From positions 1-52,903 of the forward strand of contig ONYQ01000001.1 in NCBI GenBank assembly GCA_900322145.1: a stretch of DNA of 52,903 nucleotides. The letters are read 5' to 3'. Every line of letters begins with the position of its first letter. Within the stretch, counting starts at the first letter, position 1. This document shows positions 1 through 52,903 of the stretch, one piece after another. The notes beneath the pieces were generated by a model that made no database searches, was not told the DNA's origin, and saw nothing but the letters and a program-made list of their open reading frames with translations. The position numbers were made by a program, and so were the translations under genes. Origin of the DNA: an uncultured Eubacteriales bacterium (lineage in GTDB: Bacteria; Bacillota; Clostridia; Oscillospirales; Acutalibacteraceae).

Positions 1-57
1 CGTTTCCTGCCTCCCCTTCAGGGGAGGTGCCGAGCGTTAGCGAGGCGGAGGGGTTCT
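1..57. repeat. GC-rich palindromic intergenic repeat, partial at the window edge (family R2)
   Basis: Hairpin CCTCCCC(10-16)-TTCA-GGGGAGG(21-27), followed by GCCGAGCGTTAGCGAGGCGGAGGGG. Alignable by eye to 44866-44915. Confidence 0.5.
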
Positions 58-123
58 TGTTTTTGTGCAATTTTCAAATTTGCTCATTTATAGCTTGAAT
101 ATTGGGTCGGATTGTTAAAATTC

Positions 124-151
124 ATTATGCATTATGAATTATGAATTATTG
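124..151 (-). repeat. Tandem heptamer array, family 3 (ATTATGC ATTATGA ATTATGA ATTATTG on +; TCATAAT on -)
   Basis: Four imperfect 7-nt units read directly. The array encodes the last murE codons and contains its TAA stop (132-134). Confidence 0.7.
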
Positions 152-1586
152 AATCGATGACTTCACGCTCGTCATAATGAGTTTTAACGCCGTTCTTGTC
201 CTGATAATCTTCATGTCCTTTGCCGGCTAAGACGATAATATCGCCGTCCTGTGCATTTTCGATACAGTAGCGGATGGCATCGGTACGGTCAGGAATGACA
301 ATGTAATTTCCGTTGGTCTTGTGCAATCCGGTTTTGATGTCCTCGATAATATCCATGACGTTTTCAAAACGGGAATTATCCTCGGTAATAACAGACAGGT
401 CAGAAAGGCGGCCGGATACCTCGCCCATTTCAAAACGGCGGTCACGGGGACGGTTACCGCCGGCACCGAACAGGGTAATGAGTCGTTTGGGCTGATATTC
501 CCGTAAAGTGGTGAGGATATTTTCCATGCTGATGGCATTGTGGGCGTAATCAATCAGAAGGGTATAGTGGCCGGGAACATTGACGGGTTCGACACGACCT
601 TTGACCTTGACTTCGTTCAGACCGTCGAGGATATTTTGCTGTGTGACGGGGAAATGACGGCAGACAGCAATAGCGGCCAGAGCGTTATAAGCGTTGAATT
701 TACCCGGAATATCCGCCTTTACCTGCATTGACAGCGCACCGCTGACAGTAAAGCCGACACCGAGATAACCGGCCTGCGAAACTAAATGACTGTCAGAGGC
801 TTTGAGTTCGGCATTTTCGGAGAAGCCGAAGGTTTCCACCGTACAGGTATGATTTTCCAACATTCTCGGATAGGCGGCATCGTCAATGTTAAGAATACCG
901 GTGCGGCACTGACGGAACAGCATCGCCTTGCATTGAATGTATTCTTCCATGTCAGCGTGTTCCACACCGCCGATGTGGTCATGGGAAAGATTAGTAAACA
1001 GACCGTAATCGAAGGTAAAACCGTCGGTTCTGTGCCATTTCAGACCAAGAGAGGAGGCTTCCATGACAACACACTGACATCCCTCATCAATCATACGGCG
1101 CATCGCTTTTTGTATTTCGTAGGATTCGGGGGTAGTGTTGGCGGTTTTGGTAATGGTATCACCGATGATAATGCCGAGGGTACCGATCACGCCGGTTTTC
1201 AGACCGCCCTTTTCTAAGATACTGCGAATCATACAGGCAGTGGTAGTTTTGCCTTTGGTGCCGGTGACAGCAATCGTTTTGAGTGTATCGGACGGATAAC
1301 CGAAGTAAGCGGCGCTCATAAAAGCGAGTGCCTCACGGGTATCGGTGACTTTAATCACCGCCGCACCGGTACACTCGATATCCTTGCTGACAACGACAGC
1401 CGCCGCACCGGCATCAACAGCGGCCTGTGCGTACTGATGACCGTCCGTATTAGCGCCTGCCAGACAGACAAATACACAATTCTTGCATACCTTGCGGGAA
1501 TCGTATATGACATCGGTAATGTCAATATCGGTATCGCCGGACGATACCTCATAGCGGATTTTTGACAGTAATTGTTCGAGTTTCAT
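132..1586 (-). CDS. murE: UDP-N-acetylmuramoyl-L-alanyl-D-glutamate--2,6-diaminopimelate ligase
   Basis: 484-aa ORF with the Mur-ligase P-loop GTKGKTTT and a typical MurE N-terminus. SD AGGGGA lies 8 nt upstream of the ATG. Confidence 0.9.
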   Translation of the reverse strand: MKLEQLLSKIRYEVSSGDTDIDITDVIYDSRKVCKNCVFVCLAGANTDGHQYAQAAVDAGAAAVVVSKDIECTGAAVIKVTDTREALAFMSAAYFGYPSDTLKTIAVTGTKGKTTTACMIRSILEKGGLKTGVIGTLGIIIGDTITKTANTTPESYEIQKAMRRMIDEGCQCVVMEASSLGLKWHRTDGFTFDYGLFTNLSHDHIGGVEHADMEEYIQCKAMLFRQCRTGILNIDDAAYPRMLENHTCTVETFGFSENAELKASDSHLVSQAGYLGVGFTVSGALSMQVKADIPGKFNAYNALAAIAVCRHFPVTQQNILDGLNEVKVKGRVEPVNVPGHYTLLIDYAHNAISMENILTTLREYQPKRLITLFGAGGNRPRDRRFEMGEVSGRLSDLSVITEDNSRFENVMDIIEDIKTGLHKTNGNYIVIPDRTDAIRYCIENAQDGDIIVLAGKGHEDYQDKNGVKTHYDEREVIDSIIHNS

Positions 1587-1730
1587 ACTATTATCCCCTT
1601 ACTTATTGGCATGGTTTTATTATATTGCCTACTCCCTTATTGTAGCACACCCTTTTCCATTAGTAAAGCATCCTTCACTGAAATGTGCAATGTTATGGCG
1701 GTGTGGGACAATGCGGGACTTCAAGTCCAA

Positions 1731-1788
1731 CACAAAAAGCACCGCACCAATACCATGTGTCATTCATGGCACATGGTATTGGTGCGGT
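1731..1788 (-). terminator. Rho-independent terminator of the DHHW/NUDIX transcription unit
   Basis: Perfect 19-bp stem ACCGCACCAATACCATGTG (1741-1759) / CACATGGTATTGGTGCGGT (1770-1788), followed on the minus strand by GCTTTTTGTGTT. Confidence 0.8.
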
Positions 1789-1823
1789 ACGGAAGTTATG
1801 TTGTTTCAAAATCAAGCATCGCA

Positions 1824-1865
1824 ATTGTACATTGTACATTGCACATTGCACATTGTACATTGATT
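1824..1865 (-). repeat. Tandem heptamer array, family 1 (six units ATTGTAC/ATTGCAC on +; CAATGTR on -)
   Basis: ATTGTAC ATTGTAC ATTGCAC ATTGCAC ATTGTAC ATTGATT read directly. It abuts the TAA stop (1865-1867) of the NUDIX gene. Confidence 0.85.
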
Positions 1866-2605
1866 TACACATAAGCTCGTTTTTTGTTGTTATGTATGAT
1901 GGGGGGTGTATTGCCGCAGAGGCGCTTGCGTACTTCGGTCAGTATCTTGGTATCGTTTTCGTGGGAACAAAGCCGCATCGCATCATCAATGGATACCCAT
2001 AAGTAATAATCTATCTCGCTGGGCTGCATATTCACCGCCGCTTCATTGGCTCGTGCCAGAAAGAACACAACATATTTCTTGATCTTGCCGAAAGGACGGT
2101 ACAGGCTTGTCTGACGGAAATTCGGTTCCAGTGTCACGCTGAGTCCCGTTTCTTCTTTGATTTCACGCAGGGCAGTCTGTGTTTCGGATTCGTTCAGTTC
2201 GACATGACCCTTAGGGAATGTCCAGCACTTGCCGTTATGATTTTTGACCAGCAGAATCTTGATGCCGTCCCGCAGGGTACGGCGGTAAACAACAGCGCCG
2301 CAGGACTTTTCATACATACAGATGAGCTTATCAAAATGAACGGACATTTTTGCCAGTCGGAAACGTATTTCCGGCTCATAAAAAATTTCCGTGACGGGAG
2401 CGGCAATCAGCCGTGTCTGAGAGCGGTTCTGTGAGGAAGCAATGGCGATGATGATACAATCGAGCGAACCACTGAGGGTACCTCGGTTGGTCATAATATA
2501 AACGGAACGAGTATCGGTATGGGAACGGCTGATGATAAAGCCTGAATACAGGCTGTTTTCGGCTAATGTGCCGAAAATTTCGATTTTTACATTTTTACCG
2601 AGCAT
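1865..2605 (-). CDS. NUDIX hydrolase with an uncharacterised ~110-aa N-terminal domain
   Basis: Nudix box GHVELNESETQTALREIKEETGL in the C-terminal half. SD AGGAGG lies 9 nt upstream of the ATG at 2605. No SD precedes the internal Met at 2347. Confidence 0.75.
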   Translation of the reverse strand: MLGKNVKIEIFGTLAENSLYSGFIISRSHTDTRSVYIMTNRGTLSGSLDCIIIAIASSQNRSQTRLIAAPVTEIFYEPEIRFRLAKMSVHFDKLICMYEKSCGAVVYRRTLRDGIKILLVKNHNGKCWTFPKGHVELNESETQTALREIKEETGLSVTLEPNFRQTSLYRPFGKIKKYVVFFLARANEAAVNMQPSEIDYYLWVSIDDAMRLCSHENDTKILTEVRKRLCGNTPPIIHNNKKRAYV

Positions 2606-2629
2606 TCCGGCACACCTCCTGAGTCGGTA

Positions 2630-3850
2630 TTATTGCGGCAGGATGGACAGAATATCTGACACCCTGAACGCTGTATTGGCGGTCATAATGCTGTTGATGA
2701 CTAATACATCGGTGTATTTGTTCTTTTTGAGATAATCCAGTACGTTTCCTTCATAATAGCTGGGGTCAACAATGAATACTTCATCGAAATTGGCCGTAAC
2801 AAACGGGGCAAAGGCACAGCCGTAGGAATCCTTGATAATACAGAGTTTTTTGCCTGTTTTTTGAGTGGTTTTGACACGCATATAAGGATTGTTGCCCCAG
2901 ATAAAGGCACTGTAGGCATTGGAACCTTCCGCAAAGGAAGCAATCAGCGGAACATCCTGTTCGGACTGTTTTCCGTTTTCGAGCAGGGTGCAATTTTCGA
3001 TACAGGGCATATGGTAATAAATGACGGTATCGGGATTGTTAAGCAGTTCCTTATTGCCTTTGGCATTATCATCTGTCTGTGTAGCCACGAACAAGGAACC
3101 TTTGAAAGACGGGATACTGCCTTTCGTCAGTGTCGAAAGATCAATGGCGTTGGTTTTAGCTGTTTTGCAGAATTCCTGATACGCATAATAAGCGCCTAAG
3201 GCCGTCCAGTTATGGTCTGTGTGAAAATAGGTGTATTCCTCTTTGTGCTTTTCCTCAGCGTCAAAAACGTCAATCGGGATGATATCCTCGGAATAGGAAT
3301 GATAGATAGTGCGGATATTGGCTTTTTCATCGTTCATATTGCGGAGATATTTTTCCGGCAGACCGAAAGCGGCATGATTGGGTACGACCATATTGTACAC
3401 ATTGACATCCTTGCCCAGTCCTTTTTTTACGGCGGAAACAGCGGCGGCATAAGCGGCGGCAGATTCATCCGTACCATAGAACAGCTCATATCCACAGCGG
3501 TCATACATAAATACATTGCCATCCTGATAGCCTTGAATATCCGGACGAGGGGCGGAAACCTGGGCGGAGCTTTCGGGACGGCTCTGCGCAGAGACTTCGG
3601 CGGAAGGTTCGCTGACGGGCGAGGAAATTTCCGACACAACGGATGATTCGGTGGACTGATAGGGCTGACTATTGTTTCTTAGTACAAAATACCACAGGGA
3701 AAAAGCGGCACCGGCTACTGTCAGACATATTACCGGCGTTAAGATAAGAATCCTCATTTTACCGTGACGGTTACGCTTTCTGTGATAGCCGCCCGCATGA
3801 TAGGAACGGGAACCATAGGTGCTGTAACCAAAGGATGTTCTTCTGCTCAT
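2630..3850 (-). CDS. DHHW-family membrane-anchored protein (SGNH/AlgX-like fold)
   Basis: 406 aa with one N-terminal TM helix, a Ser-rich linker, and the motif FHTDHNWTALGAYYAY typical of DHHW-family proteins. SD GGAAAGAAGGA. Confidence 0.65.
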   Translation of the reverse strand: MSRRTSFGYSTYGSRSYHAGGYHRKRNRHGKMRILILTPVICLTVAGAAFSLWYFVLRNNSQPYQSTESSVVSEISSPVSEPSAEVSAQSRPESSAQVSAPRPDIQGYQDGNVFMYDRCGYELFYGTDESAAAYAAAVSAVKKGLGKDVNVYNMVVPNHAAFGLPEKYLRNMNDEKANIRTIYHSYSEDIIPIDVFDAEEKHKEEYTYFHTDHNWTALGAYYAYQEFCKTAKTNAIDLSTLTKGSIPSFKGSLFVATQTDDNAKGNKELLNNPDTVIYYHMPCIENCTLLENGKQSEQDVPLIASFAEGSNAYSAFIWGNNPYMRVKTTQKTGKKLCIIKDSYGCAFAPFVTANFDEVFIVDPSYYEGNVLDYLKKNKYTDVLVINSIMTANTAFRVSDILSILPQ

Positions 3851-4145
3851 TCATGTCCTTCTTTCCATACGATTACATATACAGCTACTATCAGTATAAA
3901 GGATTTTCCCCAAAAAAACAACATCTAAAAGTACAAACTTGACACTTATTATAAAAGATTATTTATAGGTAATATCAATAGACAAGAGTACCTTGTCGAA
4001 ACGGCTGGGAGAGAAATGGGCGGATGCTGTCATCTGTCTCTGAATAAATGTGTTTTTTAGCGGTATCCGGCAAAATATTTTCCTACCTGACGGATTGTGT
4101 CTGATAAGATATTTTCGGAAATATCGAACCCGAAAAATGTTAGGC

Positions 4146-4174
4146 TTGATTATGGGGAGAAAATTCGTTATAAT
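4146..4174 (+). promoter_or_regulatory. Sigma-A type promoter for leuCD
   Basis: TTGATT (4146-4151), 17-nt spacer, TATAAT (4169-4174). Confidence 0.55.
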
Positions 4175-4260
4175 AGAGGATAACTGATGGTTGAAAGGGA
4201 CGTGAAGGTGTTCTTTCGTAAAAACCGCAGGAGGAAAGAAAATCAGAGGAGGTCTATTCT

Positions 4261-5526
4261 ATGGGAATGACAATGTCACAGAAAATTTTGGCCGCACACG
4301 CCGGACTGGCATCGGTCAAGGCAGGACAGCTCATCGAAGCAAAACTCGATATGGTACTGGGCAACGATATTACTTCACCCGTTGCGATTAACGTGTTCCA
4401 TGACAGCAAGGCAAATGCTGTCTTTGACAGAACAAAAATTGCAATGGTCATGGATCACTTTACGCCGAATAAGGATATCAAAGCGGCGGAACAGTGCAAG
4501 CAGGTGCGTGAATTTGCGAATCAGTACGATATCCTCAACTTCTTCGATGTAGGACAAATGGGTATTGAACATTCGCTTCTGCCCGAAAAAGGTCTGGTAG
4601 GTCCCGGTACACTTTGTATTGGTGCGGATTCTCATACCTGTACTTATGGCGCTTTGGGTGCATTTTCAACGGGTGTCGGTTCTACCGATATGGCCGCCGG
4701 TATGATCAGCGGCAAGACATGGTTCAAGGTGCCGTCCGCCATTAAGTTCAATCTTATCAATAAGCCGGCATCCTGTATCAGCGGCAAGGATATTATCCTG
4801 CATATTATCGGAAAAATCGGCGTAGACGGTGCGCTCTATCGTTCAATGGAATTCTTCGGTGACGGTTTGCAGTACCTTTCCATTGATGACAGACTGTGTA
4901 TTGCGAATATGGCAATTGAAGCCGGTGCCAAAAACGGTATTTTTCCGGTGGATGATATTACCCGTGCTTATATCAAGGATCGTTTTCAGGGTACGCCGGT
5001 AGAATATACCGCCGATGAGGATGCGGAATACGATGAGGAATACACCATTGACCTGTCAGCATTGGTTCCGACGGTTGCTTTTCCGCATCTGCCCGAAAAT
5101 GCCCGTACCGTGGATGAGATCGGTGCCGAGGAAGTCAGAATAGATCAGGCTGTTATCGGTTCCTGTACAAACGGCCGTATTTCCGACCTGAGAGCCGCCG
5201 CAGATATTCTGCGTGGCCGCAAGGTAGCAAAGGGTGTGCGCTGTATTATTATCCCGAGTACCCAGAGTGTCTATCTGCAGGCTATGCATGAAGGTCTGAT
5301 GGATATTTTCATTGAAGCCGGTGCGGTTGTATCAACACCGACCTGCGGTCCCTGTCTGGGCGGTCATATGGGTATTTTAGCAAAGGGTGAGAGAGCCATT
5401 TCCACGACCAACCGTAACTTTGTCGGCCGTATGGGTCATGTGGAATCCGAGGTTTACCTTGCCAGCCCTGCTGTCGCCGCCGCCAGCGCTGTGACAGGCT
5501 ATATCACCGACCCCCGTAAACTTTAA
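4261..5526 (+). CDS. leuC: 3-isopropylmalate dehydratase large subunit
   Basis: 421 aa with aconitase-family Fe-S ligand motifs GADSHT, GSCTNGR and CGPCLG. SD GGAGG lies 8 nt upstream, and leuD follows. Confidence 0.9.
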
Positions 5527-5527
5527 T

Positions 5528-5562
5528 CAATGTGCAATGTACAATGTGCAATGTACAATGAG
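5528..5562 (+). repeat. Tandem heptamer array, family 1 (CAATGTG CAATGTA CAATGTG CAATGTA CAATGAG)
   Basis: Read directly. It starts 2 nt after the leuC TAA stop (5524-5526), inside the leuC-leuD spacer. Confidence 0.85.
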
Positions 5563-5637
5563 TGTCCCCGAACAAAACAATGTGAAAGCGGCATGGCGCC
5601 ACTTTCTGCATTTCACAGTTGAAAGGAGTTTATACTT

Positions 5638-6120
5638 ATGAAAGCACAAGGAATTGTCCATAAATACGGTGATAACGTCGATACGGATGTTATCATTCCG
5701 GCAAGATATCTGAATACCAGTTCGCATCAGGAACTGGCGCAGCACTGCATGGAGGATATCGACATCAATTTTACCAAAAACGTCAAGACCGGCGATATCA
5801 TGGTAGCGGAAAAGAATTTCGGCTGTGGTTCTTCCAGAGAACACGCTCCGATTGCGATTAAGGCATCGGGTATCAGCTGTGTCATCGCCTCTACCTTTGC
5901 CCGTATTTTCTATAGAAATGCCATCAATATTGGTCTGCCGATTCTTGAATGTGATGCGGCGGCAAAGGATATCAAGGCCGGTGATGAAGTGGCAGTGGAT
6001 TTTGATACCGGTGTCATTACCGATATCACCACCGGTAAAACCTATCAGGCTGAACCGTTCCCCCCTTTCATTCAGGAAATTATTGCTGACGGCGGATTGA
6101 TCCGGCACGTCACCAAATAA
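5638..6120 (+). CDS. leuD: 3-isopropylmalate dehydratase small subunit
   Basis: 160 aa with the swivel-domain motif [18 protein letters not shown]. Confidence 0.9.
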
Positions 6121-6143
6121 TCAGCCAAAACAGCAAGCACACA

Positions 6144-6187
6144 AAACGCCCTGCCGATTCTTTTGAAGAATCAACAGGGCGTTTTTT
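6144..6187. terminator. Bidirectional terminator between leuD (+) and the TPM-domain gene (-)
   Basis: Stem AACGCCCTG / CAGGGCGTT with inner stem GATTCTT / AAGAATC. A-run upstream and T-run downstream. Confidence 0.8.
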
Positions 6188-6219
6188 AGAAAGGACGGAC
6201 AGGTATTTTCTGTCCGGTA

Positions 6220-7206
6220 TTATCTGTGATGTCCACTGCCGGAACCGCCGGAACGATGGGAAGAACTGTGAGAAGAAGAACTGCGGTGTGAATGGCTGGA
6301 TCTGGAAGGTCTGCTTCTGAATGGTCTGCTGTGGTGATGATAGCTGCTGGGCGGAGGGGGATAGCTGTTATTGGAATAAGTGTTGTTATAATAGGAACTG
6401 GTATAGTTGGAGGTGCGGCGTCTGACAGCCTTTCTGATGGAATTGATAATCACCAGCAGAACTATTACAACAATGATACCGATAACAACGGGCTTCGGAA
6501 TGCTTTCCAGAAAATTCTTGAAAGCGGCCATGTCTTCGGCGGAGGTTTTCTTACGGGAAGAGGAATTCTGAGTCGTATAGTTATTATTATGAATGTTTTC
6601 ATAGGTATTGACATAACCCTGACTTTTTACGGAGTCCAATCCCTTGAGCAGCGCCTGCTTGATGTCATCGGAATAGATGGGCTCACTGCTTTTGGGCAGG
6701 TATTTGTACATCATATTCAGGATCTTGTTCCTTTTGGTATCCGGATAGATCGTCTGTGCATTATTGGAAGTCCATATGTAATCATAAGCGGGAGAATAGC
6801 CCTCGAAATCAAGATAGATAAACATAGTATCGGAGGTACTGCCAAAAATGGTATTGGTACCGTCACGGGTGAACTGCTCCGTTTCCGGATCGGTTCTGTA
6901 GTTGCCGCCGAGGAATACCGCAATATTCACATTCAGATAATCAGCGGTACTCTGAATTTTTTCCCACACATCTCTTTCCATGCTGGCCGGGAGAATGTCG
7001 GCCTCGTCTTTGAAAAAGGCACGACCGGAACGGTAGGTGCTTTGCACAGAAGCCGTGACATCCGTCCCCGGATAATCGAAATCGGTTTTTGGGATAACCG
7101 GATTGGCGGCCTGAACCGTTACGCCGAACAGACAACACAAACAAAGGGTTAATAACGATAGTACAATCCTGCGTTTGATAGTAATCACTCCTTTATAGAA
7201 GGGCAC
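6220..7206 (-). CDS. Secreted/membrane TPM-domain-like protein with a Ser/His/Arg/Pro low-complexity tail
   Basis: Signal-peptide-like KRRIVLSLLTLCLCCLFGVTVQA and a TPM-like segment FFKDEADILP...NVNIAVFLGG. One TM helix is followed by the tail YPPPPSSYHHHSRPF...HRSGGSGSGHHR. The start is uncertain: GTG at 7206 lacks an SD, and AAAGGAG at about 7181-7187 suggests a start a few codons downstream. Confidence 0.5.
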   Translation of the reverse strand: MPFYKGVITIKRRIVLSLLTLCLCCLFGVTVQAANPVIPKTDFDYPGTDVTASVQSTYRSGRAFFKDEADILPASMERDVWEKIQSTADYLNVNIAVFLGGNYRTDPETEQFTRDGTNTIFGSTSDTMFIYLDFEGYSPAYDYIWTSNNAQTIYPDTKRNKILNMMYKYLPKSSEPIYSDDIKQALLKGLDSVKSQGYVNTYENIHNNNYTTQNSSSRKKTSAEDMAAFKNFLESIPKPVVIGIIVVIVLLVIINSIRKAVRRRTSNYTSSYYNNTYSNNSYPPPPSSYHHHSRPFRSRPSRSSHSHRSSSSHSSSHRSGGSGSGHHR

Positions 7207-7239
7207 AAGTGTTGGTAGACGGACAATAGAACGACAGCA

Positions 7240-7425
7240 TTATTTCAGCTTATCCGTATCATTGTAATAGTTATAGTCACAAGCATCAGCATGACGCTGC
7301 TTTTCGAGATTATAGTCACTGTCCTTATACAGACCGCTGCCAATGGTGTAATTCTGATCGGCTTTTCTGGCACGAATCACCATGGCTAAAACAACCGCAA
7401 TAACAATGAAACCAACCGTCATCAT
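7240..7425 (-). CDS. Small single-pass membrane protein (61 aa), unknown function
   Basis: Starts at MMTVGFIVIAVVLAMVIRARK (a TM helix). SD-like GAAAGG lies about 9 nt upstream. The longer ORF-track start (7524) would read through the heptamer array. Confidence 0.45.
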   Translation of the reverse strand: MMTVGFIVIAVVLAMVIRARKADQNYTIGSGLYKDSDYNLEKQRHADACDYNYYNDTDKLK

Positions 7426-7442
7426 CAATACCGCCTTTCTGA

Positions 7443-7470
7443 AGTGTGGAATGTGGAGTGTGGAGTCATC
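7443..7470 (+). repeat. Tandem heptamer array, family 2 (AGTGTGG AATGTGG AGTGTGG AGTCATC)
   Basis: Read directly. On the minus strand it ends immediately 5' of the SD of the 7240-7425 gene. Confidence 0.8.
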
Positions 7471-7667
7471 GACCGATTTTGTAGGCGAAACAGCACAAAT
7501 TGCTTCTTGTGATGATTTCCACACGCAAACCCTATATTTTTATTATACCAGTATTTCTGAAAAATAGCAATCACATATTTTCGATTTTTTGCCAGGAAAC
7601 ATCGAGAAGCGTAATGAAAAACATTCGCATCGGTAACAGGCTTTTGCAGCCGGAAAGGAATATAACC

Positions 7668-8132
7668 ATGTCAGATGATAATTTTCAACAGAATCAGGAG
7701 TATGACCCCGAAAGGGACGGCTATCGTCCCGACAGGATCTATAATGCGCCGCCTCGGCATCATCGGCCGCCGGAAAAACCGCCGGTACAGCCGCCGGTTC
7801 GTGACGGCAAATTGACAACCGACAGAAAGCTGTATCGTGTGGGGCTGGGACTGATTGTTGTCAGCCTGTTGTTATCGGCAGCGTCTTTGATGATACCGCC
7901 CTGTCTGATGGGCATCGTATGGGATATACTGGCTTTTTTACTGTCAGCAGCCGGTCTGGGCTGTTGTATAGCAGGCGGACAGATGCGTCATGCCCGAGGC
8001 TGTCCCTGGGGAAAGGAAGGTATTGCGATTGGTATAGCAGGCGTGGTAGCCTTACTGATGAGTAATCTTTCCTTTATGCTGGTCGGCTGTCGTATGTGTG
8101 CCTACGCTGCAACTTTCTTTTGGCTGCCGTAA
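7668..8132 (+). CDS. Membrane protein with a Pro-rich N-terminal tail, unknown function
   Basis: ATG at 7668 is preceded by GGAAAGGAA. The N-terminal region is Pro/Arg-rich (PPRHHRPPEKPPVQPPV), followed by 3-4 hydrophobic helices. Confidence 0.55.
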   Translation: MSDDNFQQNQEYDPERDGYRPDRIYNAPPRHHRPPEKPPVQPPVRDGKLTTDRKLYRVGLGLIVVSLLLSAASLMIPPCLMGIVWDILAFLLSAAGLGCCIAGGQMRHARGCPWGKEGIAIGIAGVVALLMSNLSFMLVGCRMCAYAATFFWLP

Positions 8133-8165
8133 AGGGAAAAAGAACTTTCTTTTCGACAAAAGAAA

Positions 8166-8194
8166 TTGACAGAGGTTATTGATTGTGCTAAAAT
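8166..8194 (+). promoter_or_regulatory. Sigma-A type promoter with extended -10
   Basis: TTGACA (8166-8171), 17-nt spacer ending in TGC, TAAAAT (8189-8194). Confidence 0.55.
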
Positions 8195-8243
8195 AAAGAT
8201 ATAGCAATATGCCTTTATTTTCTTAATGAAAGGAATGAATGCG

Positions 8244-8678
8244 ATGAATAATCAGAATCCTTATCAGCCGCAAGCCGGTCAGCAACCCGCACAGCAGCCT
8301 GTGCAGCAGATGCCGTATCAGCCCTATATGCAGCCGCCGAAGCCGAAATTCTTCGACAGAGAAATGATTTCGATTATTGGTTGTGCCTGCAGTGCCATCG
8401 GCCTTTGTCTGGCGATGGTATCCGCCGTTGTCGGCGGTAATGCTACCTATATTTACGGTTTGATTATGGTGATCGTTTCACTGGTATTTTCTGCCGGCGG
8501 TTTTGTGATGTCGCTGGTGATCGGAAACAAAAATGTCAAGGAAGGCAAGCCCCGTGGTACTTTTGCCTCATGGGGTGTGGTACTGGGTTTGACCGGTATC
8601 GTCCTGTTTGTTTTCCTGATCTTCTTCTCCAGCTGTATGACCTGTTACTTTAATAAGCGTGGCGGTATTCAGTGGTAA
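8244..8678 (+). CDS. Membrane protein with a Gln/Pro-rich N-terminal tail, unknown function
   Basis: MNNQNPYQPQAGQQPAQQPVQQMPYQPYMQPP followed by 3-4 TM helices. SD AAAGGAA lies 8 nt upstream of the ATG at 8244. Same architecture as 7668-8132. Confidence 0.55.
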   Translation: MNNQNPYQPQAGQQPAQQPVQQMPYQPYMQPPKPKFFDREMISIIGCACSAIGLCLAMVSAVVGGNATYIYGLIMVIVSLVFSAGGFVMSLVIGNKNVKEGKPRGTFASWGVVLGLTGIVLFVFLIFFSSCMTCYFNKRGGIQW

Positions 8679-8703
8679 GATCATAAAAACATCTGTTTTT
8701 CAA

Positions 8704-8733
8704 GGGAGTATCCGTGAGGATGCTCCTTTTTTT
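8704..8733 (+). terminator. Rho-independent terminator
   Basis: GGGAGTATCC-gtga-GGATGCTCC followed by T7. Confidence 0.75.
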
Positions 8734-8851
8734 CGGGCATTTTGACAAAAATCCGGTTGGCTGATAAAAAATGTATGGACTTTTTGAAATCTTTGTTGTA
8801 TAATGACAAATGTATGCAATAATCTTATACTTGAAGGGATTGACTGTTTTT

Positions 8852-9967
8852 ATGAAAAATATATTCAAATGTGCCGCAGCGGTTACAATGGCGGCAGCGT
8901 TGGCGTGTTCTGCCGGCTGTACCGGTGACACAAAATGGAGTTTCAAAACCGATCATTTGTCATTGACCAGCGGTATGTGGATCAGCTATACCTTTGATGG
9001 TGTGAATAATGCCCTGCAGAAGGTCAAGGAAACCGATGAAAATGCCACCCTTGAAACCATGGACTTCAATAAGCAGGAAATTGACGGTCAGCTGGCAAAA
9101 GACTGGGCTTATGCTGATGCGAAGAAACAGGTTATCCGTTATCTGACATTGGATAAGTTAGCGGCCGATCTGGGCGCTGAGGTATCGGAGGAAACCTTCA
9201 ATTCCAGCAAATACTATTATTCCTACTTCTACAAGAACTATTATTCCGAGATGTATGAAAAACTGGGTGTATCGGAGGACAGCTATTGCAAGGCTTACCT
9301 GATGCCGCAGCTGCTGTCGGATGAAGTCTTTAAAAAGCTCTATGACAAGGGCGGCACACAAGAGGTATCGGATAAAGAGGTAGAAACTTATTTTGTGGAT
9401 AACTATGTATCCTACTACTATGTAAGCTGTGACCTGACCACAACGGATGCCGACAGCGGAGAATCCAAGGAAGTGGATGCGGCTACGAAAGAAAAGTACA
9501 GCACCAATTTCAGAAAGTATGCTGCCATGCTGAATAATGACGGCAAGACAGCAAAGGATGTGGCCGAACAGTATAAGGTTGATTTCTCTGTGGAAACGGT
9601 TCCGGAAACCACCGAAACCAAGCACAAGGATGATATGTCGACAGATGACCTGAATAAGGCTATTCTGGAGGCTGAGGAAGGCAAGGCTGTGACAAAGGAG
9701 ATCGGCACCAAGCTGTATATGATCTATCGTTACAAGATTCAGGATAAAGCAGCGAAAATCAAGGCGGCTTCGGATGAAACTTCTGATGATGAAACGGAGA
9801 TTATTTCCCGTGAGGATATCGTGAAGAAGATGAAGTCGGATGACTTTGAAAAATATGTATCCGATGCAGAAGATAAATTGGATTATACCCGTAACGATGC
9901 CTGCGTTCATAAATATGACGTTCTGAGAACCGTCAATATCCTCGTTGACCTCTCCAAACAGCAATAA
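8852..9967 (+). CDS. Lipoprotein, possibly a SurA/PrsA N-domain-like chaperone without a PPIase domain
   Basis: Lipoprotein signal MKNIFKCAAAVTMAAALACSAGC (lipobox SAGC). Acidic Lys/Glu-rich helical sequence with VSDKEVETYFVDNY-type segments. The functional call is weak. Confidence 0.4.
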   Translation: MKNIFKCAAAVTMAAALACSAGCTGDTKWSFKTDHLSLTSGMWISYTFDGVNNALQKVKETDENATLETMDFNKQEIDGQLAKDWAYADAKKQVIRYLTLDKLAADLGAEVSEETFNSSKYYYSYFYKNYYSEMYEKLGVSEDSYCKAYLMPQLLSDEVFKKLYDKGGTQEVSDKEVETYFVDNYVSYYYVSCDLTTTDADSGESKEVDAATKEKYSTNFRKYAAMLNNDGKTAKDVAEQYKVDFSVETVPETTETKHKDDMSTDDLNKAILEAEEGKAVTKEIGTKLYMIYRYKIQDKAAKIKAASDETSDDETEIISREDIVKKMKSDDFEKYVSDAEDKLDYTRNDACVHKYDVLRTVNILVDLSKQQ

Positions 9968-9980
9968 TACCGTAACACAA

Positions 9981-10019
9981 CAGACCGCATAACCAAGTTG
10001 GCTATGCGGTCTGCTTTTA
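9981..10019 (+). terminator. Rho-independent terminator
   Basis: CAGACCGCATA / TATGCGGTCTG stem followed by CTTTTAT. Confidence 0.75.
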
Positions 10020-10087
10020 TGGTGTGAAGTTGTGCCATGCACCACCATTTTCAGATATCTGCATGAGTATAAAACACAAGTTTTTTA

Positions 10088-10192
10088 GGAAGGGGGTATG
10101 GGGGATAACCCTTTTTTTCAAAAAAGGGTTTCCCCCAGCGGGGTCAAGGGGCAGAGCCCCTTGTGGGGTTTGGGACAATGCCCCAACATCAA
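10088..10192. repeat. GC-rich intergenic repeat, family R1 (inverted copy at 50139-50232)
   Basis: TTTTTCAAAAAAGGGTTTCCCCCAGCGGGGTCAAGGGGCAGAGCCCCTTGTGGGGTTTGGGACAATGCCCCAACAT aligns by eye with the reverse complement of 50139-50232. It abuts the aguB stop codon. Confidence 0.7.
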
Positions 10193-11049
10193 TAAAGGTC
10201 GGGGCGGCGGTCACGGAAAAGTCCCCAGCTCATGCGGAGATCATAGGCGGCGGAAAGGTCAAGCTCAGCAAGGATGAAGGTTTCGGAGGTTCTGTCGGCG
10301 GATACAAGAATTTCGCCGGTTTCATCGGTGATGAAGGACGAACCGTAGAAACAGAGAGAAGATTTCTGGAAGTTGTTTTCCTCACAGGGAATGACGGATT
10401 CTGTACCGACACGATTGGCGGCTATTACCGGCAGAATGTTGCAGGCGGCGTGCCCCTGCATACAGCGCCGCCAGTGCGGCATACTGTCAACGTCTAAAAT
10501 CGGTTCGGAACCGATAGCGGTCGGATACAGGAGCATATCGGCACCCTGTAAGGCCATCGCACGGGCGGCTTCCGGAAACCACTGATCCCAGCAGATACCC
10601 ACACCGATATTACCGAAACGGGTCGGCCATACCTTGAAACCGGTATCGCCGGGCGTGAAATAGAATTTTTCCTGATAGAACTGGTCATCGGGAATATGCG
10701 CCTTGCGATAGACACCCATAACGGTACCGTCTGCGTCGATCATGGCAATGGAATTATAGGTGTTATTTTTATCACGCTCAAAGAAGCTGACCGGAATGAC
10801 GACCCCCAGACTTTTGGCTACATCTGAAAAACGGCGTACCGCTTTATTTTCCTGTACGGTAGTGGCTAATTTATAATAGCCGTAGTTTTTTTCCTGACAG
10901 AAATATTTTGTTTCAAACAGTTCCGGCAGAAGAATGACATTAGCGCCGTTGGCGGCGGCCTGTCGGACGAGATTTTCCGCCGTAAAGATATTATCCTCCG
11001 GATTACAGCGCATCGCCATCTGAATGGCGGCAACGGTTACTTTTTTCAT
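10189..11049 (-). CDS. aguB: N-carbamoylputrescine amidase (carbon-nitrogen hydrolase family)
   Basis: 286 aa with the CN-hydrolase Cys motif ICWDQWFPE and ILLPELF. It lies 19 nt downstream of aguA on the same strand. Confidence 0.85.
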   Translation of the reverse strand: MKKVTVAAIQMAMRCNPEDNIFTAENLVRQAAANGANVILLPELFETKYFCQEKNYGYYKLATTVQENKAVRRFSDVAKSLGVVIPVSFFERDKNNTYNSIAMIDADGTVMGVYRKAHIPDDQFYQEKFYFTPGDTGFKVWPTRFGNIGVGICWDQWFPEAARAMALQGADMLLYPTAIGSEPILDVDSMPHWRRCMQGHAACNILPVIAANRVGTESVIPCEENNFQKSSLCFYGSSFITDETGEILVSADRTSETFILAELDLSAAYDLRMSWGLFRDRRPDLY

Positions 11050-11068
11050 GGGTATGACCTCCTTGTTG

Positions 11069-12166
11069 TTATGATTCCGCAGAGGGAATCTGCTGTGTGA
11101 TACAATGAATATTGCCGCCGCCGATCAGGATATCACGGGCATAAATGCCGACAACCTGACGGGTCGGGAAGAGCGTTTGCAGGATATCGAGTGCTTTTGA
11201 GTCGTTGTCATCGCCGAACTGCGGTACCACAACGTGCTGATTGGCAATATAAAAATTGACATAGGATGCGGCTAACCGTTCACCGGGGGTACGGGTCGGT
11301 TCACCGTTCATATCGTCCAGCCCGTCACATTCTTCGGCGGTGATGGTAACGGGTTTGGGCAGGGGTAATAAATGCACTTTAATGCGGCGGCCTTTGGCAT
11401 CGGTTACGCTGTTCAGATAGTCCAGACATTGCTTCGACATAGCATATTGGGGGTCGTCGATATCGTCTGTCCATGCCAGTACGACTTCGCCCGGTGCGGT
11501 AAAGGCGCAGATGTTATCAACGTGTTCATTCGTTTCATCGTGATAAATACCGCAAGGCAGCCAGAGAACTTTTTCAGCACCAAGACAGCTTTTCAGTTCG
11601 GCTTCAATTTCCTCTTTCGTCATGGAAGGGTTGCGCCCTTCACTGAGCAGACAGGCTTCTGTTGTCAGAATGGTGCCTTCACCGTCCGAGTGAATCGAAC
11701 CGCCCTCTAAAATGAAATCCCTTTTGTCATAGGTATCGACGTTGAGCAGGTCGCAGAGTTTCCGTGCCATTTTATTATCTTTGTCCCACGGAAAATATAA
11801 TCCGTCTGTCAGACCGCCCCAGGCATTGAAGCCCCAGTCGATCCCCCGTATGGTGTGGCCGTTTGTAACAAAGGTCGGTGCCACATCTCTTGCCCAGGAA
11901 TCGTCCGATTCCATTTCCACGACACGCACCCACGGCGGCAGCAGAAAACGAGCGGCATCATAGTCATCATAGCGGGCGCAGACAAGTACCTTTTCGCTTT
12001 TGGCGATCTGTTCAATCACCTGTGCAAAAGCCTTGCGGGCAGCGTAAGCGCCGTTCTGCCAGGAATCACGCCGGTGCGGAAAAATCAGGATACAGCCTTC
12101 ATGGGGAGCAAATTCGGCAGGCATATAAAAGCCGTCCTCCTGTGGGATTGAATGCAGTATGTTCAT
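11069..12166 (-). CDS. aguA: Agmatine deiminase
   Basis: Starts at MNILHSIPQEDGFYMPAEFAPHEG and carries the C-terminal catalytic motif GGGNIHCITQQ. The ORF-track N-terminal extension to 12460 is Phe/Ile-rich junk that crosses the divergent promoter region. Confidence 0.85.
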   Translation of the reverse strand: MNILHSIPQEDGFYMPAEFAPHEGCILIFPHRRDSWQNGAYAARKAFAQVIEQIAKSEKVLVCARYDDYDAARFLLPPWVRVVEMESDDSWARDVAPTFVTNGHTIRGIDWGFNAWGGLTDGLYFPWDKDNKMARKLCDLLNVDTYDKRDFILEGGSIHSDGEGTILTTEACLLSEGRNPSMTKEEIEAELKSCLGAEKVLWLPCGIYHDETNEHVDNICAFTAPGEVVLAWTDDIDDPQYAMSKQCLDYLNSVTDAKGRRIKVHLLPLPKPVTITAEECDGLDDMNGEPTRTPGERLAASYVNFYIANQHVVVPQFGDDNDSKALDILQTLFPTRQVVGIYARDILIGGGNIHCITQQIPSAES

Positions 12167-12329
12167 ACCAGTTTCTTCCTCCTTTTTGTTAGCATTATAC
12201 CATAATTTCAGCGTATTTTCTACAGGAAAAAAGCAGGAAAGGTCTTGAAAAACCATAAAAATTCTGTATAATAAAAAATGCTGAAGGATGATGCTGAATA
12301 AGTTCTGGAATTTTACAGGAGTGACAGGA

Positions 12330-12587
12330 ATGAAGTATTTTGATAATACGGAAAACAATCCGGATGAGTTTGAACTTGAGCGCCTGAACGAAGAAATGAA
12401 TATTATCTTTGGCAATATTTTTGGTGCTACCACTATGGTGGAAACACATCTGGAAAACAATTTCCCGCATTACAGCGAATTGTACCCGTTTTCGCAGCCT
12501 ACGGATAATCAAGGCGCTGTGAAAGAAGTTAATGAACTGGCAAAGCTGTATGTACCGCAGACCAACAATAAAAAAATACCGCAGTAA
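12330..12587 (+). CDS. Small acidic hypothetical protein (85 aa)
   Basis: ATG at 12330 is preceded by AGGAG and followed by a terminator at 12602. The antisense ORF 12195-12596 has junk-like composition. Confidence 0.45.
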   Translation: MKYFDNTENNPDEFELERLNEEMNIIFGNIFGATTMVETHLENNFPHYSELYPFSQPTDNQGAVKEVNELAKLYVPQTNNKKIPQ

Positions 12588-12601
12588 ACTTTGCACACAG
12601 G

Positions 12602-12658
12602 GGGCTGTGAAGAAACGATGAAACGCTCATCTATTCTTCACAGCCCTTCAAAATTTTA
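12602..12658 (+). terminator. Rho-independent terminator
   Basis: GGGCTGTGAAGAA / TTCTTCACAGCCC 13-bp stem followed by a T-rich tail. Confidence 0.7.
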
Positions 12659-12856
12659 AAAAACTTTTCCCCAAAAGCCGAAAAAGGGTATAATACCCCT
12701 TAACCCATAGAAATCGTTTTGAGCAAATCTGAAAATGGCACAAAAACTTGTCATTCCGAACGCAGGGAGGAATCTTTTTAACGTGAGTGCGATGAAAAAA
12801 ATTTCAGGCAGATAACACCTTCCTCTTTGAGGGAGGTGTGTATATTGTATTGTGCA

Positions 12857-12885
12857 TTGCAAATTGTTCCGGATGGGGGTATAAT
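12857..12885 (+). promoter_or_regulatory. Sigma-A type promoter for the fumarase operon
   Basis: TTGCAA (12857-12862), 17 nt, TATAAT (12880-12885). The -35 lies inside a degenerate family-1 heptamer array. Confidence 0.55.
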
Positions 12886-12922
12886 GAAAGGGCAGGCTTT
12901 TGAAAAGGAAGGAGATTATTCT

Positions 12923-13774
12923 ATGAATGTCAGAACCATCAAGGCCGCCGATATTACACAGGCGGTCAAGGCAGTATTTATGGATTTGAATTATCACATC
13001 GGCAGCGATATTTTAAACGCCCTGCAAACGGCACAGCAGCAGGAAACCTCTCCGATTGCACAGAATGTATTGGCGCAGCTGTTGGAGAATCACCGCATTG
13101 CTTCTGAGGAAGAAGTGCCGATCTGTCAGGATACAGGTATGGCGGTGCTGTTTGTCGAGTACGGCGAACAGGTTGTTATCGGTGATGGTCATTTTGAGGA
13201 GGCTATACAAGAGGGTGTCCGTCAGGCGTATCAGGAAGGCTATCTGCGTAAATCGGTAGTCGATGATCCGGTTTTTGACCGTGTGAATACGAAGGATAAC
13301 ACGCCGGCGCTGATTTATACGGATATTGTCCCCGGCGATAAGATACGCATTTTAGCCGGCTGTAAGGGCTTTGGCAGTGAGAATATGTCTGCTATTAAAA
13401 TGCTTACACCGTCAGCCGGTCTGGAAGGCGTGAAGCAGTTTATTATGGATACGGTGCGTTATGCGGGGCCGAATCCGTGTCCGCCGATTGTGGTAGGCGT
13501 TGGTATCGGCGGAACCTTTGAAAAGGCTGCGATGATGGCTAAAAAGGCAACTTTGCGCCCGATCAATACACGTCATGCCGATGAACGGTATGCGGCCTTG
13601 GAGGACGAACTGCTGACGATGATTAACGCTACCGGTTATGGCCCTGCCGGATTGGGAGGACAGACAACGGCACTGGGTGTCAATATCGAAACCGCTCCGA
13701 CACATATTGCCGGTATGCCTGTAGCAGTGAATATCTGCTGTCATGCGGCCAGACATAAGACGATAGAGATTTGA
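12923..13774 (+). CDS. Fe-S hydro-lyase alpha subunit (class I fumarate hydratase / tartrate dehydratase type)
   Basis: 283 aa from the ATG at 12923 (SD GGAGA). Motif [14 protein letters not shown] beta-subunit gene follows 13 nt downstream. Confidence 0.85.
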
Positions 13775-13786
13775 GGAGGTGTCATT

Positions 13787-14311
13787 ATGAAAAAAATCAC
13801 ATTACCGTTGACGGATGATGTTATCAAAGACCTTCATGCCGGTGACAGCGTTCTGCTGACCGGTACGGTCATTACCGGCCGTGATGCTGCCCATAAACGT
13901 CTGTATGAACTGCTGCAAAAGGGCGAACCTTTGCCGGTGAATATCGAGGGCGAGGTGATTTATTATGTCGGTCCTGCTCCGGCGAAACCCGGTCATGCGG
14001 TAGGACCGGCCGGCCCTACGTCCAGTTATCGCATGGATAAATATACGCCCGCACTGCTTGACAGAGGTTTGAAGGGCATGATCGGCAAGGGTGCCAGAAA
14101 TGAAGCGGTCATTGAATCTATGAAAAAGAACGGCGTTGTTTATTTTGCCGCCATCGGCGGTGCGGCGGCGCTGATTTCCCGCAGCATCAAGAAATCCGAA
14201 TTGCTTGCCTATGAAGATTTAGGCACCGAGGCCATTTACCGTTTTACGGTGGAAGATTTTCCTGCCATTGTCGTGATTGATTCCTATGGCAATAGTGTCC
14301 TCGTTAAATAA
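13787..14311 (+). CDS. Fe-S hydro-lyase beta subunit (class I fumarate hydratase type)
   Basis: 174 aa with motifs TGRDAAHKRL and GKG..N. SD GGAGG. Confidence 0.85.
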   Translation: MKKITLPLTDDVIKDLHAGDSVLLTGTVITGRDAAHKRLYELLQKGEPLPVNIEGEVIYYVGPAPAKPGHAVGPAGPTSSYRMDKYTPALLDRGLKGMIGKGARNEAVIESMKKNGVVYFAAIGGAAALISRSIKKSELLAYEDLGTEAIYRFTVEDFPAIVVIDSYGNSVLVK

Positions 14312-14344
14312 CGGTTATCTTTCGTTTGTGTGGCTGACATAAAA

Positions 14345-14386
14345 TAAACCCCGCCGATTCGTATAAAACCGGCGGGGTTTGATTTG
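14345..14386. terminator. Bidirectional terminator between the fumarase operon (+) and prs (-)
   Basis: ACCCCGCCG / CGGCGGGGT stem flanked by an A-run and a T-run. Confidence 0.8.
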
Positions 14387-14393
14387 TGTATCA

Positions 14394-15353
14394 TTACAGA
14401 CTGATAGAAGAAACAGGCTTATCCTCATAAATACGCTCGATAGCCTCAGCAAAAACAGGGGCAACGGGCAGTGTGGTGAACTTATCAAGATATCTTTCCT
14501 GGGGAATATTGATCGTATCCAGCAGGATAACCTCTTTGATGACGCTGTTTTTCAGGCGTTCAATAGCGGGACCGGACAGTACGGCATGAGTAGCGCCGGC
14601 ATAAACCTCGGTAGCGCCGCCTTTTTCAACAACGGCCTGTGCAGCATTGCACAGTGTACCGGCGGTGTCGATCATATCATCCACGAGAATGACTTTCTTT
14701 CCCTTTACCTCGCCGATAATGTTCATGACTTCGGAAACATTCGGCTTCGGACGGCGTTTGTCGATAATGGCAATCGGGCAGCCCAGACGGGTGGCAAAGT
14801 TTCTGGCTCTTGTAACGGAACCGAGATCAGGAGAAACTACCACATAATCATCGGGGTTTTCGCCGATTTTTTTCTTGAAATAGCTGGCAAGGATAGGCGC
14901 ACCGACCAGATGATCTACGGGGATATTAAAGAAGCCCTGAATTTGTGCCGCATGAAGATCCATCGTCAGTACACGGTCAGCACCGGCGGTTGTGATGAGA
15001 TCAGCGACCAGCTTGGCAGAAATCGGGTCTCTGGCTTTGGCTTTTCTGTCCTGACGGGCATAGCCGAGATAAGGAATAACGGCTGTGATGCTGGCGGCAG
15101 AAGCACGCTTCATAGCATCAATCATAATCAGCAGTTCCATAAGGTTGTCATTGACAGGAGCGCAGGTGGACTGTACGATAAAGCATTCTGATCCTCTGAC
15201 GGATTCATGGAGCGATACGGAAATTTCACCATCGCTGAAGCTGGTGACCTCCGATTTGCCTACGGGAATTCCCAGACAAGCAGCAATCTGCTGCGCTACC
15301 GGTCTGTTGGAATTACAGGTAAAGATTTTGATATCCTTGCCGTGAAAGTTCAT
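14394..15353 (-). CDS. prs: Ribose-phosphate pyrophosphokinase
   Basis: 319 aa with the PRPP-binding loop [24 protein letters not shown]. Confidence 0.92.
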
Positions 15354-15648
15354 TTCATTCGTCTCTCCTTTTGTGTTTTGCCGATGTTACGGCTGTTGGT
15401 GGTTGCACCGATGGACTTTCTGAATTCATTTCTATTCTAATACTATTTTGTCGAAAAATCAAGGTGCTAACGCCGAAACGACCCCTGAAATAAAATAATT
15501 GTCCCTTTTGCGAAAAAAAAAACTTTATTTCTCAAAATATAATGCAGTTTATACAATGTGCGGACGGTTTTGCCGGCCATCGCAGACGGCATATAAGGGT
15601 ATTACCGGACGGATATTTTTACCTGACAGGCAAAACGTACAAAAATCC

Positions 15649-15677
15649 TTGACAAAATGAGAGATATCGAATATAAT
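15649..15677 (+). promoter_or_regulatory. Sigma-A type promoter of the T-box-leuA unit
   Basis: TTGACA (15649-15654), 17 nt, TATAAT (15672-15677). Confidence 0.65.
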
Positions 15678-15699
15678 ATATTGTAATATAGAAATATAG

Positions 15700-15959
15700 A
15701 AATAAAAGCGATGATGGAAATAAGATACAGCCGTTTGTGCAAAGAGAACCGCCGGTTGGTGTAAGGCGGTGACAATAGCTGTATGGATAGCTCATTCCGG
15801 AGCTTTCTGTCCGAAGAGGATTAAGGCAGAACGGGTGGTTCCGTTACGAACCGGAGCCTTGTCAGAGGCTTACTGAGGGATACTGCTGTATCCGAAATTG
15901 GGTGGTACCACGAGCGAAATGCCCGTCCCATGTCATTTGATTGACGGGGCGGTTTTTTT
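15700..15959 (+). promoter_or_regulatory. T-box riboswitch leader, probable Leu specifier (CUC)
   Basis: AG bulge AGAGA (15743-15747), distal loop GGTTGGTGTAAG, F-box-like CCGTTA (15841-15846) and T-box sequence AAATTGGGTGGTACCACGAG (15895-15914). Terminator GCCCGTC...GACGGGGC plus T7 (15921-15959). Candidate specifier CTC followed by A at 15791-15794. Confidence 0.85.
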
Positions 15960-16001
15960 ATTGCTCAAAAATATTTTTATCCTACAACGGAGGTATTGAA
16001 C

Positions 16002-17690
16002 ATGGAACAAGGATTCAAGAAATATGTTCCCTTTCAGCAAATCAAGATGGAAAACAGAGAATGGCCCGACAAGACCATTACCAAAGCGCCGATATGGTGT
16101 TCGGTTGATCTGCGTGACGGCAATCAGGCATTGGTTGACCCGATGAACTTACAGCAGAAGCTGGAATTCTTCCATGCGCTGTGCGATATGGGATTCAAGG
16201 AAATTGAAATCGGTTTTCCGTCAGCATCCGAAACAGAATATGAAATCTGCCGTGAACTCATTGACGGACATCATATTCCTGATGACGTGACCATTCAGGT
16301 ATTGGTACAGGCGAGAGAACACCTCATCCGCAAAACCTTTGAAGCGGTCAAAGGCGCTAAAAATGTTATCGTCCATTTCTACAATTCCACTTCCACGCTT
16401 CAGCGTAAGGTCGTGTTCCATAAGGATATGGACGGTATTATTGATATTGCCGTTGAAGGCGCTAAACTCATCAAGGAACTGATTGACAGCTATGAAGGGG
16501 ATACGAATTTCCGTATTGAGTATTCCCCCGAAAGCTTTTCCGGTACAGAAGTGGATAATTCCGTTCGTATCTGTCAGGCTGTCATGGACGTATTCCAGCC
16601 GACTCCCGACAATCCGATTATTCTCAATCTGCCGAATACAGTGGAGATGTGTACGCCGAATACTTACGCCGACCAGATCGAATATTTCATCAAGCATCTT
16701 AAGAACCGTGAATCGGCGATCATCAGCCTGCATCCGCATAATGACAGAGGTACCGGTGTAGCCTGTGCCGAACTGGCACTCTTAGCCGGTGCTGACCGTA
16801 TTGAAGGCACTCTGTTCGGCAACGGTGAACGTACCGGCAACCTTGATATCGTTACCGTTGGTCTGAATATGTTTACACAGGGCGTTGATCCGCACCTCGA
16901 TTTCAGCAACCTGCCGAAGTACCGTGAAATCTATGAGCGCTGTACCAATATGAAGATCGGGGAACGTCAGCCGTATGTCGGTGATCTGGTGTTTACCGCT
17001 TTCTCCGGCTCTCATCAGGACGCTATCAATAAGGGCTTTGCCTATGTCAAGGAAACCGGCTCTGATAAGTGGGAGATTCCCTATCTGCCGATTGATCCTG
17101 CCGATGTCGGCCGTCAGTATGAGCCGATCATCCGTATCAATTCACAGTCCGGCAAGGGCGGTGCCGCCTTTATCATGCAGAATAACTTCGGTTATGAACT
17201 GCCCAAAGCGATGCACCCTGAATTCGGTGCGTTGGTAAAAGCGGAATGTGACAAGCTCGGCCGTGAATTGTCTCCGCAGGAATTGATGGATGTATTCCGC
17301 CGCAATTATCTGGAAATCGACCAGAAACTCTGGCTCGTGCGCCATATCATTACCAATGTTGACCACGAAAAAGCTACCTTCAAGGGTATTATCCATCTGG
17401 TAGAAATGGATAAGGATATAGAAATCTGCGGCGAAGGCAACGGCCCGATTGATGCGTTCTTCAAAGCGCTGAAAACCATTGGTGTCAAAGGCTTTGAGTT
17501 CGTCAACTACAGTGAACATTCCATTTCACAGGGTTCCGATTCCCGTGCTATCTGCTATATTGAATTAAAGGACCCCAATGGGGAACCTGTTTTTGGTGTC
17601 GGCATTTCTCACGGTATTTTCAAGGCCTCTGTGCGGGGCATTATCTGTGCGATTAACCGTTCCCATACACCGGTTCACTTTGAAATCTGA
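16002..17690 (+). CDS. leuA: 2-isopropylmalate synthase (long form, LeuA type 2)
   Basis: Motifs DLRDGNQ and HPHNDRGTG, plus a C-terminal LeuA dimerisation/regulatory domain. ATG at 16002 lies 8 nt after GGAGG; the ORF-track TTG at 15996 is less likely. Confidence 0.92.
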   Translation: MEQGFKKYVPFQQIKMENREWPDKTITKAPIWCSVDLRDGNQALVDPMNLQQKLEFFHALCDMGFKEIEIGFPSASETEYEICRELIDGHHIPDDVTIQVLVQAREHLIRKTFEAVKGAKNVIVHFYNSTSTLQRKVVFHKDMDGIIDIAVEGAKLIKELIDSYEGDTNFRIEYSPESFSGTEVDNSVRICQAVMDVFQPTPDNPIILNLPNTVEMCTPNTYADQIEYFIKHLKNRESAIISLHPHNDRGTGVACAELALLAGADRIEGTLFGNGERTGNLDIVTVGLNMFTQGVDPHLDFSNLPKYREIYERCTNMKIGERQPYVGDLVFTAFSGSHQDAINKGFAYVKETGSDKWEIPYLPIDPADVGRQYEPIIRINSQSGKGGAAFIMQNNFGYELPKAMHPEFGALVKAECDKLGRELSPQELMDVFRRNYLEIDQKLWLVRHIITNVDHEKATFKGIIHLVEMDKDIEICGEGNGPIDAFFKALKTIGVKGFEFVNYSEHSISQGSDSRAICYIELKDPNGEPVFGVGISHGIFKASVRGIICAINRSHTPVHFEI

Positions 17691-17714
17691 TATACCCATC
17701 CGCTATATACTGAA

Positions 17715-17757
17715 ACATCCCGCCGATTCCATGAAGAATCGACGGGATGTTTTTATT
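17715..17757 (+). terminator. Rho-independent terminator of leuA
   Basis: ACATCCCGCCGATTC / GAATCGACGGGATGT stem followed by TTTTTATTT. Confidence 0.8.
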
Positions 17758-17778
17758 TGCCCTATTTCATAACGGCGC

Positions 17779-18732
17779 TTATCTGTTCACACGGCTGTTG
17801 TCGGGAACAGTGACATTTTCCAGCAGAACGCCGGGACCGATTTCGCAGAAAGCACCGATAGATGTTTTACCACGCAGAACGGTAGCGGGCAATAAAACAG
17901 TGCCACGCCCTACGGTAACCTCCGTACCGACAATAATACCATCGGGACACGGGATAATTACTCCTTCCTGCATGAGCTGATGCAGGACTTTTTTGCGGGC
18001 GATTTCATTGAGTTCCTGAAGCTGAACGCAGTCATTCGCTCCCAGAACGGAGTCGGCATTGTCAGAACGGCAAACAGTCACCGTTTGTCCGTTTTCCTTG
18101 AAAATGCCGATGGTATCGGTCAGGTAATACTCACCTGTTCTGGGGCTTTTGGTCAGCTTGCCGAGGGCATCTATCAGGGCATTGACCGTAAAGCAATAGA
18201 CACCGGAATTGATTTCATGTATCTGACGGATGGCATCGGTGGCTTCCTTTTCTTCGACAATGGCGCAAAGGGCATCGCCGTTTTTCTCCCGTACAATACG
18301 GCCATAGCCGAAGGGATTGCCGACAACTGCCGAAACAACCGTACAGACAATATCCTGTGAGGATTGCAGTACGCTTTTGATGGTGTCAGCATCCATAAAA
18401 GGGGCATCGCCATTGAGGACAATCACCTGTTCATGGCGGTGCTTTTCCAGAAAAGGCAGAGCGGTCATGACGGCATGACCGGTGCCGAGCCGTTCAGACT
18501 GATAGACGGTTTCCACGGTAAAGGGTAATGTGGATAAGTAATCCTCTACATATTCCCGCTTGTGTCCCGTTACCACGCAGATATCCGTGATATGGGCTTC
18601 TCTGACCGCTTCGATGACCCAGCGGAGCATCGGACGGAACAATACTTCCGAAAGCACCTTAGGCTTATCGGATTTCATTCGTTTACCTTCGCCGCCTGCT
18701 AAAATGACGGCACACGCTTTTGTTGACATCAT
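17779..18732 (-). CDS. GlmU-like sugar-1-phosphate nucleotidyltransferase lacking most of the acetyltransferase (left-handed beta-helix) domain
   Basis: 317 aa. N-terminus AVILAGGEGKRMKSDKPKVL matches the GlmU uridyltransferase domain. Only about 60 aa of hexapeptide-repeat region is present before the stop. Confidence 0.7.
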   Translation of the reverse strand: MMSTKACAVILAGGEGKRMKSDKPKVLSEVLFRPMLRWVIEAVREAHITDICVVTGHKREYVEDYLSTLPFTVETVYQSERLGTGHAVMTALPFLEKHRHEQVIVLNGDAPFMDADTIKSVLQSSQDIVCTVVSAVVGNPFGYGRIVREKNGDALCAIVEEKEATDAIRQIHEINSGVYCFTVNALIDALGKLTKSPRTGEYYLTDTIGIFKENGQTVTVCRSDNADSVLGANDCVQLQELNEIARKKVLHQLMQEGVIIPCPDGIIVGTEVTVGRGTVLLPATVLRGKTSIGAFCEIGPGVLLENVTVPDNSRVNR

Positions 18733-18751
18733 GAAAAACCTCCTTTTGAGA

Positions 18752-18779
18752 AGTGTGGAATTTGGAGTGTGGAGTTATG
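18752..18779 (+). repeat. Tandem heptamer array, family 2 (AGTGTGG AATTTGG AGTGTGG AGTTATG)
   Basis: Read directly. On the minus strand it ends immediately 5' of the SD (AAAGGAGG) of the glmU-like gene. Confidence 0.8.
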
Positions 18780-18839
18780 CCCTGTACCACGCATTTCAGG
18801 TATTTTTTTCTTTACGTAGCGCAAGAGTTTGCTTTGCCG

Positions 18840-19343
18840 TTACAGGGAGGAAATAATGTCAAGACAGACCTGCATGGGAGATTGCGAAGCATCTACTGTG
18901 ATATCAGCAGCGGACTGATACAGCGGAAGACGCTGGTTGTACAGGTCACGCATGACTTCTTCCTTATCAGGACGGTTCAGCAGAGGACGGGTTGTATCAT
19001 ATTGCAGACGCTGCGCCGCTATTTCTACCGGTATATTAAGCAGCACAATGCAGCCGTTATGCCGGAAAGCATCCACGTTTTCCGGAAAGGTCAGCGTACC
19101 GCCGCCGGCGGCAATAACCAAGCCGTTTTTATGGGAAAGTGTCTGAGCGGCCTTGCGTTCAAGGTCACGAAAATACGGTTCGCCGTTATCGGCAAAAATC
19201 TGCGAAACCGATTTCTTTTCCTGCTTTTCGATATAGCGGTCAAGGTCGATGAAGGCGCTGCCGATTTTTTTGGCCAGCAGACTGCCGATCGTGCTTTTGC
19301 CGCAGCCCATGAAGCCGCAGAGAATAATATTCTTTTTTGCCAT
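18840..19343 (-). CDS. aroK: Shikimate kinase
   Basis: 167 aa with Walker A GFMGCGKST. Located 16 nt downstream of aroE. Confidence 0.9.
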   Translation of the reverse strand: MAKKNIILCGFMGCGKSTIGSLLAKKIGSAFIDLDRYIEKQEKKSVSQIFADNGEPYFRDLERKAAQTLSHKNGLVIAAGGGTLTFPENVDAFRHNGCIVLLNIPVEIAAQRLQYDTTRPLLNRPDKEEVMRDLYNQRLPLYQSAADITVDASQSPMQVCLDIISSL

Positions 19344-19358
19344 AAAACATACCTCCTT

Positions 19359-20195
19359 TTACGGGAAACAGCGCTGCAGCTCTTTGGCGCTGTCCTCGAT
19401 TAACTGGTTGATATCCTCGCTGCTGTATTGGCTGCCGTCCCAGATATCATGTGCTACGGCGGCCTGCCAGACGAGCATCGCCATACCGTCACCGGTTGTT
19501 GAACCGTTCGCACGAGCCGCTTGTAAAAGGGCGGTATCCAACGGATTATACACCGCATCAAAGACATTGGCACAATGCGACAGTACACGGTCACTCACCG
19601 GCAGATCGGCTGTGTGGGGATACATTCCTACAGGGGTAGCGTTTACTAACAGGTCGATATCACCGGTCAGCGCATCAATAGCAGTGGTTTGTACGTTAGC
19701 GCCGCTGAGCTTATCGGCGATTTCTGCCGCCAATGTCTGACGTGCCTGTGCAGAACGGGCGGCAATCGTTACACGGCATCCGGCCAGTACGGCTTCATAG
19801 GCAAAGGTTCTTGCCACACCGCCGCAGCCGATGATGACAATATGGCCGGACAGGGGAATATGACTATGCGCCAGTGCTTTAAGAAAGCCGTCAGGGTCGG
19901 TAGTGAATCCTTTGCGGATCGTACCGTTGCGAACCGTATTGACCGAACCGTAAAGGGCAGCTTTTTGATCTAATTCATCCAGAAAAGGTATGATACGCTG
20001 TTTATGGGGAATGGTAATGTTATAGCCGGCCAACTGATTCAGTTCTGTGATGCGTGACGGCAGTTCTTCAGGCGCTACATCCAGTACCGTATAAGTACCT
20101 TCGGTATGTGCCAGCGTAAAAAGACGCTTGTGAATAAACGGAGACATTGTGTGGCCGATCGGATGACCAATGACGGCAAAAATTTTTTCTGACAT
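19359..20195 (-). CDS. aroE: Shikimate dehydrogenase
   Basis: 278 aa with motifs IGHPIGHTMSP and NITIPHK and the Rossmann motif GCGGVARTF. Confidence 0.9.
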   Translation of the reverse strand: MSEKIFAVIGHPIGHTMSPFIHKRLFTLAHTEGTYTVLDVAPEELPSRITELNQLAGYNITIPHKQRIIPFLDELDQKAALYGSVNTVRNGTIRKGFTTDPDGFLKALAHSHIPLSGHIVIIGCGGVARTFAYEAVLAGCRVTIAARSAQARQTLAAEIADKLSGANVQTTAIDALTGDIDLLVNATPVGMYPHTADLPVSDRVLSHCANVFDAVYNPLDTALLQAARANGSTTGDGMAMLVWQAAVAHDIWDGSQYSSEDINQLIEDSAKELQRCFP

Positions 20196-20286
20196 GATTT
20201 TCGTTCCTTTCCTTTATGCAAATATCACAAAAACAAGGTGATATAAAAATAAATTAGAAATTCTTAGAGAAAATTGCAAATTGTTC

Positions 20287-20315
20287 TTGACAAAAGCACG
20301 AATACCCTATAAGAT
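20287..20315 (+). promoter_or_regulatory. Sigma-A type promoter for acpP
   Basis: TTGACA (20287-20292), 17 nt, TAAGAT (20310-20315). Confidence 0.5.
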
Positions 20316-20457
20316 TTGAGTATAGAAAATTGTGCGGGAGTAAACGTTCTGCGGATTGCTTTTTCATTGTAGCACAAACGCAAACCGTTGTCTATAAAAA
20401 TCCGCATGGACAACAGCACGATTTTTTCTCATTAAAATTTTTTAGGAGGAATTTCCC

Positions 20458-20688
20458 ATGGTATTTGAAAAGGTGAAGAAGATTCTGAGTGAGCAGTTCG
20501 GTGTGGAGGAAGATACCATCACCCTCGAAACTTCTCTGATTGACGATCTGGATGCCGATTCTCTGGATGTTGTTGACCTGCTGATGTCTATCGATGACGA
20601 GTTCGAGGTTGAGGTTCCCGATGAGGAAGTAGAGAACATTAAGACAGTCGACGATCTGGTTAAGTATATCGAGAATCACAAATCTTAA
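20458..20688 (+). CDS. acpP: Acyl carrier protein
   Basis: 76 aa with the phosphopantetheine attachment motif [20 protein letters not shown]. Confidence 0.9.
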
Positions 20689-20700
20689 AGTACACAGGCT

Positions 20701-20740
20701 ACGGCTGCTGTCACAGGCAGCCGTATTTTTTTGTTTTTTG
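20701..20740 (+). terminator. Rho-independent terminator of acpP
   Basis: ACGGCTGC / GCAGCCGT stem followed by ATTTTTTTGTTTTTT. Confidence 0.75.
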
Positions 20741-20742
20741 TC

Positions 20743-20771
20743 TTGCAAAAAAGGACGGCGGATACTATAAT
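20743..20771 (+). promoter_or_regulatory. Sigma-A type promoter for proS
   Basis: TTGCAA (20743-20748), 17 nt, TATAAT (20766-20771). Confidence 0.6.
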
Positions 20772-20815
20772 AGATACCGTATGAAGTATCTTGTCAAAGG
20801 AAAGGATTGTCAGCT

Positions 20816-22258
20816 ATGGCACAACAGAAAAAAATGGTGGAAGCCATTACTTCCAGAGATGTCGATTTTGCCAAATGGTACACCGATATCGTCAAGAAAG
20901 CAGAATTGGTGGATTATTCCGGCGTGAAGGGCTGTATGGTCATTCGTCCCTACGGCTATGCTATCTGGGAAAATATCCAGAAGGATATGGACAGACGTTT
21001 TAAGCGTACCGGCCATGAAAACGTCTATATGCCGATGTTTATTCCCGAAAGTCTGCTCCAGAAGGAAAAGGATCATGTAGAAGGTTTTGCCCCTGAATGT
21101 GCATGGGTTACGATGGGCGGCAGTGAAAAGCTTGCCGAGCGTCTGTGTGTGCGTCCTACCTCCGAAACCCTGTTCTGTGAGCATTACGCCAAAGTCGTGA
21201 ATTCCTATCGTGACCTGCCGAAGCTCTATAATCAGTGGTGTTCGGTGGTGCGCTGGGAGAAAACGACCCGTCCCTTCCTGAGAACCTCGGAATTTCTCTG
21301 GCAGGAAGGCCACACCATCCATGAAACAGAAGAAGAAGCGCAGGAGGAAACCCTCCGTATGCTGCAGGTTTATACCGATTTCTATAAAGAAACACTGGCT
21401 ATTCCCGTTGTAAGAGGCCGCAAGACCGAAAAGGAACGCTTTGCCGGTGCTGTAGAGACCTATACCATTGAGCCGATGATGCATAACGGCGTGGCTTTGC
21501 AGGGCGGTACTTCGCATTACTTCGGTGACGGTTTTGCCCGCAGCTTTAATATTACCTTTACCGGTCGTGACAATACCCTGCAATATCCCTTCCAGACCTC
21601 ATGGGGCGTATCGACCCGTATGATCGGCGCTATCATCATGGTACATGGTGACGATGACGGCTTAGTATTGCCGCCCCGTGTAGCGCCTATTCAGGTAGCC
21701 GTTATTCCTGTTGCCCAGAAAAAGGAAGGCGTACTCGAAAAGGCTGCCGAACTGAGAGATCGTCTGCTGGCAAAGGATTACCGTGTCAAGATGGATGACA
21801 GCGATAAAGCACCCGGCTGGAAATTCAGTCAGTACGAGATGTTAGGTGTACCGATTCGTGTAGAGATCGGCCCCAAGGATATCGAAAACAATCAGTGTGT
21901 CATGGTGCGCCGTGATACCCGTGAAAAGACCATTGTTTCTCTGGATGAGCTCGAGACAGCGGTGGCTAAAATGCTTGATGACATTCACGACAGTATGTAT
22001 CAGGCAGCGCTGGATAATCTGCAGCAAAAGACCTACACCGCCACGACACATGAAGAATTTCTGGATATTGCGGCCACCCGTCCGGGCTTTATCAAAGCTA
22101 TGTGGTGCGGTGATACGGCCTGTGAGGAAAAACTCAAGGAAGAAACCGGCGGCGTGAAGTCCCGCTGCATTCCCTTCCAGGAGGAACATTTGGCCGATAC
22201 CTGTGTGTGCTGCGGCCGTCCTGCCAAGCACATGGTTTACTGGGGCAAACAATATTGA
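20816..22258 (+). CDS. proS: Proline--tRNA ligase (archaeal/eukaryote-like type without the INS editing domain)
   Basis: About 480 aa. N-terminus [35 protein letters not shown] and a C-terminal Zn-binding-type domain ending in YWGKQY. Confidence 0.9.
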
Positions 22259-22371
22259 TAGTGCGGTATTTGTCGCTGTCTGTTGGTGACGTTTCAGACA
22301 ATGACAGGTGCCTACAGAAAGCAAGCGGCTCTGCCGTTCTCCTTTGCAACGGCAGAGTCAGTGGGATTTAG

Positions 22372-22401
22372 TTGACAACCGCAACGAAAACGGAGTATAA
22401 T
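22372..22401 (+). promoter_or_regulatory. Sigma-A type promoter for galE
   Basis: TTGACA (22372-22377), 18 nt, TATAAT (22396-22401). Confidence 0.55.
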
Positions 22402-22436
22402 AAAGCTACCAGAATTTCATCCAAAGGAGAATGAAC

Positions 22437-23447
22437 ATGACAATATTAGTAACAGGCGGTGCCGGCTATATCGGCAGCCATACTTGCGTGGAACTGCTGA
22501 ATGCCGGTTATGATGTCGTTTGCGTGGACAACTACTATAACAGTGTTCCTGAGGTACTTAACCGTGTGGAAAAGATTACCGGCAAGACTATTCAAAAATA
22601 CGAGTGCGATATCCGCAACAGAGAGGGCATGGAAAAGATCTTTGCCGAAAACAAGATTGATGCGGTCATTCATTTTGCCGGATTGAAAGCTGTCGGTGAA
22701 TCATCCCGTCTGCCGTTGCTTTACTATGAAAATAACATTGCCGGCAGTGTCATCCTCTTTGAGGTGATGGAAAAGTTTAACTGCAAGAAGATCGTTTTCA
22801 GTTCCTCGGCTACGGTTTACGGCAATAATCCGATTCCCTACAAAGAGGATATGGTGACGGGCGATGTCAGCAATCCCTATGGCCGTACCAAGCATTTCAT
22901 TGAACAGATTCTGGGTGATGTCTATAAAGCCGACAATACATGGAGTATTTCTCTCCTACGTTATTTCAATCCCATTGGGGCACATGAAAGCGGTCTGATC
23001 GGCGAGGATCCCAATGGTATTCCGAATAATCTCATGCCCTATATTGCCCGTGTAGCGATCGGCAGACTGCCGCAGCTTACCGTTTTCGGCGGTGATTACG
23101 ATACCAAAGACGGCACCTGTATCCGTGACTATATCCATGTGGTTGATCTGGCAAAGGCGCATCTGTGTGCTGTAGCGAAAATACTCGATACCACAGGTAT
23201 TGAAGCCTATAATATCGGCAACGGTGTTGGCTATAGTGTACTGGATATTGTCCATGCCTTTGAGAAGGCCAGCGGCAAGCCGTTGAACTATGTTATCGGT
23301 GACAGACGGGAAGGCGATTTGCCCGCCTTCTATGCGGATGCTACAAAAGCCAATACAGAACTTGGCTGGAAAGCGGAATATGACATTGATAAGATGTGTG
23401 CCGACACATGGAACTTCCAGACCAAAAATCCCGAAGGCATCAAATAA
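22437..23447 (+). CDS. galE: UDP-glucose 4-epimerase
   Basis: Rossmann motif GGAGYIGSH and catalytic PYGRTK (YxxxK). ATG at 22437 has better SD spacing than 22431. Confidence 0.9.
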   Translation: MTILVTGGAGYIGSHTCVELLNAGYDVVCVDNYYNSVPEVLNRVEKITGKTIQKYECDIRNREGMEKIFAENKIDAVIHFAGLKAVGESSRLPLLYYENNIAGSVILFEVMEKFNCKKIVFSSSATVYGNNPIPYKEDMVTGDVSNPYGRTKHFIEQILGDVYKADNTWSISLLRYFNPIGAHESGLIGEDPNGIPNNLMPYIARVAIGRLPQLTVFGGDYDTKDGTCIRDYIHVVDLAKAHLCAVAKILDTTGIEAYNIGNGVGYSVLDIVHAFEKASGKPLNYVIGDRREGDLPAFYADATKANTELGWKAEYDIDKMCADTWNFQTKNPEGIK

Positions 23448-23485
23448 TGATGCAGCAGCTCTTTTGATACTGACGCATACCATAA

Positions 23486-23526
23486 AAACCCGCCGGTTCT
23501 TAATGAATCGGCGGGTGCTTTTTTGA
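23486..23526. terminator. Bidirectional terminator between galE (+) and tsaD (-)
   Basis: ACCCGCCGGTTC / GAATCGGCGGGT stem with flanking A-run and T-run. Confidence 0.8.
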
Positions 23527-24543
23527 TTATGCGTGATTTTTGGCAATATCCATCGTAGGATAAGCATTAAGAGAGGTATCCGCTATATGACCGGCAAGAT
23601 ATTCGTAATAAGCCTGTGCGCCGACCATAGCGCCGTTGTCACCGCAGAGGGATAACGGCGGATAATAGCACGACCAGCCACGCTGCTGACATTCCTCTGT
23701 CATGCGGCGGCGCAATAGGGAATTGGCCGAAACACCGCCTGCCAGAACTAATTTGGTATAACCTGAATCTTGTGCCGCACGCAGAAAATTGCCGCTCAGA
23801 CTGTTCACAACGGTCTGACGGAACGCCGCCGACAGATCGGCCACCGGCAGAGTTTCCCCTTTCTGAGAAGCATTATGTATCAGGTTAATAACGGCTGTTT
23901 TCAAACCGGAAAAGCTGAAATCATAGGGCGCACCCTCCACTTTAGGCCGTGGCAGCGTAAACAGGGACGGGTCACCCTGTTCGGCGGCCTTGTCAAGATG
24001 AATACCGCCCGGATAAGGCATTCCCATCGTGCGGGCGGCTTTGTCAAAGGCTTCACCGGCGGCATCGTCACGGGTTCTGCCGATGACCTTCATCACGGTA
24101 TAATCCGTGACTTCTACAATGTGGCTGTGTCCGCCGGATACCACTAAACAAAGGAACGGCGGTTCGAGTGCCGGATGTTCAAGGTAATTAGCGGCAATAT
24201 GGGAACGCAGATGATGCACCGGTATCAGCGGCAGTCCTGTTGCCATCGACAAGCCTTTGGCAAAATTCACACCGACTAATAATGCCCCGATCAATCCGGG
24301 CGCATAGGTAACGCCTATGGCATCAATTTGCGAAAGGGTAAGCTGTGCGTCCGTCAGTGCTTTCCGTACAACGGCGTTAATGGCTTCACAATGACGGCGG
24401 GAAGCAATTTCCGGTACTACACCGCCATATAGCTTATGTTCTTCGACCTGTGAAGCCACAACCGAGGATAGAATTTTCCGGCCATTCTCCACGACAGCAG
24501 CGGCTGTCTCATCGCAAGAGCTTTCAATGGATAATATTTTCAT
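23527..24543 (-). CDS. tsaD: tRNA N6-adenosine threonylcarbamoyltransferase
   Basis: 338 aa. MKILSIESSCDETAAAV and the HHLRSH metal-binding motif. Confidence 0.92.
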   Translation of the reverse strand: MKILSIESSCDETAAAVVENGRKILSSVVASQVEEHKLYGGVVPEIASRRHCEAINAVVRKALTDAQLTLSQIDAIGVTYAPGLIGALLVGVNFAKGLSMATGLPLIPVHHLRSHIAANYLEHPALEPPFLCLVVSGGHSHIVEVTDYTVMKVIGRTRDDAAGEAFDKAARTMGMPYPGGIHLDKAAEQGDPSLFTLPRPKVEGAPYDFSFSGLKTAVINLIHNASQKGETLPVADLSAAFRQTVVNSLSGNFLRAAQDSGYTKLVLAGGVSANSLLRRRMTEECQQRGWSCYYPPLSLCGDNGAMVGAQAYYEYLAGHIADTSLNAYPTMDIAKNHA

Positions 24544-24544
24544 G

Positions 24545-25006
24545 TTATTTTTCCTTCTTTGTCAAGAGCTTGGTCATAATCAGCGCATCCTCCTGCGGAC
24601 GGCGATAGAAATTTTTCCGGCGGCCCATTTCTTCAAAGCCGAGCGCTTCATATAAAGCGATAGCCGCCGCATTGGATTCCCGTACCTCTAAAGAGATAAA
24701 TTCTGTGCTGTTGACATCGGCAGTCATGATCGCAATTTTGAGCAGTGCCGTACCGACACCCTGCCGGCGGCAGGCCGGATAGACGGCAATATTATTGATA
24801 AAGCAGCTATCCGCTACGACCGAAACACCGATATAGCCGATAACATCTTCTTCTTCATCGAGCGCTACAAAGAAGTAATCGGTTTTATTCGCCAGAGAGG
24901 AACGCAGATTTTCCTCTGTCCAGGGGGTGGAAAAACACATCGCTTCCAGATCGGCCACCGCTTCAATATGCTGTTCTTCCATGCGGGCAATCGTCATATT
25001 CATCAT
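24545..25006 (-). CDS. rimI: Ribosomal-protein-alanine N-acetyltransferase (GNAT)
   Basis: Starts at MMNMTIARMEEQH. Acetyl-CoA motif RRQGVGTALL. SD AGGAGA lies 9 nt upstream of the ATG at 25006. The stop is adjacent to the tsaD start. Confidence 0.8.
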   Translation of the reverse strand: MMNMTIARMEEQHIEAVADLEAMCFSTPWTEENLRSSLANKTDYFFVALDEEEDVIGYIGVSVVADSCFINNIAVYPACRRQGVGTALLKIAIMTADVNSTEFISLEVRESNAAAIALYEALGFEEMGRRKNFYRRPQEDALIMTKLLTKKEK

Positions 25007-25010
25007 GGGC

Positions 25011-25625
25011 TTATTCTCCTTGTGTATCATCCGGCTTATCAGCAAGGGATTCCTGAGAAACGGCAATCCAGTTTTCCGGTATGTCAGACGGGTCAGCCGA
25101 TACTTTTTCTCTGTCATCTTCTCCGAAAGATTTTTCCTGCATAGCGGGGTCATCCGGTCCGGCGGTAATGCCGGCTGATGTCAGGGAACCATCTGCCAAC
25201 TTTCGTTTGAGCAGACGGCAGAATTCCACGATTGATTGTTCAATATAATTCCGGCATTTACGGTAGGTAGCAATATCCGAACCATAAGGATCCGGCACAC
25301 CGCCGCCGAGAATATATATTCTTCCCTTCGGAATCCCTAAGAAACGCAGGATTTCGGCGTGCTGCAAGGTCATAGCCACGAATATATCGGTGATCTGCAC
25401 ATCCCGTTCACGGATAGGACGTGGTTTGTGATGACTGATGTCCAGTCCGATCTCCCGACAAACCATGGCGGCATTGTCCGAAACCTTATCTTCCGTATAG
25501 AAACCTAAAGCGGCACTGCTGAAACTGCTGCTGATACCCATTTCTCTGGATATTTTCTCATAAATGGCCATCGCCATCGGACTGCGGCAGGTATTGCCCG
25601 AACATACAAATAAAATGCGCAGCAT
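25011..25625 (-). CDS. Low-molecular-weight protein-tyrosine/arginine phosphatase family protein with an acidic C-terminal extension
   Basis: P-loop CSGNTCRSP (CX5R). ATG at 25625 is preceded by GGAGGAG. The last ~65 aa are acidic and low-complexity. Confidence 0.8.
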   Translation of the reverse strand: MLRILFVCSGNTCRSPMAMAIYEKISREMGISSSFSSAALGFYTEDKVSDNAAMVCREIGLDISHHKPRPIRERDVQITDIFVAMTLQHAEILRFLGIPKGRIYILGGGVPDPYGSDIATYRKCRNYIEQSIVEFCRLLKRKLADGSLTSAGITAGPDDPAMQEKSFGEDDREKVSADPSDIPENWIAVSQESLADKPDDTQGE

Positions 25626-25730
25626 GATTTTCTCCTCCTTCTTCAAAACAGTGTGGCGTTCATGCCGGAACTGCCAACACGTCCGGACAGTCCCTTGTAT
25701 GAATCATGCGTAATGGGGCGTGCGGACATA

Positions 25731-25764
25731 ATAACTCCACACTCCACATTCCTCACTCCACACT
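25731..25764 (-). repeat. Tandem heptamer array, family 2, inverted (ATAACT CCACACT CCACATT CCTCACT CCACACT on +)
   Basis: Read directly. On the minus strand it starts 5 nt after the polA TGA stop (25770-25772). Confidence 0.8.
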
Positions 25765-25769
25765 TTTAC

Positions 25770-28340
25770 TCAGGTCTTAGCGTCGTACCATGTTTTGCCG
25801 ATACCGGCATCAGCGGTCAGCGGCAGGGAAAGCTGTACGGCGTGTTCCATTTCTTCACTGAGCAGCGCCGCTACTTGCTGCGCTTCCCTTTCGGGGGCTT
25901 CAACAATGAGTTCGTCATGTACCTGAAGAATCAGACGGGCCTGCAGATTTTCTTTCCGTAAGCGGCGGTAAACCCGTATCATGGCAATTTTGATAATATC
26001 TGCCGCCGTACCCTGTATCGGCATATTACGGGCGACACGTTCCCCGAAGGAACGCAGATTTTTATTAGAGGACTTCAACTCCGGCAGATAGCGCCGCCGT
26101 CCGAACATGGTCGTTACATAGCCGTCCTTTTTAGCCTGTTCTACCACATCTTTCATGTAGCGGTCAATGCCGGCATAGAGGGATAGGTAACCTCGTATAT
26201 AGCGGTCGGCTTCTTTCACGGTAACGCCGATATCCTTTGACAGGGAAAAGGCGCTGATACCGTAGACGATGCCGAAATTAACGGCTTTCGCACGACTTCT
26301 CAATAAGGGCGTAATCATATCCGGCGGCAGACCGAATACCTTAGCGGCGGTGGTGGTATGGATATCTTCTCCGCTGGCGAAAGCCTCCAGCATATTTTTA
26401 TCGTTGGCGATATGTGCCAGTACCCGCAGTTCGATTTGTGAATAGTCGGCATCGACTAATACACAGCCTTCTTTAGCGGTAAAGAAGCGCCGCATTTCTC
26501 TGCCACGCTCGGTACGGACAGGAATATTCTGCAAATTAGGCTCGGTGGAACTGATACGGCCGGTACGGGTTTCTGTCTGGTTAAAGCATGAATGGATACG
26601 GCCATCCACGCCGATGACTTTCAGTAAGCCGTCGCAATAGGTGGATTTGAGTTTGGTAAGGGTGCGGTATTCCAGAATGTTATCAATGATCGGATGATAG
26701 GGGCGCAGTTCCTCGAGTACATCCGCATTGGTAGAATAGCCGCTCTTGGTTTTTTTCTTGGCCGGCAGTCCCAGCGTTTCAAATAATATGGCGGCTAACT
26801 GCTTGGGCGAATTGATATTGAATTCACTGCCCGCCTGTTCGTAAATTTGCGCCTGTAAGGTATCTATATCGGTCTGTAATGCCTTGCCGTAATCGCTGAT
26901 ACCCTGACGGTCAGCCTGAAAACCGGCATTTTCCATGTCGGCCAGTACCTCTGCCAAAGGCAGTTCGATATCCTGTAATAAAGCGGTTTGCCCGTTGGCC
27001 GCAATCTTTTGCTGTAAGGCATCCGCTAAGGGAAGGAATGTCCGCAAAGGATTGTCATGTTCACAGGGCAGAGGGGTGATGTTTTCCTCCTGCGCTAACC
27101 GTTCCCGACTGTAATCGGAGGCATTCGGATTCAGCAGATAACCTGCCAGACCGGTATCAAACACAATGGAACGGCATGGAACCGCCGTATATAAAGCTTT
27201 CGCATTGTCGGTGCGTTTGGAGATGGTTTCATCCGCTAACAGCTTTTCCATAAACGGTACAAAGCCCTCTGTCCATGCCTGCAGTTCCCAGATATTCTGA
27301 CCATCCGATAAGGAGGCTGACAGAATATTGCCATCCTCTACCGTTGCCAGCAGGTCAACCGGATGTCCTTTCAATTGTTCGTATAAAGCATTAAGGTCGG
27401 CGGTATCATGATAGGTTAATGTGACAACGGGTTTCTGTTCCTGTACAGGAACAGAAGCAGCGGTTTGTACATTGTCCAGACCGAATTTCGGCAATAGGGT
27501 GTGCAATTCTAAACGCCGCATCATGGCCGCCGCCGCCGGCGGGTCGCCTGCCTGCCGGTTATAATATGACAGGTCGGTGTTAATGGGGGCATCGGTGCGT
27601 ATCGTACCAAGCATACGGCTCAGATAAGCGCTGTCCTTGCCCGCTTCTAATTTCTTTTTCATGGCCGGTTTCAGATCGGGGGCATCCAGATGTTCGTAGA
27701 CCCCTTCCAGAGAACCGTACTTTTGTATCAATTCTCCGGCACCTTTCGGACCGATACCCGCCACACCGGGAATACAGTCGGAAGTATCGCCCTGCAAAGC
27801 TTTGATATCAATCAACTGCGGCGGTGTAACGCCATAGACTTCCTGAATTTTCGCTTCATCGAAAACGGTCACTTCGGGTTTGCCGAATTTGGTAGCCGCC
27901 ATTCTCACGCTGACACACGGGGAAACCAATTGCAGGCTGTCCCTGTCGCCGGTGGCTAACATACATTCACAGCCCTGTTCTGTACATACATGGGCTAAAG
28001 TGCCCAGAATGTCATCCGCTTCAAAGCCTTCACACGTTACGATGCGGAAACCCATCAAACCAAGCAGTTCCTTGAGCGGTGCCATTTGTGCGGCTAATTC
28101 CGGCGGCATTCCCTTGCGGTTAGCCTTATAGCCGTCATACGCTAAATGCCGGAAGGTTGGCGCTTTCAGGTCAAACGCTACCGCTACCGCTTCCGGTGCT
28201 GTTTCACTGAGCAGTTTATGCAGGGTTGTCAGAAAGCCGTAAATGGCATTGGTATATTGTCCGTCCTTGGTGGTCAGCAGTTTGATGCCAAAAAATGCTC
28301 TGTTCAGAATACTGTTTCCGTCAATTACCAGTACCTTCAT
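25770..28340 (-). CDS. polA: DNA polymerase I
   Basis: 5'-nuclease N-terminus MKVLVIDGNSILNRAFFG and polymerase motif A VDADYSQIELRVLAH. The ATG at 28340 has the best SD spacing. Confidence 0.92.
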   Translation of the reverse strand: MKVLVIDGNSILNRAFFGIKLLTTKDGQYTNAIYGFLTTLHKLLSETAPEAVAVAFDLKAPTFRHLAYDGYKANRKGMPPELAAQMAPLKELLGLMGFRIVTCEGFEADDILGTLAHVCTEQGCECMLATGDRDSLQLVSPCVSVRMAATKFGKPEVTVFDEAKIQEVYGVTPPQLIDIKALQGDTSDCIPGVAGIGPKGAGELIQKYGSLEGVYEHLDAPDLKPAMKKKLEAGKDSAYLSRMLGTIRTDAPINTDLSYYNRQAGDPPAAAAMMRRLELHTLLPKFGLDNVQTAASVPVQEQKPVVTLTYHDTADLNALYEQLKGHPVDLLATVEDGNILSASLSDGQNIWELQAWTEGFVPFMEKLLADETISKRTDNAKALYTAVPCRSIVFDTGLAGYLLNPNASDYSRERLAQEENITPLPCEHDNPLRTFLPLADALQQKIAANGQTALLQDIELPLAEVLADMENAGFQADRQGISDYGKALQTDIDTLQAQIYEQAGSEFNINSPKQLAAILFETLGLPAKKKTKSGYSTNADVLEELRPYHPIIDNILEYRTLTKLKSTYCDGLLKVIGVDGRIHSCFNQTETRTGRISSTEPNLQNIPVRTERGREMRRFFTAKEGCVLVDADYSQIELRVLAHIANDKNMLEAFASGEDIHTTTAAKVFGLPPDMITPLLRSRAKAVNFGIVYGISAFSLSKDIGVTVKEADRYIRGYLSLYAGIDRYMKDVVEQAKKDGYVTTMFGRRRYLPELKSSNKNLRSFGERVARNMPIQGTAADIIKIAMIRVYRRLRKENLQARLILQVHDELIVEAPEREAQQVAALLSEEMEHAVQLSLPLTADAGIGKTWYDAKT

Positions 28341-28391
28341 CGTCATCTTCCTTTCATGCCGGAGCATTGTCAAAGACTATCCTGATATGAT

Positions 28392-29597
28392 TCAGGGAAC
28401 GGTCAGCGTTTCCGGCCGCAGGCTGTCCATGATACCGACATTTTCCCCGTGATGCAGATAGACACGGGGTACACGCTTGCCGACCAGACATACCACTTCG
28501 TAATTGATAGTACCCGTCATGGCGGCAATATCATCAAAGGTCATACTGCCGTCATGGCCGTCACTGATGACGGTCACTTCATCGCCGGATTTTACTGCGT
28601 CAATTCCACTGACATCGAGCATTAACTGATCCATGCACACACGGCCGATGACAGGGGCTTTCTTTCCCTTGACGGTCATATAGGCACGATTGCTCAGACT
28701 TCTGGTATAGCCGTCTGCATAGCCGATGGGAACAGTCGCTATCTTGAGTGGCTTGTCCGTGACATAGGTACTGCCGTAGCTGACGGGAGTACCCGGTTCT
28801 ACCGTTTTGACCTGCGCAATAACGCTTTTGATGGTCATGACGGGCTGTAAATCCAGTTTGTTTTTCAGTTTCGGAGAAGGTGACAGACCATACAGGATGA
28901 TACCGGCTCTGACACCGTTGAAATGTGCCTGCGGATAGTCGATAATAGCACCGCTGTTGGAGCAGTGGACTAACGGGAAAGTATAGCCGTCTGCTTTCAG
29001 ACGGTCTACCGCATCGGCAAAACAAGCTAATTGATGTTCGGTGGCTGTTCTGCCTTCTTCCGCTTCATCGGCTAATGCAAAATGCGTGAAAATTCCTTCG
29101 GGAACAAGATTTGGCTGCTGACAGGCTCTTTCCATTTGTAAAACAGCCTCTCCGTCCCGCTGGATATTCTGATACAGGAAGCCGATACGGCTCATACCGG
29201 TATCGACCTTGATATGGATACCGACCTGTACATTCTGTTTAACAGCCTCCGCTGACAGTTCACGGGCGTATTCCTCTGAAAATACCGCCTGACTGATATG
29301 ATGTACGGCTAATTCTCCGGCTAAGGATGCCGGTGTAAAGCCTAAGATCAGTACCGGCAGATGAATCCCGTTTTCACGCAGCTGCATGGCTTCTTCGATA
29401 TTTGATACGGCAAAGCCGTCAGCGCCCATTTTTTCATACAGTTTTCCCAGAAAAACAGCGCCGTGACCATAAGCGTCTGCCTTGATGACACAGATAATTC
29501 TGGCCTTGCGGTCAGCCGCCGCCCGTATCGCATCAAAATTATGCTTGAGGGCATCAATATTGACCTCTGCCCATGTCCTTCTCAAATAATTCTTCAT
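28392..29597 (-). CDS. alr: Alanine racemase
   Basis: PLP-lysine motif VIKADAYGHGAV. ATG at 29597 lies about 9 nt after GGAGGGA. Confidence 0.9.
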   Translation of the reverse strand: MKNYLRRTWAEVNIDALKHNFDAIRAAADRKARIICVIKADAYGHGAVFLGKLYEKMGADGFAVSNIEEAMQLRENGIHLPVLILGFTPASLAGELAVHHISQAVFSEEYARELSAEAVKQNVQVGIHIKVDTGMSRIGFLYQNIQRDGEAVLQMERACQQPNLVPEGIFTHFALADEAEEGRTATEHQLACFADAVDRLKADGYTFPLVHCSNSGAIIDYPQAHFNGVRAGIILYGLSPSPKLKNKLDLQPVMTIKSVIAQVKTVEPGTPVSYGSTYVTDKPLKIATVPIGYADGYTRSLSNRAYMTVKGKKAPVIGRVCMDQLMLDVSGIDAVKSGDEVTVISDGHDGSMTFDDIAAMTGTINYEVVCLVGKRVPRVYLHHGENVGIMDSLRPETLTVP

Positions 29598-29774
29598 ATG
29601 TTCCATTCCCTCCAATAAAAACACTATCGGATATTCTCTATTTTACTCCATTTCTACCCCAACTGTCAATCAGCTTTTTGCTTTTACCATTGACAAACTG
29701 TCTTGTGACAGCGGTATACATAACGAACAGACGTTACGGCAGAGGAGGCAAAACGGGGAAAAATTTCAGTGACA

Positions 29775-29801
29775 GTCACTTTGCTGTCACCTTGCTATAG
29801 T
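29775..29801 (+). promoter_or_regulatory. GTCAC-N6-GTCAC direct repeat plus extended -10 (TGCTATAGT)
   Basis: GTCAC at 29775-29779 and 29786-29790 (11-bp period); TGCTATAGT at 29793-29801. The same module occurs twice at 50307-50338 and 50407-50438. Confidence 0.5.
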
Positions 29802-29861
29802 ATATTAGGAAACAAGATAAGACACAATAAACCTGTACCACATAATGGAGAGTGAAATAGC

Positions 29862-30878
29862 ATGAGCCAGAGTCTTACATTAAAGAAAAAAAGTTTTTCG
29901 CCTTCTCAATGGAAAACCATAGATCCGTCAGCTGCCCTCAAAGGAATGGAGTCCCTTTCCGTGTCAAAGGACAGCACACCTGAACCGGCAGCAGAAATTT
30001 CTGTCCCCAAGCCGGAATGGTATCATACCGTTTTTCATACCACCAGTTCTTCACTGAATATGATCTGGCACAAAAAGGGCGATAGAATGATACTGACAGT
30101 GCCGTGTGCTTCGTCCTGGGTGGATAATGAAAACGAAATTCAGCGTTTTTTACGGGAGCATACGCAAAAGTTGACCGGCGTGAGGGTTTCTTATGCCAAC
30201 AAGAAGATGGTTTTTGAGTGTAACTACTGGGAAGAAGATTTGCCGGAAACTATCGTCAAAGGGATAGAAGAATTGCTTGAACGGGCGAACCAGCATTTCG
30301 ATCTGCTGCCTACCTGTATGTGCTGTCAGCGTACCATTGCCGTTGAAGTAGAGGAATATCTGGATGAACTGCGTACAGTCTGCGGTATCTGTTATGACAG
30401 CCGCCGTTTGCAGCACGAACATGAACGTCTGATTGAACAGCATAAAATAGAAGCGGCTCGTGAATGGCGGGAAGAAATCAAAAACCGGCAGCCGATCAGA
30501 GATATTTTCAAAGTAGGTATCAAGGGCGGTCTCATCGGCTGCGGTATCGGCTTTGTGTTCTTTGTACTGAGTCTGTATTTGCCGATGTTCCGCTATATGC
30601 CGTTTTTTCCGGGCGCAGCGGCTGGCCTTTATATTGTGACCCGTTTGTGGAATATTGATTTCTATACAAAAGCAACACGTTTTCTGGTATCCACCTTTGC
30701 AGCTGTTCTGACGATGTTCCTTGTTTCCGGTTCGTGGGTATTTCTTTGTGTCCGTGTCCTTCATATCTATGAACCGACACGATTTATGCTGTTTAACAAT
30801 GGGGCTGTCTATAATTTAACACTAGGTATGTTCGGATATATGCTGGGTGCCTGGGTATCCTTTACGCATGGCGAATGA
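29862..30878 (+). CDS. Hypothetical membrane protein with a cytoplasmic Cys4 zinc-ribbon-like motif
   Basis: 338 aa. CMCC...CGIC pairs (TCMCCQRT...RTVCGICYD) are followed by about 4 TM helices. SD GGAGAG. Confidence 0.5.
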   Translation: MSQSLTLKKKSFSPSQWKTIDPSAALKGMESLSVSKDSTPEPAAEISVPKPEWYHTVFHTTSSSLNMIWHKKGDRMILTVPCASSWVDNENEIQRFLREHTQKLTGVRVSYANKKMVFECNYWEEDLPETIVKGIEELLERANQHFDLLPTCMCCQRTIAVEVEEYLDELRTVCGICYDSRRLQHEHERLIEQHKIEAAREWREEIKNRQPIRDIFKVGIKGGLIGCGIGFVFFVLSLYLPMFRYMPFFPGAAAGLYIVTRLWNIDFYTKATRFLVSTFAAVLTMFLVSGSWVFLCVRVLHIYEPTRFMLFNNGAVYNLTLGMFGYMLGAWVSFTHGE

Positions 30879-30932
30879 CCGAAGATTTTCACGAATTTAT
30901 CTGCTGAAAAGGTTTCCGTTTTCCTGACAGAC

Positions 30933-30973
30933 AAAACCCGCCGGTTTATGGAAGAACCGGCGGGCCTTTTTTA
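30933..30973. terminator. Bidirectional terminator between 29862-30878 (+) and DAHP synthase (-)
   Basis: AAACCCGCCGGTT / AACCGGCGGGCC stem followed by TTTTTTAT. Confidence 0.8.
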
Positions 30974-32002
30974 TGCCTGATGAATGGTTTTCATAGTTTG
31001 GTGCAGGGTGAGCACTTTGCGGGCTACGGTGTCGAACTGGTCGGGCGTGAGGGATTGTGCGCCGTCAGATAAGGCGTGTTTCGGGTCGTTGTGTACTTCA
31101 ATCATCAGACCGTCCGCACCGGCGGCTACGGCAGCCAGTGCCATCGTTTCGACTAAAGCGGCTTTGCCGGTGGCATGGCTGGGGTCAACGATAACGGGCA
31201 GATGGGATTTACTCTTGATGACCGGTACAGCGGAAAGGTCTAAGGTATTGCGGGTCGCCGTTTCAAAGGTACGGATGCCTCTTTCGCAGAGGATAACCTT
31301 ATTATTGCCGCCGGCCATGATATATTCGGCACTCATCAGCCATTCATCAATCGTGCTGGACAGTCCTCGTTTGAGCAGAATCGGCTTGTCGATTTTGCCC
31401 AGTTCCTTGAGCAGCTCAAAATTCTGCATATTGCGGGCACCTACCTGAATGATATCCACGCTTTCAAACATATCAATGTGGGAAACACGCATGATTTCAG
31501 TAACGATGGGTAAGCCTGTCAGCTTGCGGGCACCTTTCAGCAGGTCAAGACCTTCTGCTTTCAAGCCCTGAAACGCATAGGGGGAAGTTCTCGGTTTGAA
31601 AGCGCCGCCCCGCAGGAAAGTAGCACCGGCGGCCTTGACACGTTCGGCAACATAATTGATTTGTTCCTCGTTTTCTACCGAACAGGGGCCTGCCATGATA
31701 CACAGACTGCCGTCACCGATTTTCTGTCCTGTCGGCAGTTCGATGATCGTATTGTCGGGATGAAATTTGCGGTTAGCTTTTTTATACGGTTCTTGTACAC
31801 GGCGCAGATTTTCCACGACCTCCTGTGCATTGACCCAGTCCTCGTCAATGCTGGTGGTATCACCGATCAGTCCCAGTACGGTGGATTCAACCCCCTCCCA
31901 TGTATTGACCTTGACGTGGAAACGCTCCTCCAGTGTGGTTTTGAACAGGGAAAGCTGCTCCTTGGTAACACCTTGCTTGATAACGATAATCATACGGTTC
32001 AT
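30971..32002 (-). CDS. aroF: 3-deoxy-7-phosphoheptulonate (DAHP) synthase, type I-beta with an N-terminal ferredoxin/ACT-like regulatory domain
   Basis: Catalytic barrel motifs MAGPCSVE, KPRTSPY and VDPSH. About 70 aa of N-terminal regulatory domain. The start is ATG 32002 or ATG 31993 (better SD spacing). Confidence 0.88.
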   Translation of the reverse strand: MNRMIIVIKQGVTKEQLSLFKTTLEERFHVKVNTWEGVESTVLGLIGDTTSIDEDWVNAQEVVENLRRVQEPYKKANRKFHPDNTIIELPTGQKIGDGSLCIMAGPCSVENEEQINYVAERVKAAGATFLRGGAFKPRTSPYAFQGLKAEGLDLLKGARKLTGLPIVTEIMRVSHIDMFESVDIIQVGARNMQNFELLKELGKIDKPILLKRGLSSTIDEWLMSAEYIMAGGNNKVILCERGIRTFETATRNTLDLSAVPVIKSKSHLPVIVDPSHATGKAALVETMALAAVAAGADGLMIEVHNDPKHALSDGAQSLTPDQFDTVARKVLTLHQTMKTIHQA

Positions 32003-32025
32003 CCTTTCGATTGTTTTTCGGGAAT

Positions 32026-32056
32026 AAAAAAAACGGAACCCTCTGCGGATTCCGTT
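32026..32056 (-). terminator. Intrinsic terminator inside the aroF leader (candidate attenuator)
   Basis: Minus strand reads AACGGAAUCC-GCAGAG-GGGUUCCGUU followed by U8. It ends about 25 nt upstream of the aroF SD. Confidence 0.75.
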
Positions 32057-32102
32057 CCATTACCCTTTGTAAAATGGTGTCTGGCCATGCGATAGCTGTT
32101 AT

Positions 32103-32231
32103 TCAGACAGCTCCGGCGGTTATCCGGTCAGACGTTTGACGGAAATTCTCACAGCACAAATGATTTTCCCATACCCAAAAGCATGAAAAGCTGAAAAAGT
32201 ATGTAAAAAATCGTGTGCTGTACTTCGTCAT
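32103..32231 (-). CDS. Candidate aromatic-rich leader peptide (42 aa; 56 aa if the in-frame ATG at 32273 is used)
   Basis: Hand translation gives MTKYSTRFFTYFFSFSCFWVWENHLCCENFRQTSDRITAGAV*. Ten of residues 4-21 are Phe, Tyr or Trp. GAAAGGA lies 11 nt upstream. The ORF is below the 60-aa cutoff of the ORF track. Confidence 0.5.
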   Translation of the reverse strand: MTKYSTRFFTYFFSFSCFWVWENHLCCENFRQTSDRITAGAV

Positions 32232-32290
32232 TTCCGCTATCGTCCTTTCTGCATTGTCCGTTTCATTGGTCATTAACACCTGACGGACTT

Positions 32291-32319
32291 ATCATACACC
32301 TATCTTTTCCACTTGTCAA
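32291..32319 (-). promoter_or_regulatory. Sigma-A type promoter of the aroF leader
   Basis: Minus strand TTGACA (32319-32314), 17 nt, TATGAT (32296-32291). Confidence 0.65.
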
Positions 32320-32342
32320 TTGGTTATTTTTAGAGATATTTG

Positions 32343-33539
32343 TCACAGCGGAATATTTTTGTCGAAAATGATGCGGGTGCGCTGCGTCACGCCGCAGGGG
32401 AGAACTGTTGCTCCGGTCAGCGCATAGAGATCATCACAGCGGCACATCAGCGCATAGAAACGCTTGCCTTCATCCGTCAGACAAGCGGTATCGGCGTGAC
32501 GGGTTATCAGCGGCAGAGAAGCGGATTTTTTGGCTTCATGCAGAATATCCTGTCCCTGACGGCTGAAACCTAAGACCTGTATATACGGCGGTAATTCCTC
32601 GCAATCCGCTTGTGTCCATTGCAGGAAAGCATACAACAATAAACGGCGCAGCCGTGCAAGGGGGTAACGCTTGCTTTTGACGTAGGATAATATGCCGTCT
32701 ATGCTGATACAGGAACGTACTGCCTCATACAGACGGTTTTCCAGACCTTCACTGATATCCGGCAGGGCGGCGAAGTCCTGCGGTGTCATGGTACGCAGAC
32801 GATACAGCAGCATCGGCTCGATAACCTTATTTCTGTCACCGCTGAGATGCTGTCTGGCAGCATTAAACAAGGCTTTGACAGACGATGGAATATAGGCATC
32901 AATGGTTTGTTCCCGATATAACTGTTGCCGCAGATAAGAAGCCGAAGCAAATTGCCCATCCGGTGTATCGCTGTCATGTGCCACGGCTACACGCTGTATC
33001 GTGTGAAGTTGTATCGGACTATGCAAACGGTGAAGGGCTTTGGCATATTCCGTGCCGAGAATATCATTCGGATTGGTGAGGACAGCGGCGGTTTCTTCAC
33101 CGTATAACCGGCGCACCGCTTTTTCTCTGGCGGCGGCATAGGTGATGCCTTCCCTCAGATAGTGCCGCAGAGTATTTTCCACAGCAGTATCAGCAACGGC
33201 CTGTGCCGCCTGTTCAAGACGTGCGGTATCGCCGCATTCACTGCCGCAGTACAGCCTGTCCACACAGCCGAGTGCCTGTAACAGATACACACCCCCGAAA
33301 GCAAAGCGTTCCGCACCGGCGCAGGCGTATGTTGCCGGTAATTCTATCACTAAATCGGCACCCGATAACAGCGCCGCTTTGGTACGGGTATATTTATCGA
33401 AAACAGCCGGTTCCCCCCGCTGTGTAAAATGACCGCTCATGCAGGCGATGACCTTACAGCCGTCCTTGTGCATTTGTCGGAACAGATACGCATGACCATT
33501 ATGCAGGGGATTCAATTCACAAATAACTGCTCCGATCAT
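32343..33539 (-). CDS. tmcAL: tRNA(Met) cytidine acetate ligase (UPF0348/YlbM family nucleotidyltransferase)
   Basis: 398 aa. N-terminus MIGAVICELNPLHNGHAYL (HxGH-type motif) and family-typical length. Confidence 0.75.
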   Translation of the reverse strand: MIGAVICELNPLHNGHAYLFRQMHKDGCKVIACMSGHFTQRGEPAVFDKYTRTKAALLSGADLVIELPATYACAGAERFAFGGVYLLQALGCVDRLYCGSECGDTARLEQAAQAVADTAVENTLRHYLREGITYAAAREKAVRRLYGEETAAVLTNPNDILGTEYAKALHRLHSPIQLHTIQRVAVAHDSDTPDGQFASASYLRQQLYREQTIDAYIPSSVKALFNAARQHLSGDRNKVIEPMLLYRLRTMTPQDFAALPDISEGLENRLYEAVRSCISIDGILSYVKSKRYPLARLRRLLLYAFLQWTQADCEELPPYIQVLGFSRQGQDILHEAKKSASLPLITRHADTACLTDEGKRFYALMCRCDDLYALTGATVLPCGVTQRTRIIFDKNIPL

Positions 33540-33611
33540 GCTGTTCTCACTCCTTTCTGTTTATGATGACACATCCTTATAAAAAAACTGTCGGTTGTGC
33601 AAAAAAATAGA

Positions 33612-33640
33612 TTGAAATCGTTTTGCTTTTGTATTATATT
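33612..33640 (+). promoter_or_regulatory. Sigma-A type promoter for ackA
   Basis: TTGAAA (33612-33617), 17 nt, TATATT (33635-33640). Confidence 0.5.
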
Positions 33641-33690
33641 ATAAATATATCCGTTTGATTTTGCAATAAAAAGCAGGAGGTTTTGTAAAA

Positions 33691-34890
33691 ATGAAAATTC
33701 TCGTCATCAATGCAGGCAGCTCTTCCATGAAGTATCAGCTCATCGACATGACAGACGAAAGCGTTCTGGCAAAGGGTAACTGCGAAAGAATCGGTATTGA
33801 CGGTCACTTCAAACACAGCACCGGCGATGGCCGTGTGTTTGAAACAGATGTTACCATGAACAACCACACCGAAGCATTTGTACAGATCAAAAATGCTCTT
33901 ATCAGTGAGGAATACGGCGTAATCAAGTCCCTTGATGAAGTATCGGCTGTCGGACATCGTATCGTGCAGGGCGGTTCCCTGTTCAGTGAATCCGTTATTG
34001 TTACCGAAGACGTTATCAAGGGTATTGAGAGCCTGATTCCGCTGGCACCGCTGCACAATGCCGCTCATGTACAGGGCATTCGTGCTTGTCTGGAAGTATT
34101 CGGTGACAAGGTACCGGAGGTTGTTGTATTTGATACGGCTTTCCATTCCACTATGCCCGAAAAGGCCTTTATCTATCCCGTACCCTATGAGTATTATGAA
34201 AAATATGCTGTTCGCCGCTATGGCTTCCACGGTACTTCTCACCGCTATGTTTCCGGCCGCTGTGCGGAACTCATGGGCAAGGATATCAAGGATATCAAGA
34301 TCATTACCTGTCACCTCGGCAACGGTTCTTCCATTACCGCTGTCAACGGCGGCAAGGTCGTTGATACCAGTATGGGTCTGACACCGCTCGATGGTATTAT
34401 GATGGGTACCCGTACCGGTTCTCTTGACCCATCTGTTGTTACCTTTATTGCGGAAAAAGAGCATATCAGCGCAGAGGATATGGACATCCTGCTCAACAAG
34501 AAATCCGGTTTCCTCGGTATTTCGGGTGTTTCTTCCGATGACCGTGATGTTACCGCAGCCGCAGAAGCCGGCAACAAGAGAGCGCAGTTGGCGATTGATA
34601 TTCTTGAATATGACATTCTGAAGTACATCGGCAGCTATACCGCTGTACTGGGCGGCGTGGATGCTATCGTCTTTACAGCCGGTATCGGTGAGAACCAAAG
34701 CTCCCACCGCAGTAAGGTCTGCCATGCTCTTGAATACATGGGCGTGAAGATCGACGATACTCTCAATGAGCAGATGATCCGTGGCAAAGAAGGCAAGATT
34801 TCTACCGATGATTCTACAGTAGCGGTCTATGTCATTCCCACCAACGAGGAACTGGTTATTGCCCGTGATACCATGGCACTCGTAAAATAA
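33691..34890 (+). CDS. ackA: Acetate kinase
   Basis: 399 aa. MKILVINAGSSSMKYQL and the GFHGTSH motif. SD AGGAGG. Confidence 0.93.
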   Translation: MKILVINAGSSSMKYQLIDMTDESVLAKGNCERIGIDGHFKHSTGDGRVFETDVTMNNHTEAFVQIKNALISEEYGVIKSLDEVSAVGHRIVQGGSLFSESVIVTEDVIKGIESLIPLAPLHNAAHVQGIRACLEVFGDKVPEVVVFDTAFHSTMPEKAFIYPVPYEYYEKYAVRRYGFHGTSHRYVSGRCAELMGKDIKDIKIITCHLGNGSSITAVNGGKVVDTSMGLTPLDGIMMGTRTGSLDPSVVTFIAEKEHISAEDMDILLNKKSGFLGISGVSSDDRDVTAAAEAGNKRAQLAIDILEYDILKYIGSYTAVLGGVDAIVFTAGIGENQSSHRSKVCHALEYMGVKIDDTLNEQMIRGKEGKISTDDSTVAVYVIPTNEELVIARDTMALVK

Positions 34891-34922
34891 TGTACAATGT
34901 GCAATGTACAATGTACAATTGC
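34888..34922 (+). repeat. Tandem heptamer array, family 1 (TAATGTA CAATGTG CAATGTA CAATGTA CAATTGC)
   Basis: Read directly. The first unit contains the ackA TAA stop. Confidence 0.85.
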
Positions 34923-34936
34923 GCTCACATAAAATC

Positions 34937-34970
34937 AAGCCGCCGGTCGATATAAACCGGCGGCTTTTTG
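34937..34970 (+). terminator. Rho-independent terminator of ackA
   Basis: AAGCCGCCGGT / ACCGGCGGCTT stem followed by TTTG. Confidence 0.8.
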
Positions 34971-35007
34971 AGGGCAATGTCATTAAGATAAGAACAGAGT
35001 AAAATTT

Positions 35008-35051
35008 TATAAAATACCCCGTACCCTTGTTTGAGTACGAGGTATTTTTTA
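35008..35051. terminator. Terminator serving the GH13 gene (-), also T-tailed on +
   Basis: ATACCCCGTAC / GTACGAGGTAT stem with AAAA upstream and TTTTTT downstream. Confidence 0.7.
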
Positions 35052-35097
35052 TTTCATCTTTAACTTGATGACATTGGCTGTCACAGCGGAGATTTTT

Positions 35098-35122
35098 TGC
35101 ACATTGCACATTGCACATTGAT
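35098..35122 (-). repeat. Tandem heptamer array, family 1 (minus strand ATCAATGTG CAATGTG CAATGTG CAA)
   Basis: CACATTG x3 on + at 35100-35120. It abuts the GH13 TGA stop (35123-35125). Confidence 0.85.
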
Positions 35123-36790
35123 TCAGTCGTCTATTTTCTCAAAACGGGGGACTTCCTTGCCGTCTACATTGACATACTGATAGAAAATAGCAGAAGGTCT
35201 TGCCCAGATAGCGCCGTCACCGTAGAGGGCTTTGTAAATTACCAGTTCCTCTGAGGTTTCGCTGTCCTTTGCCAGACAGACAAATTCATATTCGCCGCCC
35301 TTGAAATGGCGATACTTACCCGGTGTGCCAACCGCCGGCAAAGGCTTGCGTTCTTCCTGTACCGGTGCCGGTATCGATTCCGTTTCAGCAGGTACGCTGA
35401 CATTCTCACGGACAGGAGCGGTCTGTGCATCATCGGGATAAGCCGGCGCTTCCCCATCGGTCAATACCAATACACGGGTGCCGTAGGCAGGAATGTTGAT
35501 ATTGACATAATTATTCTGTACATCATAGACAGTCTTACCGTCATAAACATCATACAGTTTGGTACCGTTATCGGTGCGGAAACCAATATCGAAGGCATTT
35601 TCGCCGAGGTTCAGGGCAACATATACGCTCTGATTCTCAAAGCGGCGCTTGAATACTAATTGTTCATTCCGGATAACGGTATTTTCAAAGCTGCCATACT
35701 GGAGTGCCTTGTATGTTCTGCGAACAGCACCTAAACGGCATACATGGCGGTACAGGGCGTTATCCTCGCAATCATCCACGTTCACACACGGACGCAGCGG
35801 ATAATCATATTCGGTACGGCTTTTCTGCCCCTTGATACCCCATTCACTGCCATAATACACAGACGGTACACCCGGCATGAAATAAACGGTGGAAAAAGCA
35901 TTTTTCAGATGTTCGGGATTACGCAGAGTACTGGCCAGACGGTTCACGTCATGGTTATCCACAAAGTTATAAGTATAGATATTGTGATAAATGCCGCCGT
36001 TGGCAAACTGACGGTTAAGAGAATGAGCAATCTCAAAATAGTTGCGGTCATTGTGGGAGGAATAGATACCCTTATAGCACTCATAGTTCGTGCAGGAATC
36101 CAGCAGATCGGGATTCGCTAAACGGGCATAGTCACCGTGAATGATCTCACCCATGAGCCAGAATTGGTTATCACGGCTCTTGCAGAAATGTTTCAGCTCC
36201 CGCAGGAAATCCTGATCCATACAATAAGCAACATCCAGCCGCAGGCCGTCAATTTTAAATTTGTCCATCCACATGGCGACAGCATCAAAGATATGCTTTT
36301 TAACATCCGGATGACGCAGATTCAGCTTGACAAGGTCATAGTTACCTTCCCAGCCTTCATACCAGAAAGGATCCCCCCACGGACTGCTGCCGCCAAAGTT
36401 CAGATTCTGGAACCATGAGCAGTACGGCGAGGACTGGTGATTCTTCCGCACATCTTCAAATGCCCAGAAGCCTCTGCCGACATGATTGAATACACCGTCC
36501 AAAACGACTTTGATACCGTTTTCATGCAGAGCCGCACAGATTTTGGCAAAACTTTCGTTATCTCCGAGACGGTTATCTATATGATAATAGTCGTTGGTAT
36601 CATATCCGTGAGTGGTGGACATAAACACAGGGCCGAAATAAACGGCATTGACGTGCATCTCCTTGAGATGGGGAATAAAGTCGATGACCTTATTCAAACG
36701 GTATTCCGTTTTGCCGTCATTGACTCTCGGCGCACCGCAGAAGCCCAGCGGATAGATGTGGTAAAAAACTGATTCATTGACCCAATACAT
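35123..36790 (-). CDS. Cytoplasmic GH13 alpha-amylase-family glycosidase fused to a C-terminal DUF1653-like domain
   Basis: GH13 regions DGLRLDVA, GEIIHGD and FVDNHD; no signal peptide. C-terminal GKYRHFKGGEYEFVCLAKDSETSEELVIYKALYGDGAIWARP matches the DUF1653 pattern. ATG at 36790 is preceded by AAAGGAAAG. Confidence 0.8.
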   Translation of the reverse strand: MYWVNESVFYHIYPLGFCGAPRVNDGKTEYRLNKVIDFIPHLKEMHVNAVYFGPVFMSTTHGYDTNDYYHIDNRLGDNESFAKICAALHENGIKVVLDGVFNHVGRGFWAFEDVRKNHQSSPYCSWFQNLNFGGSSPWGDPFWYEGWEGNYDLVKLNLRHPDVKKHIFDAVAMWMDKFKIDGLRLDVAYCMDQDFLRELKHFCKSRDNQFWLMGEIIHGDYARLANPDLLDSCTNYECYKGIYSSHNDRNYFEIAHSLNRQFANGGIYHNIYTYNFVDNHDVNRLASTLRNPEHLKNAFSTVYFMPGVPSVYYGSEWGIKGQKSRTEYDYPLRPCVNVDDCEDNALYRHVCRLGAVRRTYKALQYGSFENTVIRNEQLVFKRRFENQSVYVALNLGENAFDIGFRTDNGTKLYDVYDGKTVYDVQNNYVNINIPAYGTRVLVLTDGEAPAYPDDAQTAPVRENVSVPAETESIPAPVQEERKPLPAVGTPGKYRHFKGGEYEFVCLAKDSETSEELVIYKALYGDGAIWARPSAIFYQYVNVDGKEVPRFEKIDD

Positions 36791-37034
36791 TGATAATTCT
36801 TTCCTTTCGCATGACAATTGCTTTGGCTGTTTCACAGACAGCCTTAACAGTATAGCACAGTTTTACAGAAAAGGCAAGTGTTTTTGCTGTCTTTTTGTCG
36901 AAGATTACCTATTTTTACCTGTCAAACAAAAAAATAACCTGCTTCCAAGTTTCTACTCTATGGGGATTATAGCACTCCTCGTTTCGGGGGGGATTTGTGC
37001 TGCCATTTTTTCGGAAATATATGCCCGTCATACA

Positions 37035-37067
37035 GAAAAACACTGCACAGAACAAATCTGTGCAGTG
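37035..37067 (-). terminator. Rho-independent terminator after the Cthe_2159-like ORF
   Basis: CACTGCACAG / CTGTGCAGTG stem. The minus strand tail is TTTTTCTG. Confidence 0.75.
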
Positions 37068-37077
37068 TGAGAGTGAT

Positions 37078-39051
37078 TTATTTTGTAACCGTGAGGGTAA
37101 AGTATTTCTTGACGATCTTGCCAGAACTATCTTTAACTTTCACACAAATATCATACTTGACAGCCGCTGCAGGTGTGATCTTTACGGTTGAATTGGCACT
37201 GTATGATTGTGCAGTCGTCCATTTTTCAGAAGTGGCTTTTTTGTAATAAACACCGTATGTGTAGCTGCCTGTACCGCCGGCGGCTTTGGCTGTAACGGTG
37301 ATAGCACTGCCCTTCTGTACGGTGGTTGCCGAAAGCCTGGATTTGTTGGTCAGAGCCGCATTGCTTACGGTCAGTGTAAAGTATTTCTTTTCAATTGTGC
37401 CGTTGGCATCCTTGACCTTGACGCAGATATCATAAGCAGTGGCTGCGGCAGGTTTTATTTTAACTGTCGTGTTGGTATTGTAGCTTTGGGCTGTCGTCCA
37501 TTTTGTACTGGTAGCTTTCTTGTAATAAACGCCGTAAGTATAAGTACCTGTACCGCCATTTGCAGCAGCATTGACCGTCACGGTGCTGCCGAGATTTATA
37601 GCATCAGATGAGAGTGTTGAATTATTTGTAAGCTCAGCCGATGCGGTTTTCTTGGTCGTGACAGTAATGGTCAGATCACTGGTAACCTTTTTGACTCTGT
37701 ATGTGTTCGGGTTATCGTCCGTTGATACGTCTTTCAGGTTCTTGTAGCCGCCGCTGACTGTCACAGTGTCTATTTCATAACCGCTTTTCAGCACGACTGA
37801 GAAGTTGACCTGACCTTCGCCGGTGCTGTCCGGTAAGCCGGTATCGCTGTTTCTGGAAACGGCTGTTTTGGCATTGGCGGTGCTGACAGAAGAATAATCC
37901 TGCGTGTTATATACATTAACGGTCGCACCGCTGTCTGTGGAGAAGGTCACACTGTAGCCGGTATCTTCTTCAATGACGGTATTGTCATGTCCGCTGCAGT
38001 TCTGTGAAACGGTTGCCGGAATGGTTTTATATTCAACCGCACCGCAGTCTGAACAAGTGTATTTCATCTTGCCGGATGAGGTTGCAGTGGCTGCTGTTAC
38101 GACCGTACCGCTGTTCCAGTTGTGAACGAAGGCGTTGCTTTTGCAGCTATCGACAGAACCACCGGTGGAAACGGATATAGAGGAGGAAGAAACATTCGGT
38201 TCGGAATACAGGAGATAATTGATATTTCTCAAAAGTTTATCGCTGTAGAGTGTGGTACTGCCGTTTTTGACCGTGATAACTGTACCGGCAGAAAGGCTTG
38301 TTGACTGCTTGTAATAGCTCTGGCTGGTAGAGGTTGACGGGTTTTCATTCATAGGATTCGTGCCTGCGGCAAAGACCGTAGCACCGTTGAGTGTCATAGT
38401 GTCGTCACAGTCAAGAGGAGAGTTATCGCCGCCGCTCTGCATGGAAAATACAGAAATATTGCCGCCTGTCAAATTAAGGGTGCCGTTGGAGTCCAATCCA
38501 TCACCAAGAGCATTGACATAGACCGCACCGCCGTAAATATTCAGTGCATAGTTACCGGAAGAAGTACCCCCCTGTCCGCCGGGACCACCGGGACCGCCAG
38601 GTCTTCCGCCCGGATTGAAGGTATTGCCGCCGCCCATGCCGGGATCCGAACCGTTGGAACTGCCGCCCGCCGCATTGATGCCGTCATCAGAAGAAACCAC
38701 ATAATATTTGCCGGAATAAATGTTGACAGTGCCGGATTCAAGTCCCTCATAGCTTGAATAAATGTAAAATTCCGGATCACGGGCAAGACCGCCGCTGATA
38801 CCAAGATCAAGCTGTGTGTCTGCATGAACACCGTTATCACCTGTATAAATTTTGAAGGTGCCGCCGGTAATTTTCAGCGTATCTTCCGCAGAAATACCGT
38901 CACCGTCTGCAGTGATATTAAACGTACCGCCGTTGATGGTCACAGAGCCTGTCGAAACGGTGTCATCGGCATCGGGGACGGATTTGATGCCATCGTTATC
39001 GAAAGCCAAATTGCCTACACGCTGGATGAGGACGGTGTCCTGACACTCCAC
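37078..39051 (-). CDS. 5'-truncated Cthe_2159-like (beta-helix carbohydrate-binding) surface protein with two C-terminal Ig-like repeats; possible pseudogene or silent cassette
   Basis: Repeated GDGISA / GDNGVHA / SDDGINA / GDGLDSNG turns and SYEGLE are typical of the C-terminal half of this family. The first ~200 aa and the signal peptide are missing. The only start is a GTG with no SD. Two tandem ~93-aa repeats lie at 37081-37640. Confidence 0.6.
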   Translation of the reverse strand: MECQDTVLIQRVGNLAFDNDGIKSVPDADDTVSTGSVTINGGTFNITADGDGISAEDTLKITGGTFKIYTGDNGVHADTQLDLGISGGLARDPEFYIYSSYEGLESGTVNIYSGKYYVVSSDDGINAAGGSSNGSDPGMGGGNTFNPGGRPGGPGGPGGQGGTSSGNYALNIYGGAVYVNALGDGLDSNGTLNLTGGNISVFSMQSGGDNSPLDCDDTMTLNGATVFAAGTNPMNENPSTSTSQSYYKQSTSLSAGTVITVKNGSTTLYSDKLLRNINYLLYSEPNVSSSSISVSTGGSVDSCKSNAFVHNWNSGTVVTAATATSSGKMKYTCSDCGAVEYKTIPATVSQNCSGHDNTVIEEDTGYSVTFSTDSGATVNVYNTQDYSSVSTANAKTAVSRNSDTGLPDSTGEGQVNFSVVLKSGYEIDTVTVSGGYKNLKDVSTDDNPNTYRVKKVTSDLTITVTTKKTASAELTNNSTLSSDAINLGSTVTVNAAANGGTGTYTYGVYYKKATSTKWTTAQSYNTNTTVKIKPAAATAYDICVKVKDANGTIEKKYFTLTVSNAALTNKSRLSATTVQKGSAITVTAKAAGGTGSYTYGVYYKKATSEKWTTAQSYSANSTVKITPAAAVKYDICVKVKDSSGKIVKKYFTLTVTK

Positions 39052-42000
39052 GCAGGCACCTATACGAACCCGACGATTATTGATGATTCCCTTAATGCAA
39101 GTGATGTCAACAAGATTGTAACAGATGGTACCATCATTCTCAAGGGCGATTGCACGGAACTGTTTTCAGGCTTTTATAATGTGACAGAAATCATTTTGAC
39201 CAATGTGGATACTACGGATGTAACCAATATGAAGGGTATGTTCGAGTATCTTCGCTCTCTGACAACGCTTGATATCAGCAGTTTCCGTACACCCAGTGTA
39301 ACGGATATGTCCGATATGTTCAACTATTGTGAAAGACTGCAGAGCGTTGATATCACAAATTTTGACCCCTCCAACGTAACCACCGTTGCCGGTATGTTTT
39401 ATGAGTGCGATTCGCTCACTTCTATTGATCTGAGCAGCTTCCGTACCACCGATAAGCTGACCGATATGCGGAATATGTTTTATGGGGCTTACGGTCTTTC
39501 ATCCATTGATCTGTCCGCTATGGATACCTCTTCTGTTACAGATATGAACGGTCTGTTTCGGGGTACGAGTATAACTTCTGTTGATTTTACAAAATTCAGT
39601 ACAGCGTCCGTAACAGACATAGGCTATATGTTAGCCGGAGTGGATATAGAAACAATTTCCCTTGCTGGTCTGAATACATCCAACGTAACCAATATGAGCC
39701 ATCTGTTCGAGGGCTGCTCCAAGCTGAAAGCCATCGACCTGACAGGTCTGGATACCTCCAAGGTTGAGGATATGAGCTTTTTGTTCGATGACTGCAGTGC
39801 GCTGCAAACAATAGAATTGGGCGGTATTGATACTTCCTTTGTAACAAATATGATGTCTATGTTCTATAACTGTTCCGCACTGGAAAGCATTGATGTAGAT
39901 ATTGATACCTCCCGTGTTACCAATATGAGCAGTATGTTCAAGTTTTATAAATATATGTGGCCTGTAGAGTATACGCCTGAATCAAGTCTGAAACACATCA
40001 ACTTTGGTTCAAAATTCACGACAGCCAATGTAACACTTATGAGCGAAATGTTCTACGGCTGTACACAGTTAGAGGAACTGGATCTGAGCCGGTTTGACAG
40101 CAGTAAGGTAACGAGTATCAATAATTTCTTCGGCAAATATGATACAAAACTCAAAAAAATAACCCTTTCTGATAAGATGTCCATAAACAGTGCGTGTAAT
40201 CTGATCAATAAAACGACTGAGTTTCTTGGTTCCGCCGGCTGGTACAACAGTACCGATCCGGATCAGGAGATCATATCCACCGGAACGACCGGCATCATTC
40301 TGCCTGCAGCAGAAGAAGACTCAACGGTTACCTATATGATGGCGTATAATAATCCTGAGATCGTTTATCATTTTGACAGCAGCACCGGCACTCTTACGCT
40401 TACAAAGGGTGAGATGACCAGCTCGCAGTTTAAAACCCTTTGTACAAAAGCAACCGATAATGTGCTGGATATCAAAAAGGTAGTCGCAGGATCAGACGTG
40501 AAGTTCACAGGAAGCCTTTACGCTATGTTCCAGGATCTCGATGCCGTGGAGGAAGATGATCTTTCGGCTGCTGACATGACTCAGGTAACCTCCATGGAAT
40601 ATATGTTCTCCTATTGTGATGTGCTTCGTTCCGTGAAGATAGGAACGTGCAGCAGTGCGCTTACAAGCCTGAAACAGATGTTCATGGGCTGTTCCATACT
40701 GAACACAATCGATATCAGCGGTCTGGACACATCGGAAGTAACCAATATGAGCGATATGTTCAACAGCTGCTCCGAACTTGAAAGTGTGAACCTTTCCGGA
40801 TTGGATACCGGCAAGGTTACCGATATGCGCTATATGTTTGCTTATTGTAAGAAGCTGAAAAGCCTTGATCTGTCCGGTTTCAATACGTCACTCGTAACAG
40901 ATATGCGCGGAATGTTCGCTTCCTGTGAAGCACTCGAAACGATTACCTTCGGCACCAATTTCACCACCGCAGCCGTTGATATGTTTTACCAGATGTTCTA
41001 CGGCTGTAAGGCACTGCACCGTCTGGATCTGAGCGGATTTACCTTTGACAGCGGCGACAATATCAATCAGCTTTTCCAGGATGCTGATATCAGAGAACTG
41101 ACGATTCCCGCCTCTCTTTCTCTTAGCAGCAGTACATCACTCCGGAATAAAGGCTATCGTTCCGATAGAATTGTCTATTTCACCGGCTGGTATAATATTG
41201 CGAATGAAAATACCATTGTTTCCGGCGAAAACTCTTATGCGGTATTCTCCGGCGCAGGCACCTATCACCTGAAAGAAAGTGACACCGGTGTCCGTTACAA
41301 TCTGGAAGGAGATACTCTCACCATTACAGCAGGCACTATCGGATATCAGAGTAATATGGGCGATGATGTTTCTTCTATCGTCAGCTATCTTAACAATGAG
41401 AATAATATCACCATTAAAACGGTTGTGGTGGGACCGAATGTCCGTTTCTATGATAATGGCTATCAGTTTGAAAAATGTGATGGTGTGGAAACGATTGATC
41501 TGAGCCATGCCGTACTGCAAAAAGCACCTGATGCACAGCAGGATGTGCGGCTGACAAAGCTGAATTCCATGTTCAGCAGCTGTCCGGATCTGAAAACCGT
41601 CCTGTTCCCGGATAGTCCGGACACCAGTGCGGTAACACAAATGTATTCCATGTTCGCCGGCTGTTCCTCTCTGGAAACGGTTGACATGAGCAAACTCAAT
41701 ACGGACAGTCTGACAACTGTCTCCTCCATGTTCTCCGGCTGTTCCTCTCTGCGTTCTCTTGATCTGAGTGCGTTTGATTTCAGCAAGATAACATCCATGA
41801 ACAGTATGTTTGAAGGATGTTATCTGACCGAGCTGAAGCTGCCCGACAGCCTGACCAGCATAACGACCGGCACAAGACTGACAAACTTTTATTGCAGCGA
41901 TGACCTCAGCCAGAATTATATCGGTTGGGCAAAGAAGGATACGAAAGATATTATATCCGGAAATGAACAGTATGCTGAATTCTCCGGTGCGTCCGGTGCC

Positions 42001-44478
42001 GGCACCTATGTGTGGGTTGAAAATGATCTGGACTATACCTTTGAAGACGGTACGCTTACGCTTAAATCAGGCACACTGAATTCGGATCTGTACGGTAAGC
42101 TGCGCAGCAGTCTTTCTTCCACCCCCACAAAGGTGGTCATAAACGGCAAGACAGCCGGCGCTGTGGTCCTGTTCGGAAAATGCGGTTCTTTCTTCAATTC
42201 CAGCACCTCTCCCAAGGTGAACGTTGATATCATCGGTGGACTGGATACCAGCAGAGTCACCTATATGTATCGCTTCTTCTATGGTACAAAGGGCGGCGAT
42301 CTGGATATGCGTCTGTTTGATACGAGCCATGTAACAGATATGTCAAGCCTGTTCTCCGAAACGGAATACGACAGCGTTACTTTCGGCGATTCATTCGATA
42401 CATCTGCGGCTACCAATATGAGCTATATGTTCTATAATGCCAAAATCAACACGGTTGATCTTGAAAATCTGGATACAAGCCATGTTACATACTTTTCGGG
42501 TATGTTCAGCGGTTGTTCCACGGTCAATAACTATGATCTGAGCAGCCTTGATTTTTCCAATGCAAGTTCTCGTGGACTTGACGGTCTATTTAAAAACAGC
42601 TCCATCAAAGTATTCGACAGCAATACGCTGCAATCAGGCAGTATTCCTAACGTCACTTCGCTGAGCAGTATGTTTGAAGGCTGTACGAAGCTGACAACAG
42701 TGAAATTCCCTGCGATATCCTGTCCGGCTGTGACCAATACCTCCAAAATGTTCAATGGCTGTACAGCGCTGACCAGTGTGGATCTGTCAGCATTGACTGC
42801 CGCCGCCAACAGAGATATGAGCAGTATGTTCAATGGCTGTACGGCTCTGACCGGCGTTGATTTCGGAACAAACAAGGTATCAGATGCCAATTATGTAAAT
42901 ATCAGCAATATGTTTACGGGCTGTACCTCACTGACGGAGATGGATATGGCTGCGTTTGCCGGTGTTAAGGTTACGAGCATGACCGGTACTTTCAAGAATT
43001 GTACAGCGCTGACAACGATCACGGGGCTTGAAAATGTTGCAGCCGCCTGCGGTGCATACGCAGAACTGTTCAGCGGATGCAGCGCTCTGACTACGGTCGA
43101 CAGCACAGAACTGCAATTTAGTACAAGCGGGTATTCCAATTCCCCCGGATTCAAGTCGATGTTCTATAATTGTTCTTCCCTTACGGAAATTGACCTGAGC
43201 AACCTTAATATGTGCAGCGTATATATGGAAAAAATGTTCGCCGGCTGTTCCGCTCTGAAAAAACTGACACTGGGTGAACCGGGTACGAATGTTACACTCA
43301 GTTCTCTTAATTCTTCTACCTATTTCCCTGATATGTTTGACGGTGACAACAATCTGACCGACCTGACCATACCAAAAACCATGGCAATTTACTCCGGCTT
43401 TAAGCTGGTCAATGAGGATATGGTCTATACAGGCTGGTTTAAAGCGGACGATGAAACAAAGACGGTTGTATCGGGTACTGCTTCCTATGCAGCGATTGCA
43501 AGCAATACGACCGGAAATGTCAGATATCTGCGTGAGGCAAAGAATTACACGAGCAACATGGTAAAAAGCGCCAGTCTGACACTGGAGGGACAGATCGGTC
43601 TGAACTTCTATGCAGCCTTCCCGGACAGCGTGTTGAAGAATGAGAACGCCTATGTCGAACTGAGCGGTCCGAACGGCAAGCAGACGGTGATGATTGAGGA
43701 TGCACCGTATGATCGTGTAAACGGATATAAGTTTACCTATCAGTTGGCTGCAAGTCAGCTGCATGATAAGGTGACCTTCAGTGTATACGATGGCACATCC
43801 ACAGAACCGCTGACACTGCATAATTCGATGGATGCCGCAATAGAGGGTAATGCTTATTCCTATGCAGTAGTTGATTATATCAATACAGTGAAAAAGACCA
43901 GTAACAATAATTATCTGCTCAATCTGGTAAAATCCCTTGAGATTTACGGAACCTATGCCCAGAAGTACTTTGGGTATGATACGGATTCTGCCAATGAATC
44001 TTCTCTGGATGTCAGTTCGCTCAATTATGTAAAAAACAAGATTACATACAGCAGCGTTTCCAGCTACAAATACAGCAAGCCGGACTATCCGGAGGGACTG
44101 AAACTGACGGGATATGCACTGGTACTGGAATCAACGACAACCTTCAAGCTGTATTTTGAATGTGATGATATCAGTAAGCTGAAATTCCACGATCTGTCAT
44201 CAGGAATCTTAACGCCTGTCAACATTTCCGGAAATCAGTATGTGATTGAAATGAAGGATATTGTTGCAAAGAAGATCGCTGATGATCATTATATTGATAT
44301 TGAAGATGCGGAAACAGAGGATCGGTATTGCCGACTGAAAGTTTCCCCCCTTGCCTATGTGTATTCTGCACTGAAACAGCTGGGAACCAGTGAGGATGCG
44401 TCAGATATCAATCTGTGCAATCTGATGAAAGCATTTCGGTATTATAATACGTGTGCCGTCAATTACTTTAGTTTATAG
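38824..44478 (+). CDS. Giant BspA/DUF285-type leucine-rich-repeat surface protein ORF without a credible start or signal peptide; recognisable sequence begins about 39016
   Basis: Dozens of ~26-aa repeats of the type VTNMSSMFxGCSxLxSIDLSxxDTSx are arranged in four modules, each opening with YxxDxxGTLTL and closing with GWY/F...G.Y. A ~300-aa C-terminal domain follows. The first 64 codons are antisense to the neighbouring ORF. Confidence 0.65.
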   Translation: MNTVITCINFEGAAGNFQRIFRRNTVTVCSDIKRTAVDGHRACRNGVIGIGDGFDAIVIESQIAYTLDEDGVLTLHAGTYTNPTIIDDSLNASDVNKIVTDGTIILKGDCTELFSGFYNVTEIILTNVDTTDVTNMKGMFEYLRSLTTLDISSFRTPSVTDMSDMFNYCERLQSVDITNFDPSNVTTVAGMFYECDSLTSIDLSSFRTTDKLTDMRNMFYGAYGLSSIDLSAMDTSSVTDMNGLFRGTSITSVDFTKFSTASVTDIGYMLAGVDIETISLAGLNTSNVTNMSHLFEGCSKLKAIDLTGLDTSKVEDMSFLFDDCSALQTIELGGIDTSFVTNMMSMFYNCSALESIDVDIDTSRVTNMSSMFKFYKYMWPVEYTPESSLKHINFGSKFTTANVTLMSEMFYGCTQLEELDLSRFDSSKVTSINNFFGKYDTKLKKITLSDKMSINSACNLINKTTEFLGSAGWYNSTDPDQEIISTGTTGIILPAAEEDSTVTYMMAYNNPEIVYHFDSSTGTLTLTKGEMTSSQFKTLCTKATDNVLDIKKVVAGSDVKFTGSLYAMFQDLDAVEEDDLSAADMTQVTSMEYMFSYCDVLRSVKIGTCSSALTSLKQMFMGCSILNTIDISGLDTSEVTNMSDMFNSCSELESVNLSGLDTGKVTDMRYMFAYCKKLKSLDLSGFNTSLVTDMRGMFASCEALETITFGTNFTTAAVDMFYQMFYGCKALHRLDLSGFTFDSGDNINQLFQDADIRELTIPASLSLSSSTSLRNKGYRSDRIVYFTGWYNIANENTIVSGENSYAVFSGAGTYHLKESDTGVRYNLEGDTLTITAGTIGYQSNMGDDVSSIVSYLNNENNITIKTVVVGPNVRFYDNGYQFEKCDGVETIDLSHAVLQKAPDAQQDVRLTKLNSMFSSCPDLKTVLFPDSPDTSAVTQMYSMFAGCSSLETVDMSKLNTDSLTTVSSMFSGCSSLRSLDLSAFDFSKITSMNSMFEGCYLTELKLPDSLTSITTGTRLTNFYCSDDLSQNYIGWAKKDTKDIISGNEQYAEFSGASGAGTYVWVENDLDYTFEDGTLTLKSGTLNSDLYGKLRSSLSSTPTKVVINGKTAGAVVLFGKCGSFFNSSTSPKVNVDIIGGLDTSRVTYMYRFFYGTKGGDLDMRLFDTSHVTDMSSLFSETEYDSVTFGDSFDTSAATNMSYMFYNAKINTVDLENLDTSHVTYFSGMFSGCSTVNNYDLSSLDFSNASSRGLDGLFKNSSIKVFDSNTLQSGSIPNVTSLSSMFEGCTKLTTVKFPAISCPAVTNTSKMFNGCTALTSVDLSALTAAANRDMSSMFNGCTALTGVDFGTNKVSDANYVNISNMFTGCTSLTEMDMAAFAGVKVTSMTGTFKNCTALTTITGLENVAAACGAYAELFSGCSALTTVDSTELQFSTSGYSNSPGFKSMFYNCSSLTEIDLSNLNMCSVYMEKMFAGCSALKKLTLGEPGTNVTLSSLNSSTYFPDMFDGDNNLTDLTIPKTMAIYSGFKLVNEDMVYTGWFKADDETKTVVSGTASYAAIASNTTGNVRYLREAKNYTSNMVKSASLTLEGQIGLNFYAAFPDSVLKNENAYVELSGPNGKQTVMIEDAPYDRVNGYKFTYQLAASQLHDKVTFSVYDGTSTEPLTLHNSMDAAIEGNAYSYAVVDYINTVKKTSNNNYLLNLVKSLEIYGTYAQKYFGYDTDSANESSLDVSSLNYVKNKITYSSVSSYKYSKPDYPEGLKLTGYALVLESTTTFKLYFECDDISKLKFHDLSSGILTPVNISGNQYVIEMKDIVAKKIADDHYIDIEDAETEDRYCRLKVSPLAYVYSALKQLGTSEDASDINLCNLMKAFRYYNTCAVNYFSL

Positions 44479-44524
44479 GCAGATGTAACATCATTTGAAA
44501 AATAGGAGTGATAGAATGAAGACA

Positions 44525-44659
44525 GTATATGTTTCCCCGGAAATGGAAATTGTACGTTTTGAAAGCGAGGATGTTATTGTTACCTCAAACCCGCAAGACC
44601 CGAACGAAACTAAAACGTTGGATCCGGAAAATGACGAAACGAATGGTTAATACGTAACA
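44525..44659 (+). CDS. Small acidic ORF (44 aa), unknown function
   Basis: MKTVYVSPEMEIVRFESEDVIVTSNPQDPNETKTLDPENDETNG*. SD GGAG lies 7 nt upstream. It sits 47 nt after the BspA stop and before the terminator at 44686. Confidence 0.45.
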
Positions 44660-44685
44660 ATTCAATACCCAAAAAAAGAGATGCC

Positions 44686-44725
44686 ATCTGCAAAAGCAGG
44701 TGACATCCCTTTTTTATAGCTATAA
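44686..44725 (+). terminator. Rho-independent terminator
   Basis: AGAGATGCCATCTGC-aaaa-GCAGGTGACATCCCT (imperfect stem) followed by TTTTTT. Confidence 0.65.
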
Positions 44726-44865
44726 ATGAGCAGATTTATCATTGTTTGTGATGATGCACAATCAATTTTCTCTATCTGTCACCCTGAACGTAGTGAAGGG
44801 TTTAAAAAAAACATGAGTTCGATGATTTTGCAGGCACATTGTTTCCTCCCTTTGACATAAAAAAA

Positions 44866-44993
44866 GTCCCCCTCTTTCAGGGGAAAGTCAACGAAGTTAA
44901 CAGGGGGAGTTCATACCAACTGCCACTTGAAAAGAAACTCCCTACGGCATTTCGTGCCGCCTCCCTCAAAGAGGAAAGCGGCACGAAAATTTT
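44866..44993. repeat. GC-rich palindromic intergenic repeats, family R2
   Basis: TCCCCCTCTTTCAGGGGAAAGTCAACGAAGTTAACAGGGGGAG aligns with 8-52. A second hairpin is GTGCCGC...GCGGCAC. A related short hairpin ACCCTGAACGTAGTGAAGGGT lies at about 44791-44812. Confidence 0.55.
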
Positions 44994-45012
44994 TCATCGA
45001 ACGCACGTTGAT

Positions 45013-45120
45013 TTACATACCCGAAAGGGTATAGAGCAGGATAGAGAAAATACCGGCCACCATCATGACACAAAGAATGATGCTGACAACACGGATAATC
45101 GTTTTTCTGCGCTTGAACAT
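45013..45120 (-). CDS. 35-aa single-pass membrane micro-protein
   Basis: MFKRRKTIIRVVSIILCVMMVAGIFSILLYTLSGM*. SD GGAGG lies 9 nt upstream. Located 20 nt downstream of the GT-C gene stop. Confidence 0.5.
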   Translation of the reverse strand: MFKRRKTIIRVVSIILCVMMVAGIFSILLYTLSGM

Positions 45121-45139
45121 GGGAAAATCCCTCCGTTTC

Positions 45140-46666
45140 TTAGATTGCTTGGGTCTTTCGTTGGTAAAGGTAGAAGGTATTGTAGGAGCTGCGGCGTGTT
45201 TCAAACTGACCGGCCGTTACCAATTCATATTGGGAGGAATTGAGCAGGCGGTCACGGGTCACCACATAATCGGTAGTGGCCTGTTGGATGTAAGCCTCCT
45301 GTTCATGCTGGGCAACAGGAATATTCAGCTCACAGAAAAAACGGCAGACAGGCGTTGTTTCGCTGGTCAGATAAAAACCGCCGTCCAGAAAGCCGTAGTT
45401 GAGCAGTGTGGCTTCTTTGGTGCGGGTAATGATCTCGCTGAACTGATACTGCGGAAGCTGTTCCTTGCGATAACCTAACATATAGGTATTGGGACTGATG
45501 GCTATGAGCAAAAGAATACCAATTACTGTTGTAAGGACAGCACCGGTAATTTTTTTGCGCAGTACCCATACACAAGGGGCAGCAGAAGTAAACCATAAGC
45601 GGTCAAGCGCAATCAGACCGGCCGGCATAAACAGTGCCATTGGCAGGGAATAGTAGGTATAACAGCGGCCGCCGGCATAGATCATCAGGAAGGTACACAA
45701 AGAAGTCATGATGAATACGGCAGACAGACGTTTGGAGCGCAGCCATAAATAGGGCAGTCCGATCAGCATCAGCAGGAAGGATATCCAGAAGTTATAGAGA
45801 TAGCTGGCAAAGCCGGTTCTCAGGTTCAGCAGCAGACTGAGCAGCTTATTATCCATAGTGGTGACGGGATACAGAAACAGATTACAGTAGAAATAGACCT
45901 CGAACAGATAAGAAATGGCGTTATGTATCCAGAAATACAGGAAAATGGGTACCGCCATGATAACCTCGCCTAACAGCAGGAACACCAAAAAGTAAACCAG
46001 TTCCTTGCCCCAGCGGTTGAGCGCATAGTAAAACAGCATGAATAATCCCAGACCAAAATAGAACCCTAACATGGTGAATTTGATCCAGAGTACTCCTCCG
46101 GAGGTAATGCCGATCAGGAGCCATTCCCGTTTGCCGACAGGTGTTTCCAGTACAATCGCCTTGACGGAAACATAGATGCTGTACATCAGCAGAGGCAGGC
46201 AGAATTCCTCGGCGGAACCGCCCTGTTCAAAGGCTGGAGAAGAATAAACCGTGAGTGTCAGCAGCGGCAGCAGGAACAGCACTCTTTTTTCACACAGCAG
46301 CAGCATGGTTTTGGCGCACAGCAGCAAATAGAAAAAACCGGCTGCGATTTCGAGCAGATAAACGCCGAAAAAAGAATTGTCCGATATCAGATAGGCGGCC
46401 GCATAGATAAAGTACAGCAGAGGCCCTTTTTGCTCAAAAATATCCTGATAGAGTGTCCGGTCATGGAGCATAGATTTTCCTACGGTAAAGAAGCAGTTGG
46501 CGTCATCCCAGTTATTGAGCGGATAGAGCGGTGAACATTTAGAGCAGATCGTGACGGCCACAAAAGACAATGCCGCTATCAACAACAGTGCTTTTTTGTC
46601 AATCCTGCGATCCTGCGGTACGGTTCTGTTCCGGAGTGAACACAGGATAGTTTGTACAGAGGGCAT
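45140..46666 (-). CDS. Polytopic GT-C-fold membrane glycosyltransferase (ArnT/PMT-like)
   Basis: 508 aa with at least 10 hydrophobic helices. First-loop acidic motif PLNNWDDANCFF...GPLLYF, and a ~110-aa soluble C-terminal domain. SD GGGAGG. Confidence 0.6.
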   Translation of the reverse strand: MPSVQTILCSLRNRTVPQDRRIDKKALLLIAALSFVAVTICSKCSPLYPLNNWDDANCFFTVGKSMLHDRTLYQDIFEQKGPLLYFIYAAAYLISDNSFFGVYLLEIAAGFFYLLLCAKTMLLLCEKRVLFLLPLLTLTVYSSPAFEQGGSAEEFCLPLLMYSIYVSVKAIVLETPVGKREWLLIGITSGGVLWIKFTMLGFYFGLGLFMLFYYALNRWGKELVYFLVFLLLGEVIMAVPIFLYFWIHNAISYLFEVYFYCNLFLYPVTTMDNKLLSLLLNLRTGFASYLYNFWISFLLMLIGLPYLWLRSKRLSAVFIMTSLCTFLMIYAGGRCYTYYSLPMALFMPAGLIALDRLWFTSAAPCVWVLRKKITGAVLTTVIGILLLIAISPNTYMLGYRKEQLPQYQFSEIITRTKEATLLNYGFLDGGFYLTSETTPVCRFFCELNIPVAQHEQEAYIQQATTDYVVTRDRLLNSSQYELVTAGQFETRRSSYNTFYLYQRKTQAI

Positions 46667-46790
46667 ATCACACCTCCCTTATCATAGCTTGATATACTAC
46701 TCACCATTTTATAGCTATTTTCCCCTAATGTCAATATGATTTATTTTTGTATCTGCTATGGACAAATTTTGAAGAATGGATGTGTTTTTC

Positions 46791-46819
46791 TTGACAAAAG
46801 AGGGGTTTTGAAGGATAAT
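46791..46819 (+). promoter_or_regulatory. Sigma-A type promoter for the aconitase-IDH operon
   Basis: TTGACA (46791-46796), 17 nt, GATAAT (46814-46819). The palindrome ATGACACGTCAT at 46828-46839 sits at the expected TSS. Confidence 0.5.
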
Positions 46820-46881
46820 AGAAATGTATGACACGTCATGTTGAATACGAGAATCAAGAAACATGAAGAGAGGGATTTGAA

Positions 46882-48816
46882 ATGGGCTATACTATTGCTC
46901 AGAAAATCATCAAAGCGCATCTGCTCAGCGGAGAAATGACGGTTGGCAGTGAGGTCGGTCTGAAAATTGACCAGACACTGACACAGGACGCTACCGGTAC
47001 AATGGCGTACCTTGAATTTGAAGCCATCGGTGTACCCCGTGTCAAGACTGAAAAGAGCGTGGCTTATATTGACCATAATACCCTGCAGACCGGTTTTGAA
47101 AATGCCGATGACCATCGGTTTATCCAGTCTGTCTGTAAAAAACACGGTATTTACTTCTCCCGTCCCGGCAACGGTATCTGTCATCAGGTACATCTGGAAC
47201 GTTTCGGCAAGCCCGGCAAGACCCTGATCGGTTCCGACAGCCATACGCCTACCGGCGGCGGTATCGGTATGCTGGCGATTGGTGCCGGCGGTCTGGATGT
47301 AGCCGTAGCAATGGGCGGCGGCGCTTACTATATCTCTATGCCGAAAATGGTACGCATCAATCTCAGCGGTAAACTCCAGCCGTGGGTTTCTGCCAAGGAT
47401 ATCATTTTAGAAGTTCTCCGCATCATGTCCGTTAAGGGCGGTGTCGGCAAGATCATTGAATACGGCGGCGAAGGTGTCAAGACACTGACCGTACCGGAAA
47501 GAGCGACCATTACCAATATGGGTGCGGAACTCGGTGCAACCACTTCTGTATTCCCGTCCGATGAGATTACCAAGTCCTTCATGAAGGCACAGGGCAGAGA
47601 AGAAGACTGGATGGAACTTTCCGCCGATGAAGATGCCGTTTATGATGAAGTCATCAACATTGACCTTTCCGCATTGGCACCGATGGCGGCTTGTCCCCAC
47701 AGTCCCGACAACGTTAAGACCATTGAAGAAATCGGCCCGCAGAAGATCGATCAGGTATGTATCGGCTCCTGCACGAACTCCTCTTATCTTGACCTGATGC
47801 GTGTAGCGGCTATCCTCAAGGGAAAAACCGTTCATCCGGATGTCAGTCTGGCGATTGCGCCCGGTTCCAAGCAGGTTTATAATATGCTCGCCAAGAACGG
47901 CGCTTTAGCGGATATTATTGAAGCCGGTGCCCGTATCCTGGAATGTGCCTGCGGTCCGTGTATCGGTATGGGACAGTCCCCCAACAGCAAGGGCATTTCC
48001 CTGCGTACCTTTAACCGTAACTTTGAAGGCCGCAGCGGTACCCGTGACGGTCAGATTTATCTTGTCAGCCCGGAAACCGCCGCTGTTTCTTCGTTGACCG
48101 GCGTATTCACTGACCCGAGAACCCTCGGTGAAGCCGTCAATATTCCGCTGCCTGAAAAGTTTGACTATAATGATAATATGGTGCTGGCGCCTGCGCCGGT
48201 GGAGGAAATGGACAGCGTAGAGATTCTCCGTGGTCCTAACATCAAGCCCTATCCCGAAACTGCTCCTTTAGCAGAGAATATCAATGTTCCCTGTTCTCTG
48301 AAGGTAGGCGACAACATCACTACTGACCATATTATGCCGGCCGGTGCTAAGATTCTGCCCCTGCGTTCCAATATTCCGGCTATCTCACAGCATTGCTTCA
48401 CTGTCTGCGATAAGGATTTCCCGTCCCGTGCCGAAAGACTGGGCGAAAGCATTATTGTCGGCGGTGTCAACTATGGACAGGGTTCCTCCCGTGAACACGC
48501 CGCTTTAGCACCGCTGTATCTCGGTATCAAGGCAGTTGTCGTGAAGTCCTTCGCCCGTATCCATCGTGCAAACCTCATCAATGCCGGTATCCTGCCGCTG
48601 ACTTTCCTGAACGAGGCGGATTATGACAATATCAAAGAGGGCGATGACCTGTCCTTGCCGAATGTCCGTCAGCGTATTGCAGACGGTAAAGTACAGCTTC
48701 TGCTCATCAACAGAACACAGGGCAAGGAAATCCCCGTACTCTGTGAGCTGTCCGGTCGTACCAAGGACATTATTCTTGCCGGCGGTCTGTTGGATTACAC
48801 CAGAAACGCTAAATAA
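46882..48816 (+). CDS. acn: Aconitate hydratase
   Basis: 644 aa with motifs GSDSHT, IGSCTNSS, CGPCIGMG and GQGSSREHAA. Confidence 0.9.
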   Translation: MGYTIAQKIIKAHLLSGEMTVGSEVGLKIDQTLTQDATGTMAYLEFEAIGVPRVKTEKSVAYIDHNTLQTGFENADDHRFIQSVCKKHGIYFSRPGNGICHQVHLERFGKPGKTLIGSDSHTPTGGGIGMLAIGAGGLDVAVAMGGGAYYISMPKMVRINLSGKLQPWVSAKDIILEVLRIMSVKGGVGKIIEYGGEGVKTLTVPERATITNMGAELGATTSVFPSDEITKSFMKAQGREEDWMELSADEDAVYDEVINIDLSALAPMAACPHSPDNVKTIEEIGPQKIDQVCIGSCTNSSYLDLMRVAAILKGKTVHPDVSLAIAPGSKQVYNMLAKNGALADIIEAGARILECACGPCIGMGQSPNSKGISLRTFNRNFEGRSGTRDGQIYLVSPETAAVSSLTGVFTDPRTLGEAVNIPLPEKFDYNDNMVLAPAPVEEMDSVEILRGPNIKPYPETAPLAENINVPCSLKVGDNITTDHIMPAGAKILPLRSNIPAISQHCFTVCDKDFPSRAERLGESIIVGGVNYGQGSSREHAALAPLYLGIKAVVVKSFARIHRANLINAGILPLTFLNEADYDNIKEGDDLSLPNVRQRIADGKVQLLLINRTQGKEIPVLCELSGRTKDIILAGGLLDYTRNAK

Positions 48817-48870
48817 TCATGGCAGGACAGTAACATTTCCCAATATCTTATGCGAAAGGATTGGAAACCC

Positions 48871-50088
48871 ATGGAAAAAATTACAATGACAACGCCGCTG
48901 GTTGAAATGGACGGCGACGAGATGACAAGAATCATCTGGAAGATGATCAAGGACAAGCTGATTCTCCCGTATGTTGACCTCAAAACCGAATATTATGACC
49001 TCGGTCTGGAGAACCGTGAAAAGACGAAGGATCAGGTAACGATTGACTCCGCCGAAGCAACCAAAAAGTATGGTGTAGCGGTCAAGTGCGCTACCATTAC
49101 ACCGAATGCCGAGCGTGTCAAGGAATATAACCTCACCCAGATGTGGAAATCCCCCAACGGTACCATTCGTGCCATTCTGGACGGTACCGTTTTCAGAACG
49201 CCTATCGTTGTCAAGGGTATCACCCCTTATATTCCGACATGGACAAAGCCCATTACCATTGCCCGTCATGCTTACGGCGATGTTTACAAGAATACCGAAA
49301 TGGTCGTAGCTGATGGCAGTAAGGCTGAGTTGGTTGTGACCGACAAGGACGGCAATGAAACCCGTCAGCTTATCCACGAGTTCAAAGGCTCCAACGGTAT
49401 TATTCAGGGCTTGCATAACATTGACAAGAGTATCAGCAGTTTTGCGAGAGCCTGCTTTAACTTTGCGCTGGATAAGAAGCAGGATATCTGGTTTGCTACG
49501 AAGGATACCATTTCCAAGAAGTATGACCACCGTTTCAAGGATATCTTCAATGAGATTTTCGAGAACGAGTATAAGGAAAAGTTCGCACAGGCCGGCATTA
49601 CTTACTTCTATACGCTGATTGACGATGCCGTAGCGAGAGTAGTCCGTTCCGAAGGCGGTTATATCTGGGCCTGCAAGAACTATGACGGCGATGTCATGTC
49701 CGACATGGTAGCAACCGCCTTTGGTTCTTTGGCTATGATGACTTCCGTACTGGTATCTCCCGATGGTATCTATGAGTATGAAGCCGCTCACGGTACCGTT
49801 CAGCGTCACTATTACAAGTACCTCAAGGGTGAAACGACTTCCACGAACTCCGTGGCAACCCTTTTCGCATGGACAGGCGCTCTCCGCAAGCGTGGACAGC
49901 TCGATGACAATGCGGCTTTGGCTGATTTTGCCGACAAGCTGGAAAAGGCTACGATTGCGACCATTGAGGACGGCGTTATGACCGGCGATTTAGCGACACT
50001 CTCTACCCTTGAAAACAAGACTAAGGTAGATACCGAAACCTTCCTTTCCGAAATCAATACCCGTCTGGCACAGTTGATGGGTGCCTAA
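48871..50088 (+). CDS. icd: NADP-dependent isocitrate dehydrogenase (eukaryote-like homodimeric type)
   Basis: N-terminus [17 protein letters not shown]...KCATITP. About 405 aa from the ATG at 48871. Confidence 0.9.
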
Positions 50089-50100
50089 CAGACTTTCCCT

Positions 50101-50137
50101 GCGCTGTCAGTTCTTCAGAGCTGACAGCGCTTTTTTT
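50101..50137 (+). terminator. Rho-independent terminator of acn-icd
   Basis: GCGCTGTCAG / CTGACAGCGC stem followed by T7. Confidence 0.85.
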
Positions 50138-50138
50138 G

Positions 50139-50232
50139 TTGGGGCTTTGAATGTTGGGGCTTTGCCCCAAACCCCACCAGGGCTCTGCCCTTGGAACCCG
50201 CAAACTTTTGAAAAAGTTTGATCAAAACTTTT
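50139..50232. repeat. GC-rich intergenic repeat, family R1 (inverted relative to 10088-10192)
   Basis: GGGGCTTTGCCCCAAACCCCACCAGGGCTCTGCCCTTGGAACCCGCAAACTTTTGAAAAAG is the reverse-complement homologue of the 10.1-kb copy. Confidence 0.7.
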
Positions 50233-50284
50233 ATGTTGTTGATAGGAAAAGTTTTTCCTACACTAAGAAATCTGTTTTTCAATC

Positions 50285-50305
50285 ATTGTACATTGCACAT
50301 TGTAT
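50285..50305 (+). repeat. Tandem heptamer array, family 1, orphan copy (ATTGTAC ATTGCAC ATTGTAT)
   Basis: Read directly. It is not adjacent to any stop codon and directly abuts the duplicated promoter module. Confidence 0.75.
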
Positions 50306-50502
50306 AGTCACTTAGTTGTCACCTTTGCCTGCTATGATAAAGCCATAGCAACGACACAGTGAACCGACAAGAGAAACAAAATATTCACGAAAAAAGTTTC
50401 CTTACAGTCACTTAACTGTCACTTACCTCTGCTATGATATGACCATAGCAAACACGAAAGACCAAAAGCAAACAATCATAAAAGCTGATAATTGAAAAGG
50501 AG
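50303..50502 (+). promoter_or_regulatory. Diverged tandem duplication (2 x ~100 bp) of a GTCAC-N6-GTCAC / TGCTATGAT promoter module with a CA-rich leader
   Basis: GTCAC at 50307, 50318, 50407 and 50418. TGCTATGAT at 50330-50338 and 50430-50438, exactly 100 bp apart. The GCTATG-N7/8-CATAGC hairpin is present in both units. Confidence 0.6.
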
Positions 50503-50510
50503 AATGTAAC

Positions 50511-51905
50511 ATGAAAAAGACAGTAAAGATGAACGTAATGACAAAGATTCTGGTAGCTGTTATGGCTGCCGCTATGATGATCGGTACCGCTGCAGGCTGT
50601 CAGGGCAATCAGGCCGCCAAGACAGACGATGCTTCTGTTTCCTCTGCGGTATCGGAAACTTCTGTTGTTTCCGATAAGGAAAGCCAGCCGAGTGTTGTCG
50701 CTTCTCTGAGCAATGATTCTTCCGCCAGCAAGTATATTGACCTCAAAACCGTCAGCGCCGATAAGTTTGAACTGATTCTCACCGGCAAGGATAACGACAA
50801 GGGAGAGTATGAGGAACTCTTTGTACTGGTTAATGACGGCAGCGCCAACGGTTATGCTGCTATCTATGTTAACAAAGAAGCTGATGGCAAGAAGGTTTCT
50901 GACGGTGTACTGCAGGGCAGCGTAACAGAAAAGAAGGACACTGACAATGAGGATGGCACCAAAAGCATTGCGTTCACCGTCAGAGATGAGCGTGGTATGT
51001 CCAGTGAGATGGTACTGACCGGCAAAGCCGACAGCGAGGACTTCACCATGACCTTCAAGGATGTACCGTATGTAATGCAGCTCAAGAAGGTAGAAACCGA
51101 TAAGGGTATGGAACTGATTGACAAGCAGCTTGAAATCCTGGCGGAAAACAATCCCACCGCTAATGCTTATCTGGATTCCGATGCCGCAACGATTGATTGT
51201 TCCTGCAAGGTTTATTATGCCGGTATACTGTCCGGTACACTGGATGCGTCCGGTGCGGCAAATGTCAAGACAGATACTCTTCCGGCAGCGGATGCCACTG
51301 AAGAGGAAAGAAAAGCAGCCGCTGACAAATGCACGATTCAGGGCGCTTTGGAATATGCCGGTCTGGAAAATGCCAGGCTGCAGGACAAGCTGAGTGAGAT
51401 GGCGGCCGATGCTGACGGTACGATCTACAGCAAGAAAAACGCTTCTGCACAGGCTGACAGAGCAGTAGCCGCTGATACAACCTTTGGTGAGCTGTATCAG
51501 AGCATGGGTGAAGTGATTGACAGAGCCCATGATATGTCACAGGATGCCAGCGATGCCGCTGTCATTGACACCGCCTGCAAGAACTACATTGCGGCGTTGG
51601 AGTCCGGTGCGATCAACGATGATGAGTATGCCAGGAATGTCAAGGCGGATGTACTGCCGGCAGCCGATGCGACTCCCGAAGAAAGACGGGAAGCCACACT
51701 GAAATGCACCATCAAGGGCGCTCTGGAATATGCCGGTATGGCAGATGCAGCCTTCGATTTCAGCAAATTTGCTGCGGATGACAACGGCAACATTTTTGCC
51801 AAGACTGAAAACAAAGAAGCAGCGCTCGAAACCATCACCGCCGATACCACCTTTGAGACGCTCGGCTATGAGAACGGTATGGCAGCAGAAAATGCCGACG
51901 AATAA
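50511..51905 (+). CDS. Lipoprotein with two internal ~110-aa repeats, unknown function
   Basis: Signal MTKILVAVMAAAMMIGTAAGC (lipobox AAGC). Repeats share VK.D.LPAADAT.EER....KCTI.GALEYAG and ...ADTTF. SD AAAGGAGAA. Confidence 0.6.
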   Translation: MKKTVKMNVMTKILVAVMAAAMMIGTAAGCQGNQAAKTDDASVSSAVSETSVVSDKESQPSVVASLSNDSSASKYIDLKTVSADKFELILTGKDNDKGEYEELFVLVNDGSANGYAAIYVNKEADGKKVSDGVLQGSVTEKKDTDNEDGTKSIAFTVRDERGMSSEMVLTGKADSEDFTMTFKDVPYVMQLKKVETDKGMELIDKQLEILAENNPTANAYLDSDAATIDCSCKVYYAGILSGTLDASGAANVKTDTLPAADATEEERKAAADKCTIQGALEYAGLENARLQDKLSEMAADADGTIYSKKNASAQADRAVAADTTFGELYQSMGEVIDRAHDMSQDASDAAVIDTACKNYIAALESGAINDDEYARNVKADVLPAADATPEERREATLKCTIKGALEYAGMADAAFDFSKFAADDNGNIFAKTENKEAALETITADTTFETLGYENGMAAENADE

Positions 51906-52060
51906 GAGAATAGGGGATAGAGGTTAGCGCATAGCTGCTTACGGCGCTTGGACTGTCCTTTATTCTATCTATACAAGAGGGGGAACAGGATACAGCGTAT
52001 CGTATGCGGCTGTCTGACAGAAAAGCGATAGCGCTGTGCTTGTACCATCAACAGGGGACG

Positions 52061-52097
52061 AAAGTCTGCCGATGCCTAAGGGTTCGGCAGACTTTTG
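52061..52097 (+). terminator. Rho-independent terminator
   Basis: AAAGTCTGCCGA / TCGGCAGACTTT stem followed by TG. Located about 155 nt after the lipoprotein stop. Confidence 0.65.
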
Positions 52098-52325
52098 CCG
52101 TTGCTGTGGGCGGTTATGCCGGAAAAGAAACGGCAAATGTTGATGAACGAAGGATACTTTTTAACACAATGAAAAAATATTGTGCAAAATGACGGAAGAA
52201 AATTTTCATCATAGGGACGAATTTTTAGCTTGCTGTCTGTGTAAAATGCGGTAGAAATGTGTCATATTATACAAAAAATACGATTAAATTTCTACCAAAT
52301 TTACAAAGAAAAAATGTCAAAAGAC

Positions 52326-52354
52326 TTGCAATTCCGGAATGACTGTGCTATTAT
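52326..52354 (+). promoter_or_regulatory. Strong sigma-A promoter of the S10 ribosomal protein operon
   Basis: TTGCAA (52326-52331), 17-nt spacer ending in TGC, TATTAT (52349-52354). Confidence 0.6.
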
Positions 52355-52646
52355 AATGAAGTGACTGCACAGATATGCGATGAAGCGGGAGGTTGCGGCT
52401 GAAACAGGCCGGTTTTTCCGTGGAGTATGTCCGATTTTAAACCGGGCGAAAGAATATTTTTTGATGGAGCAAACAGACCTGAACCTAAGAGTTGCAAGGC
52501 CGGGGTTGTTATGCGCCAATTTTCTCAAAGCCTTACCCGGGGATGCGTTGTCATCACCGGATTTTTAAAAGAGTTGCGAGAAACACCCGGAAGGGTGTAG
52601 AGGAATTGAGAGAACGCCCGCCAACTACAATAAGGAGGCGATGAAC

Positions 52647-52903
52647 GTGGCAGTCAAGGAAAAAATAAGGATTAGAATCAAGGGATACGATCATCAGCTG
52701 GTGGATCAGTCCGCCGAGAAGATCGTAGCAACCGCCAAGCGTACAGGAGCAAGAGTTTCCGGTCCTGTGCCGCTGCCGACCGAAAAGCAGGTCGTTACAA
52801 TCCTTCGTGCGGTTCATAAGTACAAGGACAGCCGTGAACAGTTCGAGACAAGAACCCACAAAAGACTTATCGACATCCTCAGACCTTCTGCAAAGACTGT
52901 AGA
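52647..52903 (+). CDS. rpsJ: 30S ribosomal protein S10 (partial, runs off the window)
   Basis: Hand translation from GTG at 52647 gives [85 protein letters not shown] lies 8 nt upstream. It is absent from the ORF track because no stop codon falls in the window. Confidence 0.9.

Follow-up and report, generated by a model that had tools for sequence, protein, structure and literature searches.

Tandem heptamer arrays behind stop codons in a rumen Clostridia genome, and their possible origin as arms of spacer-filling elements

The window analysed here is a stretch of 52,903 nt that corresponds to contig C165 of a rumen Clostridia metagenome-assembled genome (MAG G000; 1.93 Mb in 178 contigs, 47.8% G+C, 81% completeness). 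This genome holds about 250 tandem arrays of 7-nt units, which show a marked preference for starting right behind a stop codon, in the sense of the gene that ends there. The explanation that we favour, with some reserve, is that these arrays are the arms of spacer-filling elements, complete or one-armed, of the heptamer-repeat class, with forms that carry a PF05635 gene elsewhere in the genus and gene-less forms here. Bacterial heptamer repeats have been known since 1990 and are over-represented, and this genome provides an unusually clean case of them, with an array at about 7% of its genes and a strict polarity of 75 to 0.

Position and polarity of the arrays

A sequence-only reading of the window had placed four CAATGTR arrays after the NUDIX, leuC, ackA and GH13 genes, in the sense of the upstream gene, and all four were confirmed. 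The first (1824..1865, minus strand; five units plus a terminal CAATTGCG) starts 2 nt past the NUDIX TAA (1865-1867). The second (5528..5562, plus strand; four units plus a terminal CAATGA) starts 1 nt past the leuC TAA and is the 5' portion of an approximately 90-nt insert within the leuC-leuD spacer. The remaining two form a convergent pair whose arms are separated by 177 nt and run in the sense of their respective genes: the left arm (34888..34922, plus strand) has a first unit, TAATGTA, that includes the ackA TAA, and the right arm (35098..35122, minus strand), read as TGA-AT-(CAATGTG)3, starts 2 nt past the GH13 TGA (35123-35125). The terminal sequence that the same reading saw in two copies was also found, as the NUDIX and ackA arrays both end in CAATTGCG. 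Neighbouring genes were checked with Pfam as NUDIX, aconitase (LeuC/LeuD), Mur ligase, acetate kinase, GH13 alpha-amylase and PolA.

Other units are represented in the window as well. A TAATTCA/TAATGCA array (124..154, minus strand) encodes the last murE codons and supplies the TAA stop; it seems to replace the original MurE C-terminus, since the alignment of murE to its relatives ends about 23 nt before the stop. An array of GGAGTGT, GGAATGT and GGAGTGA units (25734..25764, minus strand) starts 5 nt past the polA stop (25770-25772). Two GGAGTGT-family arrays belong to a second, rarer configuration, in which an array of opposite sense ends in ...CATTGAT directly before the Shine-Dalgarno (SD) sequence of a gene, at distances that cluster at 16-25 nt. 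The one at 7443..7466 (plus strand) lies just outside the SD sequence, with its 5' end 17 nt from the start codon of a minus-strand gene of 61 aa, and the one at 18752..18775 (plus strand) lies 19 nt from the start of a minus-strand nucleotidyl-transferase gene. A decayed CAATGTR-like array (12844..12869, minus strand; identical in eight strain contigs) is located just upstream of the fumarase gene, and an orphan CAATGTR array of 2.7 units (50284..50302, minus strand), detected by both the pattern scan and TRF, adjoins no gene end. TRF recovered the other CAATGTR arrays of the window too. Allowing one mismatch, the two-unit CAATGTR pattern has 14 matches in the window vs 0.06 expected (0 of 100 shuffles).

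At the scale of the whole MAG, 125 exact arrays with at least two units were counted. TRF returned 310 rows of period 7, compared with 7, 44, 84 and 50 rows for periods 5, 8, 10 and 11, respectively. By family, the period-7 rows include 114 of CAATGTR, 62 of GGAGTGT, 22 of TAATGCA and 32 of GAGGAGT, AGGAGTT and GGAGTTT taken together. Their density amounts to 160 rows per Mb, vs 42 per Mb, nearly all of them two-unit matches, in control Clostridia contigs, which are metagenome relatives retrieved with AckA at no more than 76% identity.

Positions were related to genes called by a simple heuristic codon-score ORF caller (1568 genes, 85% coverage). Among 200 oriented intergenic arrays, 75 start in sense at most 5 nt past a stop codon, and none does so in antisense. 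When array lengths were kept and spacer, position and orientation were randomised, the expectation per sense was 2.7 ± 1.6, with a maximum of 8 in 1000 simulations. The fixed orientation and the stop-codon start proposed from the window thus hold genome-wide. Up to 70 nt behind stops, the four families add up to 124 sense vs 15 antisense arrays, and arrays of at least 21 nt that start no further than 12 nt past the stop are found at 107 of 1456 genes (7.3%). A stop-codon start in gene sense is true of every unit family in the MAG. Moreover, one rule covers both configurations: with the array read as CAATGTR, it is the 5' end that adjoins the neighbouring gene. This polarity is set by the gene and not by replication, because the convergent ackA and GH13 arrays each follow their own gene.

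The arrays are strongly biased towards non-coding DNA, with just 6-7 of 76-114 CAATGTR arrays inside ORFs called by the heuristic caller. About 198 spacers of the MAG bear arrays, 157 of them a single one; among the spacers with two arrays, 27 are convergent and 0 divergent (binomial p = 1.5e-8). Terminators were found at a frequency of 42% with arrays vs 37% without, and hairpins follow the array ends at widely varying distances, both results coming from a hairpin finder that also caught the arrays' own hairpins. When the flanks were searched for larger shared sequences by all-against-all BLAST, mainly other arrays were retrieved.

Several accounts of this layout were tried and rejected. Circularisation of the mRNA would require a gene to have an antisense 5'-UTR array able to pair with a sense array behind it, and 0 of 20 cases showed this. 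Birth of the array from the stop codon itself does not agree with a register that is not fixed with respect to the stop, offsets of 0, 1, 2 and 4 being all common. Finally, no duplicated triplet was present at the two ends of the arrays, as a target-site duplication or a MITE with a TNA target would require.

Array anatomy and variation between strains

The families of the MAG (CAATGTR, GGAGTGT, TAATKCA and GGAGTKA) all fit the consensus N-A-R-T-K-N-R. When spelled in one register they read CAATGTR, GAATGTG, GAGTGTG, GAGTGAG, GAGTTAG, TAATGCA and TAATTCA, so that neighbouring families are one substitution apart; mixed arrays exist. G-tracts are lacking in CAATGTR and TAATKCA, and GGAGTGT has only GG. 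The arrays are free of stop codons and spurious ORFs run through them, as had been noticed from the window.

A sharp, conserved 3' end characterizes the arrays, unlike their gene-side (5') end, which is degenerate. In 115 of 120 CAATGTR arrays the last full unit is followed by CAAT and then G or T, with CAATGA in 44 of the 120, and 30 of 70 GGAGTGT arrays have a GGAGTTG terminus. Independent local births would not be expected to leave the same partial terminal unit at more than 100 loci. Lengths measured from the stop codon to the array end have a single peak, and their median is 34 nt in CAATGTR and GGAGTGT-type arrays alike. Scored as A-type or G-type, neighbouring units match each other in 39.7% of pairs vs 50.1% by chance (4 of 2000 shuffles), and slippage by one unit would give more identical neighbours, the opposite of what is observed. 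Together with the recurrence of one unit and one terminus at more than 100 loci, this supports the earlier suggestion that alternating units set these arrays apart from simple slippage microsatellites.

CAATGTR arrays with at least four units are predicted to fold into an imperfect hairpin of 11 bp, and no comparable structure is predicted for the other families. The sense strand of CAATGTR arrays also holds TGTACA-N17-TACAAT, which scores 9/12 on a sigma-70-type consensus scan (1831-1859, minus strand; 34891-34919, plus strand). A reading of the arrays as promoters was rejected as not general, since the GGAGTGT family has nothing similar.

A composite mini-element is present in at least ten copies in the MAG, among them C88:5985-6078, C104:12816-12908, C150:6569-6675 and C97:19448-19558. 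It is formed by a CAATGTR (or TAATGCA) arm, CAATG, a conserved 37-nt core, ATTATTTCCTAAGGGAAAGAAGTGTGACCGCCGCACA, which contains two small hairpins, and an inverted GGAGTGT arm. In the predicted folds the arms are not paired with each other, with the CAATGTR arm folding on itself and the ACUCCAC arm remaining single-stranded. An IVS-like stem does not appear to apply to the mini-element, given that its arms, of different families, do not pair in these folds. Arm pairs of the same family, which could pair, are found at ackA/GH13 and on contigs C87, C24 and C114; the commonest pairing is that of CAATGTR and GGAGTGT arms. In the transcript, the second arm of the mini-element reads (ACUCCAC)n, a C-rich and unstructured sequence that resembles a candidate Rho loading site.

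Variation was followed in same-species contigs from independent rumen metagenomes, with overlapping sets of samples (95.9-99.9% identity, 7 to 10 per locus). The NUDIX array has five units in seven strain contigs, four in two, and two in the most divergent strain (96% identity). The leuC array is invariant in 18 strain loci except for one base change in L149, and unit number is constant in the nine strain contigs covering the murE array (124..154), with one base change in L297, as well as in every strain contig covering the array at 7443..7466. Unit number changes in 7-nt steps, but slowly, and the arrays are therefore not contingency loci. With three of four arrays invariant in 9-10 strain contigs (96-99.9% identity) and sites behind the stops of housekeeping genes, they also depart from phase-variable contingency SSRs. 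Strain-variable copy number without positional bias had been named as evidence against the sequence-only reading; the first part was found at one of four arrays (5, 4 or 2 units), but the positional bias stands. With 7 to 10 strain contigs read at each locus, no empty/filled site polymorphism was detected, so that mobility is inferred here rather than shown.

Some irregularities of assembly coincide with the arrays. Several contigs of the MAG break near arrays, and in an NCBI assembly of the same species (L144) the sequence past the NUDIX array jumps to a TATAAATGAGCAAATTTGAAAATTGCACAAAAAC repeat, skipping murE, probably by a mis-join. This dispersed repeat, (C)TATAAATGAGCAAATTTGAAAATTGCACAAAAAC, is often found directly after an array (window 15-97; C13:5115-5150, C44, C51).

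Distribution in the genus and the PF05635 cassette

CAATGTR arrays of at least three units were detected in 16 of 61 genomes of the genus and are abundant in six of them. GGAGTGT-type arrays occur in 21 of the 61 and in 12 of the 16 CAATGTR carriers. In a single-gene leuC tree the carriers are scattered, with at least five changes, and three of them have well-supported array-free sisters. The sister genome of the MAG, G054, has 0 pattern matches vs 156 in the MAG. The leuC-leuD spacer measures 111 nt in the MAG and mostly 15-35 nt in relatives without the array, and just 3 of 30 orthologous gene ends have an array in five other carrier species. Outside these genomes, exact (CAATGTR)4 was found in rumen MAGs labelled Ruminococcus or Acutalibacteraceae, and in Bacteroidota, Ignavibacteria, Myxococcota and others; 28 of these loci abut a stop in sense vs 4 in antisense.

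Another repeat of the window, at 10056-10195, is a hairpin-rich sequence of about 100-140 nt (GGGGGATAACCCTTTTTTTCAAAAAAGGGTTTCCCCC ... GGGGCAGAGCCCC ...) that gave 66 BLAST matches in the MAG, corresponding to fewer distinct copies, and dozens in G052, G054 and G060. Many of its copies lie at most 5 nt from a stop codon in a fixed orientation, and in G054 a repeat of this type follows the leuC stop, where the MAG has its CAATGTR array.

The family PF05635 (S23p/IVS), of four-helix-bundle proteins, is encoded in 29 of 60 genomes of the genus, with one to four copies in each. At 24 of the 32 loci that were read, the gene is part of a cassette with the order sense array, SD sequence, four-helix-bundle gene and inverted array, placed between the stop of one gene and the SD sequence of the next; five other loci have both arrays upstream and three have no clear layout. 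The two arms of the cassette are exactly the two array configurations of MAG G000. CAATGTR arms were found in G005 (about 19 and 11 units), G046 and G023, and other arms are made of TAATGCA, AGAGTGG, GGAATGA/GGAGTGA, GGAAAAT or GCTCAGA units. These are unit families that are dispersed in the respective genomes. Arm length in full cassettes ranges from 3 to 19 units.

Presence of the gene is associated with that of the arrays. It was found in 14 of 17 genomes with at least four pattern matches vs 11 of 36 with none (Fisher p = 9e-4; Spearman rho = 0.50), in a comparison that treats kin genomes as independent and counts only two unit families. Five of the 11 "zero" genomes with the gene were read, and their cassette arms are built of other units. 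Of five sister contrasts on the leuC tree, four follow the prediction, and the one between the MAG and G054 is a tie at zero. HMM and tblastn searches with the proteins of relatives revealed no PF05635 gene or remnant in MAG G000, which is only 81% complete and for that reason does not prove the absence, nor were four-helix-bundle remnants found between its paired arms. The gene was not found in the array-rich MAGs G016 and G050 either, all three MAGs being 76-83% complete. In other genomes, an HMM built from this genus alone located a four-helix-bundle gene near CAATGTR arrays at only 2 of 109 loci. The protein from G005 matches the five-chain PDB entry 2RLD (E = 3.5e-33), and the S23p protein of X. 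campestris is a homopentameric toroid (PMC4990558). PF05635 also resembles Avd, the accessory protein of DGRs (PMC10053308).

The long-armed CAATGTR cassette of G005 (L337, C10:70400-73000) is located directly upstream of an intact tmRNA gene (770-1120, minus strand of L337; tag DKTKTVALAA). On its far side the cassette repeats the first ~19 nt of the tmRNA in inverted form, so that a long stem reaching into the tmRNA 5' end could arise in the precursor. Other cassettes of the genus adjoin tRNA genes.

Origin of the arrays and known heptamer repeats

The sequence-only reading had proposed a 3'-UTR protein-binding platform, a DNA iteron or the footprint of an insertion process that targets stop codons. 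Evidence from the cassette arms of the relatives leans towards a spacer-colonising element. Such an element would fill an intergenic spacer with two inward-facing arrays, the outer (5') ends of its arms being placed against the genes on either side. An arm at the 3' end of a gene would then appear as a stop codon, 0-5 nt and a sense array, and an arm at the 5' end of a gene as an antisense array followed by the SD sequence. Only gene-less forms were seen in the MAG, namely solo arms and the mini-element of CAATGTR arm, 37-nt core and GGAGTGT arm. This reading accounts for polarity, for both configurations, for the rule of convergent pairs and for the terminal unit that the arrays share, but not for their arrival behind stop codons, the predominance of solo arms or the 7-nt period. 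The solo arrays cannot be put down to decay of cassettes, as they far outnumber cassettes in carrier genomes. We infer that the arrays spread as an element or via a cassette-encoded factor, rather than by local origin, that they are probably co-transcribed as 3'-UTR sequence, and that most copies are likely near-neutral passengers. A more specific proposal, which we regard as speculative, would make the arrays the cis sites bound by the pentameric PF05635 (S23p/Avd-like) protein, with one unit per subunit, and would have the protein or a process dependent on it seed or maintain arrays at the first ribosome-free nucleotides behind stops. If true, this would explain the over-representation of 7-nt repeats across bacteria and assign a function to the orphan S23p family.

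It seems rather doubtful that the arrays are instead an RNA element of the 3' UTR beneficial to the host, a platform for an oligomeric RNA-binding protein or the ribosome that tunes mRNA stability, termination or ribosome release. Their strand specificity and stop-codon start are consistent with such a role, and so are the single mode of stop-to-end length (median 34 nt in two families), the mostly stable unit number between strains, the conserved terminal unit, the SD-like GGAG of GGAGTGT and AGGAGTT, and the predicted 11-bp hairpin of CAATGTR arrays with at least four units. However, the same housekeeping genes are without arrays in the sister species and across most of the genus, different carrier species have their arrays at non-orthologous genes, it is the opposite strand that enters the 5' UTR in the second configuration, and no structure is common to all families. 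Ordinary microsatellites, born by chance through replication slippage and surviving only in the short gap behind a stop, are very improbable. Although the NUDIX array is polymorphic in 7-nt steps and loops of 7 nt probably escape mismatch repair, this explanation is largely refuted by the repetition of one unit and one terminal partial unit at more than 100 loci, by the 75-to-0 orientation and by neighbouring units that are alike less often than chance, as well as by the lack of arrays in the sister species and the 42 period-7 rows per Mb of control Clostridia vs 160. A published proposal that attributes heptamers to the polymerase footprint, as cited in PMC4692102, counts in favour of slippage.

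That the arrays are DNA iterons, duplex sites for a repeat-binding protein that would form a boundary or roadblock at gene ends, appears unlikely to us. In their favour, the 7-bp period is constant across unit families and the arrays flank a gene whose product may be the binder. Examples of such a binder would be an omega-type RHH protein or the pentameric four-helix-bundle protein. The median length of about five units is in line with the pentameric nature of the PF05635 family (PMC4990558; 2RLD, five chains). On the other hand, a polarity that follows each neighbour gene even at 177 nt apart is more natural for a transcript- or insertion-linked rule, no such protein was seen in the MAG, and cassette arms vary from 3 to 19 units.

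The preferred reading as spacer-filling elements can be set beside several repeats already described. Dispersed intergenic tandem arrays with several heptamer families per genome are also formed by the STRR heptamers of heterocystous cyanobacteria, which differ in phylum and in their units; to our knowledge, no stop-codon rule has been described for them. They were reportedly described by Mazel et al. in 1990, as cited in PMC4692102. The view of the sequence-only reading that no described element class matches was therefore wrong, the STRR being joined by the GGGAATC repeats of Xanthomonas and GGGGAYT repeats of Nostoc (PMC4692102) and by TAACTGA (PMC4679880). Rehm et al. (2015) reported GGGAATC in Xanthomonas and GGGGAYT in Nostoc PCC 7120 as heptamers at hundreds of intergenic sites, and the class was thus already known, since these repeats show the identical dual pattern (PMC4692102). 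Like the arrays of the MAG, they favour about four units per array, seldom occur between divergent genes and lack a known function (PMC4692102). In contrast to the G-rich, G-quadruplex-forming unit that defines them (PMC4692102), CAATGTR and TAATKCA are not G-rich, and the stop rule in our rumen Clostridia host is sharper (at most 5 nt; 75 to 0). The one structural explanation published so far, based on G-quadruplexes, cannot be general, because the main units of the MAG are unable to form them.

The TAACTGA direct repeats described by MacGregor (2015) in Beggiatoaceae, Cyanobacteria and Bacteroidetes resemble the arrays in being intergenic, gene-oriented, patchy across phyla, of 2-6 or more units and mixed with other heptamers, and in being missing from the shorter spacers of close relatives (PMC4679880). 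However, they are mostly found just upstream of start codons in forward orientation, their unit contains stops, and no link to a flanked gene was drawn (PMC4679880). In the 23S rRNA IVS of Coxiella burnetii, Warrier et al. (2016) described an S23p ORF within inverted terminal sequences, excised by RNase III, with tandem heptamers in strain-variable number directly upstream of the ORF (PMC4990558). The cassettes of the genus share this layout of a PF05635 ORF between inverted sequences with heptamers upstream. Unlike the IVS, located inside the 23S rRNA gene, the arrays of the MAG lie behind protein-coding genes, are mostly solo and have no S23p gene in sight. REP/BIME (REPIN) sequences are likewise short, abundant, extragenic, patchy between species, mainly at gene 3' ends and often in inverted pairs, but they are single imperfect palindromes, not tandem heptamers, and have a RAYT transposase as partner. 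Neither a Y1 (HUH) transposase (PF01797, RAYT) nor a reverse transcriptase (PF00078) was found in the MAG.

Beyond what is known of the class, the present data add the slow change in unit number, the patchy spread in the genus, the exclusively convergent pairs, the bracketing of PF05635 and the association of arrays with the gene. The convergent-pair rule, the conserved terminal unit and the PF05635 bracketing in sister species make the question experimentally approachable. In practical terms, the arrays seed spurious ORFs, shift stop-codon calls, as in murE, and break short-read assemblies. No Rfam family was matched by the arrays, and in the window the Rfam search identified a T-box leader at 15702-15933 (118.9 bits) and an S10-Clostridia ribosomal-protein leader, which supports a clostridial host, at 52372-52449 (49.8 bits).

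Follow-up and report, generated by a model that had tools for sequence, protein, structure and literature searches.

A probable ribosome-mediated attenuator with clustered aromatic codons ahead of the DAHP synthase gene in Clostridia

The leader of the DAHP synthase (DAHPS) gene described here is very probably a ribosome-mediated attenuator, by which DAHPS expression would follow how fully tRNA-Phe, tRNA-Tyr and, in this genome, also tRNA-Trp are charged. The enzyme is the point at which carbon is committed to the synthesis of Phe, Tyr and Trp. An ORF with its own SD and ATG, clustered F/Y/W codons, an intrinsic terminator, an antiterminator and an anti-antiterminator were all found in the leader (Table 1). 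These sequence features, their conservation and the locus-specific complementarity of the competing helices are direct observations. The attenuator reading had already been put forward in a preliminary description of this DNA, and comparison with orthologous loci supports it. The principle is classical (trpL/pheL); the clostridial aroF leader family itself appears to be new and, as far as sequence comparison goes, is well supported.

Table 1. Features of the DAHPS leader and gene; helices are given as paired segments and are predicted.
Feature	Position	Strand	Remarks
-35 hexamer TTGACA	32314..32319	-	leader promoter; 17-nt spacing to TATGAT
-10 hexamer TATGAT	32291..32296	-	leader promoter; 5' of uORF
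SD AAAGGA of leader ORF	32243..32248	-	GGA also paired in basal helix 32245-32241:32134-32130
Leader ORF (uORF)	32103..32231	-	42 codons + TGA 32105-32103; encodes MTKYSTRFFTYFFSFSCFWVWENHLCCENFRQTSDRITAGAV
Aromatic codon run, codons 4-21	32169..32222	-	Y4 F8 F9 Y11 F12 F13 F15 F18 W19 W21
CGA-UUU (Arg7-Phe8)	32208..32213	-	directly 3' of P1 5' arm
Long hairpin, anti-antiterminator (regions 1:2)	32130..32245	-	predicted fold, six helices
Long hairpin, basal helices	32245-32241:32134-32130 and 32237-32230:32146-32139	-	
Long hairpin, 9-bp helix	32222-32214:32158-32150	-	
Long hairpin, 8-bp helix	32212-32205:32169-32162	-	
Long hairpin, apical helices	32203-32197:32176-32170 and 32192-32190:32182-32180	-	
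Region 2, antiterminator 5' strand	32139..32154	-	CUGUGAGAAUUUCCGU; paired with region 1 in long hairpin
Two spacer hairpins	32094..32127	-	32127-32124:32116-32113 and 32112-32107:32099-32094
Intrinsic terminator	32026..32058	-	32058-32047:32041-32030, 12 bp, 5-nt loop; U8 32033-32026
Region 3, antiterminator 3' strand	32043..32055	-	ACGGAAUCCGCAG; terminator 5' arm + part of loop
DAHPS gene + SD	30971..32007	-	SD AAAGGA 32007-32002; ATG 31993; 340 aa

The aromatic-rich ORF reported earlier was recovered at the same positions and with the same composition of residues 4–21, namely six Phe, two Tyr and two Trp, and these ten aromatic codons (32222–32169) are proposed to be the sensing codons. 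The best 15-codon segment of the leader ORF contains nine aromatics compared to a shuffle mean of 4.3, and at least nine are reached in just 3 of the ~62,000 stop-free 15-codon segments read in six frames of the window (the whole stretch of DNA that was analysed, 52,903 nt). The leader run is the sole nine-aromatic site of the window outside a long ORF; a second such run, at 9212–9256 of the plus strand, was rejected as a leader, being located inside a 385-aa ORF. ATG 32231 is preferred over the in-frame ATG 32273 because of the SD AAAGGA and because of the register of the orthologues, in which Arg-Phe stands at codons 7–9, in agreement with this start. ATG 32273 is devoid of an SD, and transcription is predicted to start ~10 nt away from it. 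The distance from GGA to ATG 32231 is 11 nt, which is at the long end, the orthologous uORFs having 6–10 nt. No gene is called at the leader ORF in public assemblies, and the sole polymorphism found within the uORF among strains, U32151C, is synonymous (Cys27).

Transcription is predicted to start near 32284, 5' of the uORF, as placed from the position of the -10 hexamer. The promoter proposed earlier, TTGACA-17-TATGAT (32319–32291, minus strand), stands, with 11/12 consensus matches, and it is the best site within 30500–33800. TTGACAA is kept at the equivalent relative place in relatives, and a sigma-70-like promoter was located at most 130 nt upstream of the uORF in 53/66 leaders and between the uORF and the gene in 6/66. 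At the other end, two starts of DAHPS had been considered, 31993 and 32002; the first is retained and the second is not, as the orthologues start with MIIV and the product called in public annotations has 340 aa. The N-terminal regulatory domain that had been suggested for the enzyme is present as a ferredoxin-like domain (PF18152, residues 1–68), and the protein aligns with the Thermotoga maritima enzyme across its full length. The upstream gene, named tmcAL before, does encode a HIGH_NTase1/TmcAL-family protein. In the same genome, the Rfam scan placed a T-box ahead of leuA (15702–15933, 118.9 bits).

The conservation of the leader was analysed in 160 orthologous DAHPS loci, 150 of which were testable for a uORF. 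When an aromatic-rich uORF was defined by at least 7 F/Y/W per 15 codons just upstream of DAHPS, it was found on the forward strand of 82/150 loci; the reverse strand gave it in 10/150 loci and dinucleotide shuffles in 6.8% of cases. At a threshold of at least 8 F/Y/W, these values were 58/150, 2/150 and 2%. The enrichment is confined to one strand and one frame. Of 83 aromatic-rich uORFs, 69 have a terminator behind them, in most cases 20–48 nt past the stop codon, and most of the 69 terminator-linked uORFs have an ATG and an SD (median 33 aa). In total, 66 distinct aromatic-rich uORFs upstream of DAHPS were collected, including the one of the window, from Ruminococcus, Acutalibacteraceae, Oscillospiraceae, Lachnospiraceae, Christensenellaceae, Anaerovoracaceae, Acetobacterium and Clostridium. 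The clostridial leaders have 7–12 aromatic codons each, Tyr always among them, and the residues of the leaders are 15.7% Phe, 12.8% Tyr and 1.1% Trp. Nucleotide sequence diverges among loci, while reading frame, SD/ATG and aromatic content persist. Beyond aromatic content the peptide sequence is not conserved among the leaders; a C-terminal Phe-Cys-Cys motif recurs. The flanks upstream of the leader show no similarity across loci, and the leader is absent from the orthologues L002 (85% protein identity), L005 and L006. Since it is missing in some close orthologues, such as L002, it is dispensable. The preliminary description had made its proposal hinge on conservation of the ORF and its aromatic codons, which the 82 loci provide; its view that leader-peptide control would be unusual here does not hold for this gene in the clade, as this is the majority arrangement among the DAHPS orthologues sampled.

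The 291-nt leader is more stably folded than its dinucleotide shuffles (z = −4.49). The hairpin seen earlier around the aromatic run is kept in the predicted fold, in which longer pairings as well as apical and two basal helices are added to it. The R1xR2 duplex of this leader (−23.3 kcal/mol) is the best of 57 partners. The competing helix, between regions 2 and 3, consists of 13 bp with two small bulges (32154–32139:32055–32043, −14.8 kcal/mol, or −16.7 kcal/mol with the strain variant U32151C). A weak antiterminator candidate found by eye in the preliminary description, UUCCGU 32144–32139 with ACGGAA 32055–32050, turned out to be the core of this helix, the complementarity of which co-varies across the family. 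The terminator has an energy of about −15.7 kcal/mol, and its sequence is kept identical in L001 and L003; its stem and U8 are as described before, and its distance to the DAHPS SD is corrected from ~25 to 18 nt. The spacer hairpins contain the uORF stop codon and are located within the antiterminator multiloop. Between region 2 and this stop codon, on its 3' side, there are 34 nt, so that a terminating ribosome would leave region 2 uncovered, unlike in E. coli trpL.

The competing structures were examined across the family by comparing cognate with non-cognate duplex energies in 57 non-redundant leaders. Cognate pairing was favoured both for region 1:region 2 (−13.2 versus −10.2, p = 2e-4) and for region 2 with the terminator 5' arm and loop (−14.5 versus −10.4, p = 2e-4). 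The terminator arms served as a positive control (−19.1 versus −6.5), and region 1 with the terminator 5' arm, the negative control, showed no preference (−6.8 versus −6.6, p = 0.22). In the closest relatives the antiterminators differ in sequence, with energies of −18.3 (L003), −13.4 (L001) and −14.4 kcal/mol (L004). A comparison of the segment after the aromatic run, paired with the terminator 5' arm, against shuffles was weakly positive (mean z −0.68, 21% below −1.64); this leader gave z −0.77 with an arm definition that is too narrow.

The influence of the ribosome was modelled on transcripts ending before the terminator 3' arm, with pairs spanning the ribosome forbidden. Over 63 leaders, occupancy of the terminator 5' arm was 0.73 with a stalled ribosome, 0.60 without one and 0.44 with one positioned at the stop codon (Wilcoxon 9e-7 and 6e-11 for the contrasts). 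The respective values for the leader of the window were 0.82 with stalling on the aromatic codons, 0.40 and 0.38, and its antiterminator is, in this model, favoured only with the ribosome on the aromatic codons. When ribosome-spanning pairs were allowed, only stalls at codons 1–9 and 21–25 favoured the antiterminator, and the long hairpin re-formed around a ribosome at codons 12–20. Such pairing was judged sterically unrealistic and was not adopted as the model; the stalled-versus-free result depends on forbidding it. At equilibrium, the terminator fold is favoured over the antiterminator fold by 5–9 kcal/mol, and an equilibrium fold computed for the whole leader under a ribosome mask was discarded as uninformative, terminator probability being ~0.9 at every ribosome position. 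Since the terminator wins everywhere once its 3' arm exists, the switch would therefore have to be kinetic.

Covariation was found in the apical in-ORF hairpin of the relatives: 83% of the cells are paired, and double changes occur in 18 cells compared to 8.0 ± 3.2 in shuffles (1 of 500). The row of this leader does not fit the five columns of that hairpin, so the covariation supports the family and not the leader's own apical helix. Phe/Tyr codons make up the loop and flanks of the hairpin conserved in the relatives, and a U-run follows it in most of them. RNAalifold, applied to MAFFT or CM alignments, recovered the apical hairpin alone. The P1 arms stand at variable offsets from CGAUUU and cannot be brought into one column register, so column-wise covariation is claimed for the apical hairpin and for neither P1 nor the antiterminator.

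From these data we infer that the uORF is translated, that ribosomes stall in it and that the helices compete kinetically in response to amino acid supply. RNA synthesis would begin near 32284, at the TTGACA/TATGAT promoter, and a ribosome would load at ATG 32231 and read the 42-codon leader ORF. With aromatic aminoacyl-tRNAs plentiful, it would reach TGA 32105; behind the finishing ribosome, or where no ribosome has loaded, the long hairpin (32245–32130) would form and lock region 2 (32154–32139). The terminator (32058–32030 and U8) could then form, and transcription would end 33 nt before the DAHPS start codon. Under a shortage of Phe-, Tyr- or Trp-tRNA, the ribosome would wait on one of the ten aromatic codons, most effectively at CGA-UUU-UUU (32213–32205), and would cover or separate the 5' half of the long hairpin. 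The hexamer CGAUUU is invariant across 18 aligned subfamily leaders, and we infer a role of this codon pair in the switch. Among Arg codons, CGA accounts for 17% in the leaders and 3.8% in DAHPS genes, and among Phe codons UUU accounts for 82% and 50%, respectively, a codon choice that fits slow decoding. The free region 2 may in that case pair with the terminator 5' arm and loop (32055–32043) once these are transcribed, the terminator would be blocked, and RNA polymerase would continue into the DAHPS gene. Allosteric feedback through the ferredoxin-like domain of the enzyme would be a second layer.

Alternative explanations of the locus have to be considered. The strong structure of the leader, the invariance of CGAUUU at the nucleotide level in 18 subfamily members and the co-variation of the in-ORF hairpin, all of them constraints at the RNA level beyond coding, are what would be expected of a non-coding sensor (a ligand-binding riboswitch, a divergent T-box or the target site of an RNA-binding protein) acting on the terminator, the ORF being incidental. 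Such a sensor is nevertheless highly unlikely, given that frame, SD/ATG and aromatic content are kept across families whereas nucleotide sequence is not, that the enrichment is specific to one strand and frame, and that the conserved hairpin is built, in its loop and flanks, of Phe/Tyr codons. The database searches argue in the same direction: a scan of 31900–32450 with Rfam 15 (4227 models) at E up to 10 returned only chance miRNA and snoRNA hits, and 20 related loci gave no Rfam hits. A T-box or riboswitch at the locus was rejected, there being no RF00230 match, while the leuA T-box, found with the same library, scores 118.9 bits.

Small aromatic and hydrophobic peptides occur in bacteria, and the promoter, SD, ORF and terminator together form a complete unit, so the ORF could be read as an independent small-protein gene of this hydrophobic/aromatic kind, with DAHPS transcribed from its own promoter. 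The 32 nt between the end of the U-tract (32026) and ATG 31993 leave, however, little space for a promoter and a 5' UTR, and promoter-like sites are seen between uORF and gene in only 6/66 leaders against 53/66 upstream. The peptide is conserved in aromatic content alone, searches of Pfam and NCBIfam at E up to 10 with this leader peptide and six relatives gave no families, and the unit is linked to DAHPS, with dissimilar upstream flanks across loci and with L002, L005 and L006 lacking the leader; a separate gene is highly unlikely, slightly more so than a non-coding sensor. The least probable of these explanations is an arrest peptide which, like TnaC, would respond within the exit tunnel to free aromatic amino acids or some other signal and not to tRNA charging. 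Arg-Phe is kept at codons 7–9, Phe-Cys-Cys recurs at the C-terminus, and arrest peptides such as CliM are known from Clostridia, but RNA pairing accounts for both motifs, GCACG being the partner of CGUGC and the Cys codons in UGYUGC forming region 2. The peptide sequence is otherwise free to vary, and induction by end-product excess would be the wrong logic for the first step of a biosynthetic pathway.

The ribosome-mediated attenuator preferred here can be compared with several known systems. T-box leaders are the usual amino-acid sensors of Bacillota and bind uncharged tRNA directly, with no need for translation. Like a T-box, the clostridial leader would sense tRNA charging and control an intrinsic terminator in the 5' leader. 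In E. coli trpL, pheL and hisL, a leader ORF with codons for the end product is combined with helices 1:2, 2:3 and 3:4, of which 3:4 is the intrinsic terminator, and a ribosome on hungry codons frees region 2 (PMC11802643). The short leader ORF, the clustered codons and the three competing helices are common to these attenuators and the clostridial leader. The latter differs in having no sequence or Rfam-model similarity to them, in sensing, as proposed, two or three amino acids at once, in a single long hairpin whose apical half, between regions 1 and 2, contains the sensing codons, in a uORF stop well 3' of region 2, and in basal helices that sequester the uORF's own SD and AUG.

The precedent named from Corynebacterium in the preliminary description is real: in the account given in PMC11802643, aroR, upstream of aroF in Corynebacterium glutamicum, encodes a leader with Phe-Tyr-Phe, and stalling under Phe limitation raises read-through, Tyr supply being without effect (Neshat et al., 2014, via PMC11802643). 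Both aroR and the clostridial leader place an aromatic-codon leader peptide before a DAHP synthase gene; compared by description, aroR belongs to an actinobacterium and has a three-residue motif, whereas the clostridial leaders have 7–12 aromatic codons. A precedent in the wider Bacillota, contrary to the earlier statement that such control is unusual in Firmicutes, is uORFC-13-1 (Brewer et al., 2021, PMC8632094), which has 24 representatives, from Acholeplasma and from environmental sequences without assignment, and is located exclusively upstream of aroF. It comprises -35/-10 elements, RBS and start, a Phe-coding U-run, an adjacent terminator and one more base-paired element, codes for at least one Phe and was predicted to act via the speed of Phe incorporation (PMC8632094). 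On comparison by description only, all its described features are present in the leader of the window; the clostridial family spans at least 8 groups, while uORFC-13-1 was reported only from Acholeplasma and environmental sequences. No paper on a clostridial aroF leader was found in the literature searched.

A further proposal, tentative and in our view rather improbable as a whole, is that these leaders constitute an undescribed, Clostridia-wide class of dual Phe/Tyr-sensing attenuators whose design departs from the textbook cases in three features. One of them would be slow decoding at the invariant CGA-UUU pair while CGA, read by I:A wobble, occupies the P site and UUU, also wobble-read, the A site. 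This would sensitise the first Phe codon to stalling, just where the footprint hides region 1. Another feature is the co-varying in-ORF hairpin, which could pause RNA polymerase or terminate transcription early until the ribosome arrives. In addition, the basal helices would close the SD and AUG of the uORF, limiting sensing to one co-transcriptional round of translation.

It is predicted that in many rumen and gut Clostridia DAHPS transcription is controlled by leader-peptide attenuation and not by T-box, TRAP or repressor systems, which are those usually cited for Bacillota. Regulon reconstructions and metabolic models miss this control because the uORFs are unannotated and have no Rfam, Pfam or NCBIfam model. 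The leader family may be usable for the design of Phe/Tyr-responsive switches in anaerobes, and a comparative set for the integration of two or three amino acids by one leader is available in the form of the 66 distinct leaders and the covariance model R1. R1 gave 50 hits across ~700 kb, exclusively on the coding strand and immediately ahead of DAHPS, and its hit in the window spans 32129–32237 of the minus strand only.

The 349 nt of the minus strand between the stop codon of the TmcAL-family gene and the start of the DAHP synthase (DAHPS, aroF) gene contain every element named in the preliminary description, namely promoter, aromatic-rich ORF, long hairpin with an apical aromatic run, and terminator with U8. 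The sole numerical correction concerns the U-tract, which stops 18 nt upstream of the DAHPS Shine–Dalgarno sequence (SD) instead of about 25 nt. The ATG at 31993 was taken as the DAHPS start because MIIV is the N-terminus of orthologues and the product in public gene calls is 340 aa long. The six reading frames of the 52.9-kb window hold ~62,000 stop-free 15-codon windows, of which only three contain at least nine aromatic residues. The sole site outside the leader with nine aromatics in 15 codons, 9212-9256 (+; YYYSYFYKNYYSEMY), is located within a 385-aa ORF (8810-9967) and was rejected as a leader. The leader folds into a single long hairpin, 32245-32130 (z = -4.49 versus shuffles), with the aromatic codons in its apical half.

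Features of the DAHPS leader in the window and of its flanks
Feature	Position	Strand	Remarks
HIGH_NTase1/TmcAL-family gene	32343-33539	-	upstream neighbour of leader
Promoter	32319-32291	-	TTGACA-17-TATGAT; near-consensus, 11/12 matches
uORF SD	32248-32243	-	AAAGGA
uORF	ATG 32231 to TGA 32105-32103	-	42 codons; product MTKYSTRFFTYFFSFSCFWVWENHLCCENFRQTSDRITAGAV
CGAUUU hexamer	32208-32213	-	uORF codons 7-9, Arg-Phe
Long-hairpin helix 1	32245-32241 : 32134-32130	-	
Long-hairpin helix 2	32237-32230 : 32146-32139	-	
Long-hairpin helix 3	32222-32214 : 32158-32150	-	
Long-hairpin helix 4	32212-32205 : 32169-32162	-	
Long-hairpin helix 5	32203-32197 : 32176-32170	-	
Long-hairpin helix 6	32192-32190 : 32182-32180	-	
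Terminator	stem 32058-32030; U8 32033-32026	-	12-bp stem
DAHPS SD and start	32007-32002; ATG 31993	-	AAAGGA

Conservation of the uORF and its aromatic codons upstream of orthologues, proposed earlier as a check, was found in a comparison of 160 loci (80 from GTDB species genomes, 80 from metagenomes) encoding DAHPS orthologues at 59-85% identity. When the best stop-free 15-codon window within 300 nt upstream of the DAHPS gene was taken per locus, at least seven aromatics were present in 82/150 on the forward strand, 10/150 on the reverse strand and 6.8% of dinucleotide shuffles; for at least eight, the values were 58/150, 2/150 and 2%. An intrinsic terminator separates ORF and gene in 69 of the 83 aromatic-rich ORFs. 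Most of these 69 have an ATG start behind an SD, and 20-48 nt usually separate the stop codon from the terminator. Phe, Tyr and Trp make up 15.7%, 12.8% and 1.1% of leader composition and occur in 65, 66 and 21 of 66 leaders, respectively; all three are present in the window leader and its closest relatives. Similarity detected by BLASTN with the window leader is confined to the closest relatives, mainly at the terminator. Across loci, reading frame, SD/ATG and aromatic content persist without nucleotide similarity, which marks a translated sensing ORF and not an RNA that binds a ligand. Such leaders occur, among others, in Ruminococcus, Acutalibacteraceae, Oscillospiraceae, Lachnospiraceae, Christensenellaceae, Anaerovoracaceae, Acetobacterium and Clostridium thailandense. 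Some close orthologues have no leader (L002, with an 85% identical DAHPS, L005, L006 and L085-L088), so that on several occasions the attenuator was either lost or never gained. In L002, a TTGACA/TATTAT promoter lies directly before the DAHPS gene; in L085-L088, the best upstream frame is ordinary-looking coding sequence up to the DAHPS start.

The interpretation of the leader as a ribosome-mediated attenuator, a device that works in the same way as trpL, pheL and hisL, is supported. Regions 1 and 2 are the arms of the long hairpin, and region 3 is the terminator 5′ arm with part of the loop. When aromatic amino acids are sufficient, or when the uORF is not translated, the long hairpin (1:2) and the terminator (3:4) would form and transcription would end at ~32026. 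When Phe-, Tyr- or Trp-tRNA is limiting, a ribosome would wait within 32222-32169, region 2 could pair with region 3 as antiterminator, and RNA polymerase would read into the DAHPS gene. We infer translation of the uORF, stalling, timing and the physiological response.

For a transcript that ends short of the terminator 3′ arm and bears a ribosome at the early aromatic codons, folding predicts that the hairpin 3′ half CUGUGAGAAUUUCCGU (32154-32139) pairs with ACGGAAUCCGCAG (32055-32043), i.e., the terminator 5′ arm and part of the loop. This helix of 13 bp with two bulges (duplex energy -14.8 kcal/mol) has as its core the six-base-pair candidate of the preliminary description. Equivalents with differing sequences were found in the closest relatives L003, L001 and L004 (-18.3, -13.4 and -14.4 kcal/mol). 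Among six strain-level copies, the sole uORF change is the synonymous U32151C (Cys27, UGU to UGC; L161, L163, L165, L166), which turns a G-U pair of the proposed antiterminator into G-C (-14.8 to -16.7 kcal/mol) and breaks one A-U pair of the long hairpin. Pairing of the terminator 5′ arm ahead of 3′-arm synthesis, calculated with RNA 5′ of the ribosome excluded, has an occupancy of 0.82 in the window (mean of 63 leaders, 0.73) for a ribosome stalled on aromatic codons, 0.40 (0.60) without ribosome and 0.38 (0.44) for a ribosome at the stop codon (Wilcoxon over 63 leaders: stalled versus free, 9e-7; stalled versus stop, 6e-11).

The complementarity of the competing helices is locus-specific. 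In an alignment-free covariation test on 57 non-redundant leaders, duplex energies within loci (cognate) were compared with those between loci (non-cognate). The values were -13.2 versus -10.2 for region 1 with region 2 and -14.5 versus -10.4 for region 2 with the terminator 5′ arm and loop, as well as -19.1 versus -6.5 for the terminator arms as positive control (p = 2e-4 each). The negative control, region 1 with the terminator 5′ arm, was flat (-6.8 versus -6.6, p = 0.22), which speaks against a composition artefact. A simple duplex-versus-shuffle test gave a weak signal for the antiterminator. Once the terminator 3′ arm is present, the terminator fold surpasses the antiterminator in stability by 5-9 kcal/mol and prevails wherever the ribosome is placed; the structural choice must therefore be kinetic. 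With ribosome-spanning pairs permitted, the antiterminator is favoured only when the ribosome stalls within codons 1-9 or 21-25.

The window leader has the CGAUUU hexamer at codons 7-9 and a downstream UUUUUGYGCUGC block encoding Phe-Cys-Cys in common with at least 20 others. The hexamer, invariant in an 18-sequence MAFFT alignment of leaders with 30-63% GC, occurs in L001, L003, L004, L008, L010, L011, L013, L014, L016, L022, L023, L025, L052, L082, L083, L095, L097, L110 and L113. Across genera of very different GC, it is always the rare CGA and always UUU; this invariance goes beyond pairing alone, because helix partners elsewhere co-vary. UUU accounts for 82% of Phe codons in leaders versus 50% in the DAHPS genes from those loci; for CGA among Arg codons, the shares are 17% versus 3.8%. 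CGA-UUU may be a slow-decoding pair that sensitises the first Phe codon, with the ribosome awaiting Phe-tRNA covering region 1. The conserved Cys codons (UGYUGC) coincide with the region-2 strand and GCACG, adjoining CGA, with the region-1 strand, so these peptide motifs are RNA constraints.

The two blocks flank an apical hairpin with Tyr/Phe codons in its loop. In a sequence-only alignment, 83% of cells are paired (slid controls, 28-56%), with 18 double-change cells versus 8.0 ± 3.2 in shuffles (1 of 500); a 30-sequence alignment contains compensatory changes in all five pairs. The window row is poorly aligned in these columns, with standard pairs in 2/5 cells by our own reading of the subfamily alignment, and helix 5 of the window thus rests on its single-sequence fold and not on the covariation in relatives. 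A covariance model built from the 18 sequences gave 50 hits in ~700 kb, each immediately 5′ of DAHPS and on its coding strand; the model's sole match in the window is 32129-32237 (-). In most subfamily members, the co-varying in-ORF hairpin, with a UAUUUUAU-like loop of Tyr/Phe codons, is directly followed by 5-7 U (e.g., L010 2237-2332, L014 2241-2340 and L023 2276-2374, flagged by the terminator scan). It resembles a pause site or weak terminator within the coding region. The window has a weaker equivalent without the U-run, 32203-32170 (-).

Three other explanations were considered. It is very improbable that the leader is a riboswitch, a T-box or a protein-binding leader: there is no Rfam match at the leader, although the same scan detects a T-box at 15702-15933, and conservation follows the pattern of coding sequence. 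Slightly less credible still is a micropeptide gene of its own. The interval from U-tract to DAHPS ATG is just 32 nt, and of 66 distinct leaders, 53 have a sigma-70-like promoter no more than 130 nt upstream of the uORF and only six have one between uORF and gene; moreover, the peptide sequence is not conserved and matches no protein family. A TnaC-like arrest peptide has the smallest chance of the three, since that mode of regulation is the wrong one for a biosynthetic gene and RNA pairing accounts for the conserved motifs.

The element is a widespread, unannotated, newly found leader of a known regulator type. In C. glutamicum, a leader peptide before the DAHP synthase gene is known experimentally; aroR, the counterpart of the Corynebacterium leader mentioned in the preliminary description, carries the motif Phe-Tyr-Phe, and Phe elicits a response whereas Tyr does not (Neshat et al. 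2014, reviewed in PMC11802643). The aroF uORF motif uORFC-13-1 was predicted by the Breaker laboratory in Acholeplasma and unassigned environmental sequences (PMC8632094), and all its descriptive features are present in the window leader. No model in Rfam, Pfam or NCBIfam covers the element, and a full-text literature search found no description from Clostridia. This clostridial family corrects the view that aromatic control in Bacillota is left to T-boxes or TRAP. The leaders supply a large comparative family; a new principle would follow only if the invariant CGA-UUU, the co-varying internal hairpin with U-run and self-sequestration of the uORF start are functional.

The DAHPS consists of an N-terminal ferredoxin-like regulatory domain (PF18152) and DAHP_synth_1, and can be aligned from end to end with the Thermotoga maritima enzyme. 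The ferredoxin-like domain, the Tyr/Phe allosteric module of the Thermotoga enzyme, would add a second, post-translational layer answering to the same amino acids. An identical DAHPS is present in rumen assemblies (e.g., GCA_902771905.1), where no gene is called in the leader region. Convergent with the DAHPS gene is a 338-aa ORF (29862-30878, +) with no Pfam match, the C-terminal half of which resembles a multi-pass membrane segment; in the stretch between the two genes, a GC-rich hairpin (30937-30964) could be a bidirectional terminator. The T-box (+, 118.9 bits) has a terminator of its own and precedes a 2-isopropylmalate synthase gene, leuA (15996-17690, +; HMGL-like, IPMS_D2 and LeuA_dimer domains), so one amino acid pathway in this genome is under a T-box and another under a leader peptide. 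The window also contains an S10-Clostridia ribosomal protein leader match at 52372-52449 (+; 49.8 bits, gathering score 35.1), in keeping with clostridial DNA.
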